DNA from: Escherichia coli | GTDB taxonomy: Bacteria > Pseudomonadota > Gammaproteobacteria > Enterobacterales > Enterobacteriaceae | Strand: one strand, 5' to 3' | Length of the DNA stretch: 64,000 nt | Assembly (NCBI RefSeq): GCF_046105845.1 | Contig: NZ_CP151004.1 | In this document: piece after piece, positions 1-64,000 of the stretch | Layout of the letters: the number at the start of each line of letters is the position of its first letter | How positions within the stretch are numbered: the first letter of the stretch is position 1 | Made by a program: the position numbers and the translations under genes | The notes under the pieces: model-generated | What the model was told of the DNA's origin: nothing | What the model saw: only the letters and a program-made list of their open reading frames with translations | The model's database searches: none

Positions 1-1201
1 CATCAACGAACTGGGCGACAAGAAAAACAACGTCGTTCCGATTGGTCCGCTGCACGTCACTTCTGACGAACCGGGCCACTTCCGTCTGTTCGTCGATGGC
101 GAAAACATTATCGACGCCGACTACCGCCTGTTCTATGTCCATCGCGGCATGGAAAAACTGGCGGAAACCCGCATGGGTTACAACGAAGTGACCTTCCTCT
201 CTGACCGTGTGTGCGGGATCTGCGGCTTTGCTCACAGCACCGCCTACACCACGTCGGTGGAAAACGCGATGGGTATTCAGGTGCCAGAACGTGCGCAGAT
301 GATCCGCGCCATTCTGCTGGAGGTAGAACGCCTGCACTCGCATCTGCTCAACCTCGGCCTCGCCTGTCACTTTACCGGCTTCGACTCCGGCTTTATGCAG
401 TTCTTCCGCGTGCGTGAAACCTCCATGAAAATGGCAGAGATCCTTACCGGTGCGCGTAAAACCTACGGCCTGAACCTGATCGGCGGGATTCGTCGCGATC
501 TGCTGAAAGATGACATGATCCAGACCCGTCAACTGGCACAGCAGATGCGTCGTGAAGTGCAGGAGCTGGTGGATGTGCTGCTGAGCACACCGAACATGGA
601 ACAGCGCACCGTCGGTATTGGTCGTCTGGACCCGGAAATCGCTCGCGACTTCAGTAACGTTGGCCCGATGGTCCGTGCCAGCGGTCACGCCCGTGATACC
701 CGTGCCGATCACCCGTTTGTTGGTTATGGCCTGCTGCCAATGGAAGTCCACAGCGAGCAGGGCTGCGACGTTATTTCCCGTCTGAAAGTGCGAATCAACG
801 AGGTCTATACCGCGCTGAACATGATCGACTACGGTCTGGATAACCTGCCGGGCGGTCCGCTGATGGTGGAAGGCTTTACCTACATTCCGCACCGTTTCGC
901 GCTGGGCTTTGCCGAAGCGCCGCGCGGCGACGATATCCACTGGAGCATGACCGGCGACAACCAGAAGCTGTACCGCTGGCGCTGCCGTGCGGCGACCTAC
1001 GCGAACTGGCCGACCCTGCGCTACATGCTGCGTGGCAATACCGTTTCCGATGCGCCGCTGATTATCGGTAGCCTGGACCCTTGCTACTCCTGTACCGACC
1101 GCATGACGGTGGTCGATGTACGTAAGAAGAAGAGCAAAGTGGTGCCGTACAAAGAACTCGAGCGCTACAGCATTGAGCGTAAAAACTCGCCGCTGAAATA
1201 A
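1..1201 (+). CDS. hycE: Formate hydrogenlyase hydrogenase-3 large subunit, 5'-truncated at window edge (C-terminal ~400 aa)
   Basis: ORF is open from position 2 in the frame of ORF 149..1201; the translation carries a NiFe-hydrogenase large-subunit C-terminal DPCxxC-type motif (LDPCYSCTDR) and is followed by hycFGHI. Confidence 0.9.
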   Translation, partial: INELGDKKNNVVPIGPLHVTSDEPGHFRLFVDGENIIDADYRLFYVHRGMEKLAETRMGYNEVTFLSDRVCGICGFAHSTAYTTSVENAMGIQVPERAQMIRAILLEVERLHSHLLNLGLACHFTGFDSGFMQFFRVRETSMKMAEILTGARKTYGLNLIGGIRRDLLKDDMIQTRQLAQQMRREVQELVDVLLSTPNMEQRTVGIGRLDPEIARDFSNVGPMVRASGHARDTRADHPFVGYGLLPMEVHSEQGCDVISRLKVRINEVYTALNMIDYGLDNLPGGPLMVEGFTYIPHRFALGFAEAPRGDDIHWSMTGDNQKLYRWRCRAATYANWPTLRYMLRGNTVSDAPLIIGSLDPCYSCTDRMTVVDVRKKKSKVVPYKELERYSIERKNSPLK

Positions 1202-1210
1202 GGAATCGCC

Positions 1211-1753
1211 ATGTTTACCTTTATCAAAAAAGTTATCAAAACCGGCACGGCGACCTCGTCTTATCCGCTGGAGCCGATTGCGGTTGATAAAAACTTCCGT
1301 GGTAAGCCAGAGCAGAACCCGCAGCAGTGCATCGGCTGCGCGGCCTGCGTCAATGCCTGCCCGTCAAACGCCTTAACGGTTGAAACCGACCTCGCCACAG
1401 GAGAGCTTGCCTGGGAGTTTAATCTCGGGCGCTGCATCTTCTGTGGACGCTGCGAAGAAGTTTGCCCGACGGCGGCGATCAAACTGTCGCAAGAGTACGA
1501 ACTGGCGGTGTGGAAGAAAGAAGACTTCCTGCAACAGTCCCGCTTCGCGCTGTGCAACTGTCGCGTCTGCAATCGTCCTTTCGCCGTCCAGAAAGAGATC
1601 GACTACGCCATTGCGCTGCTTAAGCACAATGGTGACAGCCGCGCGGAAAACCACCGCGAAAGCTTTGAGACTTGCCCGGAATGTAAGCGCCAGAAATGCC
1701 TGGTGCCGTCCGACCGTATTGAACTGACTCGCCATATGAAAGAGGCCATCTGA
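1211..1753 (+). CDS. hycF: Formate hydrogenlyase 4Fe-4S ferredoxin-type subunit
   Basis: 180 aa with two CxxCxxCxxxCP motifs ([24 protein letters not shown]); operon context. Confidence 0.92.
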
Positions 1754-2520
1754 TGAGCAATTTATTAGGCCCCCGTGACGCCAACGGCATTCCGGTCCCG
1801 ATGACGGTGGATGAATCCATCGCCAGCATGAAGGCGTCGTTACTGAAAAAAATCAAACGTTCTGCCTACGTTTACCGCGTGGACTGCGGCGGCTGCAACG
1901 GCTGCGAAATCGAAATTTTCGCCACGCTTTCGCCGCTGTTTGATGCAGAACGCTTCGGCATTAAAGTCGTTCCTTCACCGCGTCATGCGGATATTTTACT
2001 GTTTACCGGCGCGGTCACCCGTGCAATGCGATCCCCTGCGCTGCGTGCGTGGCAGTCCGCGCCGGACCCGAAAATCTGTATCTCCTACGGTGCCTGCGGT
2101 AACAGTGGCGGGATCTTCCATGATCTCTACTGCGTGTGGGGCGGTACGGATAAAATCGTCCCGGTGGATGTTTATATCCCTGGCTGCCCGCCAACGCCTG
2201 CCGCCACGCTGTACGGCTTCGCGATGGCGCTCGGCCTGCTGGAGCAGAAAATCCACGCTCGTGGGCCGGGTGAACTGGATGAACAACCGGCGGAGATCCT
2301 GCATGGCGATATGGTGCAGGCGCTGCGTGTGAAAGTAGATCGCGAAGCACGCCGACTGGCGGGTTATCGTTACGGTCGTCAGATTGCCGATGACTTCCTG
2401 ACACAGTTAGGGCAGGGCGAAGAACAGGTTGCACGCTGGCTGGAAGCGGAAAACGATCCGCGTCTGAACGAGATTGTCAGCCATCTGAATCATGTTGTTG
2501 AAGAGGCGCGTATCCGATGA
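1753..2520 (+). CDS. hycG: Hydrogenase-3 small subunit
   Basis: 255 aa; 1-nt TGATG overlap with hycF; Cys-rich small-subunit motifs (CGGCNGC, GCPP). Confidence 0.92.
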
Positions 2521-2927
2521 GTGAAAAGGTGGTGTTCAGTCAACTGAGCCGTAAATTTATTGATGAGAACGATGCCACGCCCGCCGAGGCGCAGCAGGTG
2601 GTCTATTACAGCCTGGCGATTGGTCACCACCTTGGGGTTATCGATTGCCTGGAAGCGGCGCTCACCTGTCCGTGGGATGAATATCTGGCATGGATTGCCA
2701 CTCTGGAGGCGGGCAGCGAAGCCCGCCGCAAAATGGAAGGCGTGCCGAAATATGGTGAGATCGTCATCGACATTAACCATGTGCCGATGCTGGCCAACGC
2801 ATTCGATAAAGCCCGGGCAGCGCAAACTTCGCAGCAGAAGGAATGGAGTACAATGCTGTTAAGTATGCTGCATGATATTTATCAGGAAAACGCCATCTAT
2901 TTGATGGTGAGGAGATTGCGTGACTGA
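2517..2927 (+). CDS. hycH: Formate hydrogenlyase maturation protein
   Basis: 136 aa; ATGA overlap with hycG; operon position. Confidence 0.9.
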
Positions 2928-3390
2928 CGTTTTACTCTGTGTTGGCAATAGCATGATGGGCGATGATGGCGCAGGCCCGCTACTGGCGGAAAAGTGCGCC
3001 GCCGCGCCGAAAGGTCACTGGGTGGTGATTGACGGCGGTAGTGCACCGGAAAACGACATTGTCGCTATTCGCGAACTGCGCCCTACGCGACTGCTGATTG
3101 TCGACGCCACTGATATGGGGCTAAACCCCGGCGAGATCCGCATCATCGACCCGGATGACATCGCCGAGATGTTTATGATGACTACCCATAACATGCCGTT
3201 GAACTACCTTATCGACCAGTTGAAAGAAGATATTGGCGAAGTGATTTTCCTCGGCATCCAGCCGGATATCGTCGGCTTTTACTACCCGATGACCCAGCCG
3301 ATTAAAGATGCGGTGGAAACCGTTTATCAACGACTGGAAGGCTGGGAAGGGAATGGCGGATTCGCGCAGTTAGCGGTGGAAGAAGAGTAG
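2920..3390 (+). CDS. hycI: Hydrogenase-3 maturation endopeptidase
   Basis: 156 aa, N-terminus [22 protein letters not shown]; overlaps hycH end by 8 nt. Confidence 0.92.
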   Translation: MTDVLLCVGNSMMGDDGAGPLLAEKCAAAPKGHWVVIDGGSAPENDIVAIRELRPTRLLIVDATDMGLNPGEIRIIDPDDIAEMFMMTTHNMPLNYLIDQLKEDIGEVIFLGIQPDIVGFYYPMTQPIKDAVETVYQRLEGWEGNGGFAQLAVEEE

Positions 3391-3448
3391 TTCGTAGACA
3401 AACATGTTCACGTTTTGGAATTTGGACGTGCAATTGTGACGTGTAGAC

Positions 3449-3473
3449 GGGTGTTTACATATTGTGAACACCC
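3449..3473. promoter_or_regulatory. Inverted repeat GGGTGTT-N11-AACACCC upstream of the toxin gene; candidate antitoxin operator
   Basis: Perfect 7-bp inverted arms read directly in the sequence; a second related pair (tgttcac near 3406 / gtgaaca near 3464) lies nearby; about 85 bp upstream of the ATG at 3557. Confidence 0.35.
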
Positions 3474-3556
3474 GTGTGATCAACTACTATAGAAAAATAA
3501 ATCCGAAGGAATGGTAGTCCAGGTTTAGTCATTCAGGCGCTAATAAGGAAGTTAAA

Positions 3557-3868
3557 ATGCACATCATTTCTAAAGCGCCATTTGAAGAGTGTGCGCGCAA
3601 ATATCCTAACGACGCTCTGGCTCTACACTCATTGTATCGGGTTATTAAGGAAACGGATTTTTCTACACCAGAAGAAATGCGAACGGCGTTTCCCAACCTC
3701 GACAATTTTAGATATCGCAACAAATGGTACGTTCTGGATGTCGGCGGGAACAATCTTAGGGTTATTGCCTACATAAACTTTGTTAATAAGCGGTTCTTTG
3801 TGAAGCACATAACGAATCACGCAGAGTATGACAAACTGACACGTTACTACAGAGAGAACAAAGAATGA
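3557..3868 (+). CDS. HigB-family (RelE/ParE superfamily) mRNA-interferase toxin
   Basis: 103 aa; recognisable similarity to E. coli HigB (FPNLDNFRY...YVLDVGGNNLRVIA); SD aaggaag upstream; toxin-first order typical of higBA. Confidence 0.75.
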   Translation: MHIISKAPFEECARKYPNDALALHSLYRVIKETDFSTPEEMRTAFPNLDNFRYRNKWYVLDVGGNNLRVIAYINFVNKRFFVKHITNHAEYDKLTRYYRENKE

Positions 3869-4284
3869 CTGCTAATGCTGCACGCGCTGTTAAAGCAACA
3901 AGAGAACTGGTCAATGCAGTCCCCTTTCTGGGAGGTAGTGACTCAGAAGATGATTATCGTGAAGCACTGGAACTGGTCGAATATTTGATTGAAGAAGATG
4001 ACACCAATCCACTTATCGACTTTCTGGCGAGCCGCATTGCAGAATATGAAAACAACAACGAAAAGTTTGCCGAGTTCGACAAAGCCGTTGCAGCAATGCC
4101 GGTTGGCGTGGCGTTACTTCGTACGCTGATTGATCAACATAATCTGACCTATGCGGATTTGAAGAACGAAATCGGCTCTAAATCCCTGGTCAGTCAGATT
4201 TTGTCTGGACAACGATCCCTGACGATATCCCATATTAAGGCACTTTCAGCCCGATTTGGCGTTAAGCCGGAATGGTTTCTTTGA
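3865..4284 (+). CDS. HigA-family HTH (XRE-type) antitoxin
   Basis: 139 aa; start overlaps toxin stop (ATGA); C-terminal HTH-like segment (GSKSLVSQILSGQRSLTISHIKALSARFG) resembling HigA. Confidence 0.75.
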   Translation: MTANAARAVKATRELVNAVPFLGGSDSEDDYREALELVEYLIEEDDTNPLIDFLASRIAEYENNNEKFAEFDKAVAAMPVGVALLRTLIDQHNLTYADLKNEIGSKSLVSQILSGQRSLTISHIKALSARFGVKPEWFL

Positions 4285-4310
4285 TTTTGACTGATGCCAA
4301 ACGCCAGATT

Positions 4311-4335
4311 GCCCGATGCGCAACGCTTATCGGGC
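4311..4335. repeat. REP-like palindromic element
   Basis: gcccgatgcgcaacgcttatcgggc resembles the REP consensus; lies between the antitoxin gene and the ascB 3' end. Confidence 0.4.
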
Positions 4336-4362
4336 TTTCCTGGTTAGTGCGACAGTAGTTAC

Positions 4363-7253
<2,891 letters not shown>

Positions 7254-7512
7254 CGGATTTTATCCTGTTATCAGTAGGGTAGATGTAGTTGTTATCAGTC
7301 GACGTGACGGAAAAATGCCGATGCTGAAACGGAATTAGGAAACCGGTTTCACAAAATCATGAATAGTTGTCACTAAATAAGCAAGAGAGTTAATTGTTCA
7401 TTTTTTATATTTGTGAAACCGGTCACCTGAATATTTTTCCCGCCGATTGCGCAAGGACAATCGGCAAACGGTGCAGTACACTGCGTTGATTGCGTGTAAA
7501 GGGATGAAAATG

Positions 7513-8523
7513 ATGACGACGATGCTGGAAGTGGCGAAGCGCGCCGGGGTTTCAAAAGCGACCGTTTCCCGCGTGCTTTCAGGTAATGGCTACGTCAGCC
7601 AGGAGACTAAAGATCGCGTGTTTCAGGCGGTAGAAGAGAGCGGTTACCGTCCAAACTTGCTGGCGCGCAATCTGTCGGCGAAGAGTACTCAGACGCTGGG
7701 GCTGGTCGTGACCAACACACTTTACCACGGCATTTATTTTAGTGAATTACTCTTTCATGCCGCGCGAATGGCGGAAGAGAAAGGGCGACAGTTGCTATTG
7801 GCAGATGGTAAACACAGCGCCGAAGAAGAGCGCCAGGCGATTCAGTATCTGCTGGATTTGCGCTGCGACGCCATTATGATTTACCCGCGTTTTTTAAGTG
7901 TGGATGAGATCGATGACATCATTGACGCGCACAGTCAGCCGATAATGGTGCTTAATCGCCGCCTGCGCAAAAACAGCAGCCATAGCGTCTGGTGCGATCA
8001 TAAACAGACCAGCTTTAACGCCGTGGCAGAGTTGATAAACGCCGGACATCAGGAGATTGCTTTCCTTACCGGCTCGATGGATTCCCCCACCAGCGTTGAA
8101 CGTCTTGCCGGGTATAAAGACGCGCTGGCGCAGCATGGTATTGCGCTCAATGAAAAACTTATCGCTAACGGTAAATGGACGCCTGCCAGCGGGGCCGAAG
8201 GGGTAGAAACGTTGCTCGAACGTGGGGCTAAATTTAGCGCGTTAGTTGCCAGTAACGACGATATGGCGATAGGTGCGATGAAAGCGTTGCACGAGCGCGG
8301 CGTAGCGGTGCCAGAGCAGGTGTCAGTTATCGGATTCGATGATATCGCTATTGCCCCCTACACCGTTCCGGCGCTCTCCAGCGTAAAAATTCCGGTGACT
8401 GAGATGATTCAGGAAATTATTGGACGGCTGATTTTTATGCTCGATGGCGGGGATTTCTCACCGCCGAAAACCTTCAGCGGAAAACTGATCCGCCGCGGCT
8501 CCCTCATTGCTCTTTCGCAATAA
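7513..8523 (+). CDS. ascG: LacI/GalR-family repressor of the asc operon
   Basis: N-terminal HTH MTTMLEVAKRAGVSKATVSRVL; start set at MTTM (ORF-track start 7447 judged an upstream extension). Confidence 0.9.
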   Translation: MTTMLEVAKRAGVSKATVSRVLSGNGYVSQETKDRVFQAVEESGYRPNLLARNLSAKSTQTLGLVVTNTLYHGIYFSELLFHAARMAEEKGRQLLLADGKHSAEEERQAIQYLLDLRCDAIMIYPRFLSVDEIDDIIDAHSQPIMVLNRRLRKNSSHSVWCDHKQTSFNAVAELINAGHQEIAFLTGSMDSPTSVERLAGYKDALAQHGIALNEKLIANGKWTPASGAEGVETLLERGAKFSALVASNDDMAIGAMKALHERGVAVPEQVSVIGFDDIAIAPYTVPALSSVKIPVTEMIQEIIGRLIFMLDGGDFSPPKTFSGKLIRRGSLIALSQ

Positions 8524-8671
8524 ACATTGTCATCACATGTCATCGTCACTAGTGTCGATGACATCGTTTTTCCTGCATTACAGAATTTAATTTCTTTAAA
8601 TAACAGTAAATTAAAAACTGGCATGATTTGTGAATGTATCGGCGCATTAACTGTCATTGCTGGAGAATTTG

Positions 8672-9199
8672 ATGAACCGTTTCATCATTGCTGACGCGAG
8701 TAAATGTATTGGTTGCCGTACCTGTGAAGTGGCGTGCGTGGTTTCTCATCAGGAGAATCAGGACTGTGCATCGCTGACCCCGGAAACTTTTTTACCGCGA
8801 ATCCATGTCATTAAAGGTGTGAACATTTCCACGGCAACAGTCTGCCGTCAGTGTGAAGATGCACCGTGCGCTAACGTCTGCCCGAATGGTGCTATCAGTC
8901 GTGATAAAGGGTTTGTTCATGTGATGCAGGAACGTTGTATTGGTTGCAAAACCTGCGTTGTGGCTTGCCCGTATGGCGCGATGGAAGTGGTGGTACGTCC
9001 GGTGATTCGCAACAGCGGCGCGGGGCTGAATGTACGGGCTGACAAAGCCGAAGCCAATAAATGCGACCTCTGTAACCATCGTGAAGACGGCCCGGCGTGT
9101 ATGGCGGCTTGCCCGACTCATGCGCTGATTTGTGTCGATCGTAATAAACTTGAACAACTGAGCGCAGAAAAACGCCGCCGTACGGCGCTGATGTTCTAA
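8672..9199 (+). CDS. hydN: 4Fe-4S ferredoxin-type electron transport protein
   Basis: Multiple CxxCxxCxxxCP motifs; start at MNRFIIAD. Confidence 0.9.
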
Positions 9200-9351
9200 A
9201 AATCTTACAGAACTGTTCTGGCATCAAAGGAATTCCCGGAAATATTCGTAGAATACGGAGCGGGCGGTATCGCCGACCTGTGACTGCCGGATGCGACGCT
9301 GTCGTGTCCGGCTGGGCGGGTTACGCAATTCATGATGGCGGGAATAACTCA

Positions 9352-11592
9352 ATGGCAAAAAACATATCTTGCGGTGTCCAACTGCGTATTCGTGGCAAAG
9401 TGCAGGGCGTCGGTTTTCGTCCGTTTGTCTGGCAGCTGGCACAGCAATTAAATCTTCACGGCGATGTCTGTAATGACGGCGATGGCGTAGAAGTCCGGCT
9501 GCTGGAAGACCCGGAAACGTTTCTTGTGCAGTTGCATCAGCACTGCCCGCCGCTGGCGCGTATTGATAGCGTCGAGCGTGAGCCGTTTATCTGGTCACAA
9601 CTGCCCACTGAGTTCACTATCCGCCAGAGCACAGGCGGCACCATGAATACGCAAATTGTCCCGGATGCCGCCACTTGCCCTGCTTGCCTTGCCGAAATGA
9701 ATACCCCGGGCGAGCGGCGTTATCGTTATCCGTTTATCAACTGTACCCACTGCGGCCCACGTTTCACCATTATTCGCGCGATGCCTTACGACCGCCCGTT
9801 TACCGTGATGGCGGCGTTTCCGCTGTGTCCGGCCTGTGACAAAGAATATCGCGACCCGCTCGATCGTCGCTTCCACGCCCAGCCGGTGGCCTGCCCGGAG
9901 TGTGGCCCACATCTTGAATGGGTAAGTCATGGTGAACATGCAGAACAAGAGGCGGCATTACAGGCAGCTATCGCACAGTTAAAAATGGGCAACATTGTCG
10001 CCATCAAAGGGATTGGCGGATTTCATCTCGCCTGCGATGCGCGTAACAGTAACGCGGTGGCGACACTGCGGGCGCGCAAACATCGCCCGGCGAAACCGCT
10101 GGCGGTTATGTTGCCAGTGGCAGAAGGTTTACCAGACGCTGCCCGTCAGTTGCTTACCACACCCGCCGCGCCGATTGTGCTGGTGGATAAAAAATACGTT
10201 CCTGAGCTTTGTGATGATATCGCCCCTGGCCTTAACGAAGTTGGGGTGATGTTGCCTGCGAATCCGCTTCAGCATTTGCTGTTACAGGAACTGCAATGTC
10301 CGCTGGTGATGACCTCCGGCAACCTGAGCGGTAAACCACCGGCTATCAGCAACGAACAGGCGCTGGCGGATTTGCAGGGCATTGCCGACGGATTCTTGAT
10401 ACATAACCGCGACATCGTGCAGCGGATGGATGATTCGGTGGTGCGTGAAAGCGGCGAAATGCTGCGCCGTTCGCGGGGGTATGTGCCGGATGCGCTGGCT
10501 TTGCCTCCGGGCTTTAAAAATGTTCCGCCTGTGCTGTGTCTCGGCGCGGATCTGAAAAATACCTTCTGCCTGGTGCGCGGTGAACAAGCAGTGTTGAGTC
10601 AGCATCTGGGCGATTTAAGTGACGATGGCATCCAGATGCAGTGGCGCGAAGCGTTACGCCTGATGCAAAACATCTACGATTTTACCCCGCAATACGTTGT
10701 GCATGACGCACATCCGGGCTATGTCTCCAGCCAGTGGGCGCGCGAAATGAATCTGCCGACGCAAACGGTGCTGCATCATCATGCTCATGCGGCGGCGTGT
10801 CTGGCAGAACATCACTGGCCGCTGGATGGCGGTGATGTCATTGCGTTGACGCTCGACGGTATCGGTATGGGGGAGAACGGCGCTTTATGGGGCGGCGAGT
10901 GCCTGCGGGTGAACTATCGCGAATGCCAGCACCTGGGCGGCTTGCCAGCGGTGGCGCTTCCGGGGGGCGATTTGGCTGCAAAGCAGCCGTGGCGTAACCT
11001 GCTGGCGCAGTGCCTGCGCTTTGTGCCGGAGTGGCAGAATTACCCTGAAACGACAAGTGTGCAACAGCAAAACTGGAGCGTGCTGGCGCGGGCCATTGAG
11101 CGTGGAATTAACGCGCCGCTGGCGTCATCGTGTGGGCGTTTGTTCGATGCTGTGGCGGCGGCGCTGGGCTGTGCGCCAGCCACGTTAAGTTATGAAGGTG
11201 AAGCAGCTTGTGCTCTGGAGGCGCTCGCAGCTTCGTGCGACGGAGTGACGCATCCGGTGACGATGCCGCTGGTGGACAATCAACTGGATCTCGCCACTTT
11301 CTGGCAGCAGTGGCTGAACTGGCAGGCACCGGTTAATCAACGCGCGTGGGCGTTTCATGATGCGCTGGCGCAGGGTTTTGCCGCGTTGATGCGTGAGCAG
11401 GCCACGATGCGCGGTATCACTACGCTGGTATTTAGCGGTGGGGTTATTCATAACCGATTGCTGCGTACACGCCTGGCGCATTATCTCGCTGATTTCACAT
11501 TGCTCTTTCCGCAGAGTTTACCGGCGGGTGATGGCGGCTTGTCTCTGGGGCAGGGGGTTATTGCTGCGGCGCGCATCCTGCATACTGCATAG
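9352..11592 (+). CDS. hypF: Carbamoyltransferase HypF (hydrogenase maturation)
   Basis: Acylphosphatase-like N-terminus, two CxxC...C zinc-finger pairs, YrdC and Kae1-like regions; start at [11 protein letters not shown]. Confidence 0.9.
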
Positions 11593-11669
11593 TGGCGGAT
11601 GTGGCGTAACTAAGCGTAAATAGAGCGCGGACAGTCCCCTCGCCCTTTGGGCGAGGGAGAAAAACATGC

Positions 11670-12803
11670 CTATACCGGCAACGTTTTCAACAATCCAAAT
11701 GCCTCTTTCATCCTATCCTCACTGACCACAAAGGCGCGAAGCTGGTCAGCATCGTCAACGCCGCGCGCCACCATTCCCTGGCGTTCGGTATTAATTTGCC
11801 AGCGTAAATCCTGACGCTGGGTTTCGCCTGCCAGATGCAGCGGTAATTCCGGCGTTTTGATTTTCACCAGCATCGCCGGGAGTTTCAGCGGCGTGTTATT
11901 GCCGAGAAGATTTTTTGCCAGCACCATCGCGCTAAGTTGAATCGGCTGGAGGAACGGCAATACCTGACCGTTAATTTCCGCGCAATCGCCCAGCGCATAA
12001 ATATCGGCATTACTGGTTTGCAGATAACTATCGACGCAAACGCCGCGATTAATCGTCAGCCCGGCGCGTCGTGCCAGGGCGGTTTCCGGGCGCAGCCCGG
12101 TGGCGGCAATTATCGCATCCACTTCGATGCAACGCTGGCGGTCCAGCGTTGCCAGAATGCCAGAATCCGTTTTTTCCAGCCCCTGCAACTGAGATTTTAA
12201 CAGCAGATGAACGCCCATCTCCGTCAACCGATGCTGTAAGCGGCTGCTTACTTCCGGTGGCATTAACGATGCCAGAATACTGGCAGCGTTGTCGATTAGC
12301 GTGACCGCTTTGCCTGCACGACAAAAATCCATCGCCAGTTCGCTACCAATCAAACCACCGCCGACAATCAACACGCGTCGGGCATCCCGCAGTTGCGTTT
12401 CACAGGCGCGATACTCTTGCTGACTATTTAACGTCAGCATTAACTCACGCCCGGGCACTGGCGGGACAAAGGCGCTGGCACCGGTTGCCAGCACTAACTT
12501 GTCGTATTGCCACTGATTATTCTGACTTTTCACCACATGGGCTTCGGCATCGATATCCGTTACCCAGGTGTGCGGAAACAGGCGCAGATTAAACTGCTCG
12601 GCAAATTCACCCGCTGTCTGGCGGGTAAGGTCATCGGCACGTTGCCCATGGCTGATAACATGGCTGAGATCCGGTTTGTTGTACTCATCCATGCTGTCGG
12701 CGGCAATCAGGGTTAATGGAATACTGGCGTCCTGTTTGCGAATATTTTTCACCAGTTGGCGGGCGGCGAAGCCCGAACCAATGATCACAATGCCGTTGCT
12801 CAT
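11670..12803 (-). CDS. norW: NADH:flavorubredoxin reductase
   Basis: 377 aa FAD/NAD-binding (GSGFAARQ) protein; overlaps norV stop. Confidence 0.9.
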
Positions 12804-14239
12804 TTTGCCTCCGATGCCAGTTCGTCAAAGACGTCTTTGCCAAGGGAGCATTCCGGGCACAGGAAGTTATCCGGGACTTCACTCCACGGCGTTCCTGGTG
12901 CAACGTCCTGCATTGGCTCGCCTTTTGCCGGATCGTAAATCCACTGGCAGACGCTGCACTGCATCCGTGGGCCGAGGTCAGCCGTCGTGGTGGCAGAGGT
13001 TTCTTCTTTAACCACCGTATTCACCGTGCTCTGCGGCAGCGGCGCGAGCGCCCACTGACGGGCAATTTCACGACCGTGTTCACGGCATAACTCCAGCGCG
13101 TCCTGGTCCGGTCGCCATTTGGCTTTCAGGCTAAGCGACATTTCGAAACCTGCATCCTGCAGGCGTGTGGAAAGACGATCCACCGCACCGCCGCTCCAGC
13201 CGTGAGAGCCGAAAGCACTGGCGTGTTTGTTACGGAAGCGTAATCCGGTCATCTCCTCCACCAGCCCGGCGATTTTCGGCATCATCACGTTATTCATCGT
13301 CGAAGTGCCAACCAGCACGCCTTTTGAGCGGAAGACATTGGTCAGGATTTCGTTTTTATCGCTTCGGGCGACGTTGAAAATTTTCACCGCCACGCGTGGG
13401 TCGGTTTCCGCAATCCCCTGGGCGATAGCGTCAGCCATCATGCGGGTATTATTCGACATGGTGTCGTAGAAAATGGTGATTCTGTCTTCCTGATAATCCG
13501 CCGCCCATTTCAGGTACAGCTCGACAATTTGCGTCGGGTTATCGCGCCATACCACGCCGTGAGAGGTCGCTATCATATCGACTGGTAAGTTAAAGCCCAG
13601 GATCTCGGTAATTTTCGGCGTTACCAGACGGCTGAACGGCGTCAGGATATTGGCGTAGTAACGCTGGCACTGCTCGAAAAGCTCCGTCTGATCCACTTCA
13701 TCGTTGAACAGATGCTCGTCGCAGTAGTGCTGACCGAAAGCATCGTTACTGAACAGCACCGCGTCGCCTGTCAGGTAAGTCATCATGCTGTCCGGCCAGT
13801 GCAGCATTGGCGTTTCGACAAAAATGAGCTGTTTGCCGTTGCCGATATCCAGCGTGTCGCCAGTTTTCACCACATTAAAATTCCACTCCGGATGATGGTG
13901 ATGACCATTTATCGAGTCGATAGCGTTGGCAGTACAGTAGATCGGCGTATCGGGAATTTGTGCCATCAGTTCGGTCAGCGCCCCGGCGTGGTCCTCTTCT
14001 GCATGGTTAATCACGATGTAATCGATATCCGCCAGATCGATTTCATTACGCAGGTTCTGCACAAATTCGCGGCTGAATTTATGGTCGACGGTGTCGATCA
14101 GTACGTTTTTTTCTTCGCGAATGAGGTAGCTGTTGTAGCTGCTGCCGCGCAGCGTTTTATATTCCGTGCCGTGAAAATCACGCACTTCCCAGTCACGTTG
14201 ACCAACCCAATGAATGTTATTTTTCACCACAATAGACAT
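12800..14239 (-). CDS. norV: Anaerobic nitric oxide reductase flavorubredoxin
   Basis: 479 aa; C-terminal rubredoxin CxxC...CxxC ([12 protein letters not shown]). Confidence 0.92.
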
Positions 14240-14285
14240 AGCAACCTCAATTTATTCAGCGTGTTCTAAAAAGATGTCTTGCTAA

Positions 14286-14303
14286 TTGCAGATTGCGTGC
14301 CAG
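14286..14303 (-). promoter_or_regulatory. Sigma-54 (-24/-12) promoter of norVW
   Basis: Minus strand reads TGGCACGCAATCTGCA, with GG and GC at canonical spacing. Confidence 0.7.
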
Positions 14304-14357
14304 TTTTTTATCTAATTGTTTTTACTATATAAATAAAATTATGCTCATTAATGAGTA

Positions 14358-14413
14358 GTCAAAATGACTATCAATCAAATGGTCGATATGACAATATCTA
14401 TAGTCAAATTGAC
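14358..14413. promoter_or_regulatory. Three NorR enhancer sites (GT-N7-AC inverted repeats)
   Basis: gtcaaaatgac (14358..14368), gtcgatatgac (14382..14392), gtcaaattgac (14403..14413) upstream of the sigma-54 promoter. Confidence 0.7.
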
Positions 14414-14425
14414 AGTGAGGCAAAG

Positions 14426-15940
14426 ATGAGTTTTTCCGTTGATGTGCTGGCGAATATCGCCATCGAATTGCAGCGTGGGATTGGTCATCAGGATCGTTTT
14501 CAGCGCCTGATCACCACGCTGCGTCAGGTGCTGGAGTGCGATGCGTCTGCATTGCTACGTTACGACTCGCGGCAGTTTATTCCGCTTGCCATCGACGGGC
14601 TGGCAAAGGATGTACTTGGTAGACGCTTTGCGCTGGAAGGTCATCCACGGCTGGAAGCGATTGCCCGCGCCGGGGACGTGGTGCGCTTTCCCGCAGACAG
14701 CGAATTGCCCGATCCCTATGACGGTTTGATTCCCGGGCAGGAGAGTCTGAAGGTTCACGCCTGCGTTGGTCTGCCATTGTTTGCCGGGCAAAACCTGATC
14801 GGCGCATTGACGCTCGACGGGATGCAGCCCGATCAGTTCGATGTTTTCAGCGACGAAGAGTTACGCCTGATTGCCGCGCTGGCGGCGGGAGCGTTAAGCA
14901 ATGCGTTGCTGATTGAGCAACTGGAAAGCCAGAATATGCTGCCGGGCGATGCCGCGCCGTTTGAAGCGGTGAAACAGACGCAGATGATTGGCTTGTCGCC
15001 AGGCATGACGCAATTGAAAAAAGAGATTGAGATTGTGGCGGCGTCCGATCTCAACGTCCTGATCAGCGGTGAGACGGGAACCGGTAAGGAGCTGGTGGCG
15101 AAAGCGATTCATGAAGCCTCGCCACGGGCGGTGAATCCGCTGGTCTATCTCAACTGTGCCGCACTGCCGGAAAGTGTGGCGGAAAGTGAACTGTTCGGGC
15201 ATGTGAAAGGGGCGTTTACTGGCGCTATCAGTAACCGCAGCGGGAAGTTTGAAATGGCGGATAACGGCACACTGTTTCTCGATGAGATCGGCGAGTTGTC
15301 GTTGGCATTGCAGGCCAAGCTGCTGAGGGTGTTGCAGTATGGCGATATTCAGCGCGTTGGCGATGACCGCAGTTTGCGGGTCGATGTGCGCGTGCTGGCG
15401 GCGACTAACCGTGACTTACGGGAAGAGGTACTGGCAGGGCGATTTCGCGCCGATTTGTTTCATCGCCTGAGCGTGTTTCCACTTTCAGTGCCGCCGCTGC
15501 GTGAGCGGGGCGATGATGTCATTCTGCTGGCGGGGTATTTCTGCGAGCAGTGTCGTTTGCGGCTGGGGCTCTCCCGCGTGGTATTAAGCGCCGGAGCGCG
15601 AAATTTACTGCAACACTACAGTTTTCCGGGGAACGTGCGTGAACTGGAACATGCTATTTATCGGGCGGTAGTGCTGGCGAGAGCGACCCGCAGCGGCGAT
15701 GAAGTGATTCTTGAGGCGCAACATTTTGCTTTTCCTGAGGTGACGTTGCCGCCGCCAGAAGCGGCGGCGGTGCTCGTTGTTAAGCAAAATCTGCGTGAAG
15801 CGACAGAAGCGTTCCAGCGTGAAACCATTCGCCAGGCACTGGCACAAAATCATCACAACTGGGCTGCCTGCGCGCGAATGCTGGAAACTGACGTCGCCAA
15901 CCTGCATCGGCTGGCGAAACGTCTGGGATTGAAGGATTAA
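14426..15940 (+). CDS. norR: Sigma-54-dependent NO-responsive transcriptional activator
   Basis: GAF-AAA+ (GETGTGKE Walker A, GAFTGA)-HTH architecture; start at MSFSVDVL. Confidence 0.92.
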
Positions 15941-16902
15941 ATAATCCCGGCCTGATAGAAATCCTGCAGGTTAATTGCGCCGGTGAGTTTGCCGTTTTCA
16001 TCCACCACCGGTGCGGCAGTGATTTTGCGCTTCATCAGGATCTCTTTGGCGTCGATGGCGCGACTTTGTGCCTGTAATGTGGTGCCGCCTGTCGTCATCG
16101 CTTCATTAACTGGCGTGGTGAGTGCGCCGCCGCCAACCAGCCAGCGACGTAAATCGCCGTCGGTAAAGACGCCTTGTACCTGTTGTTGAGCGTCACATAC
16201 CGCCACCAGCCCCAGACCGGTGCGACTGAGCTCCAGCATCGCATCCATCACGCTGGCGGTTAACGCTACCTGCGGGATAGCGTCATCACGGCGCATCAGA
16301 TGATGCACTTTATTCAGCAAGCGAGCGCCCAGTGCCCCGGCTGGGTGGGAGCGGGCAAAATCTTCTTCATTAAATCCGCGCGCCTGCATGACCGCCATCG
16401 CCAGCGCGTCACCCATCATCAGGGTATTGACGGTGCTGGAGGTCGGCGCAAGGTGCATCGGGCAGGCTTCGCGTTCTACGGAGATATCCAGCACCGCTTT
16501 CGCCGCCAGGCCCAGCGGTGACGTCGGTTTGCCGGTCATCGCCAGCAGCGCGATAGATTTATCTTCCAGACGCGGAATAATCAGATCCAGTTCCTTCGCG
16601 CCACCGGAGTAAGAGATAAACAGCATCACATCGCGGCTTTCAATCATCCCCAGATCGCCGTGCAGTGCTTCTGCCGGATGGACAAAAAAAGCCGGTGTGC
16701 CAGTGCTGGCAAGCGTTGCGGCGATTTTCTTACCTATGTGGCCCGATTTGCCAATTCCCGAAACCACCACTTTGCCTTCGCAGTGCAGGATGATATTGGC
16801 GGCGCGAACAAAATCATCGCCCAGACGTTCCGGTAAACGGCTTGCTTCCTGCAACTCCAGCATTAACGTCTGACGTCCCGCGTTCAGTAGTGCTTCACTC
16901 AT
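15937..16902 (-). CDS. gutQ: Arabinose-5-phosphate isomerase (SIS + CBS domains)
   Basis: 321 aa; stop overlaps the norR stop on the opposite strand. Confidence 0.9.
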
Positions 16903-17668
16903 TGCTCTCTCCGGTTATGATCACATCGATCCCTTTCTTTTCCAGCGCCTGACGAAACGCTGGATCGATACCTGCGTCGGTAATTAGCTTATCGACGCTT
17001 TCAAGACTGCAAACTACGTTGGGGCTTTTACGGCCAAACTTTGATGAGTCCGCCATCAAAATCACTTCGCGAGCGGCATTGCACATTGCCTTACTGACGG
17101 TATAAACCTCGTTGAACGTGGTTACGCCCGCATTGAGATCGATGCCGTCGGTGCCCATAAACAATTTATCGAAGGTGAAATGCTCGAAGGCATTCTCTGC
17201 CAGTTGCCCGTGAAATGAGGCCGATTTTTTACGAAATGTTCCGCCTGGCATCAGGATAGTTTGTTCGTTATCCAGTTCGGATAGCGCATTGACGATATGC
17301 AGGCTGTTGGTCATCACTGTGATGTTATTAAAGCGCGAGAGCAGGGGAACCATCTGCAAAACGGTACTGCCAGCATCAAGAATGATCGAATCGCCATCAT
17401 GGATAAAACTAACGGCAGCTTCTGCAATCAGCTCTTTCTTGTGGGTGTTGATGAGTGTTTTATGATCGATAGGCGGATCGGATTCCTCTTTATTCAACAC
17501 CACTCCGCCATAAGTACGAATGACGGTTCCGGCATGTTCCAGAATGACCAGATCTTTGCGGATGGTTGTGCCTGTGGTGTCAAAGTATTGCGCCAATTCT
17601 TCAACCGAGCATTTACCCTGCTTTTGCAGATACTCCAGAATGGCGGCCTGACGCTGACGAGGTTTCAT
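16895..17668 (-). CDS. srlR: DeoR-family glucitol operon repressor
   Basis: 257 aa; N-terminal HTH ([24 protein letters not shown]). Confidence 0.9.
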
Positions 17669-17734
17669 GGGCGTGATTACCTGATTTAGGTTTCAAAATG
17701 ATAACTTCGCAAGCAAGTAACATTCACAACGAAA

Positions 17735-18094
17735 TTATCCACGTTTCAGTTTAAGCGCCAATGATAGAGCATTCTGTGATAGTGGATCATGGGGAAAGAT
17801 CACATCGGGCTGTAAATCACCCGCATACATACCGGTAATTGCGGGAATTTTTTGCGGTCGGGCGAAGACGGTCAGTCCTTTCATAAACAAGGTGTCGACG
17901 ATGCGTTGCTGATCGTCCAGGGCGATGGCGACCACGACCCGCGGTTTAAAGCGCCCGCTGGAACGGCCCACGCCAACCCGCCCTTGCTGGCATAGTGTGT
18001 CGAAGGCACGGTTAAAACGAGAAATTTGCCAACCGCCTAAGGCCAGTTGCGCACACCAGGCGATAACGGCGACGGTGATGAGTGCGGATACCAT
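17735..18094 (-). CDS. gutM: Glucitol operon activator
   Basis: 119 aa, position between srlD and srlR. Confidence 0.85.
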   Translation of the reverse strand: MVSALITVAVIAWCAQLALGGWQISRFNRAFDTLCQQGRVGVGRSSGRFKPRVVVAIALDDQQRIVDTLFMKGLTVFARPQKIPAITGMYAGDLQPDVIFPHDPLSQNALSLALKLKRG

Positions 18095-18127
18095 AACTTT
18101 TCCTTAATGTAGTGGCGGAAGTCCTGT

Positions 18128-18156
18128 ATGCCTGATGAGCGTAGCGCATCAGGCAT
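18128..18156. repeat. REP-like palindromic unit
   Basis: atgcctgatgagcgtagcgcatcaggcat, perfect 10-bp arms; srlD-gutM intergenic. Confidence 0.6.
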
Positions 18157-18199
18157 TCTATTAGTCGCGCGGAGATCCTTAAAAGATCTCCGCTGTTGA

Positions 18200-19354
<1,155 letters not shown>

Positions 19355-19364
19355 GTTTCAGCCT

Positions 19365-20902
<1,538 letters not shown>

Positions 20903-21139
20903 TTATTGTTTTATTACCAAACGGCAACCTAATCTAATCAGATTGAAAGATTTAAAAGTGTTATTTTGATCGCAAAATGAAAGATAAATATTTTAACTTG
21001 AAAGTTTAAATAAAAGGATAGCGAGGAGAATGAGTTGAGTTATGTAAAGTCCGTATCGGGCAGTGACTACCGCTTCCTTGTGCGGGGCGTGATGCTTTAC
21101 CATACTTGCCCCTGGTTGAATCTGTTAAATGGACCCCTC

Positions 21140-22225
21140 ATGTTCAAGCGTCGTTATGTAACATTGCTTCCCCTTTTTGTGTTGCTTGCCGCCTGTAGCA
21201 GCAAGCCAAAACCTACTGAGACTGAAACGACCACCGGAACGCCGTCTGGCGGCTTCCTGCTTGAGCCGCAGCACAATGTGATGCAGATGGGCGGCGATTT
21301 CGCTAATAACCCGAATGCCCAGCAGTTCATCGACAAAATGGTGAACAAACACGGTTTCGATCGTCAGCAGTTGCAGGAAATTCTCTCCCAGGCGAAACGT
21401 CTGGATTCGGTACTGCGGCTGATGGATAACCAGGCACCAACCACATCGGTGAAACCGCCATCAGGTCCGAACGGCGCATGGCTGCGTTATCGCAAAAAAT
21501 TTATTACGCCGGACAACGTGCAGAACGGTGTGGTTTTCTGGAATCAGTATGAAGATGCGTTGAATCGCGCGTGGCAGGTGTATGGTGTACCGCCGGAAAT
21601 TATCGTCGGGATTATCGGCGTTGAAACCCGCTGGGGGCGCGTGATGGGGAAAACTCGCATCCTCGATGCGCTGGCAACGCTGTCATTTAACTACCCACGC
21701 CGCGCGGAGTATTTTTCTGGCGAGCTGGAAACCTTCCTGCTGATGGCGCGCGACGAGCAGGACGATCCGCTCAATCTGAAAGGTTCCTTTGCCGGGGCGA
21801 TGGGCTACGGACAGTTTATGCCGTCGTCTTACAAACAATACGCGGTAGATTTCAGCGGCGACGGGCATATCAACCTGTGGGATCCGGTTGATGCCATTGG
21901 TAGTGTGGCGAACTATTTCAAAGCGCACGGCTGGGTGAAAGGTGATCAGGTTGCGGTGATGGCAAACGGTCAGGCTCCAGGCTTGCCAAATGGCTTCAAA
22001 ACCAAGTACAGCATTTCGCAGCTTGCCGCGGCAGGTTTAACGCCACAGCAGCCGCTGGGCAACCATCAACAAGCCAGCCTGCTGCGTCTGGATGTCGGTA
22101 CCGGTTACCAGTACTGGTACGGTCTGCCGAACTTCTACACCATCACCCGTTACAACCACAGTACCCATTACGCAATGGCGGTCTGGCAGTTAGGACAAGC
22201 CGTGGCGCTGGCGCGCGTGCAGTAA
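21140..22225 (+). CDS. mltB: Membrane-bound lytic murein transglycosylase B
   Basis: Lipoprotein signal MFKRRYVTLLPLFVLLAACSS; start moved from ORF-track 21035 to 21140. Confidence 0.9.
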   Translation: MFKRRYVTLLPLFVLLAACSSKPKPTETETTTGTPSGGFLLEPQHNVMQMGGDFANNPNAQQFIDKMVNKHGFDRQQLQEILSQAKRLDSVLRLMDNQAPTTSVKPPSGPNGAWLRYRKKFITPDNVQNGVVFWNQYEDALNRAWQVYGVPPEIIVGIIGVETRWGRVMGKTRILDALATLSFNYPRRAEYFSGELETFLLMARDEQDDPLNLKGSFAGAMGYGQFMPSSYKQYAVDFSGDGHINLWDPVDAIGSVANYFKAHGWVKGDQVAVMANGQAPGLPNGFKTKYSISQLAAAGLTPQQPLGNHQQASLLRLDVGTGYQYWYGLPNFYTITRYNHSTHYAMAVWQLGQAVALARVQ

Positions 22226-22369
22226 CTATTTGCAAGAGGGGAGCGTGAGCTTCCCTCTGGCTAATCAGCTTTTTTCTGAATCCTCCTCGTAAAATTGCAA
22301 CGCCAACACCATCTTCCTGACGAAAGTGCTATCTTGTCCGGCATAAATTTTTGACTGACAGAGGTTGTG

Positions 22370-22863
22370 ATGACTGACAGTGAACTGATGCAGTTAAGCG
22401 AACAGGTTGGGCAGGCGCTGAAAGCCCGTGGCGCAACCGTAACAACTGCTGAGTCTTGTACCGGTGGTTGGGTAGCGAAAGTGATTACCGATATTGCCGG
22501 CAGTTCCGCCTGGTTTGAACGCGGATTTGTCACCTACAGTAACGAAGCGAAAGCGCAAATGATCGGTGTACGCGAAGAGACGCTGGCGCAGCATGGCGCG
22601 GTGAGCGAACCTGTCGTGGTGGAAATGGCGATAGGCGCACTGAAAGCGGCTCGTGCTGATTATGCCGTGTCTATTAGTGGTATCGCCGGGCCGGATGGCG
22701 GCAGTGAAGAGAAGCCTGTCGGCACCGTCTGGTTTGCTTTTGCCACTGCCCGTGGTGAAGGCATTACCCGGCGGGAATGCTTCAGCGGTGACCGTGATGC
22801 GGTACGTCGTCAGGCTACTGCGTATGCATTGCAGACCTTGTGGCAACAATTTCTACAAAACAC

Positions 22864-22867
<4 letters not shown>
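22370..22867 (+). CDS. pncC: NMN amidohydrolase (CinA C-terminal domain family)
   Basis: 165 aa beginning MTDSELMQLSEQ; directly upstream of recA. Confidence 0.88.
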
Positions 22868-24008
<1,141 letters not shown>

Positions 24009-24027
24009 TCGTCTTGTTTGATACACA

Positions 24028-24058
24028 AGGGTCGCATCTGCGGCCCTTTTGCTTTTTT
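24028..24058 (+). terminator. Putative intrinsic terminator after recA
   Basis: Imperfect hairpin agggtcgc/gcggccct followed by a T-run. Confidence 0.55.
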
Positions 24059-24076
24059 AAGTTGTAAGGATATGCC

Positions 24077-24577
24077 ATGACAGAATCAACGTCCCGTCGC
24101 CCGGCATATGCTCGCCTGTTGGATCGTGCGGTACGCATTCTGGCGGTGCGCGATCACAGTGAGCAAGAATTGCGACGTAAACTCGCGGCACCGATCATGG
24201 GCAAAAATGGCCCGGAAGAGATTGATGCCACGGCAGAAGATTACGAGCGCGTTATCTCCTGGTGCCATGAACATGGCTATCTCGATGACAGCCGATTTGT
24301 TGCGCGCTTTATCGCCAGCCGTAGCCGCAAAGGTTATGGACCTGCGCGTATTCGTCAGGAACTGAATCAGAAAGGTATTTCCCGCGAAGCGACAGAAAAA
24401 GCGATGCGTGAATGTGACATCGACTGGTGCGCACTGGCGCGCGATCAGGCGACGCGAAAATATGGCGAACCTTTGCCAACTGTCTTTTCAGAAAAAGTTA
24501 AGATCCAGCGTTTTCTGCTCTATCGTGGCTATCTGATGGAAGATATCCAGGATATTTGGCGAAATTTTGCCGACTGA
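24077..24577 (+). CDS. recX: RecA regulator RecX
   Basis: 166 aa immediately downstream of recA. Confidence 0.92.
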
Positions 24578-24705
24578 ACGCATACGGGATTTTACTTCCC
24601 AGTCAAGAAAACTTATCTTATTCCCACTTTTCAGTTACCAGCCGGGCGGTTAACGACACGCAACGGCTGGTAGCGATATTTCGTTAGCTTGATTTCAGGA
24701 TAATT

Positions 24706-27336
24706 ATGAGCAAGAGCACCGCTGAGATCCGTCAGGCGTTTCTCGACTTTTTCCATAGTAAGGGACATCAGGTAGTTGCCAGCAGCTCCCTGGTACCCCA
24801 TAACGACCCAACTTTGTTGTTTACCAACGCCGGGATGAACCAGTTCAAGGATGTGTTCCTTGGGCTCGACAAGCGTAATTATTCCCGCGCTACCACTTCC
24901 CAACGCTGCGTGCGTGCGGGTGGTAAACACAACGACCTGGAAAACGTCGGTTACACCGCGCGTCACCATACCTTCTTCGAAATGCTGGGCAACTTCAGCT
25001 TCGGCGACTATTTCAAACACGATGCCATTCAGTTTGCATGGGAACTGCTGACCAGTGAAAAATGGTTTGCCCTGCCGAAAGAGCGTCTGTGGGTTACCGT
25101 CTATGAAAGCGACGACGAAGCCTACGAAATCTGGGAAAAAGAAGTAGGGATCCCGCGCGAACGTATTATTCGCATCGGCGATAACAAAGGTGCGCCATAC
25201 GCATCTGACAACTTCTGGCAGATGGGTGACACTGGTCCGTGCGGCCCGTGCACCGAAATCTTCTACGATCACGGCGACCACATTTGGGGTGGCCCTCCGG
25301 GAAGCCCGGAAGAAGACGGCGATCGCTACATTGAGATCTGGAACATCGTCTTCATGCAGTTCAACCGCCAGGCAGATGGCACGATGGAACCGCTGCCGAA
25401 GCCGTCTGTAGATACCGGTATGGGTCTGGAGCGTATTGCTGCGGTGCTGCAACACGTTAACTCTAACTATGACATCGACCTGTTCCGCACGCTGATCCAG
25501 GCGGTAGCGAAAGTCACTGGCGCGACCGATCTGAGCAATAAATCGCTGCGCGTAATCGCTGACCACATTCGTTCTTGTGCGTTCCTGATCGCGGATGGCG
25601 TAATGCCGTCCAACGAAAACCGTGGTTATGTACTGCGTCGTATCATTCGTCGCGCAGTGCGTCACGGTAATATGCTCGGCGCGAAAGAAACCTTCTTCTA
25701 CAAACTGGTTGGTCCGCTGATCGACGTTATGGGCTCTGCGGGCGAAGACCTGAAACGCCAGCAGGCGCAGGTTGAGCAGGTGCTGAAGACTGAAGAAGAG
25801 CAGTTTGCCCGTACTCTGGAGCGCGGTCTGGCGCTGCTGGACGAAGAGCTGGCAAAACTTTCTGGTGATACGCTGGATGGTGAAACGGCTTTCCGTCTGT
25901 ACGACACCTATGGCTTCCCGGTTGACCTGACGGCTGATGTTTGTCGTGAGCGCAACATCAAAGTTGACGAAGCTGGATTTGAAGCAGCAATGGAAGAGCA
26001 GCGTCGTCGTGCGCGCGAAGCCAGCGGCTTTGGTGCCGATTACAACGCAATGATCCGTGTTGACAGTGCATCTGAATTTAAAGGCTATGACCATCTGGAA
26101 CTGAACGGCAAAGTGACCGCGCTGTTTGTTGATGGTAAAGCGGTTGATGCCATCAATGCAGGCCAGGAAGCTGTGGTCGTGCTGGATCAAACGCCATTCT
26201 ATGCTGAATCCGGCGGTCAGGTTGGTGATAAAGGCGAACTGAAAGGCGCTAACTTCTCCTTTGCGGTGGAAGATACGCAGAAATACGGCCAGGCGATTGG
26301 TCACATCGGTAAACTTGCTGCGGGTTCTCTGAAAGTGGGCGACGCGGTGCAGGCTGATGTTGATGAAGCTCGTCGCGCCCGTATTCGTCTGAATCACTCC
26401 GCAACGCACCTGATGCACGCGGCGCTGCGCCAGGTTCTGGGTACTCATGTATCGCAGAAAGGTTCACTGGTTAACGACAAAGTGCTGCGCTTCGACTTCT
26501 CACACAACGAAGCGATGAAACCAGAAGAGATTCGTGCGGTCGAAGACCTGGTGAACGCACAGATTCGCCGTAACTTGCCGATTGAAACCAACATCATGGA
26601 TCTCGAAGCGGCGAAAGCGAAAGGTGCGATGGCGCTGTTCGGCGAGAAGTATGATGAGCGCGTACGCGTGCTGAGCATGGGCGATTTCTCCACCGAGCTG
26701 TGTGGCGGTACTCACGCCAGCCGCACTGGTGATATTGGTCTGTTCCGCATCATCTCTGAATCGGGTACTGCTGCAGGCGTTCGTCGTATCGAAGCGGTAA
26801 CCGGAGAAGGCGCTATCGCCACCGTTCATGCAGACAGCGATCGCTTAAACGAAGTCGCGCATCTGCTGAAAGGCGATAGCAATAATCTGGCTGATAAAGT
26901 GCGCTCAGTACTGGAACGTACGCGTCAGCTGGAAAAAGAGTTACAACAGCTTAAAGAACAAGCTGCCGCACAGGAGAGCGCAAATCTTTCCAGTAAGGCA
27001 ATTGATGTTAATGGTGTTAAGCTGTTGGTTAGCGAGCTTAGCGGTGTTGAGCCGAAAATGTTGCGTACCATGGTTGACGATTTAAAAAATCAGCTGGGGT
27101 CGACAATTATCGTGCTGGCAACGGTAGTCGAAGGTAAGGTTTCTCTGATTGCAGGCGTATCTAAGGACGTCACAGATCGTGTGAAAGCAGGGGAACTGAT
27201 TGGTATGGTCGCTCAGCAGGTGGGCGGCAAGGGTGGTGGACGTCCTGACATGGCGCAAGCCGGTGGTACGGATGCTGCGGCCTTACCTGCAGCGTTAGCC
27301 AGTGTGAAAGGCTGGGTCAGCGCGAAATTGCAATAA
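24706..27336 (+). CDS. alaS: Alanine--tRNA ligase
   Basis: 876 aa; class II aaRS motifs; C-terminal [15 protein letters not shown]. Confidence 0.97.
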
Positions 27337-27570
27337 TATAAGCGTCAGGCAATGCCGTGGACTCGCTTCACGGCATTCGCATTAACGCTATCGACAACGA
27401 TAAAGTCAGGTTGAAGTTGTGTATATCGGCTAAACTTAGGTTTAACAGAATGTAATGCCATGACTGCTTACATGTAATGTGTTTGTCATTGCTTACTTTT
27501 TGGCGTTATATGATGGATAATGCCGGGATACAGAGAGACCCGACTCTTTTAATCTTTCAAGGAGCAAAGA

Positions 27571-27756
27571 ATGCTGATTCTGACTCGTCGAGTTGGTGAG
27601 ACCCTCATGATTGGGGATGAGGTCACCGTGACAGTTTTAGGGGTAAAGGGCAACCAGGTACGTATTGGCGTAAATGCCCCGAAGGAAGTTTCTGTTCACC
27701 GTGAAGAGATCTACCAGCGTATCCAGGCTGAAAAATCCCAGCAGTCCAGTTACTAA
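27571..27756 (+). CDS. csrA: Carbon storage regulator (RNA-binding)
   Basis: 61 aa [48 protein letters not shown]. Confidence 0.97.
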
Positions 27757-27981
27757 TCTTTCCGCGTCTCATCTTTATCGGTGAGACGCACCCTCAAAAT
27801 TTCTTCTTCACTCCATTGTCTTTTCGCTTTACTCCCGTTCATTCAACTTAAGTCTCCATTTTTTTGCATTACTGCTATCTGACAGACCTCCGTTTTTCTG
27901 TTGATAAAACACTCTTTTTGACGTTTTTACAGACTAATTGAGCGTGAAGTGTGCAAACGATAAAAGTGTGGGAAAAATTGT

Positions 27982-28009
27982 TTGACTTATAAGTCTCAGA
28001 AAGTAATAT
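27982..28009 (+). promoter_or_regulatory. Candidate sigma-70 promoter of the serV-arg tRNA operon
   Basis: TTGACT (27982..27987), 16-nt spacer, TAATAT (28004..28009), then a GC-rich discriminator gcgccacgc. Confidence 0.5.
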
Positions 28010-28071
28010 GTGCGCCACGCAGCGACGATGAGCGATAAACAAGTTCTTCGAAGCACTCGTAAGAGGCGTGT

Positions 28072-28164
28072 GGTGAGGTGGCCGAGAGGCTGAAGGCGCT
28101 CCCCTGCTAAGGGAGTATGCGGTCAAAAGCTGCATCCGGGGTTCGAATCCCCGCCTCACCGCCA
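28072..28164 (+). tRNA. serV: tRNA-Ser (anticodon GCU)
   Basis: 93-nt cloverleaf with long variable arm, anticodon loop cuGCUaa, encoded CCA. Confidence 0.9.
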
Positions 28165-28167
28165 TTT

Positions 28168-28244
28168 GCATCCGTAGCTCAGCTGGATAGAGTACTCGGC
28201 TACGAACCGAGCGGTCGGAGGTTCGAATCCTCCCGGATGCACCA
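28168..28244 (+). tRNA. argV: tRNA-Arg (anticodon ACG), copy 1
   Basis: 77 nt gcatccgtagctcag...gatgcacca; anticodon loop cuACGaa. Confidence 0.9.
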
Positions 28245-28378
28245 TATTCTACATATTTTCAGCGATGAAGGTATGGAAGAGGTGGCGGTAATAACCGCAG
28301 GCACTAGGGAGGATAACGTTGCTTTAGCAACGGCCCGAAGGGCGAGCCGCAAGGCGAGTAATCCTCCCGGATGCACCA
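28245..28378 (+). repeat. Inter-tRNA repeat unit ending in a 19-nt copy of the tRNA-Arg 3' end
   Basis: aatcctcccggatgcacca at 28360..28378 identical to the tRNA-Arg 3' end; the unit has a paralogue at 28800..28932. Confidence 0.6.
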
Positions 28379-28442
28379 TCTCTTACTTGATACGGCTTTA
28401 GTAGCGGTATCAAAAAATCTGCAGTAAAGTAAGTTTCCCGAT

Positions 28443-28519
28443 GCATCCGTAGCTCAGCTGGATAGAGTACTCGGCTACGAACCGAGCGGTCGGAGGTTCG
28501 AATCCTCCCGGATGCACCA
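28443..28519 (+). tRNA. argY: tRNA-Arg (ACG), copy 2
   Basis: Identical 77-nt tRNA-Arg sequence. Confidence 0.88.
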
Positions 28520-28582
28520 TCTCTTACTTGATATGGCTTTAGTAGCGATATCAATATCAGCAGTAAAATAAATTTTCCCGAT

Positions 28583-28659
28583 GCATCCGTAGCTCAGCTG
28601 GATAGAGTACTCGGCTACGAACCGAGCGGTCGGAGGTTCGAATCCTCCCGGATGCACCA
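28583..28659 (+). tRNA. argZ: tRNA-Arg (ACG), copy 3
   Basis: Identical 77-nt tRNA-Arg sequence. Confidence 0.88.
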
Positions 28660-28722
28660 TCTCTTACTTGATATGGCTTTAGTAGCGATATCAATATCAG
28701 CAGTAAAATAAGTTTTCCCGAT

Positions 28723-28799
28723 GCATCCGTAGCTCAGCTGGATAGAGTACTCGGCTACGAACCGAGCGGTCGGAGGTTCGAATCCTCCCGGATGCACCA
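28723..28799 (+). tRNA. argQ: tRNA-Arg (ACG), copy 4
   Basis: Identical 77-nt tRNA-Arg sequence. Confidence 0.88.
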
Positions 28800-28932
28800 T
28801 ATTCTCCGAAATCTTCAGCAATAAAGGTATCGAAGAGGTAGCGGAATTAACCGCAGGCACCAGGGAGGATAACGTTGCGCCAGCAACGGCCCGAAGGGCG
28901 AACGCCAGTGAGTCATCCTCCCGGATGCACCA
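28800..28932 (+). repeat. Second copy of the inter-tRNA repeat unit with a tRNA-Arg 3'-end fragment
   Basis: atcctcccggatgcacca at 28915..28932; the preceding ~115 nt are paralogous to 28245..28360. Confidence 0.6.
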
Positions 28933-29079
28933 TCTTCTCCAAAAAATTTCCTTCAAAAATATCTCATTTCTAAATAACTACTTTATCCATTTCCTGAATA
29001 TTCTTCTCCTTCGCCATCAGCGACAAAATCAAGCAATTACGCTAAAGTAGCGTCATATTTTTCGACTTGCGAGAAGACC

Positions 29080-29646
29080 ATGTACGAGCGTTATGCAGGT
29101 TTAATTTTTGATATGGATGGCACCATCCTGGATACGGAGCCTACGCACCGTAAAGCGTGGCGCGAAGTATTAGGGCACTACGGTCTTCAGTACGATGTTC
29201 AGGCAATGATTGCGCTTAATGGCTCGCCCACCTGGCGTATTGCTCAGGCGATTATTGAGCTGAATCAGGCCGATCTCGACCCGCATGCGTTAGCGCGTGA
29301 AAAAACAGAAGCAGTAAGAAGTATGCTGCTGGATAGCGTCGAGCCGCTTCCTCTTGTCGAAGTGGTGAAAAGTTGGCATGGTCGTCGCCCAATGGCTGTA
29401 GGAACGGGGAGTGAAAGCGCCATCGCTGAGGCATTGCTGGCGCACCTGGGGTTACGCCATTATTTTGACGCCGTCGTCGCTGCCGATCACGTCAAACATC
29501 ATAAACCTGCGCCAGACACATTTTTGTTGTGCGCGCAGCGTATGGGCGTGCAACCGACGCAGTGTGTGGTCTTTGAAGATGCCGATTTCGGTATTCAGGC
29601 GGCCCTTGCAGCAGGCATGGACGCCGTGGATGTTCGCTTGCTGTGA
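29080..29646 (+). CDS. yqaB: HAD-family sugar phosphatase (fructose-1-phosphatase)
   Basis: HAD motif I LIFDMDGTILDTE; 188 aa. Confidence 0.88.
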   Translation: MYERYAGLIFDMDGTILDTEPTHRKAWREVLGHYGLQYDVQAMIALNGSPTWRIAQAIIELNQADLDPHALAREKTEAVRSMLLDSVEPLPLVEVVKSWHGRRPMAVGTGSESAIAEALLAHLGLRHYFDAVVAADHVKHHKPAPDTFLLCAQRMGVQPTQCVVFEDADFGIQAALAAGMDAVDVRLL

Positions 29647-30071
29647 GTGAAGCGTTATCGCTTTTCTCGTTGTTTGCCAGTAGTTTTCTCAGCGCTACAC
29701 TATTACCCGGCAACTCCGAAGTCGTGCTGGTGGCAATGTTGCTTTCCGGGATCAGTCATCCCTGGGTTTTAGTTTTAACAGCAACAATGGGTAATAGCCT
29801 TGGAGGGTTAACTAACGTTATCCTTGGGCGTTTCTTTCCATTGCGTAAAACATCGCGCTGGCAAGAGAAAGCTACCGGCTGGCTGAAACGCTATGGTGCA
29901 GTCACGCTATTATTAAGCTGGATGCCCGTGGTTGGCGATTTACTGTGTCTGTTAGCGGGATGGATGCGCATCTCGTGGGGACCGGTAATCTTTTTTTTGT
30001 GCCTTGGTAAAGCGTTACGCTATGTTGCAGTTGCAGCAGCTACCGTTCAGGGCATGATGTGGTGGCACTAA
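29643..30071 (+). CDS. yqaA: DedA/SNARE-associated family inner membrane protein
   Basis: 142 aa hydrophobic protein; ATGA overlap with yqaB. Confidence 0.85.
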   Translation: MSEALSLFSLFASSFLSATLLPGNSEVVLVAMLLSGISHPWVLVLTATMGNSLGGLTNVILGRFFPLRKTSRWQEKATGWLKRYGAVTLLLSWMPVVGDLLCLLAGWMRISWGPVIFFLCLGKALRYVAVAAATVQGMMWWH

Positions 30072-30116
30072 TTGTAGGCCTGCACATATGGTCACCATTA
30101 CAGTTATGCTAATTAA

Positions 30117-31700
<1,584 letters not shown>

Positions 31701-31708
31701 CAGAAAAG

Positions 31709-31781
31709 AAAAAGGCCACTCGTGAGTGGCCAAAATTTCATCTCTGAATTCAGGGATGATGATAACAAATGCGCGTCTTTC
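31709..31781 (-). ncRNA. micA: MicA (SraD) small regulatory RNA
   Basis: Minus strand reads gaaagacgcgcatttgttatcatcatccctgaattcagagatgaaattttggccactcacgagtggccttttt, i.e. the MicA sequence with its terminator hairpin. Confidence 0.9.
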
Positions 31782-31849
31782 ATATACTCAGACTCGCCTG
31801 GGAAGAAAGAGTTCAGAAAATTTTTAAAAAAATTACCGGAGGTGGCTAA

Positions 31850-32365
31850 ATGCCGTTGTTAGATAGCTTCACAGTCGATCATACCCGGATGGAAGCGCCT
31901 GCAGTTCGGGTGGCGAAAACAATGAACACCCCGCATGGCGACGCAATCACCGTGTTCGATCTGCGCTTCTGCGTGCCGAACAAAGAAGTGATGCCAGAAA
32001 GAGGGATCCATACCCTGGAGCACCTGTTTGCTGGTTTTATGCGTAACCATCTTAACGGTAATGGCGTAGAGATTATCGATATCTCGCCAATGGGCTGCCG
32101 CACCGGTTTTTATATGAGTTTGATTGGTACGCCAGATGAGCAGCGTGTCGCTGATGCCTGGAAAGCGGCAATGGAAGACGTGCTGAAAGTGCAGGATCAG
32201 AATCAGATCCCGGAACTGAACGTCTACCAGTGTGGCACTTACCAGATGCACTCGTTGCAGGAAGCACAGGATATTGCGCGTAGCATTCTGGAACGTGACG
32301 TGCGCATCAACAGCAACGAAGAACTGGCGCTGCCGAAAGAGAAGTTGCAGGAACTGCACATTTAG
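31850..32365 (+). CDS. luxS: S-ribosylhomocysteine lyase (AI-2 synthase)
   Basis: 171 aa; [10 protein letters not shown] metal-binding motif. Confidence 0.96.
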
Positions 32366-32381
32366 TCAGTTTAAGCAGAAG

Positions 32382-32414
32382 AGGCCGGGCTGGTGAAATC
32401 ACCGCCCGGCTTTT
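32382..32414 (+). terminator. Intrinsic terminator shared by convergent luxS and the HD-kinase gene
   Basis: gccgggc-tggtgaaatcaccg-cccggc hairpin followed by tttt; the minus-strand stop is at 32416..32418. Confidence 0.75.
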
Positions 32415-32415
32415 A

Positions 32416-33528
32416 TTACCTGTCAGTCACCCAATATTCCACACTATGTGCTTCATCAGGTTGAGGAACTTCCAGCCTTGAGGCCATCCGCATCACGACC
32501 GCTTCAGGAACTGCATACTCGCGTCTGGCATTTTGCTGCTTCCATTGCTCCCATGGCACTTCCAGATAAACGATTTTTACTCGTGCGCCGTAAGCCGTAA
32601 ACAGACTGATGAGCTGGCTACGCAGCTGGCGGGTAATGTTCGTCGCATTCCAGATGAACGGCTTTTTCTGGCGTAAAAAAACGCGCGCCTCTTCTTTTGC
32701 CTGTTGCACAATACGCCCGGTGGCGGTTTTGTCGTCCGGGCTGGCATTGATTCGCCGCCGCATATCATCAAGGCTGATAACGTCCATTCCCAGGCACAGT
32801 TCACTGATATAGCGATCTTTGCCCATACCCGGTAAGCCACACAGCAAAATAACCTCAAAAGATTCAGCCTCCCAGGGAACAAAATCAGGAGAACTTTGCT
32901 CATGAGTCAGGTAGTGCCAGCGTGCGGAATCAGACACGAACGGGCGCGCTTTTCCCCAGCATTGTTGCTCATGGCAAAACAGCTCGAACAGATCGATGCG
33001 TTCCAGCATTGATTGCTGGTCCGGGCTTTGGCGACCAAGCAGATCGGCACGAGCAAGCAAAGCGAGCAAACGCGTGTCGATGCGCATTGCAGCTGTGAGC
33101 AGCAAACGCTCCGGTTCCGGACGTTCCAGTAACCATAGCGGTAACCCATGCAGACGCACCAGCGCAACAATTTGCTCGCGTAGCACGAACGGCGTTGGGA
33201 TATCGCGCCATAAAATTTGTCGGGCCGTCAGTTCGCCCCGACGAGCATGGCCAGGCGACTGAATACGTCCGTTTTCCTGCACGGTAGTGCTGCGCTTTTC
33301 AACATCATGCAATAACGCCGCCGCCCATAAAACTTCCTGCTGTTGAGCGGGGAGTTGCTGGAATTCTGGCAGAGTAACGAGGGCGTTAAGTACCATTTCG
33401 GTATGCACGCCGACGTCGCCTTCACCATGATGCTCCGGGTCTTGTGGCGTGTGATGCATCTCCTCAACCCAACTGAAACGCTGGCGTAGCGCCGACCAGC
33501 GTTTATCGTCGGTAAGCTGCCAAATCAT
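32416..33528 (-). CDS. HD-domain phosphoesterase fused to a P-loop polynucleotide-kinase-like domain (putative end-healing enzyme)
   Basis: 370 aa; N-terminal HD signature ([11 protein letters not shown] ... AALLHDVEK ... GHARRG ... RLHGL ... ARADLLGR); C-terminal Walker-A-like [12 protein letters not shown] with Walker-B-like DVISLDD; start overlaps the upstream ligase stop (ATGA). Confidence 0.65.
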
Positions 33529-34232
33529 GATTGTTCTCCATAGGTGAACTCATGGGCCATCCGCGCCCGTTGCCAGTGGCGTTTCCAGTGTACGGTAGTT
33601 TTGACATGATTTTTGCGTACATACTTGAAGACGTTATGCGAAAAGTCAGCGACGGAAAACGCATCACGATTCCGGCTGACAATGCCTTCCAGCGTACAGG
33701 GTTGCCCGGTTTGTGTATCCCAGGGATCGAACGCGCCGCGCGCATTGGTCAGCGCCAGAAAATCACGTTGCCAGCTTTTTTCATCATTCCCCGGCTGCGG
33801 GCCGGAGATTTCGGGAACGCAGGGGAAATCAAACAGAGCGGCGTAAAACTGCACCTCTTCCCAGCTCAGCCACATATCCTGGCAGCGAACGGCAAACAGA
33901 TAAAAATCCTGCTCCAGGGCGCGATATTCAATCGAATGGACGGCATAAAGATTTTCACCAAACAACTCCAGATCGCCGAGATCGTTTTTCAGCAGTTGCC
34001 AGCGTTGGCGAATTTTATAGGTCCATGCCGACTGCGTAGGCGCGGCATGGGAACGGGCAAACACGCCGTAGCGGTTAAGGCAGTTATTTTCACCGTCGAG
34101 TTTTTCTGTGTGCACCAATTGCGTGATGGCCTGTAAATCCTGCCAGTAATCGGTGTTAATACGGTCATCGCTGGTGGTGCCAGGGGAGAAAGGATAATGC
34201 CAGGTTCTCCCGTATTTTCGTTGGGTATTCAT
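33525..34232 (-). CDS. ATP-dependent RNA ligase, Rnl2-like nucleotidyltransferase
   Basis: 235 aa; motif [10 protein letters not shown] (KxDGxN), motif III-like [11 protein letters not shown], motif IV-like EGIVSR, motif V-like FKYVRKNH. Confidence 0.65.
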
Positions 34233-34456
34233 AATAATCCATTATTTTGTGTGTAATAAATGTACGCCCGCGAGGGTGCGAGTTATGGGGTTAAAAGAAA
34301 AATGTGAGTATCACCCGCGAAAGCGAGGGCGAAGGAAAAAGAGAATTAACAACCTGAGCGAATGCTCAGAACCGGTTAATGGTGAATGGAAGAGTTTGGG
34401 GCGGCGAAAAGATACACCGAATGAGTGGATAAAACAACCGTTTGCAAAATGAGCAA

Positions 34457-34480
34457 ATAAAAAGGGAGCCGCAGCTCCCT
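34457..34480 (-). terminator. Intrinsic terminator of emrB
   Basis: Minus strand: gggagctgcggctccc hairpin followed by tttttatttg. Confidence 0.7.
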
Positions 34481-34489
34481 TTGACAACC

Positions 34490-36028
34490 TTAGTGCGCAC
34501 CACCTCCGCCGCCACCTGCGCCAAATGGCGGTTTAGCAAACCACACCAGCCCCAGCAGGACGAGGAATATCCCAGCTGACATCCAGAAGATCTCATTGGC
34601 GGAAATAATCAGCCCCTGATTGGTGATCTGCTGGGCAATCCAGCCTGATGCCTGCTGTTGCGTCATCCCAAGCCCTTCCAGTTGACTATACATCGCCTGG
34701 GCATTCGGGTTGAACGGGTTTACCGACTCAGTCAACTGCGCATGGTGCATCGACTCGCGGTTGGTCCACATGGTAGTGGTTATCGACGTGCCGATAGACC
34801 CCGCCAGCGTTCGCGTAAAGTTAGAGAGGCTCGATGCTGCCGCCAGTCGTTCCGGTGGCAAACCAGACAGCGTAATGGTGGTCAGCGGCATAAAGAAGCA
34901 GGCCACCGCAAAACCCTGGATAAACTGCGGCCAGGCCGACGCGCCAAAATCCATACCTGGTTCAAAGGTATAGGCACGCCAGTAGAAGCAGACGGCATAC
35001 ATAATAAAGCTGAAGGTTACCAGCCGCCGCATATCCAGTTTATGCGCGAAGCGGCCGATAATCGGCGACAGGATCACCGGAATAATTCCTACCGGCGCAG
35101 AGGCCAGACCTGCCCACGTTGCCGTGTAACCGTAGACCTCCTGCAACAACTGCGGCAGCAGAACAATCGCGCCGAAGTAGAGCATATACGCGAGGCTGAT
35201 ACACAAGCAGCCGATGGTGAAGTTGCGCGACTTAAACAACGACAGATCGACTATCGGGTTATCGTCGGTCAGCTCCCAGACAATCAGGAAGCAGATAGCC
35301 ACCACTGCCACCACGGTAAGGATGATAATTTCCTGTGATGAGAACCAGTCCAGCTCTTTACCGCGGTCGAGCATAATCTGCAGGCTACCGATACCAATAA
35401 CCAGCAGTGCCAGCCCCACGGCATCAATCCGCCGCCGTTCGGTGCGGGTTTCACGTCCGCGCAGGGTTTGCAGTGTCATCAACACCACCGCCACGCCAAT
35501 CGGTACGTTGATGAAGAATATCCAGCCCCAGTGGTAATTGTCACTGATATACCCGCCGAGGATCGGGCCGCAAATTGGCGCGACAATCACCGTCATCGAC
35601 CACAACGCCAGCGCGATCGAGCGTTTGGCTGGCGGGTAGTTATTCAGCAATAGACTTTGCGAAAGCGGAATTAACGGCCCGGCGACAATCCCCTGAATCA
35701 CGCGGAAGAAGATCAGCATATTCAGGCTGCTGGAGACACCACACGCCCACGACGCAATAGCAAAGGCGATGGTTGACCAGAGGAACAGTTTCACTTCCCC
35801 GACGCGCTTTGCCAGCCAGCCGGTAAGCGGGATCGAGATGGCATTCGCCACCCCGAAAGAAGTGATTACCCACGTTCCCTGGCTGAGCGATGAGCCCAGA
35901 TTCCCGGCGATAGTGGGGATCGCCACGTTAGCAATGGTGGAGTCCAGCACCTGCATGAATGTCGCCAGTGACAGCGCAATCGTCATAATGACCAGTTGCG
36001 CGCCTTCCAGCGGTTTTTGCTGTTGCAT
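34490..36028 (-). CDS. emrB: Multidrug efflux MFS permease (14-TMS DHA2)
   Basis: Start at MQQQKPLEGAQL; large hydrophobic protein downstream of emrA. Confidence 0.93.
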   Translation of the reverse strand: MQQQKPLEGAQLVIMTIALSLATFMQVLDSTIANVAIPTIAGNLGSSLSQGTWVITSFGVANAISIPLTGWLAKRVGEVKLFLWSTIAFAIASWACGVSSSLNMLIFFRVIQGIVAGPLIPLSQSLLLNNYPPAKRSIALALWSMTVIVAPICGPILGGYISDNYHWGWIFFINVPIGVAVVLMTLQTLRGRETRTERRRIDAVGLALLVIGIGSLQIMLDRGKELDWFSSQEIIILTVVAVVAICFLIVWELTDDNPIVDLSLFKSRNFTIGCLCISLAYMLYFGAIVLLPQLLQEVYGYTATWAGLASAPVGIIPVILSPIIGRFAHKLDMRRLVTFSFIMYAVCFYWRAYTFEPGMDFGASAWPQFIQGFAVACFFMPLTTITLSGLPPERLAAASSLSNFTRTLAGSIGTSITTTMWTNRESMHHAQLTESVNPFNPNAQAMYSQLEGLGMTQQQASGWIAQQITNQGLIISANEIFWMSAGIFLVLLGLVWFAKPPFGAGGGGGGAH

Positions 36029-36044
36029 CACACGCACCTCTGGA

Positions 36045-37217
36045 TTAGCCAGCGTTAGCTTTTACGATATCGTCGATCAGTTTATTGACAGGTGCCAGGC
36101 TGATTTCACGCGCGGTGCTTACCGCTACCGGTGTGGAACGTACTTTATTTGCCAGTACCTGACCGTCACGGTTAGTGGTATTGACGCTCACCAGCGTGGA
36201 TAAACCGATACGCAGCGGGTATTGCTCCAGCTGTTTTTGGTCCAGTTCGATACGAACAGGCAGACGCTGAACGACTTTGATCCAGTTACCAGTCGCATTT
36301 TGCGCCGGAAGCAGCGAGAACGCGCTACCTGTGCCCATATCCAGACCAACCACTTTACCGGTGTATTTCACATCATCGCCGTAAATATCGGTGGTGATGG
36401 TGACCGGCTGACCGATGCGCATATTGGCAATCTGCGTCTCTTTAAAGTTGGCATCCACCCACATATTGGTGGCTGGAACGACCGCCATTAGCGGCGTCGT
36501 TGGGCTAATTTGCGCCCCAGGCTGTACCGCGCGGCGGGAGACATAACCGGTCATCGGACTGACAATACGGGTACGCTCCAGCGCCAGCCAGGCGTTACGT
36601 ACTTCGGTGGCAGCCTGTTGCACGGCAGGCTGATCTTCCAGTTTAGTCCCCAGAATCATCGCCTGATTGGCATTGTATTGTTGAATAGCGACGTCCAGTT
36701 GTGCCTGGGCACTGGTAACGGCGTCGCGGGCGTGTTGCAGCTCTTCGCGACCAATCAGGTTGGCATTGCCCAGCGGCACACGGCGGTTGTAGTCGCTTTG
36801 TGCTTTCGCGAGGGCGATTTTTTGCACCTCAATATTCGCCTGCAACTGTTTGCTGTTAATCATCAGCTGGTGGGTTTGGCGAACGCTGGAAGCCAGTGCA
36901 GTTTTGGCTTTTTCAAACGCCTGGCGAGCATCTGTCGGGTCGAGAGTGACCAGAACATCGCCTTCTTTTACAAAATCGGTGTTATCGGCCCAGACTTTCG
37001 TCACGCTGCCAGACACCTGAGACATAATTTGAATCTGATTCCCTGCCACGTATGCGTCATCGGTTTCTTCGAAATGACGCAGTACCAAAAACCAATAAAT
37101 CCCTATCGCTACGGCAATAATTATAAAGAGCAAGGTGAGAAGGAGGAGCAGACGCTTACGTTTGCCGCTCTTCTTTACCGGTTGCTGCGGGGTTTGAGTC
37201 TCCGCATTTGCGCTCAT
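36045..37217 (-). CDS. emrA: Multidrug efflux membrane fusion protein
   Basis: Start at MSANAETQTPQQ; single TM then coiled-coil/lipoyl-like domains. Confidence 0.93.
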   Translation of the reverse strand: MSANAETQTPQQPVKKSGKRKRLLLLLTLLFIIIAVAIGIYWFLVLRHFEETDDAYVAGNQIQIMSQVSGSVTKVWADNTDFVKEGDVLVTLDPTDARQAFEKAKTALASSVRQTHQLMINSKQLQANIEVQKIALAKAQSDYNRRVPLGNANLIGREELQHARDAVTSAQAQLDVAIQQYNANQAMILGTKLEDQPAVQQAATEVRNAWLALERTRIVSPMTGYVSRRAVQPGAQISPTTPLMAVVPATNMWVDANFKETQIANMRIGQPVTITTDIYGDDVKYTGKVVGLDMGTGSAFSLLPAQNATGNWIKVVQRLPVRIELDQKQLEQYPLRIGLSTLVSVNTTNRDGQVLANKVRSTPVAVSTAREISLAPVNKLIDDIVKANAG

Positions 37218-37272
37218 ATTGTTCTCCACGATCTTCTTAACTCATCGGCTGAGCCGACCTGCTTGCCAAAAA

Positions 37273-37296
37273 GGCCAGCATGTTGCGATGCTGGCC
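37273..37296 (-). promoter_or_regulatory. Perfect hairpin between mprA and emrA (possible attenuator/processing site)
   Basis: ggccagcat-gttgcg-atgctggcc flanked by an A-run and a T-run. Confidence 0.45.
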
Positions 37297-37343
37297 AGTC
37301 ATTTTTTCTTTTATAAATCTGGATTTTTGAGCGAGATGACGCG

Positions 37344-37874
37344 TTAGCTCATCGCTTCGAGAACCACACCGTCTTGTTCCATCTGGTCGAGACGGGAGAG
37401 CAATTTGCGGGTGATTTGCTCGAGCTGATCTTTTTCTGTTGTGCTGAGCGCGGACCAGAGTTGATGCAGGCAGTTATGCTGCGGTGGTAAAACCTCGCGC
37501 AAAAACTCGTGACCTTTTTCCGTTAATTGCAGATGCAGGCAGCGGCGATCGTTATCGCTTTCACGACGTTCAATCCAACCGCGTTTTTCCAGTTCATCGG
37601 CAATACGCGTCGCGTTGGTACGGGATGATCCAAGAGCACAACTCAATTCAGAAGGCTGAATACTGTGGTTTTCCTGAGACTCCAGCGTAATCAACGCCAT
37701 AAACAACGTCTCGTTAATCCCCTGAGCCTTCAGCATTTTATTGCGGTTCTCCAGCAGCTTGCTTTGCATGTGCATGCAAAGACGGGTCAGAAGGATCTCC
37801 TGATAAGGAAAATCTTCGTGGCGGCTGGCGCGAAATTTTAGCATTTGTTCAATGGGCGTAAACGAACTATCCAT
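37344..37874 (-). CDS. mprA: MarR-family repressor of emrAB
   Basis: 176 aa with MarR winged-HTH region. Confidence 0.93.
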
Positions 37875-37964
37875 TTGGGTATGACCTCATTAATTTCAGC
37901 CGATATAGTAACGACAGTGACAAATAAAGTAAATGTATTGTTTTAGAAAAATGATTCTTGTGGG

Positions 37965-38300
37965 TTATATAATCGCCATCACTTTCCAGGCGAGCCCGTA
38001 GGCCAGCGCACTAAGCAGTGTTGGGATGATAATGCTGCGTGTTTTATAGAAACTGGCACCCAGTACCGCGAAGCCGACCAGCGTGGGCACGAAACGGCGT
38101 GTATCGTGCATCACTTCTGGTGCGGTAGAGACAACCAGCAGAGCGCATATCGAGGCGATGCCAATGGTGTCGAGCAATATGCCTATCGCGCCACGTTTGG
38201 TTGGGCGGGTATTACCCACACGCAGGCGCAGCGGCAAATAGCGGAAGCAATAATTCGCCGCGCCAACCAGTAACCCAAGCAGCAGAACCTCATAGCTCAT
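37965..38300 (-). CDS. ygaH: Branched-chain amino acid (valine) exporter small subunit, AzlD-like
   Basis: 111 aa hydrophobic; overlaps ygaZ end. Confidence 0.85.
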
Positions 38301-39027
38301 CGGGCGCTCCTTGCCAGAATGCCTGGATTAACGCAGTGAGGCAGCCACAGACAATGCCTGCCAGAATGGCGACGGGAATAGAAAATAGCGTTACGCCTGC
38401 AAGGGCACCAACTAACGCTGCGGTAACGCAAAGAGATTGTTTGCGCTGGAAAGAGGCGAGCAGGAAACTCATAAAGAGTGCCGGAAGCATAAAACCTAAT
38501 GCTGCTTCAACGGCGGGATATCCTTGCAGCAAGCCGCTGCCGGAGAATGCCCCTATTACCGTACCAAATACCCACGATGACCATGAACTGAAGGCAATGC
38601 CGATCATCCAGTTCTCGCTCCAGCGGCGATTATTGCGTACCAGTTTTGCGGTTGCGGCGGCAAAAACCTCATCCGTCAGGCCAAATGCCCACAGGGCGGT
38701 TTTCGATTTTTGCAGACGCTGAATAATACGGCTACGCAGTGACGGGCCATACAAAACATGGCGAACATCCATTGCCATGACGGTCAGTGCAGCAACCCAC
38801 AAACTACTCCCGGCTGCCAGCATCGCGGTAATGACGAACTGGCTCGCGCCTGCATAAATGATGCAGGAGAAAAAAACGCTTTCGAGAGGAGAGAATCCCA
38901 GACGGGTCGCATTCAGACCGAACGCAAAGGCCACCGGAATATAACTAATAACAATCGGTAAACTGTCTTTGCATCCTTCCATGAAGGTCGCCGAACCAGG
39001 AGCAGGCTGTGGAGTAGGGCTTTCCAT
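38290..39027 (-). CDS. ygaZ: Branched-chain amino acid (valine) exporter large subunit, AzlC-like
   Basis: 245 aa polytopic membrane protein. Confidence 0.85.
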
Positions 39028-39150
39028 AGAGTGTACGCTTAACGATTGTTAATATTATAAATAGACTGAATGAATATCTTAACCTTATCAGACTGATGGG
39101 CTTCTTAACACCCTTATAAGTGTAAAGCCACGAAAACGGTTGCTGATTGC

Positions 39151-40335
39151 TTAATTTGCGGCTTCCTGACGATGAAAACCTCGCCACCAGACCAGTAAGT
39201 TAACCAGGGCAATCGTCGCGCCAGCCAGACAAACGCCAGCCCAACCGCCATGTTGCCAGGCTGAGGCTGAAATTAGCGAACCGGCGGCACCGCCAATAAA
39301 GTAGCTGGTCATGTAACCTGCGGTCAGGCGATTACGCGCATCAGGGTGTATTCGATAAATTACCGTCTGGTTAGTGATATGCACGCCCTGCACGGTGAGA
39401 TCCAGCACCAGGATGCCGATAATCAGCGCCAGTACGGAAGTGTGACCAAACCAGATCGCCAGCCATGAAAGTAACAGCAGCAGCAGACCGAAAGTTGTGG
39501 TGTGGTGCGATTTACCCTTATCGGCAAAACCGCCCGCCGGACGAGCGCCCAACGCTCCGGCAGCTCCCGCAAGTCCAAACAGACCAATGACGCCATCGCT
39601 GTAATTAAAAGGTGGAGCGGCAAGCAAAAAGGCCATTGAGGTCCAGAGAATGCTGAAGTTGGCAAAGGTCAGGCAGCCCAGCAACGCGCGGGTGCGCAGA
39701 ATTTTATCGCTGATAAACATGCTGAAAACGGAACCCAACAACTGTGGGTAGTTGAGGTGGGTTTCTGATTTCATTTGTGGCAGACCACGCCATAATGCCA
39801 GCGCCATCAGTGCCATTAACACCGAGGCAACCCAAAAGACGGTGCGCCAGCCGCCGAGGTTTGCCAGCAACCCGGCAACGGTTCGTGCCAGCAAGATCCC
39901 CAACAGCAGCCCGCTCATAATGGTGCCGACCACTTTGCCGCGTTTGTCTGGTGAAGCCAGCGTCGCTGCCAGCGGAACCAGAATTTGTGCCACGACCGAG
40001 AATAAACCGGTTAATGCCGTACCGAGGATCATCATCGCCAGCGACTGACTGCTGGCGGTAATCAACATACCGCCCGCTGCCAGTAAGGTCATCGAGACAA
40101 TCAGGCGGCGGCGTTCAAACATATCACCGAGGGGAACAAGAAACAGCAGACCTGCGGCATAGCCCAACTGCGCGGCGGTAACAATAAAGCCCGCCGAACT
40201 GGCGGAAAGGGAAAAGTTACGCGCGATGGTGTCGAGCAATGGCTGGGCGTAATAGTTGCTGGCGACCGCCAGACCGGTGGCGATAGACATCAGTACGATC
40301 AGTGCCGGGCTAAGCTCATGATTAGGTTTAGTCAT
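39151..40335 (-). CDS. ygaY: MFS transporter (intact 12-TMS-type frame)
   Basis: 394 aa uninterrupted hydrophobic ORF between ygaZ and proX. Confidence 0.8.
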   Translation of the reverse strand: MTKPNHELSPALIVLMSIATGLAVASNYYAQPLLDTIARNFSLSASSAGFIVTAAQLGYAAGLLFLVPLGDMFERRRLIVSMTLLAAGGMLITASSQSLAMMILGTALTGLFSVVAQILVPLAATLASPDKRGKVVGTIMSGLLLGILLARTVAGLLANLGGWRTVFWVASVLMALMALALWRGLPQMKSETHLNYPQLLGSVFSMFISDKILRTRALLGCLTFANFSILWTSMAFLLAAPPFNYSDGVIGLFGLAGAAGALGARPAGGFADKGKSHHTTTFGLLLLLLSWLAIWFGHTSVLALIIGILVLDLTVQGVHITNQTVIYRIHPDARNRLTAGYMTSYFIGGAAGSLISASAWQHGGWAGVCLAGATIALVNLLVWWRGFHRQEAAN

Positions 40336-40489
40336 TATTTTTGTTCATCAGATGATGATTAAGCTGGAAATCAATAATAGCGGATGTTGATGAATATGGG
40401 ATGAAAGATAGATTGTTGAAATGTGCGGTGTGGTTTGTAGGCGTGATAAGACGCGTCAGCGTCGCGCATCCCTGCGCGGTTATCAATAT

Positions 40490-41482
40490 TTACTTCTGAG
40501 CTGCCAGCGCCTCATTCACCCAGCCATCGAACTGCTGCTGGTGGGCTTTGATCCAACCATCAACGTGGCCCTGAATATCGCCTTCTGAGGCTTTGCCGTC
40601 ATGCATAATGGCGTTCTGGGCGTTAATATCTGCCACTGGCAACTGCATAATGGCAAACAGTTTCGCTGCCGCCGGATTTTTCTCGGCCCAGGCTTTATTG
40701 GCAACGATATGCATGGTGCTGACCGGGAAGCCGTAATTCGCGCCATTCGGCAGTTTGGTATCGGCATTTTTATCGCCCGGCAGTGCGGAGAACGGCACCT
40801 GCAACCAGACCACATCTTTCCCCGGTTTCAGTTCGTTACTCACCCAGTACGGCGTCCAGGTGTAGTAAAACACCGGCTTACCCTCTTTGTAACGACTGAT
40901 GGTGTCAGCCATCATCGCTGCGTAGTTCCCCTGATTATGCGTCACGGTATTGGTCAGTCCATACGCGGCAAGCTGGTGGTTGATCGCACCTTCGCAGCCC
41001 CAGCCAGGGTTACAGCCGGTTAAATCCGCTTTACCGTCGCCGTTGGTATCGAACAGTTTGGCGATCTTCGGATCTTTCAGTTGCGCGATGTTGGTGATTT
41101 TGTACTGGTCGGCAGTTTTCTTATCGATCAGGTAACCCTGTGCCGCGCCGTTAACAAATACTCCTTCACGATAAAATTTCTTATCGCCACCGGCAGCTTC
41201 GTACATGTTGTCATGCAGTGGCGTCCAGTTCACTGCGGTGAAGGTTGCATCGCCGGAAGCAAGCGAGGTGTAGCCAACGTTGTAATCCACTTCGCTGGGT
41301 TTATTGACGGTATAACCTAATTTCTCCAGCGCGCGGCTGACCAGCAGCGTCTGGAAAGTTTCTTCGGTGATGGTGCTCTGAACCGGATTAACAGTAATGC
41401 CTTTGCCCGGCAGGTCGGCAGCAAAAGTTTGTGTAGAGATAAGCGTGGCAAACGCTGTCGCAAAAAGTACGCTATGTCGCAT
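40490..41482 (-). CDS. proX: Glycine betaine/proline ABC transporter periplasmic binding protein
   Basis: Start at [21 protein letters not shown] (signal peptide); ORF-track start 41524 judged an extension. Confidence 0.92.
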
Positions 41483-41539
41483 TGTTATTCCTTTTTTTGG
41501 CAGGGTGATAATGCCCGGCGTCACCGGGCAAGTGCAGAG

Positions 41540-42604
41540 TTACTTAATGAATGGGCGGGTCAGCAGACCGACAGGGCCAGTGGTGTACCAGCGACGGTTG
41601 CCGCGACTGCGTGAGTCGCGCCCAACGGCCTGCGTCAGGCGGTCGAGGATAATGGCGAGGATCACAATCCCGACGCCGCCAACGGTGGCAAGCCCCATAT
41701 CCAGACGACCGATACCGCGAAGTACCATCTGACCCAGCCCGCCGACGGCAATCATCGAGGCGATGACCACCATAGAAAGAGCCAGCATCAGCGTCTGGTT
41801 AACGCCCGCCATAATGGTCGGCATCGCCAACGGTAACTGAACTTTGAACAGCATCTGGCGCGGGCTGGCACCGAATGAGCGCGAGGCTTCAATCAGATCC
41901 GCCGGAACCTGATTAATTCCCAGAATAGTCAGACGGATAATCGGCGGCAGAGCAAAGATGATCGTCACCACCACGCCCGGCACGTTACCAATACCAAACA
42001 GCATGACGATTGGCACCAGATAAACAAACGCTGGCGTGGTCTGCATGGCATCAAGCAGTGGACGAATAATTTTCGCCGCTCGTGGACTTCTCGCCAGCCA
42101 GATCCCCAACGGCAAACCGATGACGATACAGAACAGCAGGGCGGTTAACACCAGCGCCAGAGTAACCATTGCCTGTGACCAGGCACCGATTGCGCCGATG
42201 GCAATCAGCGAAACCAGCGTCGCCACGCCCATTCCGACACCGGAAATTTGCCAGGCGATGAGAGCGAAAACGATAATCGCCACCGGCGCAGGCATACCCA
42301 GCAGCAATTGCTGGAAACCGTTGAGGATGTAATCAACCGGAACGCGCACGCCCTGGAAGACGGGACGGAAATGGGTAACGACCCAGTCGATCCCTTCAGT
42401 GACCCAACTGTCGAGTGGGATCAGCGTTTTATGGAACGGATCGAGAATATTAAAATGCTCGACGTTTGGCGCAGGCGTACTGGTCAGCCAGTCAGCACCA
42501 CCGCCGTCAGTCGGTGCAGTCGCCGGTGTACCCCAGGCGTCTGCGGATTGTGCGGCACTGTCCGCCGCTGGCGTTGTATCCCACGGATTATTTTGATCAG
42601 CCAT
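41540..42604 (-). CDS. proW: Glycine betaine/proline ABC transporter permease
   Basis: 354 aa membrane protein; overlaps proV end. Confidence 0.93.
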
Positions 42605-43799
42605 TATTTACCCCCTCACGATCTAAAGCGCGCAGCAGCATTCCTTTCGAAATGATGCCGACATACTGTTGGTCCTCGTCGACCACGGGCACCGCACAGG
42701 GGGCCTGTCCGACATGAGAGAGCAACTCGCTAAGAGGCGTTTGTGCATCGACCGCTAACGGCGCATCAATCAGCGCCGCATCAAGACCTTGCTGCTGCGT
42801 TAACGCGGTTTTAAGCGAATCGATAGACACTGCGCCGACAAACTTATTACCGCGTTCGATGACGTAGCCATATTCGCGATCTTCATCCTGCAATAATTTC
42901 AGTGCCGAACGCGGGCCGAAGCCGGGGGTTTTACGAATTAAGCCGTTCGGTGTCCGGCGAGCAATATCTTTCGCACTGAATACCTGACTAATATCGACGC
43001 CACGGAAGAAGGTACGGACATAATCATTCGCCGGATTATTGAGAATTTCATCCGGTGTGCCGACCTGTACCACTTCACCATTTTGCATAATGGCAATTCG
43101 GTCGCCAATACGCATGGCTTCATCGAGATCGTGGGAAATAAAGACAATGGTGCGCTGATGTTTCGCCTGTAATTTTACCAGCTCATCCTGCATCTCGGTG
43201 CGAATTAATGGATCGAGTGCCGAGAAGGCTTCGTCCATTAATAATATATCCGGATTAATCGCTAACGCGCGGGCTAATCCCACACGTTGACGCATCCCGC
43301 CAGAGAGTTCATCCGGGTAGCTGTGGGCATAATTTTCCAGCCCGACCTGACGCAGTGCATCAAGGGCTTTTTCACGGCGTTCTTCGGCATTAATTCCGGC
43401 CAGTTCCATACCGAACGCAGTATTGTCCAGCACGGTCATATGCGGCATTAAGGCAAAGGACTGGAAGACCATCGCAATCTTTTTTCTGCGCACCTCACGG
43501 AGTTCGGCGTCGGATATTTTGGCAATATCCACACCATCAATCAGCACTTGCCCGCGGGTGGGTTCAATCAGGCGATTGAGAAGGCGTACCATTGTGGATT
43601 TACCCGAACCGGATAATCCCATGATGACAAATATCTCGCCTTCTTCAATGGCCAGACTGGCGTCTTTTACGCCAAGCGATAGCCCAGTTTTTTCCAGAAT
43701 TTGTTCTTTTGAAAGTCCTTGTTCGATATATTTGAAAGCTCGTTGTGGATGCTCACCAAATATTTTATAAAGATTTTTAATTTCTAATTTAATTGCCAT
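42597..43799 (-). CDS. proV: Glycine betaine/proline ABC transporter ATPase
   Basis: Walker [13 protein letters not shown] signature LSGGMRQR, C-terminal CBS domains. Confidence 0.95.
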
Positions 43800-44154
43800 G
43801 CAATAGAAAGATTCCTGTTATTTGTTTATGTCGATACATTACCCAATGGAAATAGTCACTTTTTTCTACCCTAACATACTGAGAATTTGAGGCAACCCCT
43901 GACGGCAAATGTGGCATGAATATTGATGAGAGCAAATCGCCGGAATTTCCCGTGATATAAGGGCTGAGAGCGAATCGAGAAAAGTTGATATTTTTTGTCA
44001 AAGATAGCGAAAAAACGCCTGAATATTGTGGTTTCAGGCGAATAATGCAACAGAGTGTCAGTGTAGATCACCACAAAATATTTGCGTGATAAAAAGCTAT
44101 TTGGCGGGAATTATTTCCCTGCTGCGGGTAGTGATATTTTTGAAAATAACCCCC

Positions 44155-45123
<969 letters not shown>

Positions 45124-47268
45124 TTAAAGTGCACAGGAGACGCAGCCTTCAATTTCAGTGCCTTCCAGCGCCATCTGACGCAGGCGAATGTAGTAGAGCG
45201 TTTTGATACCCTTGCGCCAGGCGTAAATCTGCGCTTTGTTGATATCGCGAGTGGTGGCGGTATCGGGGAAAAACAGCGTCAGCGACAGCCCCTGATCGAC
45301 ATGGCGAGTCGCTTCGGCGTAGGTGTCGATGATCTTTTCTGCGCCGATTTCGTAAGCGTCCTGATACAGCGCCAGATTCTCGTTAGTCATAAACGGGGCA
45401 GGGTAGTAAACGCGTCCTGTTTTGCCCTCTTTGCGTATCTCTACTTTCGCCACAATCGGATGAATACTCGACGTGGCATGGTTGATATAAGAGATGGAAC
45501 CGGTTGGCGGCACCGCCTGGAGATTCTGGTTGTAAATGCCGTAGCGCATCACGTCGTCGCGCAGCTGCGCCCACATCTCACGGGTAGGTAACGTAATACC
45601 GCTACGGGTAAACAGTTCGCCAACTTTCGCCGTTTTCGGCTGCCAATTCCCTTGCAGATATTGGCTAAAATATTCACCACTGGCATAGCGTGACTGTTTG
45701 AACCCGGCGAAGGTTTCACCGCGTTCGCGCGCCAGCAACATCGAGGTACGCAGTGCGTGCCAGGTGATGGTATAGAAATAGAGATTGGTGAAATCCAGTG
45801 CTTCCGGCGACCCATAAGCGATGCCTTCTCGCGCCAGATAACCGTGTAAATTCATCTGCCCCAGACCGATGGCGTGTGAGGCGGCATTTCCGGCTTCGAT
45901 GGACGGCACGCTGCGGATATGACTCATATCTGACACCGCCGTTAAACCGCGCACGGCAGTCTCTACCGTGCGGGCAAAGTCGGGGGAATCCATGGTGTGG
46001 GCAATATTCAACGAACCTAAATTGCAGGAAATATCATGGCCTGTGCGGGCATAGTCGAGATTCTCGTCATACTCTGAGGCGCTGTTAACCTGCAAAATTT
46101 CTGAGCAGAGATTGCTCATATTTATGCGCCCGGCGATAGGGTTAGCACGGTTAACCGTGTCTTCATACATGATGTAGGGATAGCCGGACTCAAACTGGAT
46201 TTCTGCCAGTCGCTGGAAGAAATCACGGGCGTTGATGTATTTTTTGCGGATGCGTTCATCGGCTACCAGTTCGGCATAGTGTTCGCTGATGGCGATATCG
46301 GCAAACGGCTTGCCATAAACCCGCTCAACGTCATAGGGCGAAAACAGCGCCATCTGCGCATTCTCTTTTGCCAGATGGAAAGTGATATCCGGGATCACCA
46401 CGCCCAGCGACAGTGTTTTAATGCGGATTTTTTCGTCGGCATTTTCCCGCTTTGTATCGAGAAAACGCAGAATATCGGGATGATGAGCATGTAAATAGAC
46501 TGCGCCAGCACCCTGACGCGCGCCGAGTTGGTTGGCATAGGAAAATGCGTCTTCCAGCATTTTCATCACCGGAATCACGCCAGATGATTGATTTTCAATA
46601 CGTTTAATTGGCGCGCCCGCTTCCCGCAGATTCGACAGCAAAAATGCCACGCCGCCGCCGCGTTTCGACAGTTGCAGTGCGGAATTTACTGCCCGGCCAA
46701 TCGACTCCATATTGTCTTCAATACGCAGCAGAAAACAGGAAACCAGTTCGCCGCGCTGCTGCTTACCGCAGTTGAGGAATGTTGGCGTGGCTGGCTGAAA
46801 GCGTCCTGACAGCATCTCATCAGTGAGCTGCGTCGCCAGTGTTTCATCGCCTTGTGCCAGCGTCAGCGCCACCATCGTGACGCGATCGGCAAAATCTTCC
46901 AGATAACGCTTACCGTCGAATGTCTTCAACGTATAGCTGGTGTAAAACTTCCATGCTCCGAGGAATGTCTGGAAACGAAAACCGCTGGCGTGCGCGTGGG
47001 CAAACAGCGTAATGACAAAATCGCGAGAGTAGCGATTAAGGACGCTTTCATCATAGTAACCTTCGTTAACCAGCCAGTTCAGGCGCTGCTGCTGGCTACT
47101 GAAGGCCACACTGTTCGGACGCACATGTGTCGCCATAAAGGCGTCAACGGCCTGGCTGTCTTTATCGAACTGAATGCGACCTGCGCTATCGTAAAGGTTA
47201 AGCATCGCATTCAGCGCGTGGTAATCCATCGTTTCCTGCGTCAGGCGTTCTGCGGTTGTCGTTGCCAA
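45124..47268 (-). CDS. nrdE: Class Ib ribonucleotide reductase alpha subunit
   Basis: 714 aa; C-terminal CxxC (EGCVSCAL). Confidence 0.95.
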
Positions 47269-47651
47269 AATTCGGTTACTCCTTTACGAACGTTTTCGAT
47301 ATCGCTTTGCGTACCCATGAGTTCAAAGCGGTACAGCCACGGCACGCCGCATTTCCGGGCTATCACATCTCCGGCGCGGCCATACGCCTCACCAAAGTTG
47401 CGATTACCCGAAGCAATAACGCCGCGCAGCAACGCCCGGTTGTGCTCGTCGTTTAAAAAGCGAATGACCTGTCGTGGCACTGCGCCAGCTGTACCGCCGC
47501 CGCCGTAAGAGGGCACGATCAGGATGTAAGGCTCGTCTACCTGAATCCGTTCCCGCTCATTGAGCGGGATGCGCACCGCGGGCAGTCCTAAACGTTCGAT
47601 AAAACGCTGCGTATTTTCGGAGCTGCTGGAAAAGTAGACGAGTTGGCTCAT
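47241..47651 (-). CDS. nrdI: Flavodoxin-like NrdI
   Basis: 136 aa, [14 protein letters not shown] flavodoxin-like start. Confidence 0.92.
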
Positions 47652-47893
47652 GCACTGGCCGCGTGTGGCGCTGGATGCAGACGATTGATCATGTCCGGGC
47701 GGAAACCAGACCAGCTAAGATCGCCAGCAATCACTACCGGCAACTGACGAAAGCCCTGAGCACGCAGCGCTTCCGCCGCTTCAGGAACGCGATCGACATT
47801 AATCATTTCAAAATCAAAGCCCCGGTTTTCCATCGCCCGTTTGGTGGCGTGGCACTGAACGCAATCGTTACGAGTGTAAATAGTAATGCGCAT
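47648..47893 (-). CDS. nrdH: Glutaredoxin-like NrdH
   Basis: 81 aa with CVQC redox motif. Confidence 0.93.
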
Positions 47894-48079
47894 GATTCGT
47901 ATTTCCGTTTAAAATGAAGATACGGCGCGATGATACGCGTCGGGTTGTCTCTCTGTTGATACAGAGATACTAGATGTAGTTGAAAAAAGATTCAACCACA
48001 CAATATATAGCAAATAGTGGTCGAAATTACCCTGGGTATGAGCGTGACGGGGTAGGGGGATTTTTGTGATTCACCAGGC

Positions 48080-48110
48080 AAAAAGAAACCCCGAAGCCAG
48101 GCTTCGGGGT
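48080..48110 (-). terminator. Intrinsic terminator of ygaM
   Basis: Minus strand: accccgaagc-ctg-gcttcggggt hairpin followed by ttctttt. Confidence 0.7.
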
Positions 48111-48140
48111 CAAAAACGCGTATTTATTATCATTATTGCA

Positions 48141-48470
48141 CTACGATTTGCGCATGCTTAACAGTGCGCCGATAAAAATACCAACCGCAGCTGCTGTACC
48201 CACGCTACACCAGGGTCTTTCACGAACAAAAGAATCCGCGCAGCCAACGGCATCGCGCGCGGCTTGCTGGACGCGAGTACGACCATGCATTCGCGCTCTG
48301 GTTTCTTTCAGTAGAGCCTGCGCTTTACTACGAGCGGCTTCGGCTTCCCCTTTGGCGTCGCTGCCCCAGGACTTCAATACAGATTCGAGGCTGTCAGCTA
48401 ATTGATTGACATCATTCTGGATATCCTGCACGCCATCATCGACGTCGTTGCGGTTCGGTCGGTTAAACAT
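48141..48470 (-). CDS. ygaM: ElaB/YqjD-family ribosome-associated inner membrane protein
   Basis: Start at MFNRPNRNDVDD; C-terminal TM anchor. Confidence 0.85.
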   Translation of the reverse strand: MFNRPNRNDVDDGVQDIQNDVNQLADSLESVLKSWGSDAKGEAEAARSKAQALLKETRARMHGRTRVQQAARDAVGCADSFVRERPWCSVGTAAAVGIFIGALLSMRKS

Positions 48471-48621
48471 ATGATCCCCCATTAGAATTCGATGTAATTT
48501 TCAGTGTAGACCATAATTTTCTTAACTGAGGTTCATCGCGGCTTTATGGACTTTTCTGAAAGCGTTGTGAATGCGCAATCAGGTAAGGTAGGCCCGCGGT
48601 TGATAATAACGAGGATCAAAT

Positions 48622-48966
48622 ATGTATTTACGACCAGACGAGGTGGCGCGCGTACTTGAAAAAGTCGGTTTTACTGTCGATGTGGTAACCCAGAAAGCTT
48701 ATGGTTACCGCCGTGGGGAAAATTATGTCTATGTTAATCGCGAAGCGCGAATGGGACGTACCGCCCTGGTGATTCATCCAACATTAAAAGAACGTAGTTC
48801 AACACTGGCTGAACCCGCTTCCGATATTAAAACTTGCGATCATTACCAGCAATTTCCGCTCTATTTAGCGGGTGAACGTCATGAGCATTACGGTATCCCG
48901 CATGGCTTTAGTTCGCGTGTTGCGCTTGAACGTTATTTGAATGGTTTATTTGGCGAAGCCAGTTAA
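48622..48966 (+). CDS. ygaC: Uncharacterised protein YgaC
   Basis: 114 aa ORF with SD, conserved position. Confidence 0.8.
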
Positions 48967-49002
48967 AGACGCGACTGGCGATGCCAGTCGCGAAAAGAAG
49001 GG

Positions 49003-49452
49003 TCAGGCTTTTACCTGCTGGTAACGGCTGACTTTAAACAGTCGGCGGCAATAATCGAGGAAGTAGCCATAAACCGCCCCCATCAACATCGAAACAACGA
49101 TGTTTGAACTGACCGCCGCCATAATCTGATGCCAGTCTGCGCCCACCACTAACAAGATCGCCACATACACCGGTGACTGGAACGTCACATACGCCAGGAT
49201 ATCCGCCAGATTTTTTATCCAGCCCGACGGGCTAACTTTGCGTGCTGCGCGCATAAACAGATCGCGGTACATACCGTATGGCCATGCAATTAAGATGTTC
49301 ACCGGAATCGCTACCAATCTGGAATAAAAAGACTGTTCGAAGCTCATTCCGGAGAGGAAAACTTCAATACACATGTTCACGACAGAACAGTAAACAACCA
49401 TCGCGAACGTATCTGCAACTGCATGACGCAAGCGTGACTGCGGTGAGAACAT
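49003..49452 (-). CDS. alaE: L-alanine exporter
   Basis: Start at [10 protein letters not shown] (149 aa); ORF-track start 49563 judged an extension. Confidence 0.85.
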
Positions 49453-50119
49453 GCTAATGCTCCTTAATAAAAGCGTAATGGGATGTGAATGGAGATGAAA
49501 GCAGTGGATCTCATTGCCATCTGCATTTTCGCATAGCGTATATCGCTGGCTATGACTAATCAATTAGTGAAAAATTTTTATTTAAACTGTTTTTGTAGAT
49601 AAAATATTCCGTAACGGCGCGTTTTTTGTACATTGTGGATTTTTACATGCCGATATGGTTTATTTTCAATTGAATCAATTAGATATGATCCTGCCTTTAA
49701 TTACACTAATGAAAGTTTGGGGGTGAGATAACGCTATAAGCGTAGAGAATTCGGTGTATGTCGTGACCGGGTCATTTTCAGCATTTTTTATGCCAGAAAA
49801 TGTACATTGACAGCAGAAAGCACCAGTGAGGGGTGTTTCCATTTATTCGGTTAAATTGCATTTTTATTCATTTTTGTTTTGTCAGGCTTGCGGAATTAGC
49901 GAGCAGAGAGCGCCGCTCTGCTCACAAATAACCTAAATTACTCATCAAAATGGCTAATATATAATCTTGAAATTATTCTGAGAGTTTCAGAAAATAACAG
50001 CTGAAATAATCTCGCGCAGGACTGTAAATAGATTAAATTTTGTGGAAATATAATAAGTGATCGCTTACACTACGCGACGAAATACTTTTTTGTTTTGGCG
50101 TTAAAAGGTTTTCTTTATT

Positions 50120-50524
50120 ATGTCCGTAATGTTACAAAGTTTAAATAACATTCGCACCCTCCGTGCGATGGCTCGCGAATTCTCCATTGACGTTCTTGAA
50201 GAAATGCTCGAAAAATTCAGGGTTGTCACTAAAGAAAGACGTGAAGAAGAAGAACAGCAGCAGCGTGAACTGGCAGAGCGCCAGGAAAAAATTAGTACCT
50301 GGCTGGAGCTGATGAAAGCTGACGGAATTAACCCGGAAGAGTTATTGGGTAATAGCTCTGCTGCTGCACCACGCGCTGGTAAAAAACGCCAGCCGCGTCC
50401 GGCGAAATATAAATTCACCGATGTTAACGGTGAAACTAAAACCTGGACCGGTCAGGGCCGTACACCGAAGCCAATCGCTCAGGCGCTGGCAGAAGGTAAA
50501 TCTCTCGACGATTTCCTGATCTAA
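50120..50524 (+). CDS. stpA: H-NS paralogue StpA
   Basis: 134 aa [21 protein letters not shown]...; preceded by about 560 bp of AT-rich DNA. Confidence 0.95.
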
Positions 50525-50570
50525 TTACTGAGGCCGGATGTCGCTGCTATGGCGCGTCCGGCGTCGCTTC

Positions 50571-51095
50571 TCAAGCTCGTTGGTTCCAAGGCATCTTATC
50601 TAACAACCTTGCCATCCCACAAAAACCGCTAATTCCTGCAAACAGTAACCCGGCACCAACAAAGCCGCTTAATAAGAAGAAACCGCTATTTACGGTATAA
50701 CCCAGTACAACGCCGATTAATATTAAACCACCTGCGGCGATCTGCACCTGGCGCATTAACGGCAAGGGTTGAGATTTATTTACCGCTACTGGCAATCCTG
50801 CTTTTTTCCAGCCATCAATCCCATCTTCGAGTAAAAAGATTTCTGCGGGGGCGGCAATCGCTGCTAATTTATCGGCGTTATTACTGGTGCGTTTACCTGC
50901 CTGGCAGTGGAATATAATTTGCTCGCGACGTAATTTAGGCGGAAGACCTGACTGTTCGAGCACGGATAATGGAGCCAGATCTGCTTCAGGAATATGTTCA
51001 CGAAGATATTCATCAGCGTCACGAATATCGATTAACTTTGCGCCGCGTGCGATTAATTCTTGTGCATCATGCGGCGAAATGGTTGTCAAAGCCAT
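50571..51095 (-). CDS. ygaP: Rhodanese-domain inner membrane protein
   Basis: 174 aa; rhodanese active-site Cys (HCQAGKR) and C-terminal TM segments. Confidence 0.88.
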
Positions 51096-51104
51096 AGTGA
51101 CTCC

Positions 51105-51404
51105 TTACGGACAATAGACATTTTTCAGGGTGGCGATAATGGCATTTACCGCCTCATTTTTAATGGAATATAGAATGCGTTGGGCATCCCGTTGGCTGTC
51201 GATAAGCCCTTCGTCCCGCATACGGGCGAGATGCTGTGATGTCGCAGAGGCACTCAGTCCGGTAATGCGCGTCAGCTCTCCCGCACTGGTGCCGGGGGAA
51301 CCGCTAAGCATGCACAGAATCAGCAACCGTTTAGGGTGGCTCATTGCTTTCAATAAGGCCGCTGCCTGTTCGGCACTAGCCTGTAATTGCGCGAGTTCAG
51401 TCAT
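51105..51404 (-). CDS. ygaV: ArsR/SmtB-family transcriptional regulator
   Basis: 99 aa with ArsR HTH. Confidence 0.88.
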   Translation of the reverse strand: MTELAQLQASAEQAAALLKAMSHPKRLLILCMLSGSPGTSAGELTRITGLSASATSQHLARMRDEGLIDSQRDAQRILYSIKNEAVNAIIATLKNVYCP

Positions 51405-51586
51405 AGTTATTTAAGCATTTTCTAAATTAAGCAAACTCTAAACTAAAAATATAATATATGCCAGCATCAGCAGCGTAAATGAGAGTAAAAGCGTAAGCTG
51501 AAACTGGCAGGCTCCGCTAAAATTACTACGCTTAAGAGATAAAATCTCTTTTTAAACAATGAGTAATTTTCTTATAGGGAGTACAT

Positions 51587-51745
51587 ATGGGTTTCTGGAG
51601 AATCGTCATCACCATCATTCTGCCGCCGCTCGGCGTGCTGCTCGGTAAAGGGTTCGGTTGGGCGTTCATTATTAATATTCTGCTGACACTGCTTGGGTAT
51701 ATCCCCGGTTTGATTCACGCTTTCTGGGTGCAAACCCGCGATTAA
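51587..51745 (+). CDS. yqaE: Pmp3/UPF0057-family small membrane protein (52 aa)
   Basis: Translates to MGFWRIVITIILPPLGVLLGKGFGWAFIINILLTLLGYIPGLIHAFWVQTRD; SD gggag upstream; below the ORF-track size cut-off. Confidence 0.85.
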   Translation: MGFWRIVITIILPPLGVLLGKGFGWAFIINILLTLLGYIPGLIHAFWVQTRD

Positions 51746-51828
51746 ACCTGTCCTCACCCCCGCGGCGTTAACGCGCCGCGTTCCTCTGCTACACTCTCTG
51801 AGTGTTTCCGTTAACGAATGAGGTAGCT

Positions 51829-52278
51829 ATGGGTCTGTTCAATTTTGTGAAAGATGCCGGAGAAAAACTCTGGGACGCGGTTACAGGTCAGCACGATAAA
51901 GACGATCAGGCGAAGAAGGTGCAGGAGCATCTGAACAAAACCGGTATACCTGATGCCGATAAAGTGAATATTCAAATTGCCGACGGCAAAGCGACGGTCA
52001 CGGGTGATGGCCTGAGTCAGGAGGCGAAGGAGAAAATCCTTGTTGCGGTGGGGAATATTTCCGGTATTGCCAGTGTCGATGATCAGGTGAAAACGGCGAC
52101 ACCAGCCGCTGCCAGCCAGTTTTATACCGTTAAGTCTGGCGACACTCTGAGTGCCATTTCCAAACAGGTCTACGGTAACGCCAATCTGTACAATAAAATC
52201 TTCGAAGCGAATAAACCGATGTTAAAAAGCCCGGATAAAATTTACCCGGGGCAAGTGTTGCGTATTCCTGAAGAGTAG
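51829..52278 (+). CDS. kbp: Potassium-binding protein with BON and LysM domains
   Basis: Start at [14 protein letters not shown]; C-terminal LysM ([31 protein letters not shown]). Confidence 0.9.
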
Positions 52279-52941
52279 TTAATTGCCAGCCATTGCCTGC
52301 TGGATAATGGGAATTGGCGTCAGTAAATGCTGGCGCATTAACTCACTGGCGCGCGCGGTATCTCGCGCCAGTACCGCCGCAGTCAGGGTCTGGTGCTGAT
52401 CGCGTTTATCTTCCAGCATTTCCACCGAAAGCACTGTTCGCCGCAGCCAGATAAATCGATAGCGCGCCGCCAGATCAAACAACCGTTCACGCATTTGCAG
52501 CAAATAGTGAGAACCACAGCCCGCCACAATTGCAGTATGAAACGCCTGATGACGCAGATCCCACTCATCAAGCATTTTCTCACTGGCGTCACAGGCCTCC
52601 AGCTTACTGAGCAGATGCGCTTTTGCGAGAACGTCTGCCTCCCATTCATCGCCACCGCGGGCAATCGCCAGACTGACCAGCATCGCTTCCATATTGGCGC
52701 GGGCGTCGAAAATATCGAGCAGCTCCTGCTCTGACATAGACGCCACCCGATACCCTTTTTGATTCACCACCGTGACCAGCCGTTCCGCCACCAGTTGCGA
52801 AAGCGCTTCCCGCAACGGCCCAACGCCAAGTGCATAACGCGATGTCAGCAAACTCATCCGTAATTTTTCATCCGGTTGAAAGTTTCCGCGAATAATATCG
52901 TTCTTCAGCCAGCGATAGCCATCCAGAGACGTAATGGTCAT
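52279..52941 (-). CDS. csiR: GntR-family regulator of the csiD-gab operon
   Basis: Start at MTITSLDGYRWL; GntR/FadR-type architecture. Confidence 0.88.
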   Translation of the reverse strand: MTITSLDGYRWLKNDIIRGNFQPDEKLRMSLLTSRYALGVGPLREALSQLVAERLVTVVNQKGYRVASMSEQELLDIFDARANMEAMLVSLAIARGGDEWEADVLAKAHLLSKLEACDASEKMLDEWDLRHQAFHTAIVAGCGSHYLLQMRERLFDLAARYRFIWLRRTVLSVEMLEDKRDQHQTLTAAVLARDTARASELMRQHLLTPIPIIQQAMAGN

Positions 52942-52961
52942 GGTGTGACTCCTGATCATTA

Positions 52962-64000: not shown

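Follow-up and report, generated by a model that had tools for sequence, protein, structure and literature searches.

Between luxS and emrB, the Escherichia coli chromosome analysed here carries two extra genes, one for a ligase-like adenylyltransferase reduced to its catalytic domain and one for a partner protein of the HD-Pnk type, and on balance we regard the pair as probably a heal-and-seal system for the repair of broken RNA. In the window, i.e., the whole stretch of 64,000 nucleotides under study, genes follow one another as expected for an Escherichia chromosome, in the order gshA, MicA, luxS, the two extra genes, emrB and emrA. To judge by its sequence, the ligase-like protein is the uncharacterised Escherichia member of the known DR_B0100 (LigB/DdrP) family and not a novel kind of protein. 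As a rule, an ATP-dependent ligase holds its substrate by means of an additional domain. This family does without such a domain, yet it combines a perfect active site with high identity across phyla and a constant end-healing partner, and two laboratories have sought its substrate since 2007 without success. What is at stake is a second, ATP-dependent route for rejoining RNA in bacteria, beside RtcB. Intact copies occur in about one fifth of the complete E. coli genomes, urinary and avian pathogenic isolates included; the cassette is present in ExPEC lineages and absent from K-12, which constitutes a natural null, and this natural presence and absence opens the substrate question to E. coli genetics in a tractable host.

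The ligase gene coincides exactly with one open reading frame, stop codon included, that starts with ATG on the minus strand. Its features are as follows:

33525-34232, minus strand: ligase-like protein of 235 aa, adenylyltransferase domain only, DR_B0100 family; 'RNA ligase family protein' in RefSeq
34164-34217, minus strand: family-specific N-terminal motif, aa 6-23; K6, Y7, R9, H12, S16, D22 and D23 at least 90% conserved in 60 diverse homologues, same motif in DR_B0100
34092-34103, minus strand: motif I, KLDG, aa 44-47, with K44 as predicted AMP acceptor; invariant, aligned with NgrRnl K170 and DR_B0100 K40
33951-33962, minus strand: motif III, FGEN, aa 91-94; E93 invariant, aligned with NgrRnl E227
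33924-33938, minus strand: motif IIIa, HSIEY, aa 99-103; Y103 invariant, H99, S100 and I101 at least 90% conserved
33672-33689, minus strand: motif IV, EGIVSR, aa 182-187; E182 and G183 invariant, V185 and R187 at least 90% conserved, aligned with NgrRnl E312
33612-33626, minus strand: motif V, KYVRK, aa 203-207, of the K-x-V-R type; K203 invariant, V205 and R206 at least 90% conserved, at the end of the Pfam model (171/171) and on beta-strand 201-205 of the AF2 model

All four motif strings quoted in the first-pass annotation are present in this frame. The Rnl2-like adenylyltransferase domain RNA_ligase (PF09414) spans residues 38-205 over essentially the full model (E 4.4e-28, model positions 2-171 of 171) and is the one Pfam domain of the protein; only 37 residues precede the core, the C-terminus lies 30 residues past motif V, and the AF2 model is a single compact domain. 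Domain analysis thus agrees with the earlier description of a minimal ligase that has a full motif set and no substrate-recognition domain. The occurrence of motifs I (KxDG), III, IIIa, IV and V in this order on an NTase fold places the protein in the covalent nucleotidyltransferase superfamily of ATP-dependent ligases and capping enzymes. In an alignment of 60 diverse stand-alone members, K44, D46, G47, E93, Y103, E182, G183 and K203 are invariant, and the N-terminal KYxRTxHxPxSPGxxxDD motif as well as a C-terminal HVxTxxHW tail are at least 90% conserved, so that the ligase observation is real and far beyond chance. By analogy with the homologous lysine of DR_B0100, K44 is predicted to be the site of lysyl-AMP formation. 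The comparison with Rnl2- and Rnl5-type ligases that had been proposed earlier holds for the catalytic residues, as the three NgrRnl (Rnl5) positions listed above align with motifs I, III and IV, and fails for the appendages, because both the OB domain of Rnl5 and the C-terminal domain of Rnl2 are absent. What the first-pass annotation overlooked is the strand of the gene, the fact that the family is already known and named, and that 'ligase' is a presumption for the family as a whole.

The family is large: a protein search gave 2157 matches, and a further one gave 1283 representatives at 50% identity. NCBIfam assigns no family to the ligase. A PDB profile search with the ligase family yielded only weak ligase matches (E about 1e-4), headed by a fungal tRNA ligase (E 1.7e-4), which indicates that there is no solved structure for this family; its nearest structural relatives are RNA ligases. 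An apparent homology to mollusc hemocyanins (single-sequence phmmer against PDB, E 3e-9, aa 79-166) was rejected as an artefact that sums many weak repeat matches.

The second gene of the cassette lies immediately downstream of the ligase gene and encodes the putative end-healing enzyme:

32416-33528, minus strand: HD-Pnk partner of 370 aa, N-terminal HD phosphoesterase and C-terminal P-loop 5'-OH polynucleotide kinase
33525-33528, minus strand: ATGA overlap of ligase stop and HD-Pnk start according to the ORF coordinates, suggestive of translational coupling
33304-33309, minus strand: HD dyad H74-D75 of HD-Pnk, invariant in 24 orthologues, as are H42, H94, H127 and D162
32818-32838, minus strand: Walker A motif or P-loop GLPGMGK, aa 231-237, of the HD-Pnk kinase domain; invariant, aligned to the P-loop of CthPnkp

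Both halves of an HD-Pnk, a metal-dependent HD phosphoesterase and a P-loop 5'-OH polynucleotide kinase, are recognizable in this protein. Pfam detects AAA_33 (E 1e-32) and, weakly, HD; NCBIfam gives likewise weak matches, on the one hand with the kinase of bacterial Pnkp and on the other with the HD portion of the CCA-adding enzyme; and in a weak PDB sequence match to the kinase of Clostridium thermocellum Pnkp, D254 and R257 face the catalytic Asp and Arg of CthPnkp, while GxxGxGK237 is invariant in the 24 orthologues.

Relatives of the ligase were collected from 100,044 species genomes with an alignment of nine sequences as query, and the best 80 of the resulting 301 loci, all from Enterobacterales and Bacteroidota and 61-98% identical to the window ligase, were analysed for gene neighbourhood. 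In each of these 80 loci a homologue of HD-Pnk follows the ligase directly on the same strand, and it is the sole neighbour conserved throughout; the two reading frames overlap in 58 of the 77 measurable pairs, 31 of them by the same four nucleotides. Ligase and HD-Pnk are therefore probably made from one transcript with coupled translation. The same linkage, together with the overlap at the ligase stop, supports the earlier suggestion that so small a ligase depends on a partner protein or a restricted substrate. A Tpt1 homologue was found within 6 kb in only one of the 80 loci and a linked PARG/macro gene in none. The Bacteroidota orthologues among the 80 share 61-68% of their ligase residues with the window protein, and between Enterobacterales and Bacteroidota HD-Pnk is 50-59% identical, values unusually high for such distant phyla. 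This level of sequence identity suggests that the two genes either were transferred horizontally as a cassette or are very strongly constrained.

In the pathway that we propose, K44 would attack ATP to yield enzyme-(lysyl)-AMP, a step that is well supported by the experiments on K40 of a homologue and by the invariance of motifs I, III, IIIa, IV and V. The kinase of HD-Pnk would convert 5'-OH into 5'-PO4 and its HD domain 2',3'-cyclic-PO4 or 3'-PO4 into 3'-OH, a division of labour that is based on domain homology and on homologues assayed in the literature. Finally, we infer that the ligase would pass AMP to the 5'-PO4, upon which attack by the 3'-OH would reseal the strand. HD-Pnk reportedly phosphorylates 5'-OH ends and removes 2',3'-cyclic, 3' and 2' phosphates, and homologues are said to exist in 11 phyla, often beside such a ligase. 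As the ligase has no appendage for binding nucleic acids, it would probably rely on HD-Pnk or on a specific broken RNA structure to capture its substrate for sealing; the likely substrate is RNA cleaved by nucleases of the ribotoxin type, whose products bear 2',3'-cyclic-P and 5'-OH ends. The sealing step of RNA heal-and-seal would thus be the most likely role of the ligase, and DNA a less likely target, since the nearest folds are RNA ligases, since family members are fused to 2H cyclic phosphoesterases and since no LexA box precedes the operon.

Several observations count against heal-and-seal repair of RNA. E. coli already has RtcB for cyclic-P/5'-OH ends. Among distant family members (about 30-35% identity), those encoded by plasmids and jumbo phages are often without HD-Pnk, and a linker-joined ligase and HD-Pnk modelled by AF2 with 24 paired orthologues (pTM 0.58, reduced pLDDT of the ligase, output without PAE or contacts) predicted no confident complex. 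Reproducible sealing activity is not known for any member of the family. [quoted passage not shown] 2007). The ligase-like protein of Runella slithyformis forms ligase-AMP as well and sealed none of the tested 3'-OH/5'-PO4 DNA and RNA substrates (Munir et al.). Hence, the lysine-to-alanine change, the adenylylation assay and the substrate tests proposed in the first-pass annotation have already been carried out on homologues (Blasius et al. 2007; Munir et al.), and their outcome, self-adenylylation without sealing of standard substrates, fits the idea of a partner- or substrate-restricted enzyme.

The same chemistry could also be directed at DNA, in which case HD-Pnk would clean the 3'-phosphate/5'-OH breaks left by oxidative or radiation damage and the ligase-like protein would seal them, possibly with a recruiting factor. 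HD-Pnk homologues reportedly act on DNA 3'-phosphate ends, too. Owing to the data from Deinococcus, DNA repair is a serious rival, even if we consider it unlikely. The DR_B0100-0099-0098 operon is radiation-induced and, as summarized in a review citing Kota 2010 and Schmier & Shuman 2018, loss of DR_B0098, the HD-Pnk of that operon, and in one study loss of DR_B0100, sensitises the organism to ionising radiation, which points to DNA and away from RNA. The review further describes conflicting radiation phenotypes of DR_B0100 mutants and one study with in vitro DNA ligation upon addition of DR_B0098 and PprA, to which the lack of DNA ligation in any combination used by Blasius et al. has to be opposed. 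Furthermore, the closest structural relatives of the ligase are RNA ligases and the fusion partners include RNA-specific 2H cyclic phosphoesterases. A LexA box was not found upstream of the ligase in the window, while the same search detects that of recA; this positive control is a perfect LexA-type box, CTGTATGAGCATACAG, at 22870-22885, about 60 nt upstream of recA (22932-24008). In addition, we know of no PprA requirement in E. coli, which likewise speaks against DNA as the substrate.

Alternatively, the protein may not be a conventional joiner of 3'-OH and 5'-PO4 ends, but use its lysyl-AMP on 2'-PO4 ends of the Trl1 type, for a 5'-adenylylation end mark or on some other phosphorylated molecule, which we deem rather improbable. 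Such an acceptor would be in line with the adenylylation without ligation that two laboratories saw on standard substrates, with the fungal tRNA ligase as best, though weak (E 1.7e-4), PDB profile match, with the additional Tpt1 and MTase-HIT of the Runella cluster, and with the additional PARG-type macrodomain of the Deinococcus operon, which strips ADP-ribose from phosphorylated nucleic-acid ends. In the clade of the window ligase, however, Tpt1 is all but missing from the vicinity and PARG is absent, residues for all three classic ligase steps are conserved, and the HD domain is said to remove 2'-PO4 as well, which would destroy a Trl1-type substrate. A similarly low probability is assigned to a broader formulation, according to which the ligase is not an ordinary sealer and either is active only when docked on HD-Pnk as a substrate-binding domain in trans or uses lysyl-AMP on non-canonical ends such as 2'-PO4 junctions or an adenylylated mark. 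If this was true, the cassette would represent a bacterial pathway of a new type, devoted to repairing or modifying RNA, and 2'-PO4 junctions in particular would at last provide a natural substrate for E. coli KptA/Tpt1.

The following non-coding elements belong to the cassette or delimit it:

34461-34482, minus strand: intrinsic terminator hairpin of emrB, upstream cassette boundary, from a terminator scan
34233-34460, minus strand: non-coding conserved leader/promoter region that separates the ligase ATG from the emrB terminator
32384-32410, no strand assigned: GC-rich hairpin, then a T-run, where luxS and HD-Pnk converge; downstream cassette boundary, read from the sequence and distinct from the terminator that the 63-bp empty site contains

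Among 5426 complete E. coli genomes, 999 (about 18%) carry the cassette between luxS and emrB, always on the chromosome, and the others, K-12 MG1655 included, have a 63-bp spacer at this site. The same emrB-luxS position is filled in Escherichia, Klebsiella, Kosakonia, Phytobacter and Superficieibacter, the GC content of the cassette matches that of its flanks without any anomaly, and its borders show no target-site duplications, repeats or mobility genes; taken together, these features suggest a long-resident cassette that has been lost repeatedly, and not a recent insertion. With dN/dS values of 0.03-0.11 (0.08-0.17 for HD-Pnk), the ligase is under strong purifying selection. Two groups of ligase alleles exist in E. 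coli, 882 genomes having 90-95% and 117 having 95-99% nucleotide identity to the window, which represents the minority allele; the commoner allele is intact, e.g., in the ST131 urinary isolate uk_P46212, and its protein is 97% identical to that of the window. Occasionally, the cassette shows decay: the complete genome closest to the window is that of the soil strain E. coli VCSW7 (NZ_CP082357.1, 98.6% nucleotide identity), in which the ligase gene is annotated as a pseudogene with an internal stop (4226-4933 of the locus) and HD-Pnk is intact. A decaying or selfish remnant devoid of current function in E. coli, or a mobile defence or counter-defence element, is nevertheless very improbable: the limited occurrence, the internal stop in this one close relative and the homologues in jumbo phages that would agree with it are outweighed by the low dN/dS, the site shared by five genera, the matching GC content, the clean junctions, the intact copy in uk_P46212 and the fact that PADLOC anti-phage defence models returned no family for either ligase or HD-Pnk.

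Across Escherichia, Klebsiella, Kosakonia and Phytobacter the leader retains 70-78% identity, even though synonymous sites of the neighbouring gene have reached saturation (dS 1.2-1.4). Two of its elements are invariant, a hairpin at 34353-34370, CTGAGC-loop-GCTCAG, whose loop varies, and a UCCAUU with the potential to base-pair with AAUGGA at the ribosome-binding site; searches of the leader gave no Rfam family, no covarying pair in RNAalifold and no match to the sigma-70 consensus. Further away, the MicA sRNA (31710-31781, minus strand; Rfam RF00078, 83.9 bits) resides between gshA and luxS as in K-12.

Beyond the two-gene cassettes, 27 longer proteins contain this ligase domain, fused to a P-loop kinase in 12 cases, to a 2H 'Swiss Army Knife' cyclic phosphoesterase in seven and to a PTP-type phosphatase in four. 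The homologue P0176 (650 aa) has a P-loop kinase between two RNA_ligase domains, and other long homologues join the ligase with 2H-SAK and PTP-SAK phosphoesterase domains, i.e., they are 'Swiss Army Knife' repair proteins. Jumbo or huge phages encode domain-only ligase homologues of 28-45% identity, e.g., Caulobacter phage CcrSC gp219 (locus coordinates 2548-3627), which bears a 150-aa N-terminal extension, and Xanthomonas phage XacN1 ORF260 (locus coordinates 2983-3633). BLAST revealed no HD-Pnk homologue adjacent to the phage ligases; phrog_6931 matches HD-Pnk over its full length. In a distant relative on Bacillus cereus plasmid NZ_CP085507.1 (locus 2511-4124) the gene order is reversed, with a 322-aa AAA-family ATPase encoded directly upstream of the ligase. 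The name '2'-5' RNA ligase' attached to several homologues in databases is a mis-annotation, as fold and motifs are those of an ATP-dependent nucleotidyltransferase; the window ligase has no Pfam 2H match and lacks the two HxT/S motifs on a 2H fold that characterise LigT/2H phosphoesterases.

Comparison with established ligase families sets the E. coli protein apart from all that are defined by an appendage. In the Rnl2 family (T4 Rnl2, kinetoplastid REL1), to which the isolated N-terminal domain of Rnl2 offers the closest comparison, step 2 and the recognition of nicks depend on an all-helical C-terminal domain that is absent here, and sequence identity is only about 15%. Rnl5 enzymes (Naegleria NgrRnl, Deinococcus DraRnl) are defined by an N-terminal OB-like domain, for which the few residues before the core of the E. 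coli ligase leave no counterpart, the match to 5cot covering NgrRnl residues 146-321 only. Neither the N- or C-terminal appendage domains of Rnl1, Rnl3, Rnl4 and Rnl6 (T4 Rnl1, Pab1020/MthRnl, CthPnkp-LIG, Trl1-LIG) nor the NTase plus OB architecture with motif VI of minimal ATP-dependent DNA ligases (Chlorella virus, Lig E) were found.

With regard to complete repair systems, the triad of ligase, P-loop polynucleotide kinase and 2',3'-end phosphoesterase is the same as in the fungal and plant tRNA ligase Trl1 (Rnl6) and in eukaryotic multidomain 'Swiss Army Knife' proteins, and the longer proteins that join this ligase domain with AAA_33 kinase, 2H-SAK and PTP-SAK domains resemble Trl1 as well. 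Unlike in Trl1, the activities are distributed over two polypeptides in E. coli, the phosphoesterase is of the HD instead of the 2H type, and the C-terminal domain of Trl1 LIG that defines Rnl6 is absent. Phage T4 Pnkp with Rnl1 and bacterial Pnkp/Hen1 differ in that their phosphatase is a DxD acylphosphatase or a metallophosphoesterase, whereas the E. coli pair has HD, lacks a Hen1 methyltransferase and includes a ligase devoid of any C-terminal domain, be it tRNA-binding or of another kind.

The closest parallels are bacterial. The repair cluster of Runella comprises the ligase-like protein, HD-Pnk, Tpt1 (a 2'-phosphotransferase) and MTase-HIT (Munir et al.); the latter two are extra compared to E. 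coli and, with Tpt1 near a single one of the 80 loci, atypical of the clade, and the orthology of the two ligases rests on architecture and gene order. In a tblastn search against plasmids, an 'RNA ligase family protein' on D. radiodurans megaplasmid MP1 was found to head an overlapping operon of ligase, TIGR02452 (PARG-like) and AAA ATPase genes that corresponds to DR_B0100-0099-0098. DR_B0100 is 36% identical to the E. coli ligase (E 3e-26, window aa 6-216 vs. 4-194), its K40 corresponding to K44, and shares the adenylyltransferase-only architecture, the N-terminal KYxxxxHxPxSPG..DD motif and the C-terminal HVxTxxHW tail, while DR_B0098 is 29% identical to the E. coli partner over the full length (E 1e-31) and the Deinococcus reading frames overlap, too. 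Full-length homology, a size of about 210-240 aa without OB or C-terminal domain and an operon shared with HD-Pnk, the marks of the DR_B0100 or HD-Pnk-associated domain-only family, are thus all present in E. coli. The Deinococcus operon resides on a megaplasmid, is radiation-induced and contains the PARG-type macrodomain gene DR_B0099 between the two others, whereas the E. coli cassette consists of two genes, is chromosomal, has no SOS box and encodes a ligase that is 25 aa longer.

Follow-up and report, generated by a model that had tools for sequence, protein, structure and literature searches.

Can a kinase domain whose Walker A motif carries Asp at the position where Ser or Thr normally follows the invariant Lys still phosphorylate a 5'-OH end? 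The question arises from a gene in a 64,000-nucleotide stretch of Escherichia coli chromosomal DNA (hereafter the window). An earlier, sequence-only reading described the product as an HD-kinase fusion with an intact HD signature and a kinase that might be divergent or inactive. We consider it highly probable that the gene encodes the HD-Pnk orthologue of Escherichia, a bifunctional enzyme that heals nucleic-acid ends and for which the motif GLPGMGKD would be family-normal, that it is coupled to a ligase-family partner, and that D238 would act as a Mg2+ ligand. The coordinates of the gene, its parts and its neighbors are collected in Table 1.

Table 1. Features of the HD-Pnk locus in the window, with positions counted from the first nucleotide of the window. 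CthPnk is the polynucleotide kinase of Clostridium thermocellum.
Feature	Position	Strand	Details and basis
gshA	30144-31700	+	ORF
MicA sRNA	31710-31781	-	between gshA and luxS as in K-12; Rfam RF00078, 83.9 bits
luxS	31850-32365	+	ORF
Accessory segment, about 2.1 kb	32374..34489		K-12 annotation and junction alignment
GC-rich hairpin GCCGGGC...GCCCGGC, then TTTTATT	32384..32416		read from the sequence, between converging luxS and HD-Pnk
HD-Pnk ORF	32416..33528	-	370 aa plus TAA stop, ATG start; ORF listing
P-loop polynucleotide kinase domain (~residues 222-366)	32431..32865	-	Pfam AAA_33, Foldseek and PDB profile matches
N294 codon AAT in FIWNATN, Walker B position	32647..32649	-	alignment, secondary structure and covariation; equivalent to CthPnk Asp78
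D254-x-x-R257, predicted general base and orienting arginine	32758..32769	-	alignment to CthPnk Asp38/Arg41
D238 codon GAT	32815-32817	-	aligned with the Mg2+-ligating Ser22 of CthPnk
Walker A GLPGMGKD, residues 231-238	32815..32838	-	sequence; alignment to CthPnk
HD domain (~residues 26-215)	32884..33453	-	family conservation, PF01966, NCBIfam and PDB profile matches
RNA-ligase-family gene, 235 aa	33525..34232	-	Pfam RNA_ligase (PF09414), E = 4.4e-28; upstream of HD-Pnk
emrB and emrA	34490-36037 (emrB)	-	ORF

The predicted architecture, with an HD phosphoesterase in the N-terminal half and a P-loop 5'-OH polynucleotide kinase domain in the C-terminal half, has the domain order and total size (~370 aa) of HD-Pnk. 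For the family survey we used 145 representatives with 33-55% identity to the window protein, drawn from a family that comprises 571 clusters at 50% identity (E ≤ 1e-30) and ranges over Enterobacterales, Bacteroidota and other phyla. Taken alone, the window sequence matches the HD domain family PF01966 weakly (E = 0.013), and 125 of the 145 family members match it at E ≤ 0.001. Its N-terminal half also matched the NCBIfam models HDIG and the HD part of CCA-adding enzyme (PRK10885, E = 1.3e-5), and the family profile matched class II tRNA nucleotidyltransferase structures (3wfo/3wfp). The expected metal-binding His and Asp residues (H42, H74-D75, H94, H127, and D162) are all present in the window protein and 99-100% conserved in the family, as part of a larger set conserved at 97-100% that adds H34, E36, K78, and R166; the HD signature is indeed intact, as had been claimed.

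The kinase half is recognized by Pfam AAA_33 over residues 226-355 (E = 1.3e-32), and a profile of the HD-Pnk family searched against the PDB matched PSTK, CthPnk, T4 Pnk, and mammalian PNKP across the P-loop stretch. In a phmmer comparison with the PDB, GSSGSGKS of the CthPnk kinase domain (4gp6) aligned without gaps to GLPGMGKD. An AlphaFold model built from an alignment of 145 sequences (pLDDT 97.4, pTM 0.94) placed this motif between strand 225-230 and helix 237-244, and placed N294 as the last residue of strand 291-294, where the Walker B Asp sits. Foldseek matched the C-terminal domain to CthPnk (4gp6/4gp7) and T4 Pnk (1ly1) with a target-normalized TM-score of 0.75 and an rmsd of about 2.5 Å. 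Together, the AAA_33 match, the family-conserved HD residues and the fold matches bear out the proposed HD-kinase fusion.

The substitution itself is also real. The reverse complement of the Walker A segment reads GGC TTA CCG GGT ATG GGC AAA GAT (G-L-P-G-M-G-K-D), so that residue 238, directly after the Lys, is Asp and the protein departs from the canonical Walker A, as the alignment to CthPnk confirms. We considered whether the true P-loop might lie elsewhere. A motif scan of the whole protein found a single GxxxxGK motif, and every alignment put GLPGMGKD on the canonical loop; it is the true P-loop and a conserved feature of the domain rather than a chance match. The remainder of the kinase catalytic set is complete: K237, D254, R257, T296, and R336 align with Lys21, Asp38, Arg41, Thr80, and Arg120 of CthPnk, and R303 has another CthPnk arginine as its counterpart in the alignment.

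Whether Asp at this position is a peculiarity of one clade was decided by the family alignment. Residue 238 was Asp in 113 of the 145 representatives, Ser or Thr in 24, Asn in five, and Glu in two; barring one degenerate sequence, the side chain always bears oxygen. K237, D254, R257, T296, R303, and R336 were 93-99% conserved (98-99% for D254 and R257), and the window protein retains all family-invariant residues. Judged by this conservation, GLPGMGKD is the usual Walker A form of the HD-Pnk family, neither a lesion nor a clade quirk. The alignment that had been proposed as a check on the GKD motif therefore finds it conserved as the majority state. A search of the literature available to us found no description of a GKD Walker A with aspartate in kinases.

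The roles of the aligned residues are known from CthPnk, in which Ser22 is the only protein ligand of Mg2+ and its replacement by Ala abolishes activity, Lys21 makes a bridge from the beta to the gamma phosphate, Asp38 acts as general base, Arg41 and Thr80 bind the acceptor phosphate, and Arg120 contacts the gamma phosphate (PMC3902929). By analogy, we infer the metal-ligand geometry and the activity of the E. coli protein as follows. The C-terminal P-loop domain would use an NTP as donor and pass its gamma-phosphate to the 5'-OH end of RNA or DNA, with K237 bridging the beta and gamma phosphates, D254 serving as general base, R257 and T296 holding the acceptor strand, and R336 contacting the gamma phosphate. 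The carboxylate of D238, in place of the Ser/Thr hydroxyl, would be the protein ligand to the catalytic Mg2+; the Walker B aspartate is replaced by Asn294, which may donate a hydrogen bond to D238, such that the Mg2+ site would retain one negative charge, or carboxylate, and one hydrogen-bonded pair. Most simply, the carboxylate would have shifted from a second-shell place at Walker B to a first-shell place at Walker A. Following the Runella and Deinococcus model, the N-terminal HD domain would strip 2',3'-cyclic, 3'- or 2'-phosphates with a transition metal, and the ATP-dependent ligase-family protein encoded upstream, translationally coupled to HD-Pnk, would seal the healed ends.

The closest characterized relative comes from Runella. 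We traced it from a Tpt1/ligase/HD-Pnk cluster of R. zeae, whose HD-Pnk reads GLPGSGKD and FNATN, through a homology search with that protein and a cluster look-up, to AEI48611.1 of R. slithyformis DSM 19594. This protein (368 aa, versus 370 aa in the window) is 52% identical to the window protein over 368 aa, i.e., full length, with the same domain order and the same HD residues, and it carries GLPGTGKD followed by FVFNATNI, the same GKD/N configuration as the window protein. Its locus consists of the genes for Tpt1 and an MTase-HIT protein, a 151-nt spacer, the ligase gene, and the overlapping HD-Pnk gene; the Tpt1 sequence agrees with that of PDB 7kw8 at 100% identity. The same four-gene Tpt1/MTase-HIT/ligase/HD-Pnk order has been described for the characterized Runella enzyme (PMC6097658). 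Because the gene cluster matches that description and the Tpt1 is identical to 7kw8, we take AEI48611.1 to be the characterized protein. According to the same paper, Runella HD-Pnk was purified and analyzed biochemically as a 5'-OH polynucleotide kinase, and its ligase partner self-adenylylates and showed no ligation of the 3'-OH/5'-PO4 substrates tried (PMC6097658). Within the family, 5'-OH kinase and metal-dependent 2',3'-phosphoesterase activities are known from the Runella and Deinococcus homologues only.

Given that the Runella HD-Pnk, described as an active kinase, has the same configuration, the GKD loop is compatible with kinase activity. The suggestion of a divergent or inactive kinase is left without support, as the Runella enzyme is of the same GKD type and most family members have GKD. 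The prospect that the substitution is tolerated stands indirectly, by analogy with the Runella enzyme and its GLPGTGKD and FNATN motifs rather than through the E. coli protein itself. Munir and Shuman reportedly found in 2017 that the Runella kinase works with Mg2+ and accepts any NTP, and that its HD domain uses Ni, Cu or Co.

The family alignment further revealed that the Walker A residue does not vary alone. Across the 145 representatives, mutual information singled out position 294, by a wide margin, as the strongest partner of position 238. D238 was accompanied by N294 in 110 of 113 sequences, S/T238 by D294 in 19 of 24, and N238 by N294 in all five, D238 and D294 were never found together (0/145; Fisher p = 1e-16), and intermediate states were few (S/N in four, N/N in five). 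Because these nine sequences have no carboxylate at either site, the one-carboxylate pattern has exceptions. On a neighbor-joining tree computed without columns 238 and 294, parsimony assigned 26 changes to position 238 and 23 to position 294, and 16 changes fell on the same branch versus 2.1 expected (permutation p ≤ 1e-5); kinase-only and HD-only trees gave the same count of same-branch changes. S/D-type kinase domains were 37.5% identical among themselves versus 38.2% to D/N types, and the nearest neighbor of most S/D sequences was a D/N sequence. Two other histories, descent of all S/D sequences from one clade and acquisition of their kinase domain by a swap, are rejected on the domain-specific trees and the nearest-neighbor identities. 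The homology, the residue equivalences, the family-wide conservation and this coupled substitution are all direct results of our comparison.

In P-loop NTPases, a direct hydrogen bond joins the Walker A Ser/Thr, termed strictly conserved over these proteins, to the Walker B Asp (PMC9599734). This bond, together with the location of residue 294 at a strand end, may account for the covariation, and from the alignment the exchange looks like a recurrent, compensated relocation of the Mg2+-site carboxylate between Walker A and Walker B. We found no description of the 238/294 coupling in the searchable literature, nor anything relevant on the role of CthPnk Asp78, and regard the recurrent compensated exchange in the HD-Pnk family as modestly new. 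We offer more tentatively, as a possible reading, that the family has repeatedly traded the Ser/Thr plus Asp pair for Asp plus Asn, with switches in either direction. Such a natural double-mutant cycle would bring the carboxylate of the Mg2+ site from second-shell into first-shell coordination, and the use of metals or NTPs may not be the same in its two states.

The HD-Pnk gene does not stand alone. The product of the ligase-like gene directly upstream has nucleotidyltransferase motifs in its translation (EKLDGEN, FGENLY, EGIV, and KYVRK), and the two reading frames overlap by 4 nt, the ligase TGA and the HD-Pnk ATG both lying within ATGA at 33525-33528. Upstream of the ligase gene, neither a LexA-box-like site nor a strong sigma-70 promoter was seen. 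The two genes lie in an accessory segment; in its place, K-12 has just a 63-bp spacer with one terminator between luxS and emrB. No flanking repeats or mobility genes are visible at the 2.1-kb insert. The GC-rich hairpin at the luxS end, which a scan of the sequence did not list, is likely a terminator shared by luxS and HD-Pnk, as read from its sequence. A separate hairpin at 34461-34482 is emrB's own terminator and differs from the K-12 one, and MicA is ordinary and unrelated to the HD-Pnk finding. Neither HD-Pnk nor the ligase matched a PADLOC-DB 2.0 defense model at E ≤ 0.01.

The pairing of ligase and HD-Pnk is also found in Runella, on a P. aeruginosa plasmid, on a Variovorax plasmid, and in a 462-kb phage. 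In the last of these, the uncultured jumbo phage LR756500.1 (locus 3273-5041), the adjacent ligase and HD-Pnk share 39% and 34% identity, respectively, and the HD-Pnk is of the GKD type with Asn (GLPGSGKD/FIWNATN); it is matched over its full length by PHROG phrog_6931, which is labeled "unknown function" (E = 1.8e-16). The plasmid copies (P. aeruginosa, locus 3899-5041; Variovorax, locus 3947-5107) have a GKN P-loop and a Walker B Asn (WNSTH), a third active-site state with no carboxylate at either site, and the P. aeruginosa pair is flanked by IS21 elements.

Among complete E. coli genomes, the pair occurs in 999 of 5426, always chromosomal and single-copy, with ST131 EC958, Nissle 1917, and ATCC 25922 among the carriers, and is absent from the other 4427. 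We inspected eight complete genomes, a non-random sample spread by identity, and in six of these one gene of the pair was disrupted (annotated as a pseudogene), most often the ligase. The lesions comprised ligase frameshifts in Nissle 1917 and ATCC 25922, internal ligase stops in SC455 and VCSW7, an internal HD-Pnk stop in RM9872-C1, and a deletion reaching into emrB in Ecol_542; both genes were intact in the window, ST131 EC958, and W224N. Comparing the window allele with those of EC958, Nissle 1917, and SC455 gave dN/dS values of 0.11-0.13 for the whole HD-Pnk gene and 0.05-0.07 for the ligase. By halves, dN/dS was 0.04-0.05 for the HD part and 0.27-0.49 for the kinase part, the latter from only 7-10 non-synonymous changes. 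The HD-Pnk gene as a whole is under purifying selection within E. coli. None of the differences between the window protein and the other E. coli alleles falls at a conserved family position, and by its sequence the window copy looks functional. The Nissle 1917 HD-Pnk, identical to the ATCC 25922 protein (WP_000638135.1), carries R303S at an arginine found in 144 of the 145 representatives; its co-occurrence with the ligase frameshift points to decay of both partners in that lineage. In E. coli, the pair seems to be under patchy selection, and with disruption in six of the eight sampled genomes this selection may be weak.

The case for a dead kinase is chemical. Replacement of Ser/Thr by Asp could disable Mg2+-NTP chemistry, leaving a pseudo-kinase or a mere binder of NTP or nucleic acid in a module that heals 3' ends only, as might be expected from the loss of activity in CthPnk Ser22Ala (PMC3902929), from the strict conservation ascribed to the Walker A Ser/Thr (PMC9599734), and from the loss of the Walker B Asp as well (N294). 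We regard this as very improbable. Runella HD-Pnk, which is described as active, shares both GKD and Asn, and GKD is the majority state in a family in which the Lys, the general base and the arginines are strongly conserved too. Catalytic residues would not stay 93-99% conserved across phyla in a dead domain, and the coupled switching of 238 and 294 indicates a maintained, functional site. It is also conceivable that the kinase is active and that the Asp/Asn pair alters its metal preference, NTP donor range or pH profile relative to Ser/Asp relatives, making the two states functional alternatives rather than neutral equivalents; an inner-sphere carboxylate might, for example, favor Mn2+ or bind Mg2+ more tightly. 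A carboxylate differs from a hydroxyl in charge and ligand strength, and the repeated switching between two discrete states with few intermediates (four S/N, five N/N, and no D/D) would fit such a difference. Yet each state turns up in many parts of the tree without an evident tie to taxon or gene context, and both the GKD enzyme of Runella (Munir and Shuman in 2017) and the GKS enzyme of Deinococcus (Schmier and Shuman in 2018) reportedly use Mg2+, so that we consider altered properties unlikely.

A further reading concerns the module rather than the motif: the Escherichia pair could be an accessory island in decay that now does little, of which the window copy is an allele still unbroken. 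The disrupted partner in six of eight sampled genomes, the lack of the pair in 4427 of 5426 genomes, the R303S change in the Nissle/ATCC 25922 protein at a 99%-conserved Arg, and the kinase-domain dN/dS of 0.27-0.49 all lean that way. Set against them are the intact pairs in the window, EC958, and W224N, the low dN/dS of the whole HD-Pnk gene and of the ligase, the retention of every family-invariant residue in the window protein, and the non-random choice of the eight genomes by identity; on balance, general erosion seems doubtful. The reading we prefer is that of a family-normal HD-Pnk with a working kinase site, paired with its ligase-like neighbor.

The window protein is, by its sequence, the E. 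coli member of an already known family. In about 18% of complete E. coli genomes this gene is labeled only "ATP-binding protein" or "AAA family ATPase"; homologues are also called "poly(A) polymerase," "predicted kinase," or "putative nucleotidyltransferase with HDIG domain," and HD-Pnk was not a name borne by any homologue listed. The poly(A) polymerase label probably arose because the HD half is akin to CCA-adding enzymes. No NCBIfam model covers the family, the best match reaching 31.7 bits. We suggest that the gene can be named HD-Pnk and its neighbor the cognate ligase-like protein, the two forming a putative accessory module for RNA/DNA end healing and sealing. For enzymology, GKD need no longer be read as the mark of an inactive kinase, which removes a false alarm, and the contrast between D238/N294 and S/D lends itself to a clean experimental test of how the active site of a P-loop kinase can be rewired with compensation. 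The frequent independent disruption of one partner prompts one to ask which function the module serves and whether HD-Pnk can act without the ligase.

Among known systems, the module of R. slithyformis is the nearest (HD-Pnk: Munir and Shuman 2017, J Bacteriol 199:e00739-16). Its ligase-family protein is 57% identical to the E. coli partner, and the open reading frame overlaps that of HD-Pnk in the same way; unlike it, the E. coli pair lacks neighboring Tpt1 and MTase-HIT genes and forms a two-gene insert between luxS and emrB. A contig scan seeded with Tpt1 (the 7kw8 sequence) returned R. zeae and 79 other loci, mostly from Chryseobacterium with other Bacteroidota; HD-Pnk occurred in none of the 79, and R. 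slithyformis was not returned. With ligase and HD-Pnk beside Tpt1 in only one of 80 loci (R. zeae), the Tpt1 association of Runella is not general. HD-Pnk of D. radiodurans (DR_B0098) is the same fusion of HD and P-loop kinase and belongs to the same family, in an operon (LIG-PARG-HD-Pnk) that likewise contains an RNA-ligase-family gene. It differs in sharing only about 27-31% identity with the window protein, in having a canonical GPSGSGKS P-loop with a Walker B Asp (VWDATT), i.e., GKS with DAT, and in the PARG-like gene (TIGR02452) between ligase and kinase. It is reported to be needed for radiation resistance (PMC6300522).

More distant systems share one half of the protein at most. The bacterial Pnkp of the Pnkp-Hen1 system combines kinase, binuclear metallophosphoesterase, and ligase in a single protein of ~850 aa; the window protein scored 31.7 bits against its model (TIGR04075, bacter_Pnkp; cut-off 750), with the kinase part alone aligning, and falls outside it. 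The closest relatives of the N-terminal half in sequence and fold are the HD domains of class II CCA-adding enzymes/tRNA nucleotidyltransferases, from which the window protein differs in lacking their nucleotidyltransferase head domain and in having its HD module fused to a kinase. For the kinase half, CthPnk (4gp6, 4jst, 4mde) and T4 Pnk (1ly1, 1ltq) have the same fold and the same catalytic Lys, general-base Asp, Arg, acceptor Thr, and lid Arg, and differ in pairing GKS with an Asp in the Walker B region where the window protein has GKD and Asn294. They differ also in their partner for 3' end healing, which is a binuclear metallophosphoesterase in CthPnk, a DxDxT acylphosphatase in T4 Pnk, and an HD domain in the window protein.

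Follow-up and report, generated by a model that had tools for sequence, protein, structure and literature searches.

RNA-repair operons and regulated mRNA leaders are the described systems closest to the locus analysed here. The RNA-repair operon rtcBA has RtcR and a sigma54 promoter, and is silent until induced. Rho-dependent attenuation acts in long enterobacterial 5' UTRs, such as the rpoS, mgtA and corA leaders, and further leaders sequester the Shine-Dalgarno (SD) sequence, RNA thermometers of the ROSE and fourU types among them. In Runella slithyformis, a ligase ORF lies immediately upstream of the ORF for HD-Pnk, which it overlaps, and HD-Pnk combines an HD phosphoesterase with a 5'-OH polynucleotide kinase (Munir & Shuman 2017, described in PMC6097658).

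We analysed a window of 64,000 nt from the Escherichia coli contig NZ_CP151004.1 (GCF_046105845.1). On its minus strand, operon gene 1 is an RNA-ligase-family gene (33525-34232; 235 aa; PF09414, E = 3e-28), which RefSeq names 'RNA ligase family protein'. It is followed by an HD-Pnk-type gene (32416-33528; 370 aa; Pfam AAA_33, E = 7e-33, and HD, E = 0.007), and the two genes overlap by 4 nt at the ligase stop. The HD-Pnk-type protein carries an HD domain and a P-loop polynucleotide kinase, the kinase domain matching Pnkp. Judged by domain content and gene order, the pair is a ligase/HD-Pnk cassette for RNA end healing and sealing, as described for Runella (PMC6097658). As there, the ligase ORF overlaps the HD-Pnk ORF and the Pfam domains are the same. 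Unlike the Runella cluster as that source describes it, the E. coli cassette lacks Tpt1 and the methyltransferase-HIT gene (PMC6097658).

The neighbouring genes were gshA (30144-31700) and luxS (31850-32365) on the plus strand, and emrB (34490-36037) on the minus strand, as are emrR and emrA. Between the emrB stop and the ligase start lies a gap of 257 bp (34233-34489). Scanning positions 31000-38500 with Rfam 15 returned the MicA sRNA (31710-31781, minus strand; RF00078, 83.9 bits), located between gshA and luxS as in K-12, and a chance-level SNORA57 (36482-36567, E = 0.73). Within the gap no Rfam 15 covariance model matched at E up to 1, and a search of it for a tRNA-like gene or structure gave none. 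The PADLOC defence-system libraries had no match for the ligase or the HD-Pnk protein. Using phmmer with the ligase against PDB sequences, no solved ligase structure was matched. The hits were mollusc hemocyanin chains (6r83, E = 3e-9), aligning ligase residues 79-166 with residues 1424-1513, and no single stretch of this match passed alone. Our literature searches found nothing on the emrB|luxS cassette locus or on the UTI89 locus tags beside luxS, and no reports of transcription start, termination or expression for the gap or the cassette.

Of 5426 complete E. coli genomes, 998 carried the gap, each in a single copy. In the carrier records shown, RefSeq had no feature annotated under it, including the small ORF discussed below. 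K-12 lacks the whole segment between the emrB and luxS stop codons; its emrB-luxS interval is 63 bp long, has an unrelated bidirectional terminator and diverges from the window immediately after the emrB stop. The order emrB-gap-ligase-HD-Pnk(-luxS) was found in Klebsiella spallanzanii, Kosakonia, Phytobacter, Superficieibacter, Enterobacter sp. BIGb0383 and the UBA3516 MAG, with gap identities of 70-76% in the closer genera (Klebsiella spallanzanii, Kosakonia, Phytobacter and UBA3516). By this shared gene order, the gap belongs to the ligase/HD-Pnk cassette, which six Enterobacteriaceae genera have at one and the same place, between emrB and luxS. The flank identities are consistent with vertical descent of the cassette. 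Since it sits at the same site across genera, has flanks of the vertical type, and K-12 is without exactly that segment, the cassette looks ancestral and repeatedly lost, not recently inserted. In Nissle 1917 and CFT073, the lineage in which the small ORF has a nonsense allele, the annotation lists the RNA-ligase gene as a pseudogene with a frameshift.

More widely, we retrieved 80 related loci, ranging from Enterobacterales to Bacteroidota; HD-Pnk came after the ligase in every one of them, and in other families the operon stood in unrelated genomic contexts. Between Enterobacterales and Bacteroidota (Chitinophaga, Chryseolinea, Mucilaginibacter, Bacteroides and others), the ligases were 61-68% and the HD-Pnk proteins 50-59% identical. 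Such high identity, unusual for phyla so distant, suggests horizontal transfer or very strong constraint. In Serratia sp. H1w, genes for RtcB and an RF-1-domain (PrfH-like) protein were found directly upstream of ligase/HD-Pnk, the interval between this pair and the ligase being a short gap with a hairpin; four other loci had similar sequence upstream. The adjacency in Serratia hints that the cassette may work with an RtcB/PrfH ribosome or RNA rescue system.

We consider it probable that the gap in the window is the regulatory region of the minus-strand ligase/HD-Pnk RNA-repair operon, made up of a promoter and a conserved untranslated leader. It begins with the intrinsic terminator of emrB (34453-34482, minus strand), a stem-loop at 34482-34461 followed by a U-tract at 34460-34453 (UUUUUAUUU). 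The stem is GC-rich and 9 bp long, folds at -15.7 kcal/mol (z = -2.5) and was flagged by a consensus scan. The terminator was kept in 12/12 orthologs with compensatory stem changes, the variants being GGGAGC/GCUCCC, GGGAUC/GAUCCC and GGGGCC/GGCCUC. As far as sequence can tell, emrB transcription meets a strong and conserved intrinsic terminator here. At the far end of the cassette, a bidirectional terminator hairpin (~32383-32411) is common to luxS on the plus strand and the cassette on the minus strand, with folding energies of -27.6 (plus) and -24.3 kcal/mol (minus), z-scores of -4.3 and -3.7, and UUUUAUU after the hairpin on the plus strand. A preliminary description of this DNA had placed the cassette 3' of emrB on the same strand, with the emrB terminator between them, and had let it end at the luxS terminator. 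Both ends were confirmed, the hairpin and U-tract of emrB lying where that description had put them.

The same description held that the cassette is probably transcribed independently, from a promoter within the 257-bp gap. Comparison between genomes supports a promoter of the cassette's own, through the emrB terminator and a conserved sigma70-like site. In a position-weight-matrix scan of 12 orthologs, we predicted on the minus strand a -35 hexamer TTGTTT (34432-34437) and, 17 bp after it, a -10 hexamer TATCTT (34409-34414). From the position of the -10 alone, transcription would start at 34402-34405. The site ranked first in 10/12 sequences and best or near-best in all. It was the only candidate at a conserved alignment position, with a minimum of 8.55 bits (8.55 in E. 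coli, 11.4 in Superficieibacter); the runner-up, which overlaps the start codon, had a minimum of -2.1 bits. Across orthologs the 17-bp spacing and the critical TA...T positions of the -10 were kept (T1, A2 and T6 invariant in 12/12), and the spacer sequence varied. The corresponding site reads TTGCAA-17-TATTAT in Superficieibacter and TTGCAA-17-TATTCT in Enterobacter sp. BIGb0383. A stricter consensus promoter scan of the window did not flag TTGTTT-17-TATCTT, because the E. coli -35 matches the consensus at 3/6 positions, and this points to a weak promoter in E. coli. Looking by eye only for sigma54 and sigma32-like (CCCCAT / CTTGAA) motifs, we never saw the -35-like and -10-like pieces together in one sequence.

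The existence of gap orthologs in other genera made it possible to test the leader, the promoter and the structures. A start near 34402-34405 would give a leader of ~170 nt, and we infer this length for the operon. Conservation of each element was expressed as the mean identity of the window to 8 non-Escherichia orthologs; as neutral benchmark we took the four-fold degenerate positions in the ligase gene, which were 44-60% (~50%) identical. The leader was a mosaic, with conserved blocks at 77-91% versus linkers at 25-48% identity. From the terminator onwards, a linker of 25% identity leads to the -35 (71%), the spacer (48%) and the -10 (88%). These are followed by a 5' block, CUUCCAUUCAC (34382-34392; 91%), in which UCCAUU (34390-34385) is complementary to the ribosome-binding site (RBS), and by a module of ACCGGU, hairpin P1 and GUUGU (34348-34376; 83%). 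Behind a linker of 32% comes the weakly supported P2, a CCC...GGG hairpin with a variable loop (34312-34331; 57%), and behind a second linker (44%) the GC-rich element P3, CGCACCCUCGCGGGCG (34265-34280; 77%). The ribosome-binding region AAUAAUGGAUUAU and the ligase start codon (34232-34230) close the series (34230-34245; 89%), all elements being on the minus strand. Seven Escherichia alleles had 35 variable sites, none of them in the -35, the -10, the 5' block or the RBS, and one in the P1 module, at its edge.

Neither an nhmmer profile built from the gap nor a covariance model for the 5' module matched the sense strand ahead of the ligase in the Serratia, Xenorhabdus, Providencia, Budviciaceae and Bacteroidota loci. 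When metagenomes were scanned for a P1 module whose loop has 5 nt, 7 sequences came up, all Phytobacter-, Kosakonia- or P. massiliensis-like, and thus no added diversity. Coding on the minus strand was considered and rejected. A 58-aa TTG ORF (34311-34487) and the open frames of the leader had no conserved start, and their frames shifted in UBA3516 and P. massiliensis; such frames stay open because the strand is purine-poor.

The leader contains hairpin P1 (34370-34353, minus strand; UCUGAGC-AUUC-GCUCAGG with a U-rich tail, GUUGUUAAUU / UUGUUAAUU). The consensus scan showed it as terminator-like, with a hairpin of ~-9.6 kcal/mol, a short stem and an interrupted U-tract, and the whole module (34348-34376) folded at -12.7 kcal/mol with z = -3.9. 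In a 10-sequence alignment 98.6% of the cells were paired, versus 14-44% in slid controls. In three of the seven pairs both partners had changed (U·G to G·U, U-A to C-G and A-U to G-C). The independent covariation events are few, since all covariation came from the Superficieibacter lineage alone. The U-rich tail was kept in 12/12 orthologs and the loop was 3-8 nt long. The G·U wobbles in Superficieibacter can pair only on the ligase strand; together with the variation in loop length, they indicate an RNA hairpin of that strand and argue against a DNA operator or a plus-strand function. Most orthologs had P2 in the form C(A/G)CCC...GGGUG; one A-U had become G·U by a change on one side, and P. 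massiliensis had G-C. No covariation was seen in P3, where one Escherichia allele breaks a pair. A search for an antiterminator gave no upstream complement to the P1 arms and, by RNAalifold, no further conserved helix.

RNAalifold also paired UCCAUU of the 5' block (34390-34385) with AAUGGA (34243-34238) at the SD. This helix of 6 bp closes a loop of ~150 nt and was part of the minimum-free-energy fold in 7/12 orthologs, its pairing probability ranging from 0.04 to 0.87. It had no covariation and was broken in P. massiliensis and Enterobacter sp. BIGb0383. In an RNAduplex comparison with shuffled RBS windows, the anti-SD pairing did no better than the controls, z being ~0 in the Escherichia group and mostly -1 to 0 elsewhere. 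We regard occlusion of the SD by the 5' block of the leader as improbable.

In Xenorhabdus and Providencia, the ligase has a conserved leader of its own, ~120 nt upstream of the ligase start, with a shared block, ATGTAATACCAAC(T/A)CTTGA. Just before the RBS, these leaders have a terminator-like hairpin with up to 6 compensatory pairs, and a small hairpin encloses the ligase start codon. RNAalifold proposed analogous helices between the 5' block and the SD independently in both genera. In Providencia, a conserved motif TTGAC(A/T)-N7-TA(G/A)AAT occurs ~100-200 nt upstream of the ligase, and Enterobacillus has TTGACG-N7-TATTAT; with 7 bp between its halves, the motif is unlike a sigma70 promoter.

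The preliminary description also raised the possibility of a small basic protein on the plus strand of the gap, in an ORF at 34249-34452. As it reported, there is an ATG at 34285 with GAGGG (34272-34276) 8 nt upstream, giving a lysine/arginine-rich peptide of 55 aa; counted from a GTG at 34249, the product would have 67 aa. The ORF is intact in the window, one Escherichia allele has an in-frame deletion of 3 nt, and the SD-like GAGGG lies 8 nt before the ATG, but this motif falls within the complement of the conserved minus-strand element P3. We counted start alleles over 60 nt (34265-34324) in the 998 E. coli carriers. The window allele was found in 228 of them, whereas 611 (ST131 type) have TTG in place of the ATG and 123, including Nissle 1917 and CFT073, have a stop at codon 5 (GAA to TAA, 34297 G>T). 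In strain 2017-02-2CC the GTG is mutated and a further stop lies near codon 19. Indels together with stop codons also interrupted the frame in Klebsiella spallanzanii, UBA3516, Kosakonia and Phytobacter, and outside Escherichia ORF-like similarity was seen only in fragments that mirror the nucleotide-conserved blocks. Conservation of the ORF among cassette genomes, which the description had named as a check, thus turned out against a gene. In four Escherichia comparisons, substitutions were distributed 8:7:5 over codon positions 1:2:3, without third-position bias and mostly changing the amino acid. Read from their two translations, the window and Escherichia allele L004 differ by 7 amino-acid changes plus a deletion in 55 codons. 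The ORF was unannotated in every listed RefSeq genome and matched no Pfam or NCBIfam family. Its length is what chance gives: when the 257 nt were shuffled 5000 times with dinucleotides preserved, an ORF of 67 codons or more arose in 7.8% of the shuffles, and an ATG-started one of 55 codons or more in 8.4%; the caveat of the description that the ORF could be chance was right. The plus strand of the leader is 64% purine, the complement of a pyrimidine-rich minus-strand leader, and this explains the K/R/E/G-rich translation. A real protein from either start is hardly tenable. On the comparative evidence, the ORF is a chance by-product of the leader's purine-rich complement and not a gene.

Three further readings compete with an operon promoter followed by an untranslated leader. 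The cassette could lack a promoter and be expressed by read-through from emrRAB, the conserved blocks then serving another purpose. Its place immediately downstream of emrB on the same strand, the weak E. coli -35 and the site left unflagged by the scan tool would suit this, but we judge it very unlikely, given the strong terminator that separates emrB from the cassette and is conserved through compensatory changes, the unrelated contexts of the operon in other families, and the hexamers, which keep their 17-bp spacing and come nearer to consensus in Superficieibacter and Enterobacter sp. BIGb0383. Quite unlikely, too, is a free-standing or leader-derived small RNA, comprising the promoter and the first 55-60 nt to P1, whose CU-rich 5' block would target the RBS of the ligase or other mRNAs. 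Conservation within the gap is indeed highest from the -10 through P1 and its U-rich tail, with a poorly conserved linker directly after P1, yet each genome has a single copy of the module, in every case directly upstream of the ligase. All orthologs have a terminator-like P1, but it is short and its U-tract is interrupted. The Xenorhabdus and Providencia ligase leaders, in which a CU-rich 5' block is likewise combined with a terminator-like hairpin that has compensatory pairs, count in favour of a small RNA, and the lack of an Rfam family match counts against it. That the conserved blocks (AACCGGTT, CTGAGC-N4-GCTCAG and TTCCATT/AATGGAT) are DNA operators for a transcription factor, and not RNA, appears highly improbable to us. 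They are palindromic or inverted-repeat blocks downstream of the promoter, and most are without covariation, as operators could be. Against this stand the loop of P1, which varies from 3 to 8 nt, and the G·U wobbles in its arms, which would be mismatched in DNA or on the opposite strand; moreover, the cassette encodes no regulator.

Within the preferred reading of promoter plus leader, base composition gives a further clue to function. On the ligase strand, the leaders of the 12 orthologs contained 30-36% C and 14-21% G, even in unconserved linkers. The C/G ratio was 1.5-2.2 in 12/12 orthologs versus 1.07 in the ligase coding sequence, and 1.5-2.6 in every 78-nt window, which is the C-rich, G-poor composition of rut-type sites. 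From P1 and this rut-like composition, we tentatively propose that the leader limits expression of the operon by premature termination, a possibility with the balance of probability somewhat against it. The leader would keep basal expression low, and termination would be either intrinsic at P1 (~+32 to +50) or brought about by Rho, acting on the C-rich and G-poor sequence. The weak UGGA Shine-Dalgarno, perhaps partly occluded, may add to the low expression. A stronger version, in which the 5' CU-rich block, P1 and the RBS-complementary segment form a new cis-regulatory RNA that holds the RNA-repair operon off, is unlikely. If it were true, a cis-regulatory leader would release the operon upon RNA damage, or in response to translation or Rho status, and the analogous but sequence-unrelated leaders of Xenorhabdus and Providencia would suggest that ligase/HD-Pnk operons are generally controlled in this way.

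Taken as a whole, the result is a standard promoter and leader prediction, ordinary and without surprise. It provides a map of elements (terminator, promoter, leader blocks and RBS) for a region unannotated in the listed RefSeq records of its 998 carriers, which include UPEC, ST131 and O145 strains, and it removes a false small-protein candidate from annotation. A defined promoter and a conserved leader are concrete handles for finding what switches the operon on.

Set beside the known systems, the leader resembles SD-sequestering leaders in having a conserved pyrimidine-rich 5' block complementary to the RBS. It differs from them and from RNA thermometers in that the helix has 6 bp, lacks covariation and was no better than shuffled controls; no Rfam thermometer family matched in the gap. 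With Rho-attenuated leaders it shares a predicted length of ~170 nt and a C-rich, G-poor sequence in all orthologs, including the unconserved linkers, and this likeness is one of composition only. Like rtcBA, the cassette is an RNA-repair operon, and in Serratia ligase/HD-Pnk comes directly after the RtcB and PrfH-like pair. Unlike rtcBA, it has no adjacent regulator gene, no sigma54-type element was seen by eye, and the best candidate promoter is sigma70-like. The cassette itself is of an already known kind, and its regulatory region is an unannotated, lineage-restricted combination of a predicted promoter and a structured leader.

Follow-up and report, generated by a model that had tools for sequence, protein, structure and literature searches.

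The question that this locus raises is how a repressor and the efflux pump under its control can be transcribed from one autoregulated promoter and still yield unequal amounts of mRNA, and which part in this is played by a perfect inverted repeat lying between the two. In the window (the whole stretch of 64,000 nucleotides of Escherichia coli DNA that was analyzed) the gene mprA (emrR), identified from the list of open reading frames and from the RefSeq annotation of an identical sequence, occupies positions 37344-37874 of the minus strand, with its stop codon at 37346-37344, and encodes a MarR-family repressor of its own operon. It is followed by emrA, whose ribosome-binding site and start lie at 37215-37227 on the minus strand (GGAG at 37227-37224, start codon at 37217-37215), and by the gene named emrB in RefSeq (36037-34490, minus strand). 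The three genes are co-oriented and the mprA-emrA intergenic region measures 126 nt, in agreement with the coordinate map of MG1655 (NC_000913.3), which has the end of mprA at 2811300 and the start of emrA at 2811427. In the literature emrA and emrB are described as members of MprA's own repressed transcription unit, and the operator known for MprA is situated at the promoter preceding mprA. The original prediction had rightly taken mprA and emrA to be co-oriented without stating the strand; because the list of open reading frames places both on the minus strand, the functional orientation of the repeat is opposite to the plus-strand description given there.

Reading of the sequence located a perfect inverted repeat of 9 bp with a 6-nt spacer at 37273-37296. 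Its arms (37273-37281 with 37288-37296) form nine perfect pairs, six of them G-C, around a loop at 37282-37287. The plus strand from 37268 to 37307 reads AAAAA GGCCAGCAT gttgcg ATGCTGGCC agtca TTTTTT, so that the 9-bp stem with an A-run and a T-run at its flanks, as first described, agrees with the sequence: the A5 run (37268-37272) is directly adjacent to the stem, from which the T6 run (37302-37307) is separated by 5 nt. In the sense of the mRNA, that is on the minus strand, the same stem-loop consists of a 5' arm GGCCAGCAU (37296-37288), the loop CGCAAC (37287-37282) and a 3' arm AUGCUGGCC (37281-37273), and it is followed directly by a U5 tract (37272-37268) and then by GG. The T-run of the plus strand corresponds in the RNA to an A-rich stretch, UUAUAAAAGAAAAAAU (37302-37317, minus strand), situated upstream of the stem and separated from it by UGACU. 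The stem begins 48 nt past the mprA stop codon, and with 47 intervening bases a terminating ribosome would be too distant to interfere with it.

The structure is far from what chance would produce. A count of perfect 9-bp hairpins that have loops of 3-8 nt and a T-rich tail behind them gave three loci in the 64-kb window, whereas dinucleotide shuffles contained 0.03 on average, and the observation of the hairpin can be regarded as confirmed. The remaining two such loci are at the 3' end of emrB and at 48110-48088 (minus strand). A pattern scan of positions 34000-39000 gave the mprA-emrA hairpin as the best terminator-like site. The folding energy of the hairpin ranged from -16.7 to -18.2 kcal/mol (centroid about -16.7) and that of the bare 24-nt stem-loop was -15.5 kcal/mol, while the folding z-score of the 61-nt stretch around it was modest (-2.4, with 4 of 200 shuffles folding equally well). 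No feature is annotated for the hairpin in the RefSeq records, nor does Rfam include a family for it.

Fold prediction gave a mean stem pair probability of about 0.98 when 60-300 nt of upstream RNA were included. A stem predicted to form in any upstream context leaves no competing antiterminator, and the site should therefore be constitutive rather than switch-like. This, together with an Rfam scan of 36000-39000 that returned no match in the mprA-emrA intergenic region at E ≤ 10, led us to reject a regulated attenuator or riboswitch.

Published transcript data place an RNA end at this structure. The 3'-end mapping by Term-seq that the original prediction had proposed as a check is available for MG1655, in which Adams et al. 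(2021, eLife, PMC7815308, Supplementary file 1, sheet LB 0.4) list a 3' end at 2811376 on the plus strand with a modest number of reads (861), of class 'orphan' and called in one of three growth conditions. The string reported around this end, ATTTATAAAAGAAAAAATGACTGGCCAGCATCGCAACATGCTGGCCTTTTT/GGCAAGCAGG, has 61 nt and matches positions 37318-37258 of the minus strand of the window exactly, which sets the end at the final U of the U5 tract (37268). Counted from the first base past the stop codon up to this end, the 3' UTR of mprA has 76 nt (37268-37343, minus strand). A second study (PMC12704781, PNAS December 2025) names the site a Rho-independent terminator, citing the Term-seq signal. By northern blot and 5' RACE the same study identified as the main mprA transcript in LB a ygaH'-mprA RNA of about 900 nt, and not the 3.5-kb operon mRNA; northern analysis, the other check that had been proposed, thus also shows a main mprA isoform ending at the terminator between mprA and emrA. 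For this RNA a length of 888 nt was predicted, with its start in codon 49 of ygaH (PMC12704781). Counting 888 nt upstream of 37268 leads to 38155 on the minus strand, the inferred position of this alternative start, which falls precisely in codon 49 of ygaH, and the published terminator and the hairpin of the window are therefore identical.

The surroundings of this end were examined in the same data set. Adams et al. list no Rho-termination region between 2,811,200 and 2,811,499 in their BCM data (PMC7815308). Sheet LB 0.4 also lists no plus-strand 3' end after emrB, an absence weakly consistent with low amounts of full-length RNA. The sheet does hold a 3' end of 208,906 reads at MG1655 2814159 on the minus strand (about 34485 on the plus strand of the window), antisense to the last codons of emrB, which presumably marks the end of a convergent downstream transcript from the luxS side.

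Taking these results together, we consider it highly likely that the hairpin and the U5 tract in the 3' UTR of mprA constitute an intrinsic (Rho-independent) terminator, acting as a leaky attenuator within the mprA-emrA-emrB unit. Three features that define intrinsic terminators are found here: a GC-rich stem-loop on the transcribed strand, a U-tract directly 3' of it and an in vivo RNA 3' end at the end of that tract. For a fourth, independence of Rho, the lack of a listed Rho-termination region is indirect evidence. In the proposed mechanism the polymerase would start either at the MprA-repressed promoter just upstream of mprA or at the second start inside ygaH and, once past mprA, it would pause on the U-tract as the GC-rich hairpin forms, in most cases releasing the RNA at 37268. 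The products would be short mRNAs carrying only mprA, of about 888 nt in the case of the start internal to ygaH, whereas the minority of polymerases reading through would provide the emrAB message. One regulated promoter would in this way yield more repressor mRNA than pump mRNA, and the output of the pump would equal the promoter activity multiplied by the fraction of read-through. Term-seq records termination and 3' trimming back to a stable hairpin as the same kind of end, and we infer true termination from its position. A search of the accessible literature for hairpin mutants or an in vitro termination assay found none.

Of the partial terminator suggested in the original prediction, termination itself is supported by the Term-seq and northern data, and its partial character indirectly. 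Some read-through is probably required, three observations pointing to a dependence of emrAB on transcription from upstream. A consensus scan for sigma-70-like promoters on the minus strand of the mprA-emrA intergenic region found none; emrA and emrB are described as part of MprA's unit; and in Salmonella the deletion of emrR raises emrA and emrB RNA 5.7- and 5.9-fold, respectively (PMC6469979). On inspection by eye, TTGGCA/CTGACA after the U-tract was likewise not accepted as a promoter, a suitably spaced -10 element being absent. A read-through fraction confined to a minority of polymerases, and a ratio of repressor to pump shifted towards the repressor, would follow from this mechanism and are put forward here as its expected consequences.

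How this element has been maintained was studied in a scan for MprA with one genome per species, which provided 80 loci from Escherichia, Salmonella, Citrobacter, Enterobacter, Klebsiella, Raoultella, Kosakonia, Leclercia and other genera. The hairpin is kept in all 76 distinct mprA-emrA intergenic regions of Enterobacteriaceae. For the terminator stem and a second hairpin described below, 96.7% of the alignment cells are in standard pairs, compared with 13-49% when the 3' partner is slid. Changes on both sides of a pair occur in five pairs of the alignment of the 76 regions, as in Enterobacter sp. kpr-6 (GGCCUGCAU/AUGCAGGCC) and in some Kosakonia (AAGCCGGU/ACUGGCUU); most stem positions are invariant, and conservation is thus strong and covariation scarce. 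Orthologues have anything from 3 to about 10 nt of loop between arms that are still complementary, a variation that favors an RNA hairpin over a protein operator of fixed spacing.

The conservation of the tail follows a different pattern, and it counts against a terminator, as do the shortness of the E. coli tract (five U and then GG), the modest folding z-score and the calling of the 3' end in only one of three growth conditions. An uninterrupted tail of U5-U6, with GG next, is present in 7 of the 76 regions, namely in all four rows of Escherichia and in three of the Kosakonia/Enterobacter sp. Bisph1 loci. The other 69 tails are interrupted and read UUUCUGA or something close to it, 60 of the 76 regions having UUUCUGAC/U, and yet their hairpins are intact, equally conserved and in many cases of higher stability (-16 to -22 kcal/mol). 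In the genera with interrupted tails either termination is weaker or the hairpin serves more than termination, and the conserved hairpin may have a role independent of efficient termination. Interrupted U-tracts are still able to terminate, although at lower efficiency.

The conservation of the hairpin even where the U-tract is poor is what gives rise to a broader proposal, which we regard as doubtful: that the 126-nt intergenic region is a composite post-transcriptional module decoupling the output of the pump from that of the repressor, in which Escherichia sharpened the terminator (UUUCU to UUUUU) on gaining the promoter internal to ygaH. Two further elements could take part in such a module. 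One is a second hairpin of 6 bp, GUCGGC-UCA-GCCGAU (37244-37258, minus strand), located 16 nt upstream of the emrA Shine-Dalgarno sequence; like the terminator it is conserved in 76 of 76 regions, with 98% of cells paired, a variable loop and compensatory changes in two of its six pairs. Lying downstream of the terminator, it is transcribed only in read-through RNAs. The other is the conserved UCCAGAUUU upstream of the terminator (37315-37323, minus strand), a candidate anti-Shine-Dalgarno sequence complementary to the Shine-Dalgarno region of emrA (37223-37233), which in the minimum-free-energy fold pairs with the invariant AAGAUCGUGGA around that site. The helix has 87.6% of its cells paired, the changes on the 5' side in Klebsiella and Raoultella keep wobble pairs, and one pair is broken in 17 other sequences. 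Since the Shine-Dalgarno side is invariant the helix shows no covariation and has no statistical support, and RNAalifold did not recover it; the folding model suggests that UCCAGAUUU may mask the emrA Shine-Dalgarno sequence in read-through RNA. In the composite module these two elements would act on the read-through RNA by processing, stabilization or translational masking.

Among the alternatives to termination, the one that survives best is that the hairpin is mainly a 3' stabilizer or processing boundary, where polymerases would read through, the RNA would be cut downstream and exonucleases would trim it back to the stem, protecting mprA while emrAB decays faster. The equal conservation of the hairpin in genera with the poor tail UUUCUGA and the mere 5 nt of the U-tract of E. 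coli would be expected of such an element, and exonuclease trimming would also generate ends 5 nt past a stable stem. The mapped end nevertheless lies exactly at the end of an uninterrupted U-run abutting the stem, which is the textbook position of intrinsic termination, no downstream cleavage site has been mapped, and the authors of the northern blot read the site as a terminator (PMC12704781). We judge this explanation quite unlikely.

The position of a perfect 24-bp palindrome-like repeat beside a gene of the MarR family could also suggest a DNA operator, at which a dimeric regulator such as MprA would control an intergenic promoter specific to emrA. A bioRxiv preprint (10.1101/392977) on evolution under CCCP selection lends this idea some appeal, attributing six mutations to the mprA/emrA intergenic region and saying that this region holds 'promoter control sequences'. 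Fixed half-site spacing is, however, incompatible with arms lying 3 to about 10 nt apart among orthologues, and it was this variation that led us to reject the operator. The intergenic region moreover has no sigma-70-like promoter on its minus strand, the known MprA operator is elsewhere, upstream of mprA, and an RNA 3' end maps at the hairpin, all of which leaves this explanation highly improbable. Intergenic mutations at mprA in other evolution papers lie upstream of the gene (37875-37964 in the window) and not at the terminator, and they point to selection on MprA translation or on the pairing site of the sRNA UhpU.

Hardly any credit can be given, finally, to a bidirectional terminator or a copy of a REP/BIME-like repeat without a specific role in the operon: the plus strand does carry TTTTTTCTTTT 5 nt beyond the hairpin, and the site is given by the scan on that strand too, but the T-run there is offset from the stem, there is no convergent gene, the Term-seq data contain no 3' end of the opposite strand near 2,811,3xx, and a dispersed repeat was rejected on the basis of a single-copy sequence (median of one place and maximum of two per genome among 5417 genomes).

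Variation within E. coli was then considered with regard to the leaky terminator. A search of 5426 complete E. coli genomes recovered the 44-nt region from 5412 of them, with a coverage of at least 80% of the query. The five natural variants with single-nucleotide changes that were sampled all spare the stem and the U5 tract, their changes falling in the flanks (37297, 37300 and 37311) and in the loop (37285). Two larger rearrangements were observed. E. coli STK78-E (NZ_CP162185.1) carries a perfect tandem duplication of 90 bp equivalent to 37324-37235 of the window (positions 396-575 of its locus, L081), and so presents two terminator hairpins with U5 and two second hairpins before emrA. In E. 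coli AF57 (NZ_OZ546943.1), from a blood culture, an IS4 element is inserted in the 3' arm of the terminator hairpin between the positions equivalent to 37276 and 37275 (about 401-445 of its locus, L087). The junction reads ...ATGCTG followed by TAATGCCAGTCAG..., and the transposase of IS4 runs antisense to both emrR and emrA. In this clinical isolate the terminator is thus destroyed by the insertion.

An intrinsic terminator at this position would explain how mprA and emrAB mRNA can be unequal when they arise from one autoregulated promoter. Mutations or insertions weakening the hairpin are a plausible route to more efflux pump, and with it to tolerance to CCCP, nalidixic acid and thiolactomycin, without loss of the repressor. 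The element is thus useful for reading intergenic mutations in evolution experiments and in clinical isolates.

With respect to known systems, the terminator between mprA and emrA has already been published (PMC12704781; Adams et al. 2021), and the element described here coincides with it to the base in locus, hairpin with poly-U, 3' end and 888-nt transcript, without any difference; in kind it is a common intrinsic terminator that serves as an attenuator within its operon. What the present analysis adds are the comparative data, that is, the conservation of the hairpin, the differences in U-tract among genera and the natural variants. Partial intrinsic terminators between co-transcribed genes are represented in E. 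coli by the rplL-rpoB attenuator and the rpsU-dnaG terminator. As in these two cases, a constitutive hairpin with a U-tract lies inside a single transcription unit with no known downstream promoter, and expression of the distal genes would be lowered; unlike in them, the proximal gene of mprA-emrA encodes the repressor of the operon itself, with the genes that it regulates as the distal cargo. The REP elements of malEFG, which are 3' stabilizing hairpins responsible for differential mRNA stability within an operon, resemble the mprA-emrA structure in that the proximal cistron ends in a stable stem-loop and its RNA segment is the more abundant one, and differ from it in that the mprA-emrA hairpin is single-copy, has a U-tract abutting it and has been taken for a terminator in the literature.

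Follow-up and report, generated by a model that had tools for sequence, protein, structure and literature searches.

YnfM of Escherichia coli, a characterised relative of the transporter considered here, is the CCCP-sensitive glutarate exporter of BL21(DE3), in which the ΔynfM mutation alone abolishes glutarate export (PMC12622518). It is also described as an arabinose-efflux candidate (PMC3429515), and arabinose efflux by YnfM appears in a TCDB table too. In a table based on TCDB, YgaY (P76628, 2.A.1.36.3) stands in the same YnfM (acriflavin-sensitivity) family without an assigned function (PMC5417439). In K-12 the gene is also known under the older name "(ygaXY)" (PMC3946193). It is called cryptic or a pseudogene in the literature, where its deletion routinely serves as a neutral control and its locus as a site for integration. 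The gene, its family, its pseudogene status in K-12 and the existence of intact alleles elsewhere are therefore already in public annotation or literature; the K-12 status is textbook annotation, and thousands of genomes have an intact allele annotated. A search of the searchable literature found no substrate, transport direction or phenotype for any YgaY ortholog.

In the 64,000-nt stretch of E. coli DNA that was analysed (contig NZ_CP151004.1, hereafter the window), ygaY occupies positions 39151..40335 on the minus strand and is intact, with an ATG start, 394 codons, a total length of 1185 nt and zero internal stops in both the six-frame list of open reading frames and the raw sequence. By chance, 394 sense codons in a row without a stop would occur with a probability of about (61/64)^394, or roughly 6e-9. 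The product matches the Pfam MFS_1 model (PF07690) with 142.2 bits against a gathering cutoff of 33.4 (E=2.6e-41), in agreement with the initial annotation, which had proposed an intact 394-aa MFS transporter at this position. RefSeq annotates a CDS of the same 1185 nt as "MFS transporter" in PCN033 and BL21(DE3). By megablast against 5426 complete E. coli genomes, PCN033 is the closest complete genome for the ygaY segment (99.2% identical), and the segment is about 97% identical to most E. coli strains. The encoded protein and its BL21(DE3) counterpart (WP_000165699.1) have the same sequence.

The gene also lies beside the valine exporter and proU, as had been noted from the sequence. Directly upstream are the proU genes, of which proX is the last (40490..41482, minus strand; an open reading frame with coordinates transferred from the PCN033 annotation). 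Directly downstream, on the same strand, are the L-valine exporter subunit genes ygaZ (38290-39027, minus) and ygaH (37965-38300, minus), which together span 37965..39027 and were assigned from open reading frames and the RefSeq annotation of syntenic loci. In the window and in syntenic annotated records, the order on the shared strand is proV-proW-proX, ygaY, ygaZ-ygaH and emrR-emrA-emrB, and the flanking of ygaY by proX and ygaZ on the same strand is identical in K-12, PCN033, BL21(DE3) and Citrobacter.

Over the 12 kb from 34000 to 46000, none of the 5424 matching complete E. coli genomes is more than 98.7% identical to the window; either the genome collection does not contain the window's lineage or the region is mosaic through recombination. 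Elsewhere in the window, Rfam matches at gathering level mark the MicA sRNA (31710-31781, minus), a single tRNA close to the end of the window (62778-62850, plus) and a cluster of five tRNAs (28072-28796, plus); at the position of the cluster, K-12 and BL21 carry one tRNA-Ser together with four tRNA-Arg.

The initial annotation had contrasted the intact frame with a disrupted ygaX/ygaY pseudogene in K-12, and the K-12 copy is indeed frameshifted rather than sharing the intact frame. RefSeq describes ygaY of MG1655 as an "MFS transporter" pseudogene, "frameshifted", of 1178 nt as against the 1185 nt in the window. Alignment with K-12, which the initial annotation had proposed for locating the mutation, places it precisely: in a MAFFT alignment of the ygaY genes of the window, K-12 and PCN033, a single indel separates the three, namely 7 nt absent from K-12. 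The missing segment, GGCAGCG, corresponds to gene nt 255-261 (codons 85-87), or window positions 40075..40081 on the minus strand. Its placement is ambiguous by 3 nt, with a GGC direct repeat on both flanks, as is typically seen where a deletion has arisen by slippage. The original frame ends in K-12 after 87 codons and the remaining 300 or so codons run unbroken in another frame, a split that explains the historical pair of names, ygaX and ygaY.

To establish how widely the two states are distributed, we searched the 5426 complete E. coli genomes with window positions 39000-40500 as a megablast query. The locus was found in 5418 genomes, in 5412 of them at a coverage of at least 80%, and K-12 records aligned over 1459 nt as against 1466 nt in other strains. 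The genomes were then sorted by state with a 101-nt K-12 query that spans the deletion junction: the match was at 99% or more in 353 genomes and, as seven missing nucleotides would predict, at 80-95% in 5064. A 40-nt junction query, which seeds only on the deleted form, returned exactly 353 of the 5426 genomes, equal to the count from the longer query. Sixty rows sampled evenly across these 353 carriers are all K-12 derivatives or laboratory strains, including MG1655, W3110-type strains, BW25113, DH5alpha, DH1, C600, J53, JM109, TG1, MC4100, S17-1, O16:H48 mouse-colonisation strains and similar lines. The 7-nt lesion is specific to the K-12 lineage.

About 5060 complete E. coli genomes lack the deletion, and BL21(DE3) carries the intact gene. 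Intact orthologs of 393-394 aa, named merely "MFS transporter" in the catalogues, are present in E. coli, Shigella sonnei, S. flexneri, E. fergusonii, E. marmotae, E. albertii and Citrobacter. The Citrobacter protein is 93% identical to YgaY, and the one Citrobacter locus inspected has the order nrdEF-proVWX-MFS-azlC/azlD-like-marR-emrA-emrB, matching E. coli. Intact ygaY is thus the wild-type state, shared by related genera and by roughly 93% of the complete E. coli genomes; the unusual party is K-12 rather than the present strain, in which an intact ygaY is ordinary. As a separate case, E. coli PCP06021, from Galapagos seawater (L003 locus 2696-3158), has a deletion that takes out ygaZ and most of ygaY and retains a junction between ygaH and the MFS remnant, so that here a natural strain has lost the transporter independently.

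The signals around the gene were examined in the two flanking spacers. The proX-ygaY spacer (40336..40489, minus; 154 nt, from the sequence and a four-strain alignment) contains one REP-like palindrome at about 40437-40479, just past the proX stop. Its length varies with REP copy number, from 154 nt in the window and PCN033 to 191 nt in K-12 and 291 nt in BL21(DE3), and the roughly 105 nt before the ygaY ATG are nearly invariant among the four strains. In these 154 nt a consensus scan of the gene strand yielded no strong sigma-70-like promoter, nor was a clear Shine-Dalgarno sequence seen before the ATG. Each of the four strains has a 6-codon open reading frame (ATGAACAAAAATAATGACTAA) that overlaps the ygaY ATG, probably one without significance. 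In the ygaY-ygaZ spacer (39028-39150), the scan identified a promoter-like site, TTAAGA-17-TATAAT (39054..39082, minus), with 10 of 12 consensus matches. Its hexamers are letter for letter those of the constitutive RpoD promoter of ygaZH in K-12 (PMC3946193), and the site would serve the downstream ygaZH genes.

Transcripts of ygaY are detectable in K-12 and rise after hyperosmotic shock, especially without StpA (PMC10656529 and its preprint). The salt-shock rise was read by the authors as read-through from proU, and an H-NS-dependent bridge joins the proU downstream regulatory element to ygaY (PMC10656529; bioRxiv 2026.02.10.705075). In the window, proX lies upstream as a source of possible read-through transcription into ygaY.

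Substitution counts by the method of Nei and Gojobori bear on whether the protein itself matters to the cell. Outside the deletion, the window and K-12 genes differ at 32 synonymous and 0 nonsynonymous sites (dS 0.11, dN 0, dN/dS 0), and because the K-12 pseudogene has undergone no amino-acid-changing decay, its lesion must be very recent. The window differs from PCN033 by 9 synonymous and 2 nonsynonymous changes, and from Citrobacter at dS 1.01 and dN 0.044 (dN/dS 0.043). By these counts the YgaY protein has been conserved under strong purifying selection, which lends backing to the earlier suggestion that this strain may retain a functional transporter.

The deletion might in principle be read the other way round, with the short K-12 form ancestral and the intact frame a strain-specific restoration by gain of 7 nt in the window strain. 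Nothing beyond the formal symmetry of an indel speaks for this, and the outgroup comparison refutes it: the longer, in-frame sequence is shared by Citrobacter, E. fergusonii, E. albertii, E. marmotae and the approximately 5060 E. coli genomes, and the short form is confined to K-12 derivatives. A search for the 7-nt-shorter form among outgroups and most E. coli was run, and they do not carry it. Since both have the longer sequence, the polarity is that of a deletion in K-12 and not of an insertion in the window, and we give restoration practically no weight. The intact gene, which belongs to the core of Escherichia and Citrobacter, is the ancestral state, and the K-12 pseudogene arose by a recent, lineage-specific deletion between GGC repeats. 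A frame may nevertheless be intact and the gene silent or dispensable, that is, cryptic, with no promoter of its own, covered by H-NS and heading to loss. The spacer that yielded neither a sigma-70-like promoter nor a Shine-Dalgarno sequence is consistent with such a state, as are the H-NS signal and H-NS bridge at K-12 ygaY, the loss of the gene in K-12 without a known phenotype, where the locus serves as a neutral integration site, and the natural isolate with ygaZ-ygaY deleted. However, 32 changes against 0, together with a dN/dS of 0.04 at a dS of about 1, require long-term selection on the protein, the locus is kept in nearly all of the genomes searched, and its transcripts can be detected in K-12. 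We therefore consider a cryptic gene improbable. Our overall reading, which joins an ordinary functional ygaY allele in this strain, the 7-nt deletion in K-12 and the exporter mechanism proposed below, has by our own estimate a probability of about 0.9.

YgaY is a 12-helix major-facilitator transporter of the YnfM family. Its placement in TCDB 2.A.1.36 was tested by BLASTP, in which YgaY aligned end-to-end with K-12 YnfM, the founding member of the family, at 25% identity over 409 columns (E=2e-19). A search of NCBIfam equivalog models returned zero models at or above cutoff. Over its full length, YgaY aligns best within NCBIfam with efflux proteins, namely the SotB-type sugar efflux model PRK03545 (64 bits, cutoff 401), Cmx/CmrA and MxcK, the next two best scores being 52 (cutoff 400) and 50 (cutoff 201), and YgaY falls below every cutoff of the curated DHA1 models (Bcr/CflA, SotB-type PRK03545, EmrD and Cmx). 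A HMMER search of 1.84 billion representatives recovered 8983 relatives at E<=0.001, of which 1144 are at E<=1e-30.

Conservation in the family was assessed from an alignment of 76 full-length members. The TM1 signature N-Y-Y-x-Q-P-L-L is near-invariant. Motif A is present in the TM2-TM3 loop (P68-L-G70-D71-M-F-E-R75-R76-R77-L) and is echoed between TM8 and TM9 (G268-G-F-A-D272-K-G274). At least 90% of the members share G70, D71, R151, D272 and D312, and G268 is invariant; R151 in TM5 and D312 in TM10 are near-invariant. TM5 reads G146-I-L-L-A150-R151-T-V-A-G155, so that motif C of the DHA1 antiporters (G-x3-G-P-x2-G-G), sought in this helix, is absent, its "GP" being replaced family-wide by "AR". 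This replacement explains why YgaY is not filed under DHA1 (TCDB 2.A.1.2), and it also means that antiport cannot be assumed from that family.

An AlphaFold2 model built from the family alignment is an all-helical MFS structure with a pLDDT of 95.4 and a pTM of 0.93. In a Foldseek comparison with the PDB, SotB, MdfA and NorA came out on top (TM-score 0.80-0.85, about 385 residues, 15-18% identity). The twelve-helix architecture, in two halves of six, rests on superposition of the model on 12-TM structures (TM-score about 0.84) and on a consistent hydropathy profile. A sequence search of solved structures gave weak matches only, to GlcP over the N-terminal half and to SotB over the full length.

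Two features of the database relatives were noted in passing. Nearly all near-identical YgaY proteins differ within residues 351-364 (window approximately 39244-39285), with the variants A351T/V/D/S/G/P, S356L/P, S358P/L/A, W360R/G/C/S, Q361K/R/H and G364S, and two large clusters of 3984 and 1043 members differ outside these residues. We rejected a mutational hot spot and regard the pattern as most likely an artefact of k-mer clustering in the database, for two reasons: the variable stretch is exactly 14 residues long, and the variation in the large clusters lies outside it. In addition, a YgaY-like ENA metagenome protein of 596 aa (P0001) has an internal tandem duplication of approximately residues 104-305, which is either an assembly artefact or real.

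On the basis of family and fold, we propose that YgaY would act as a single-polypeptide rocker-switch carrier powered by the proton-motive force and would most likely export a small cytoplasmic metabolite. Organic acids or sugars would be the likeliest substrate class, given the export of glutarate and arabinose by the characterised relative YnfM. R151 in TM5 and D312 in TM10 are candidate substrate and proton sites, and a conserved arginine embedded in the membrane hints at an anionic or polar substrate. Transcription of ygaY is probably low and would come in part from proU read-through after osmotic upshift. Glutarate itself was considered, with YgaY as an exporter redundant with YnfM, and is disfavoured: BL21(DE3) ΔynfM exports none despite an intact ygaY, so that glutarate is unlikely to be the main YgaY substrate under those conditions.

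The direction of transport cannot be read from MFS folds, and YgaY could instead be an importer, that is, a substrate:H+ symporter. The missing antiporter motif C would fit import, as would the resemblance of the N-terminal half to symporters (e.g., GlcP and the aromatic acid:H+ symporter family) and the occurrence of symporters such as DgoT and GlpT among the fold matches. However, exporters (SotB, MdfA, NorA, Cmx and MxcK) give the best matches in full-length sequence and in fold, the sole characterised members of TCDB 2.A.1.36 act in efflux and, as weak evidence, the flanking ygaZH and emrAB encode exporters. Import thus seems rather unlikely to us, and export by YgaY, as predicted from the sequence and the model, reasonably probable. 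A bolder version of export would tie YgaY to proU as an efflux valve or exchanger that is induced together with proU by osmotic stress and handles a compatible solute or stress metabolite. The support for such a role consists solely of the adjacency of proX and the salt-shock read-through in K-12. The neighbourhoods of homologs at 45-57% identity (P0124, P0126 and P0131) have nothing in common, the contexts being unrelated (flagellar genes, pheA/mutY and a chemoreceptor), and guilt by association from these distant homologs was accordingly abandoned. Because their neighbourhoods are not shared, the adjacency to proU looks like inherited Escherichia/Citrobacter synteny rather than functional linkage, and we hold the osmotic role to be very unlikely. 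If it were true, the 7-nt deletion would have masked it through decades of osmoregulation work in K-12.

The state of the locus has practical consequences, though modest ones. The K-12 lesion is a single, recent and repairable 7-nt deletion. For work on the substrate of this orphan transporter, K-12 is therefore a natural null, and BL21 and wild strains are natural positives. The strong purifying selection indicates that YgaY does something useful in nature, and the neutrality of the K-12 ygaY locus should not be presumed in other E. coli strains.

Compared with known systems, the window gene is the same gene as the catalogued YgaY (P76628, TCDB 2.A.1.36.3), with zero amino-acid differences from the K-12 frames outside the deleted codons; the K-12 gene differs from it in the 7-nt deletion, in the 32 synonymous sites and in upstream REP content. 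YnfM (TCDB 2.A.1.36.1) resembles YgaY in its TCDB family, in the TM5 arginine and in motif A, and is probably proton-coupled. It differs in sharing only 25% identity and in having a divergent LysR regulator gene, ynfL, whereas ygaY is without an adjacent regulator, and YgaY did not stand in for YnfM in glutarate export by BL21(DE3). The best structural neighbours of the model are SotB/YdeA, MdfA and NorA, which are DHA1 drug/sugar:H+ antiporters with solved structures and act as proton-coupled exporters. SotB shares with YgaY a weak full-length sequence similarity, but all three stand apart from YgaY in their identity of 15-18% and in the "GP" of DHA1 motif C, where YgaY has "AR".

Follow-up and report, generated by a model that had tools for sequence, protein, structure and literature searches.

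The nrdHIEF operon of E. coli, encoding the back-up ribonucleotide reductase, is under the control of NrdR, Fur and IscR, and the question raised by this locus is which of the sequence elements upstream of nrdH belongs to which of these three regulators. The earlier note on the window (the whole stretch of 64,000 nucleotides analyzed here) had singled out two elements between 47940 and 48012, an inverted repeat and an A/T-rich half-palindrome, whose assignment could not be settled by eye. We argue, with a probability of about 0.8, that the stretch is the known nrdHIEF promoter whose NrdR, Fur and IscR sites lie elsewhere than on the inverted repeat (hereafter the palindrome), the palindrome itself being probably incidental.

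The nrdHIEF promoter and its tandem NrdR boxes

The window is a piece of the E. coli chromosome; a 901-nt query over ygaM-nrdH-nrdI found matches, with identities of up to 99.6%, in 5421 of the 5426 complete E. coli genomes, and the window and MG1655 share an identical sequence from 48035 into nrdH. In the list of open reading frames nrdI and nrdE are found downstream of nrdH, and the YgaM reading frame (48482..48141) upstream. Since nrdH is encoded on the minus strand and the flagged stretch lies upstream of it, this stretch is the core of the nrdHIEF promoter and has to be read on the minus strand. The placement of both elements upstream of nrdH in the earlier note was thus correct (nrdH occupies 47893..47648 on the minus strand, followed by nrdI and nrdE), and so was its list of regulators, as NrdR, Fur and IscR are all published regulators of nrdHIEF. 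The promoter, the NrdR boxes and the control by Fur and IscR are, likewise, already known from the literature. The features of the promoter are as follows.

47648..47893, minus strand: nrdH coding sequence, first gene of nrdHIEF, with its ATG at 47893 (list of open reading frames and RefSeq annotation of matching E. coli genomes)
47990..47995, minus strand: probable -35 hexamer TTGAAT, read from the sequence, in the linker between the NrdR boxes
47967..47972, minus strand: probable -10 hexamer TAGTAT, read from the sequence and assigned by spacing and conservation, inside NrdR box 2
47958..47962, minus strand: predicted window of transcription start, most likely the A at 47960, 7 nt past the last -10 base
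47998..48013, minus strand: NrdR box 1, TTGCTATATATTGTGT, from the published oligo layout and ranked first by the matrix; its core is the A/T-rich element of the earlier note
47967..47982, minus strand: NrdR box 2, CAACTACATCTAGTAT, from the published oligo layout and the matrix; it contains the -10 hexamer and abuts the 7-bp palindrome
47997..47983, minus strand: 15-bp linker between the NrdR boxes, GGTTGAATCTTTTTT, from the published oligo layout

A 57-nt nrdHIEF oligo has been reported to bind E. coli NrdR with a KD of 138 +/- 32 nM in the presence of ATP plus dATP, and was also used for cryo-EM (Rozman Grinberg et al. 2025, PMC12176259). Its layout is 5 nt of flank, a 16-nt box, a 15-nt linker, a second 16-nt box and another 5 nt of flank, and the boxes were described as overlapping the RNA polymerase site (PMC12176259). 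On the minus strand of the window, 48018..47962 reproduces the published 57-mer with 0 mismatches; going by this sequence identity, this DNA would be bound in vitro by NrdR with ATP plus dATP. To avoid circularity we built the NrdR matrix solely from the four nrdAB and nrdDG boxes and scanned both strands of the 64 kb (128,000 positions) with it. Box 1 scored 12.70 bits and ranked first, while box 2, at 11.76 bits, was the third distinct site. The starts of the two boxes are 31 bp apart, and they form the sole pair at 31-32 bp spacing within the 64 kb; at a threshold of at least 8 bits none of the 100 simulations gave such a pair. Thus at 48013..47998 and 47982..47967 two box matches, a 15-bp linker, overlap with the promoter and a position directly upstream of nrdH are all found together, as in a tandem NrdR operator.

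The promoter itself reads TTGAAT, a 17-bp spacer and TAGTAT. The location of the -10 inside box 2 and of the -35 in the linker fits the published overlap of the boxes with the polymerase site. The two 16-bp boxes would lie on either side of the -35 TTGAAT, with the -10 TAGTAT covered, and NrdR binding would be expected to occlude RNA polymerase.

For a phylogenetic footprint we collected nrdH loci from 80 Enterobacteriaceae species, and the 76 usable upstream regions were aligned with the window (77 sequences). Conservation of at least 80-90% in most columns was observed for box 2 with the -10, for the core of box 1, for GGTTGAA and from 47914 through about the first 30 nt of nrdH. The conserved core of box 1 reads C-ATAT-TTGT; GGTTGAA, around the -35, is kept at this level across genera; in the part of box 2 at 47980..47967 every column is at least 90% conserved and most are invariant; and the -10 TAGTAT is identical in all 77 sequences. 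The A/T-rich half-palindrome acacaatatat, which had been placed at about 47996..48010 and proposed as a regulator site, is indeed present (at 47998-48008) and is the core of NrdR box 1 seen on the other strand. Box 2, which lies between the two elements then listed, had been missed.

A few other observations on the promoter region may be recorded. A TC at 47973-47974 (minus strand, -13/-14) precedes the -10, placing a C at -13. A C at this position is a feature associated with sigma-S-dependent promoters. It fits the RpoS dependence that has been reported for nrdE expression. Upstream, a strong intrinsic terminator of ygaM is found on the minus strand at 48087-48111 (an 11-bp GC-rich stem, a 3-nt loop and a T-run), which insulates the nrdHIEF promoter against read-through. 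We also noticed a second dyad, TGTGGTTGAA-N6-TTCAACTACA (47975-47984 / 47991-48000), absent from the earlier note, whose 10-nt arms differ at one position and which spans the linker between the NrdR boxes, with its centre on the -35; its conservation across genera is only partial.

In the 5' UTR of nrdH a GC-rich inverted repeat, CGACGCG tatcat CGCGCCG, is present at 47923-47942 on the minus strand. Among the 77 Enterobacteriaceae sequences its arms are at least 90% conserved and its spacer is variable. Pairing holds in 77% of cells when the sense strand is considered and in 84% for the antisense strand; at the middle position 69 of the 77 have an A.C mismatch, which becomes G.U on the other strand. 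A few compensatory variants were seen (CGACGT/ACGTCG, CGACGC/GCGTCG and CGATG/CATCG). For this repeat neither an RNAalifold consensus, nor an Rfam match, nor a description in the literature was found, and it may act as a site on the DNA or as a hairpin in the leader.

Fur sites and a probable IscR site near nrdH

Fur was scored by matching to the 19-bp consensus and by means of published ChIP-exo coordinates. To map the MG1655 peaks onto the window we used an offset between genome versions taken to be 1978 bp, and the peak positions in CFT073 and W3110 corroborate this value. Two occupied sites were obtained.

48011..48045, no strand assigned: upstream Fur-occupied site, MG1655 ChIP-exo peak P87 (2798593-2798627 in NC_000913.2), overlapping an 11/19 consensus match at 48013-48031
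47866..47895, no strand assigned: downstream Fur-occupied site, MG1655 ChIP-exo peaks P88 and P89, spanning the nrdH start codon

The MG1655 peaks, 2798593-2798627, 2798743-2798772 and 2798753-2798761, come from the Fur pan-regulon study (PMC10164565, Dataset 2). The same study places a Fur ChIP-exo peak at nrdH +2..+14 in CFT073 and a Fur peak at nrdH +8..+20 in W3110 (PMC10164565); we checked the coordinates of both against the annotation and found them within the first 20 nt of nrdH. An independent Fur ChIP-seq peak in CFT073, of height 849, is centred at nrdH +19. Six further strains have one nrdH-assigned Fur peak each, marked intragenic (PMC10164565). Around the start codon the consensus matches are two overlapping ones of 11/19, at 47879-97 and 47888-906, and Chen et al. 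2007 rated the nrdHIEF Fur site at a modest 10.1 bits. In the published sets examined no Fur ChIP-exo peak lies over the palindrome at 47950-47967. By occupancy Fur is placed not on it but at two places flanking it, one just upstream of box 1 and a stronger one across the ribosome-binding site and start codon of nrdH. The earlier note was right to name Fur as a regulator, but the occupancy falls outside the flagged stretch or at its edge, at 48045..48011 and 47895..47866.

The downstream site coincides with a segment of unusual conservation. The stretch 47866-47914, made up of the final 21 nt of the 5' UTR plus about 30 nt at the start of nrdH, is about 100% conserved across genera, synonymous positions included, and it coincides with the start-codon Fur ChIP-exo site and the ribosome-binding site. 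Judged by the alignment, the constraint on it goes beyond coding.

Upstream of nrdH, by comparison of E. coli genomes, the promoter region is polymorphic. At about 48009-48075 (2055-3990 in locus L002) two alleles exist, and 1389 of 5421 E. coli genomes, for example ABU 83972 and CFT073, align with the window solely from 48008 downstream. In ABU 83972 and CFT073 a gene of the PLP-dependent aminotransferase family and one of the carboxymuconolactone-decarboxylase family lie between ygaM and nrdH, and the window carries the short, K-12-type allele. Between the alleles no alignment is possible over a 40-bp patch that takes in both the 5' third of box 1 and the upstream ChIP-exo site of Fur. The box 1 sequence of the long allele is TTCCCATATCTTGTGT, scoring 7.7 bits, and that of the short allele in the window is TTGCTATATATTGTGT, scoring 12.7 bits. 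By sequence comparison, the B2-type box 1 and upstream patch are common to most other Enterobacteriaceae.

The best Fur consensus match near nrdH, 14/19 at 48119-48137 on the minus strand (AATAATGATAATAAATACG), lies between the stop codon of ygaM, which it directly follows, and the ygaM terminator, and is about 2 kb from nrdH in strains with the two-gene insertion. It is not among the nrdH ChIP-exo peaks retrieved, and could act as a decoy or provide a weak auxiliary site. As CFT073 carries the two extra genes between ygaM and nrdH, its Fur signal cannot come from this Fur-box-like sequence beside the ygaM stop. The best Fur consensus matches of the entire window, 15/19 each, are at 62589-62607 and 60572-60590. 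An AT-rich stretch at 62300-62620, upstream of a 750-aa open reading frame (59966..62218, minus strand), also holds an NrdR-like 16-mer of 11.7 bits at 62581-62596. The 15/19 Fur matches and this 16-mer, around 60572-62620, are probably artefacts of AT-richness.

For IscR, published text describes activation of nrdHIEF from a type II site that embeds the -35, with half-sites of the form CCxYA. On the plus strand of the window CCACA (47996-48000) abuts TTGAAT, and combining this with the published -35-embedded site we place the IscR site at about 48016..47992.

47992..48016, minus strand: probable IscR type II site, its right half-site TGTGG (48000..47996) directly before the -35

The 25-bp IscR type II pattern fits poorly at 48016..47992, with 4 of its 12 specified positions mismatched. 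This pattern has no discriminating power here, as with up to 3 mismatches it gave 546 matches in the window against 514 expected. A locally better match at 48038-48062 (3 mismatches) was rejected, since the literature places the site elsewhere. So positioned, the IscR site would overlap NrdR box 1 and not the palindrome.

The 7-bp inverted repeat and its possible roles

We then asked what the palindrome, the leading element of the earlier note, could be.

47950..47967, no strand assigned: inverted repeat TCTCTGT-N4-ACAGAGA, reading tctctgttgatacagaga on the plus strand, at about -7 to +11 of the predicted start

Its location was given correctly, but the description of the repeat as near-perfect understates it, as the 7-bp arms (47950-56 / 47961-67), separated by a 4-nt spacer, are perfect; if one mismatch is allowed, the arms lengthen to 10 nt (47947-56 / 47961-70). 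The 64-kb window contains 75 perfect repeats with 7-bp arms and a loop of 0-8 nt, against 43.5 +/- 8.1 expected from first-order Markov simulations, and at least one such repeat occurred in 12.7% of simulated 247-nt regions of the same composition. With chance producing it this often in like regions, the palindrome is real yet not significant alone. When the 34 nt that follow the -10, a location picked after the fact, were shuffled, 0.3% of the shuffles had an arm of at least 7.

None of the three regulators scored on it. The best NrdR 16-mer on the palindrome has -1.44 bits and ranks about 3137, and as the published NrdR oligo includes just 5 nt of the palindrome, the repeat is dispensable for NrdR binding. 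The Fur consensus reaches 10/19, at 47958-47976, a score equalled at 1214 positions of the window. The IscR 25-bp type II pattern is mismatched at 4 of the 12 specified positions, as in several neighbouring frames, and does not discriminate here. The reading of the palindrome as an NrdR, Fur or IscR site thus drew no support from any of the three scores, and for Fur no ChIP-exo peak lies on it in the published sets. A matrix scan of the kind suggested in the earlier note separates its two elements, with the A/T-rich one giving an NrdR match above background while the palindrome is at background for both NrdR and Fur. The palindrome would, from these scores, not be an operator for NrdR, Fur or IscR. 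To our knowledge it bears no resemblance to MntR, NikR or TrpR-like motifs beyond a few bases.

The dyad could instead be the operator of an uncharacterised fourth DNA-binding protein, possibly specific to Escherichia, which would block open-complex formation or promoter escape. Its centre near +2.5 is a classical position for a repressor, and it is locally unusual, given the 0.3% of 34-nt shuffles that yield an arm of 7. In the footprint, the palindrome columns agree with the window in just 10-80% of the 77 sequences, and 41% of cells retain its pairing, which does not exceed the shuffled or slid controls. Among 72 species outside Escherichia, no repeat longer than 4 bp was found in the equivalent 34 nt, the distribution being that of the shuffled null, and in these species the remainder of the promoter hardly varies. 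Also, no further copy of the palindrome, which would hint at a regulon, is present in the 64-kb window; NrdR, Fur and IscR are all at background on it, the spacer is wrong for a LexA-like site, and such a repeat is expected by chance in 13% of comparable regions.

Within Escherichia the picture is different from the other genera in that the palindrome is present in E. coli and in two other Escherichia species. One base of an arm is substituted in E. whittamii (TCACTGT). E. albertii differs from the palindrome by five substitutions, yet carries a perfect repeat of 10 bp whose register has moved by one base. A single change gives perfect 10-bp arms in 128 of the 5420 E. coli genomes, Nissle 1917 and ABU 83972 among them. 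These perfect arms, which count in favour of a fourth regulator, could reflect selection for dyad symmetry. Quasi-palindromes have a known tendency to be perfected by template switching. The perfect arms could also have arisen in this manner. The pattern in E. albertii and the 128 genomes keeps alive a small probability of a genus-specific function, and we consider it unlikely that the dyad at -7..+11 is an operator, acquired in this genus alone, of an unrecognised fourth regulator of nrdHIEF. Should a protein bind the palindrome, the manganese-dependent back-up reductase would come under an additional, genus-specific level of control, which would be of modest specialist interest.

Alternatively, the repeat may host the -35 (TCAACA, 47959..47954) of a second, downstream sigma-70 promoter, TCAACA-18-TATCAT. 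This was the only promoter-like pair in our consensus scan (47959..47930, 9/12 matches), and it is also the pair given for the ygaM>nrdH spacer in a genomic SELEX study. The listing is, however, a best-match pick within a low-resolution binding fragment, and the one match in the scan compares with 1.1 expected from shuffles. Moreover, neither hexamer is conserved outside Escherichia, where TCAGTA or TCAGCA stands in place of TCAACA, and TATCAT forms the variable spacer of another repeat; it is TTGAAT-17-TAGTAT which is conserved at the level of at least 80-90%, with an invariant -10. We therefore rejected the second promoter on grounds of conservation, and regard it as quite improbable.

The palindrome may also be transcribed as a 5'-proximal RNA stem-loop that stabilises the nrdHIEF mRNA or modulates its translation. 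As RNA, the 25-nt segment has a folding energy of -10.2 kcal/mol (z = -3.5 relative to shuffles), and when the start is assumed at 47966 it makes up the 5' hairpin of the minimum-energy UTR fold. However, the -10 ends at 47967, and from its geometry transcription should begin inside the repeat, at about 47960. A start inside the repeat would leave the 5' arm untranscribed and outside the mRNA, so that no 5' RNA hairpin could form. Covariation is also lacking, as the 41% of cells that pair among the 77 sequences are like shuffled or slid controls; RNAalifold returned 0 consensus pairs on the UTR alignment, and the Rfam matches were all sub-threshold, far below gathering scores, with none on the palindrome. 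A stem-loop role thus appears very improbable.

Taken together, the palindrome most likely has no function of its own and would be an Escherichia-confined quasi-palindrome in the CT/AG-rich DNA of the start site.

Element-to-regulator map and comparison with known systems

The outcome of this analysis is a map of elements to regulators, in which NrdR is assigned to 48013..47998 and 47982..47967, IscR would lie over the -35, and Fur is assigned to 48045..48011 and 47895..47866. The eye-catching palindrome is assigned to none of NrdR, Fur and IscR. The earlier note, overall, had the regulators right and flagged one true NrdR box, but its lead element belongs to none of the three. The discovery value is little, the window being identical to the sequence used in the published NrdR experiments and the regulators NrdR, Fur and IscR being published.

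When compared with known systems, the palindrome is like the LexA SOS box, CTGT-N8-ACAG, in containing CTGT....ACAG. The spacer is 8 nt in the SOS box and 4 nt in the palindrome, which ruled out a LexA reading. Among IscR type II sites, such as those of ydiU and sufA, nrdHIEF is likewise activated with its -35 embedded in the site, as stated in published text, and a CCxYA half-site abuts TTGAAT; the left half-site differs in being poor in this allele, with TG in place of CC. With regard to Fur operators, built as a 19-bp box or as arrays of GATAAT-like hexamers, nrdHIEF is likewise a core member of the Fur regulon, occupied next to box 1 and on the start codon, but both occupied sites are weak consensus matches (11/19) and neither is over the palindrome. 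Finally, the boxes do not differ from those of the described E. coli nrdHIEF operator, with 57 identical nt, two 16-bp boxes and a 15-bp linker (PMC12176259); the 7-bp palindrome is not part of this tandem NrdR box system and begins at the last base of box 2.

Follow-up and report, generated by a model that had tools for sequence, protein, structure and literature searches.

An AT-rich interval of Escherichia coli that very likely serves alaE and stpA, two divergent genes, as a common control region

The DNA analysed here (hereafter the window, 64,000 nt in length) is part of an Escherichia coli chromosome and is oriented in reverse compared with K-12. According to the listing of open reading frames (ORFs) and RefSeq, the local gene order is nrdH, ygaM, ygaC, alaE, stpA, ygaP and ygaV. 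The plus-strand gene ygaC (48622-48966) is followed by alaE (49003-49452, minus strand), which encodes the L-alanine exporter and to which RefSeq assigns 149 aa in K-12 as well as in the closest strain, and by stpA (50120-50524, plus strand), which encodes an H-NS paralogue; ygaM is located on the minus strand, as are ygaP and ygaV beyond stpA. The non-coding interval between alaE and stpA extends over 667 bp (49453-50119) and has a GC content of 35.2%, compared with 51.4% for the window. Only 1.7% of all 667-bp segments of the window are equally AT-rich, and all others of this kind are found at 59.6-63.3 kb. Of 5426 complete E. coli genomes, 5419 contain the interval at one chromosomal position only, and it is 99.8% identical to the sequence of strain WP4-S18-ESBL-07 and 94.9% identical to that of K-12. 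No feature is annotated inside the gap in the K-12 reference, nor does an annotated feature lie under any of the E. coli matches listed for the interval.

Two observations on the surroundings are noted here. The region at ~59600-63300, the sole other part of the window that is as AT-rich as the alaE-stpA gap (667-bp segments, GC ≤0.37), may likewise be of the H-NS type or may have been acquired horizontally. In WP4-S18-ESBL-07, the strain with the closest gap sequence, a PLP-dependent aminotransferase is annotated beside ygaM (locus L002, 1-1131), where nrdH is found in the window and in K-12; therefore, loci that are otherwise near-identical do not share the same genes to the left of ygaM.

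The earlier note had described an AT-rich stretch without a convincing ORF in front of stpA, which is borne out, and had set its extent to 49564-50119 (~560 bp), which is too short. The left edge at 49564 reflects the end of a TTG-initiated ORF of 186 aa that over-extends alaE, and it is located beside the alaE -35 element. This longest alaE-containing ORF (49003-49563, minus strand) is 37 codons too long and spans the gene's own leader and core promoter. The true start of alaE is the ATG at 49452: the Shine-Dalgarno sequence AAGGAG and the ATG are kept in all 16 genera aligned, the sequence upstream of the ATG exhibits indels and no coding-like pattern in the same alignment, and the published transcription start, at window position 49530, falls inside the supposed extension. 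With the annotation, the conserved Shine-Dalgarno sequence and ATG, and the start site all placing the alaE start at 49452, the non-coding interval is therefore 49453-50119. Boundaries based on ORFs are thus misleading at alaE, and the corrected interval boundary is a useful by-product of this analysis.

For the transcripts of the region, we used the supplementary tables of K-12 SMRT-Cappable-seq, a method that captures full-length capped RNA (Yan 2018, PMC6131387), and placed the start sites on the window through a pairwise alignment with K-12. The K-12 alaE transcript extends from 2,799,086 to 2,799,651 and the stpA transcript from 2,798,537 to 2,798,047 (Yan 2018, PMC6131387), the latter end agreeing with a Term-seq 3′ end at 2,798,048 (Adams 2021). 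The alaE start corresponds to 49530 on the minus strand of the window, giving a leader of 78 nt (49453-49530), and the stpA start to 50079 on the plus strand, giving a leader of 41 nt (50079-50119; 42 nt in K-12). The two genes point outwards and each start site lies within the gap, as is expected of divergent promoters. These are the only two mRNA starts listed in the SMRT-Cappable-seq tables for K-12 2,798,500-2,799,099, and no start or end is given there at 2,798,600-2,798,999 or at 2,799,100-2,799,199. Likewise, the Term-seq tables consulted for K-12 contain no 3′ end at 2,798,500-2,799,099, a range that covers the whole central spacer of the gap.

The sole extra RNA across the gap in the SMRT-Cappable-seq tables is a rare read-through transcript that joins ygaC and stpA (window 48622-50524, plus strand; K-12 b2671/b2669), is antisense to alaE and spans the whole gap. 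For ygaC itself, these tables give a start site at K-12 2,800,694, which is antisense to ygaM and precedes ygaC by ~700 nt.

The length of the gap, together with the published induction of alaE by >300-fold after valine addition, could also be read as the sign that stpA or alaE has a long leader with a regulatory structure such as a riboswitch or attenuator. This reading is contradicted by the mapped starts, which leave no more than 41-42 nt and 78 nt for the leaders, and Rfam finds nothing of this kind; moreover, neither the stpA leader nor a hairpin in the central spacer (see below) folds better than shuffled sequence, conservation in the alaE leader is poor outside its Shine-Dalgarno sequence, and Lrp explains the induction. 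We consider a structured leader extremely unlikely.

The arrangement is also conserved. A scan for StpA with one genome per species yielded 41 StpA orthologue loci with 63-98% identity, and alaE is located upstream in divergent orientation in 39 of them, the remaining two ending before the position of alaE would be visible. In the 39 taxa the alaE-stpA gap is 476-778 bp long and has a GC content of 31-40%. When all gaps were aligned, conservation was found at the two ends only: on the alaE side from the start codon to ~49686 (~235 bp), and on the stpA side over the final ~80 bp when genera are compared, or ~185 bp among E. coli sequences. The conserved blocks are uniformly conserved and lack a 3-nt period. 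The same partition is visible in the comparison with K-12, with 1 difference in 131 positions in the alaE-proximal segment (49453-49583), 32 in 351 (9.1%) in the central segment (49584-49934) and 0 in 185 in the stpA-proximal segment (49935-50119), that is, 1 difference in 316 bp for the two promoter-proximal ends together.

On the alaE side, a hexamer pair consisting of TTGATT (-35, 49563-49558) and TACGCT (-10, 49540-49535) with a 17-bp spacer is located on the minus strand (49535-49563), directly upstream of the leader that carries the Shine-Dalgarno sequence at 49465-49460. All of the 41 orthologous sequences contain the pattern TTGnnn-17-TAnnCT, without a single deviation from the 17-bp spacing, which suggests that TTGATT-17-TACGCT constitutes the core promoter of alaE, presumably a weak one of the sigma70 type; the fact that the -10 hexamer ends just 5 nt upstream of the mapped start counts against this assignment. 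Further upstream, the alaE side contains a putative activating region (49574-49612, minus strand) composed of a AAATAAAAAT tract (49583-49574), which is invariant in the cross-genus comparison, and a motif centred near -74 that is near-invariant across genera and reads CGGAATATTTTATCTACAAAA here and CAGAGTATTTTATCGACAAAA in most other genera. This motif agrees weakly with the Lrp consensus, in 11-12 of 15 positions, and includes a sequence similar to the high-affinity H-NS motif (TCGATAAATT), namely TAGATAAAAT here and TCGATAAAAT in other genera. The H-NS-like site matches this motif in 9 of 10 positions in the other genera and in 8 of 10 in the window (49596-49605, one match in the interval); such matches are common, with 87 in the window against ~67 expected. 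A scan with the Lrp consensus returned 105 matches in the window against ~77 expected by chance; both the Lrp and the H-NS consensus are too degenerate for such scans to be informative. Since both consensus scans barely exceed chance in the window, we infer, rather than read directly, that Lrp and H-NS would bind at the -74 motif. Two more distal conserved blocks at 49642-49686 (minus strand), recognized in the cross-genus alignment (ATAAC..TTGATTTAAAA and ACAACGAAAAT in other genera), probably provide further contacts for Lrp or H-NS. The largest and best-conserved block of the whole interval (49533-49686) belongs to alaE and its control by Lrp, and not to stpA.

On the stpA side, the promoter and the sequence upstream of it (50023-50078, plus strand) are near-invariant within Escherichia. 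Here, the hexamers TGGAAA (-35, 50043-50048) and TACACT (-10, 50066-50071) are separated by a 17-bp spacer, and the mapped start at 50079 is located 8 nt downstream of the -10 hexamer. Among 15 genera, conservation on this side is highest at the TGG of the -35 element and, within the -10 element, at the first T, the A and the last T, and from these observations we infer that TGGAAA-17-TACACT is the stpA promoter. A perfect TATAAT at 50049-50054 was rejected as the -10 element because the mapped start and the cross-genus invariants point elsewhere; it lies in the spacer of the favoured pair. The stpA leader contains a homologue of the SdsR pairing site at 50098-50107: in Salmonella, the stpA leader is protected by the sRNA SdsR at positions -22 to -13 (Frohlich 2016), and E. 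coli shares the site, GCGTTAAAAG, with Salmonella without any difference.

A stpA::gfp fusion published for Salmonella has its start at -83 (2330-2506 in the Salmonella loci L014 and L016; position 50037 in the window), upstream of the conserved -35/-10 pair with which the K-12 start at -42 agrees. With a reporter starting upstream of the proposed promoter, a second stpA promoter may therefore exist, or the design of the construct may explain the -83 start. A separate observation concerns E. coli QL57EC (locus L083, 1924-3342), in which an IS1X2 insertion and an adjacent deletion removed the N-terminus of alaE and the alaE-proximal half of the gap, leaving the stpA-proximal 342 bp and stpA intact and hence creating a natural knockout of the alaE promoter.

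The two conserved ends are separated by a fast-evolving AT-rich spacer (49687-50022) that is assigned to no strand. This central part of ~350 bp is unalignable between genera; its length varies between 141 and 443 bp in other genera, where its median GC content is 0.37 and that of 5 kb of flanking sequence 0.52. Among E. coli strains, the central segment defined above is at least 95% identical to this strain in just 429 of 5418 complete genomes, with 4983 at 90-95%, compared with at least 99% identity in 4925 of the 5418 for the stpA-proximal segment; for the alaE-proximal segment, 2541 genomes are at least 99% identical and 2874 are 95-99% identical. Among nine diverse E. coli strains, we counted 55 segregating sites in the central segment (pi 6.6%), a single one in the stpA-proximal 185 bp and none in 50023-50119. 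Pairwise differences in the centre are graded from 0 to 9.4% and do not form two discrete classes. The 4-fold-degenerate sites of eight neighbouring genes differ from K-12 at 6.6% when pooled, with stpA (0) and ygaC (13.8%) as the extremes; compared with the 9.1% of the centre, this indicates that the spacer evolves at approximately the neutral rate. We had considered an excess of central divergence as an anomaly and dismissed it, as the divergence is near the neutral level reached by 4-fold sites, up to the value in ygaC, and the strain differences are graded. Judged by these comparisons, this strain carries a minority allele of an unconstrained central spacer.

The spacer appears to be constrained in its AT-richness and not in its sequence. 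Most likely, it acts as a non-specific platform on which filaments of H-NS/StpA and oligomers of Lrp would nucleate and spread, and a constraint on composition instead of sequence fits the idea that H-NS and Lrp platforms need AT-richness and not specific motifs. Intergenic DNA is generally AT-rich anyway, and the AT-richness of the spacer is thus weak evidence for this role.

A few islands within the spacer are invariant in Escherichia and count against the favoured reading, for example GCGTAGAGAATT (49740-49751), TTCAGCAT (49777-49784) and AAATGGCTAATATATAAT (49948-49965). The spacer or these islands might hold an extra promoter that is silenced by H-NS and gives rise to a condition-specific transcript, either an Ssr49-like sRNA or a distal isoform of the stpA mRNA. 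If true, such a promoter could also explain the -83 start of the Salmonella reporter; we regard it as very unlikely.

The earlier note had further allowed for an unannotated small RNA or small protein in the gap. The former has a specific precedent, since Wang 2016 predicted a 285-nt RNA, Ssr49, in the gap between stpA and SF2698 of Shigella flexneri 2a 301, that is, in the same gap and on the same strand as stpA. An independent stpA-sense sRNA in the central spacer might extend from TTTACA-17-TTCAAT (49643-49671) to a hairpin at 49901-49923; TTTACA-17-TTTAAT is listed as a promoter-like sequence in the gap (Shimada 2014), and the distance from the hexamer pair to the hairpin is ~285 nt, which would correspond to Ssr49. 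However, Ssr49 is a purely computational prediction that is absent from those marked as validated by RT-PCR (Wang 2016), and the K-12 Term-seq and SMRT-Cappable-seq tables give neither a central start nor a central 3′ end in its support. Both the TTTACA and the hairpin are lost in the cryptic Escherichia clades and in E. albertii, and the best hit of a permissive Rfam scan has an E-value of 0.3, far below the gathering score. Taken together, an sRNA of this kind is extremely unlikely.

The hairpin is a GC-rich structure with an 8-bp stem (GAGCAGAG-AGCGCCG-CTCTGCTC) without assigned strand. Its fold z-scores are -1.05 and -1.99, the plus strand being no better than shuffled sequence, and it is already decayed in Escherichia sp. 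MOD1. No run of T follows it on either strand and it was not called as a terminator, the terminator scan of the interval having returned one weak site, no more than expected by chance. We rejected it as a terminator for want of a U-tract, and as a member of a repeat family in view of its single copy per genome; it is probably incidental.

Candidates for a small protein do exist in this strain, namely ORFs of 23 aa (49655-49726, plus strand), 36 aa (49826-49936, plus strand), 25 aa (49556-49633, minus strand) and 20 aa (49464-49526, minus strand). The last of these belongs to the alaE leader and stops shortly ahead of the Shine-Dalgarno sequence of alaE; K-12, Escherichia sp. MOD1 and E. albertii all have it in intact form. 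However, none of the ORFs of at least 12 aa is intact in all seven Escherichia sequences, each being broken in at least one of the six others, and those of 23, 25 and 36 aa contain stops in K-12. As read from the sequence, the candidates lack a Shine-Dalgarno sequence at proper spacing, and the uniform conservation of the blocks, without a 3-nt period, and the empty K-12 annotation of the gap likewise speak against a coding function, so that a small protein is hardly credible. With no annotation, Rfam match, mapped central transcript end or conserved ORF, a hidden gene for a small RNA or small protein in the gap is not supported.

We return to the reading of the interval as a control region of two promoters, for which the action of Lrp, H-NS and SdsR is taken from the literature. 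Strong Lrp ChIP-seq peaks, in the form of a double peak, were reported at the stpA-alaE locus, and Lrp activates alaE in the presence of leucine, with a PalaE-lacZ response also described (Ziegler and Freddolino 2023). In the same study, full activation of stpA by Lrp required a second Lrp site inside ygaP, >1 kb away, the deletion of which lowered the activation >5-fold; atomic force microscopy (AFM) revealed leucine-sensitive bridging of stpA-alaE DNA by Lrp, and double peaks and bridging were described as a general pattern of Lrp (Ziegler and Freddolino 2023). An H-NS site in the stpA/alaE spacer is listed from genomic SELEX (Shimada 2014), and stpA is silenced by H-NS and is Lrp-dependent in minimal medium (summarized in Fitzgerald 2015). 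The AT content expected of a region of the H-NS/StpA type is found here, in the lowest 1.7% of segments as given above, and holds in the other genera. The earlier note's proposal of an H-NS/StpA-type regulatory region agrees with the published work (Shimada 2014, Fitzgerald 2015), and it overlooked that the region is divergent and that its main conserved block belongs to alaE and Lrp.

We consider it very likely that alaE (minus strand) and stpA (plus strand), which are transcribed divergently, are controlled jointly from this interval. On the alaE side (~235 bp), transcription would be directed by TTGATT-17-TACGCT to the start at 49530 and its 78-nt leader, with the A/T tract and the putative Lrp- and H-NS-like sites preceding the promoter, and Lrp would act through this block to switch on alaE under an abundance of alanine or leucine. 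On the stpA side (~100-185 bp), TGGAAA-17-TACACT would direct transcription to the start at 50079 and the 41-nt leader with its SdsR pairing site. The spacer would serve as the platform from which H-NS/StpA and Lrp silence or bridge both promoters, including the published Lrp bridge to the second site inside ygaP. The region would then represent a textbook-style pair of promoters under the control of nucleoid proteins (Lrp, H-NS/StpA), of little importance beyond tidy annotation. A further by-product is the base-level definition of both core promoters, which agree with the published starts and with conservation in 41 sequences for alaE and 15 for stpA.

As a divergent control region, the alaE-stpA interval is ordinary and already known. 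It is the counterpart of the K-12 stpA-alaE (ygaW) region (Free & Dorman 1997 as cited in Fitzgerald 2015; Shimada 2014; Ziegler & Freddolino 2023), with the same locus and gene order and ~95% identity; the locus being the same and its promoter ends near-identical, what has been published on Lrp peaks, the H-NS site and the start sites can be transferred to this strain. It differs from K-12 in its central spacer, of which this strain has the divergent (9.1%) minority allele. The hexamers predicted by Shimada 2014 also differ from those backed by start-site mapping and conservation: neither TTTACA-17-TTTAAT for stpA (49643-49671) nor GTGATA-17-TCTAAT for alaE (near 49708-49680) is conserved within Escherichia, and being located ~150-400 bp from the mapped starts, both were rejected. 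A simple sigma70 scan of our own missed both real promoters and gave no excess over shuffled sequence. The region further resembles the ygaV/yqaE and ileY/ygaQ spacers, listed as 'HNS' in the table of Shimada 2014, in being AT-rich and divergent and in containing a SELEX H-NS site. Unlike in these two spacers, one of the genes controlled here encodes the H-NS paralogue itself, which makes the region a component of a loop of cross- or autoregulation.

Follow-up and report, generated by a model that had tools for sequence, protein, structure and literature searches.

The 52-codon Pmp3-family gene yqaE of Escherichia coli: coding strand, regulatory sequences and possible function

Which strand is coding at a short locus between ygaV and kbp, where the ORF track displays a 61-aa frame on the minus strand and nothing opposite it? 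We analyzed this locus within the window, i.e. the whole 64,000-nucleotide (64-kb) stretch of Escherichia coli DNA. An earlier note, made from the sequence alone, had proposed a 52-aa Pmp3-family gene on the plus strand, yqaE, that is preceded by a Shine-Dalgarno (SD) sequence and absent from the track, and had considered the 61-aa minus-strand ORF probably spurious. The results below agree with it on each of these points, and we assign a probability of about 0.97 to the identification of the plus-strand ORF as E. coli yqaE. The gene, its protein sequence and its position all match the reference annotation and publications and are, in this sense, already known; yqaE belongs to the universal Pmp3/RCI2 family of stress proteolipids and, though known, is poorly understood. 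The overall account given here, which comprises the gene, its regulation and its inferred function, is very likely to be the best explanation of the locus.

Coding strand and identity of the gene

When the region 51420..51800 was searched at the default threshold of 60 aa, the ORF lister returned the 61-aa minus-strand ORF alone. The absence of yqaE from the track is thus confirmed, and its cause is the length cut-off, because 52 codons fall below 60; there is nothing biological in it. The ATG of the plus-strand ORF is the first start codon past the preceding in-frame stop. By itself, a 52-codon ORF is within chance; what carries the signal beyond chance is the match to the Pfam Pmp3 family, the 442 tblastn-confirmed relatives among candidate stretches from species-representative genomes, and the codon-periodic pattern of substitutions. 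The peptide matches PF01679 (Pmp3, ‘proteolipid membrane potential modulator’, or Pmp3 / RCI2 / UPF0057) with 69.3 bits compared to a gathering score of 22.9 (E = 2.7 × 10−19), with residues 3–48 aligned to positions 2–47 of the 49 profile positions. The NCBIfam scan gave no family for this peptide or for the 61-aa antisense peptide, a null result that is uninformative for YqaE because both Pfam and RefSeq name it.

The scan of species-representative genomes yielded 80 loci, 45 of which are full-length Enterobacterales orthologues (77–100% identity); the other loci, 57–70% identical, come from other Proteobacteria, a Rubrobacter, and cyanobacterial, Nitrospirae, Armatimonadetes and Rhodothermia genomes. 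All comparisons of 46 sequences comprise the 45 orthologues and the window, with K-12 compared separately. In the plus frame, the pooled pN/pS over the 45 orthologues is 0.118, and of the 52 columns at each codon position, 26 (first), 6 (second) and 49 (third) are variable; judging by these substitutions, purifying selection on the plus frame is strong. The ATG and the GGAG of the SD are found at unchanged spacing in all 45 orthologues, and the remaining leader diverges. The encoded protein is small and hydrophobic (GRAVY +1.23), as the earlier note had described it, and homologues, on whose existence that note had made its proposal depend, are plentiful.Table 1 Features of the yqaE locus in window coordinates.

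Feature	Position	Strand	Remarks
CpxR-type direct repeat GTAAA-N5-GTAAA (GTAAATGAGAGTAAA)	51475..51489	+	112 nt before the yqaE ATG
−35-like hexamer CTGGCA (TGGC invariant)	51504..51509	+	seen in footprint alignment A3; 17-nt spacer to the −10
Sigma-S-type extended −10 CTACGCTT (C at −13 plus TACGCT)	51526..51533	+	conserved block in A3
Conserved leader block AGAGATAAAATCTCTTTTTAAACAAT	51535..51560	+	inverted repeat and U-run; sequence conservation in A3
Predicted CyaR sRNA pairing site	51574..51599	+	SD through codon 4; CyaR is Hfq-dependent
Shine-Dalgarno GGGAG	51577..51581	+	5 nt before the yqaE ATG; read directly
yqaE CDS (MGFWRIVITIILPPLGVLLGKGFGWAFIINILLTLLGYIPGLIHAFWVQTRD)	51587..51745	+	ATG, 52 codons and TAA; two-transmembrane-helix Pmp3/RCI2-family proteolipid
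61-aa antisense ‘shadow’ ORF	51572..51757	−	GTG start; covers yqaE entirely; not a gene
Terminator-like GC hairpin CGCGGCGUUAACGCGCCGCG	51761..51780	+	15 nt after the yqaE stop; weak U-tract GUUCCUCU follows

The opposite assignment would make the minus-strand ORF of 61 aa the real gene and its plus-strand counterpart incidental. It could draw on the greater length of the minus-strand ORF (61 vs. 52 aa), on its being the sole ORF displayed at the default threshold, and on a frame without interruption in E. coli, E. albertii and K-12, the last with an ATG at the position where the window has GTG. However, pN/pS in the minus frame is 1.40, internal stops interrupt it in 30 of the 46 genomes, and the GTG at the ORF start is present in the window only (0 of 45 orthologues). 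The hypothetical product, hydrophilic and of low complexity (GRAVY −1.33), has no match in Pfam or NCBIfam, and the ORF is without RefSeq annotation in both the best-matching genome and K-12; neither purifying selection nor ORF conservation nor family homology was detected for the minus strand. Its openness is fully accounted for by codon usage. Codon for codon, the antisense ORF is the reverse complement of yqaE, and the yqaE of the window, with CTG, CTC, CTT and TTG as its leucine codons, contains no TTA, CTA or TCA sense codons, so that the antisense frame stays open; TTA or CTA codons in orthologues break it. To judge from codon usage, the minus-strand ORF is a by-product, or shadow, of yqaE, and the probability that it is the gene is close to nil. 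Thus, a fixed 60-aa threshold hid a real, conserved 52-aa gene and displayed its antisense shadow, which provides a calibration point for ORF lists, and frame-specific substitution statistics cleanly separated the two.

The identity of the plus-strand gene was established by comparison with annotated genomes. A 451-nt query around yqaE found a match in 5417 of the 5426 complete E. coli genomes, in each case chromosomal, and the annotated features beneath the match are ygaV, yqaE and kbp, with yqaE named in every listed record. In the best-matching genome, RefSeq places yqaE (‘YqaE/Pmp3 family membrane protein’, WP_000508177.1) at coordinates identical to those in the window, with stpA, ygaP and ygaV upstream, and kbp, csiR and gabP downstream. 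The K-12 MG1655 counterpart is b2666 (‘Pmp3 family protein YqaE’, NP_417152.1), which occupies K-12 coordinates 2796870–2797028 on the minus strand, encodes an identical protein, differs in 2 nucleotides of the CDS and has the same neighbours, namely, a divergent ygaV upstream and kbp downstream, followed by csiR/glaR and gabP. The same protein is thus found in the same syntenic place, between ygaV and kbp, in K-12 and in the best-matching genome, as expected of orthologues. There is no difference of substance between the window and K-12; the window represents another E. coli lineage. The region 51400–51850 has a counterpart with at least 99% identity in merely 171 of the 5417 genomes, the majority being 95–99% identical, and the best match (99.8%) is an O158:H23 strain; the small number of such close matches indicates that the lineage of the window has been sequenced less often than others. 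The earlier note had also pointed to ribosome profiling, and our literature search returned no paper that pairs this method with yqaE.

Predicted promoter region, leader and translation start

The tandem GTAAA-N5-GTAAA repeat upstream of yqaE, which corresponds to the CpxR consensus, is the only perfect one in the 64-kb window (0.09 expected). A perfect box of this type is located 90–118 nt before the ATG in 31 of the 46 orthologous loci and is invariant in the phylogenetic footprint of 14 upstream regions (alignment A3). The strict motif CTAYRCTT, the sigma-S-type extended −10 consensus, occurs in 25 of the 46 loci, and of the 18 loci with both elements, 17 have exactly 51 nt from the first base of the CpxR box to that of the −10. 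The tandem box would thereby lie upstream of the predicted promoter, the arrangement expected of a CpxR regulon member. CTGGCA would serve as the −35 element, and transcription would start at about 51539. A generic sigma-70 consensus scan found no plus-strand promoter for yqaE, and the promoter assignment therefore rests on conservation and on the literature.

Published data are consistent with this arrangement. yqaE is among the CpxR regulon members (PMC11575346, PMC7657598), Reg-Seq experiments with gentamicin, copper and acid shock reveal an activator site for CpxR at its promoter (PMC12133099), and a LolCDE inhibitor induces it 8- to 17-fold, together with cpxP and spy (PMC5105897). The yqaE-ygaV spacer is listed in genomic SELEX with the RpoS holoenzyme (PMC5493296), and the Salmonella yqaE transcript is under tight sigma-S control (PMC5437024).

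The sole promoter-like match in the consensus scan is on the minus strand, at 51451–51479 (TTTACG, 17 nt, TATTAT), and presumably belongs to ygaV. On the plus strand, its TTTACG reads CGTAAA (51474–51479), the first half of the CpxR box; given this overlap of the −35 element with the box, CpxR binding could also affect the divergent ygaV promoter. A sigma-54 assignment of the TGGCA block at 51505–51509 was rejected, as there is no TTGC-like −12 element at the right spacing. The published sigma-54 site is a different one: GTGGAATATAATTTGCT, a binding site within ygaP of K-12, is oriented antisense to ygaP, toward yqaE, at a distance of 653 bp (PMC4591121). The window has an exact copy of it at 50907–50923 on the plus strand, within the minus-strand gene ygaP.

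Covariation analysis of the conserved leader block gave no support to the candidate AGAGA/UCUCU hairpin, with 71.9% of the cells paired, no better than in shuffled or slid controls; an Hfq-binding role for the block is a speculative suggestion. No RNA element was found in an Rfam scan of 51000–52400 at E ≤ 1.

The translation start of yqaE is complementary to CyaR, a cAMP-CRP-dependent sRNA. The predicted duplex between nt 34–53 of K-12 CyaR, its unstructured part, and the site in Table 1 has an energy of −21.1 kcal/mol (orthologue mean −19.3), better than 53 of the 54 long-ORF initiation regions of the window and 985 of 1000 random 45-mers. Thus, the complementarity to the translation-initiation region that characterizes CyaR targets is present here as predicted pairing. 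This analysis used the unstructured CyaR region only and real initiation regions for comparison; when full-length CyaR was used, 265 of 500 random genomic 91-mers gave an equally good duplex. yqaE has been reported as a CyaR target by MAPS (ratio 70; PMC5861431) and by CLASH/RT-qPCR (PMC7213987), and a fragment with its ribosome-binding site is bound by Hfq (PMC7145675).

An ACA triplet is located directly before the yqaE ATG, at 51583–51585 on the plus strand, with its first base 4 nt before the A of the ATG. It is kept in another E. coli locus of the scan (L003) and absent in E. albertii and other genera. A paper on the MazF regulon gives yqaE the value 4 (PMC5001579), which we take to be the length of leader that remains after MazF cleavage.

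Downstream hairpin and relation to kbp

The GC hairpin after the yqaE stop codon has an 8-bp stem and a folding energy of −15.3 kcal/mol (z = −3.69). Hairpins of different sequence occupy the same place in Salmonella and Citrobacter, and those of Citrobacter are followed by U-runs. A strict terminator scan missed the E. coli hairpin, presumably because of its weak T-run; a terminator-like match of the scan inside the CDS (51693–51708) was regarded as chance. A second conserved block, CTCTGCTACACT at 51784–51795 on the plus strand, about 35–45 nt before the kbp ATG, is invariant in E. coli, Salmonella and Citrobacter, with diverging surroundings. It resembles a sigma-S-type extended −10 (gCTACACT; the window reads CTACACTC and K-12 CTACACTT), which suggests, as far as a motif can, that kbp has its own promoter downstream of the hairpin.

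Could the 52-codon ORF be a regulatory upstream ORF or leader for kbp, with its product itself immaterial? The kbp ATG, at 51829, is 83 nt downstream of yqaE on the same strand, both genes appear in CpxR regulon listings, and the weakness of the U-tract after the hairpin in E. coli makes read-through into kbp possible. However, the amino acid sequence of YqaE, rather than the mere presence of an ORF, is strongly conserved, in a family that spans many phyla, and the hairpin after its stop is conserved in structure and followed by the promoter-like block. The association with kbp is itself narrow: of the 45 Enterobacterales loci, 11 have a kbp match in the flank that was retrieved, 9 of them at an E. 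coli-like position (+241 to +258), and in E. albertii, Citrobacter youngae and Citrobacter sp. R56 no kbp was detected in the interval from yqaE to csiR. We therefore consider a leader function of this kind very improbable. Given the hairpin and the distribution of kbp, we prefer to read yqaE as a gene that stands alone; it appears to form its own unit, possibly with some read-through in E. coli.

In the loci of E. albertii and the two Citrobacter genomes (L002, L005 and L042), csiR directly follows yqaE, at about +176 to +241 from the yqaE start. Outside Escherichia, Citrobacter, Salmonella and two Superficieibacter genomes, no match to kbp or csiR lay within 3 kb of yqaE; in the two Superficieibacter genomes, kbp is about 1.5 kb from yqaE. 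Outside the close group, ygaV and ygaP persist near yqaE in a few Enterobacter genomes only.

The protein, its family and its possible function

The charged residues of YqaE are confined to R5, K21, H44, R51 and D52. Across a 23-sequence family alignment (Enterobacterales, other Proteobacteria, a cyanobacterium, Rubrobacter, and Nitrospirae and Rhodothermia MAGs), the invariant residues are R5, P13, P14, G16, V17, G22, F27, N30, I31, L33, T34, L36, G37, Y38, P40, G41, H44 and A45, such that the signatures PP-x-G-V in helix 1 and N-x-x-L-T-x-L-G-Y-x-P-G-x-x-H-A in helix 2 are present in 23 of 23 sequences. With this alignment as input, AlphaFold2 predicts a two-helix hairpin (helices 2–21 and 25–50, loop K21–G24, mean pLDDT 86.6); in the model, YqaE has the size (about 50–60 aa), hydrophobicity and two helices of a Pmp3 protein. 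Thus, YqaE has every Pmp3-family feature that can be assessed in silico. A Foldseek search of the model against the PDB gave nothing significant (best E = 4.3, V-ATPase subunit e), as expected, because a two-helix hairpin is too generic for a fold search.

A sequence search of the PDB retrieved the 58-residue ‘PscF | Ric1 protein’ of Chlorobaculum tepidum (7ueb_F, 8gwa; Q8KG87), with E = 0.0013 for the single sequence and 3.5 × 10−7 with a profile, over residues 1–49. PscF passes the Pmp3 threshold (PF01679, 46.3 bits vs. a cutoff of 22.9), and the family thus has an experimental structure. The structure paper describes PscF as an accessory subunit of the C. tepidum reaction centre that is weakly associated and entirely embedded in the membrane, with a lipid and a bacteriochlorophyll sandwiched between it and PscA (PMC9529944). 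PscF is like YqaE in being small, fully membrane-embedded and of Pmp3-family sequence. Unlike YqaE, it is a subunit of a photosynthetic supercomplex that is absent from E. coli, and at several invariant positions of the YqaE alignment it has other residues (e.g. PPAAV vs. PPLGV, GWIPG vs. GYIPG). The link between PscF and Pmp3 seems under-noticed: the accessible part of the structure paper uses the annotation name ‘Ric1’ alone (PMC9529944), and a 2026 paper on PscE and PscF contains no mention of Pmp3, proteolipid, YqaE or Ric1. The PscF structure could guide hypotheses on the contacts of these proteolipids with lipids and partner proteins.

Yeast Pmp3 and plant RCI2 are reported to damp changes in membrane potential and cation leak. 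By analogy, the following sequence of events may be proposed for YqaE. A CpxR-type box fixed 51 nt before a sigma-S-like −10, followed by a leader of about 48 nt, would, in line with the literature, allow activation of yqaE by CpxR under envelope stress and induction by sigma-S in stationary phase; the strong SD and the ATG overlap the predicted CyaR pairing site, which would permit repression by CyaR and Hfq when cAMP-CRP is high, and the GC hairpin follows the stop codon. During envelope stress and in stationary phase, YqaE would then be inserted in the inner membrane, where, by inference from the family and the cited phenotypes, it may damp changes in membrane potential and the leak of cations (Na+/K+), probably through direct contacts with lipids or proteins in the bilayer rather than by catalysis. 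We would give this membrane-potential mechanism even odds. A yqaE mutant is described as sensitive to low and high NaCl and as complemented by a dinoflagellate Pmp3 homologue (Kwok et al. 2020, as cited in PMC7835403). A yqaE deletion had no significant effect on survival once the membrane toxin TisB was expressed (PMC11575346), which suggests that the phenotype is conditional.

Conceivably, YqaE does not act autonomously on the bilayer or its potential, but is an accessory subunit that docks onto a particular larger complex of the inner membrane and tunes it, as is the case for many small membrane proteins of bacteria. PscF, the only family member with a solved structure, is described as a weakly bound peripheral transmembrane subunit (PMC9529944). 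However, YqaE is not known to have a partner, and nothing in our data suggests one: its gene neighbourhood, which is not conserved beyond close relatives, gives no hint of one, and the reported rescue of the E. coli mutant by a dinoflagellate homologue, known here through a secondary citation, favours partner-independent or lipid-directed action. We regard an accessory role as unlikely, and its narrower form, in which YqaE would be a stress-induced, lipid-mediated, PscF-like subunit of a specific transporter or respiratory complex, as a still more doubtful analogy. If an accessory role did prove true, the ‘membrane potential modulator’ phenotype of Pmp3 would be indirect.

The comparison with yeast Pmp3 and plant RCI2, on which the membrane-potential mechanism draws, shows likeness in family (PF01679), size class, two-helix hairpin and stress-induced expression, as well as in a mutant phenotype related to salt, and in the secondary source the yqaE mutant is reported to be complemented across kingdoms. 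The bacterial protein differs from its eukaryotic relatives in its membrane, the bacterial inner membrane being without sterols or sphingolipids, and in its regulation by CpxR, sigma-S and CyaR. Differences in the response to salt are reported as well: according to PMC7835403, the yqaE mutant is sensitive at low as well as high NaCl, and in KCl expression of yqaE falls, whereas that of yeast PMP3 rises.
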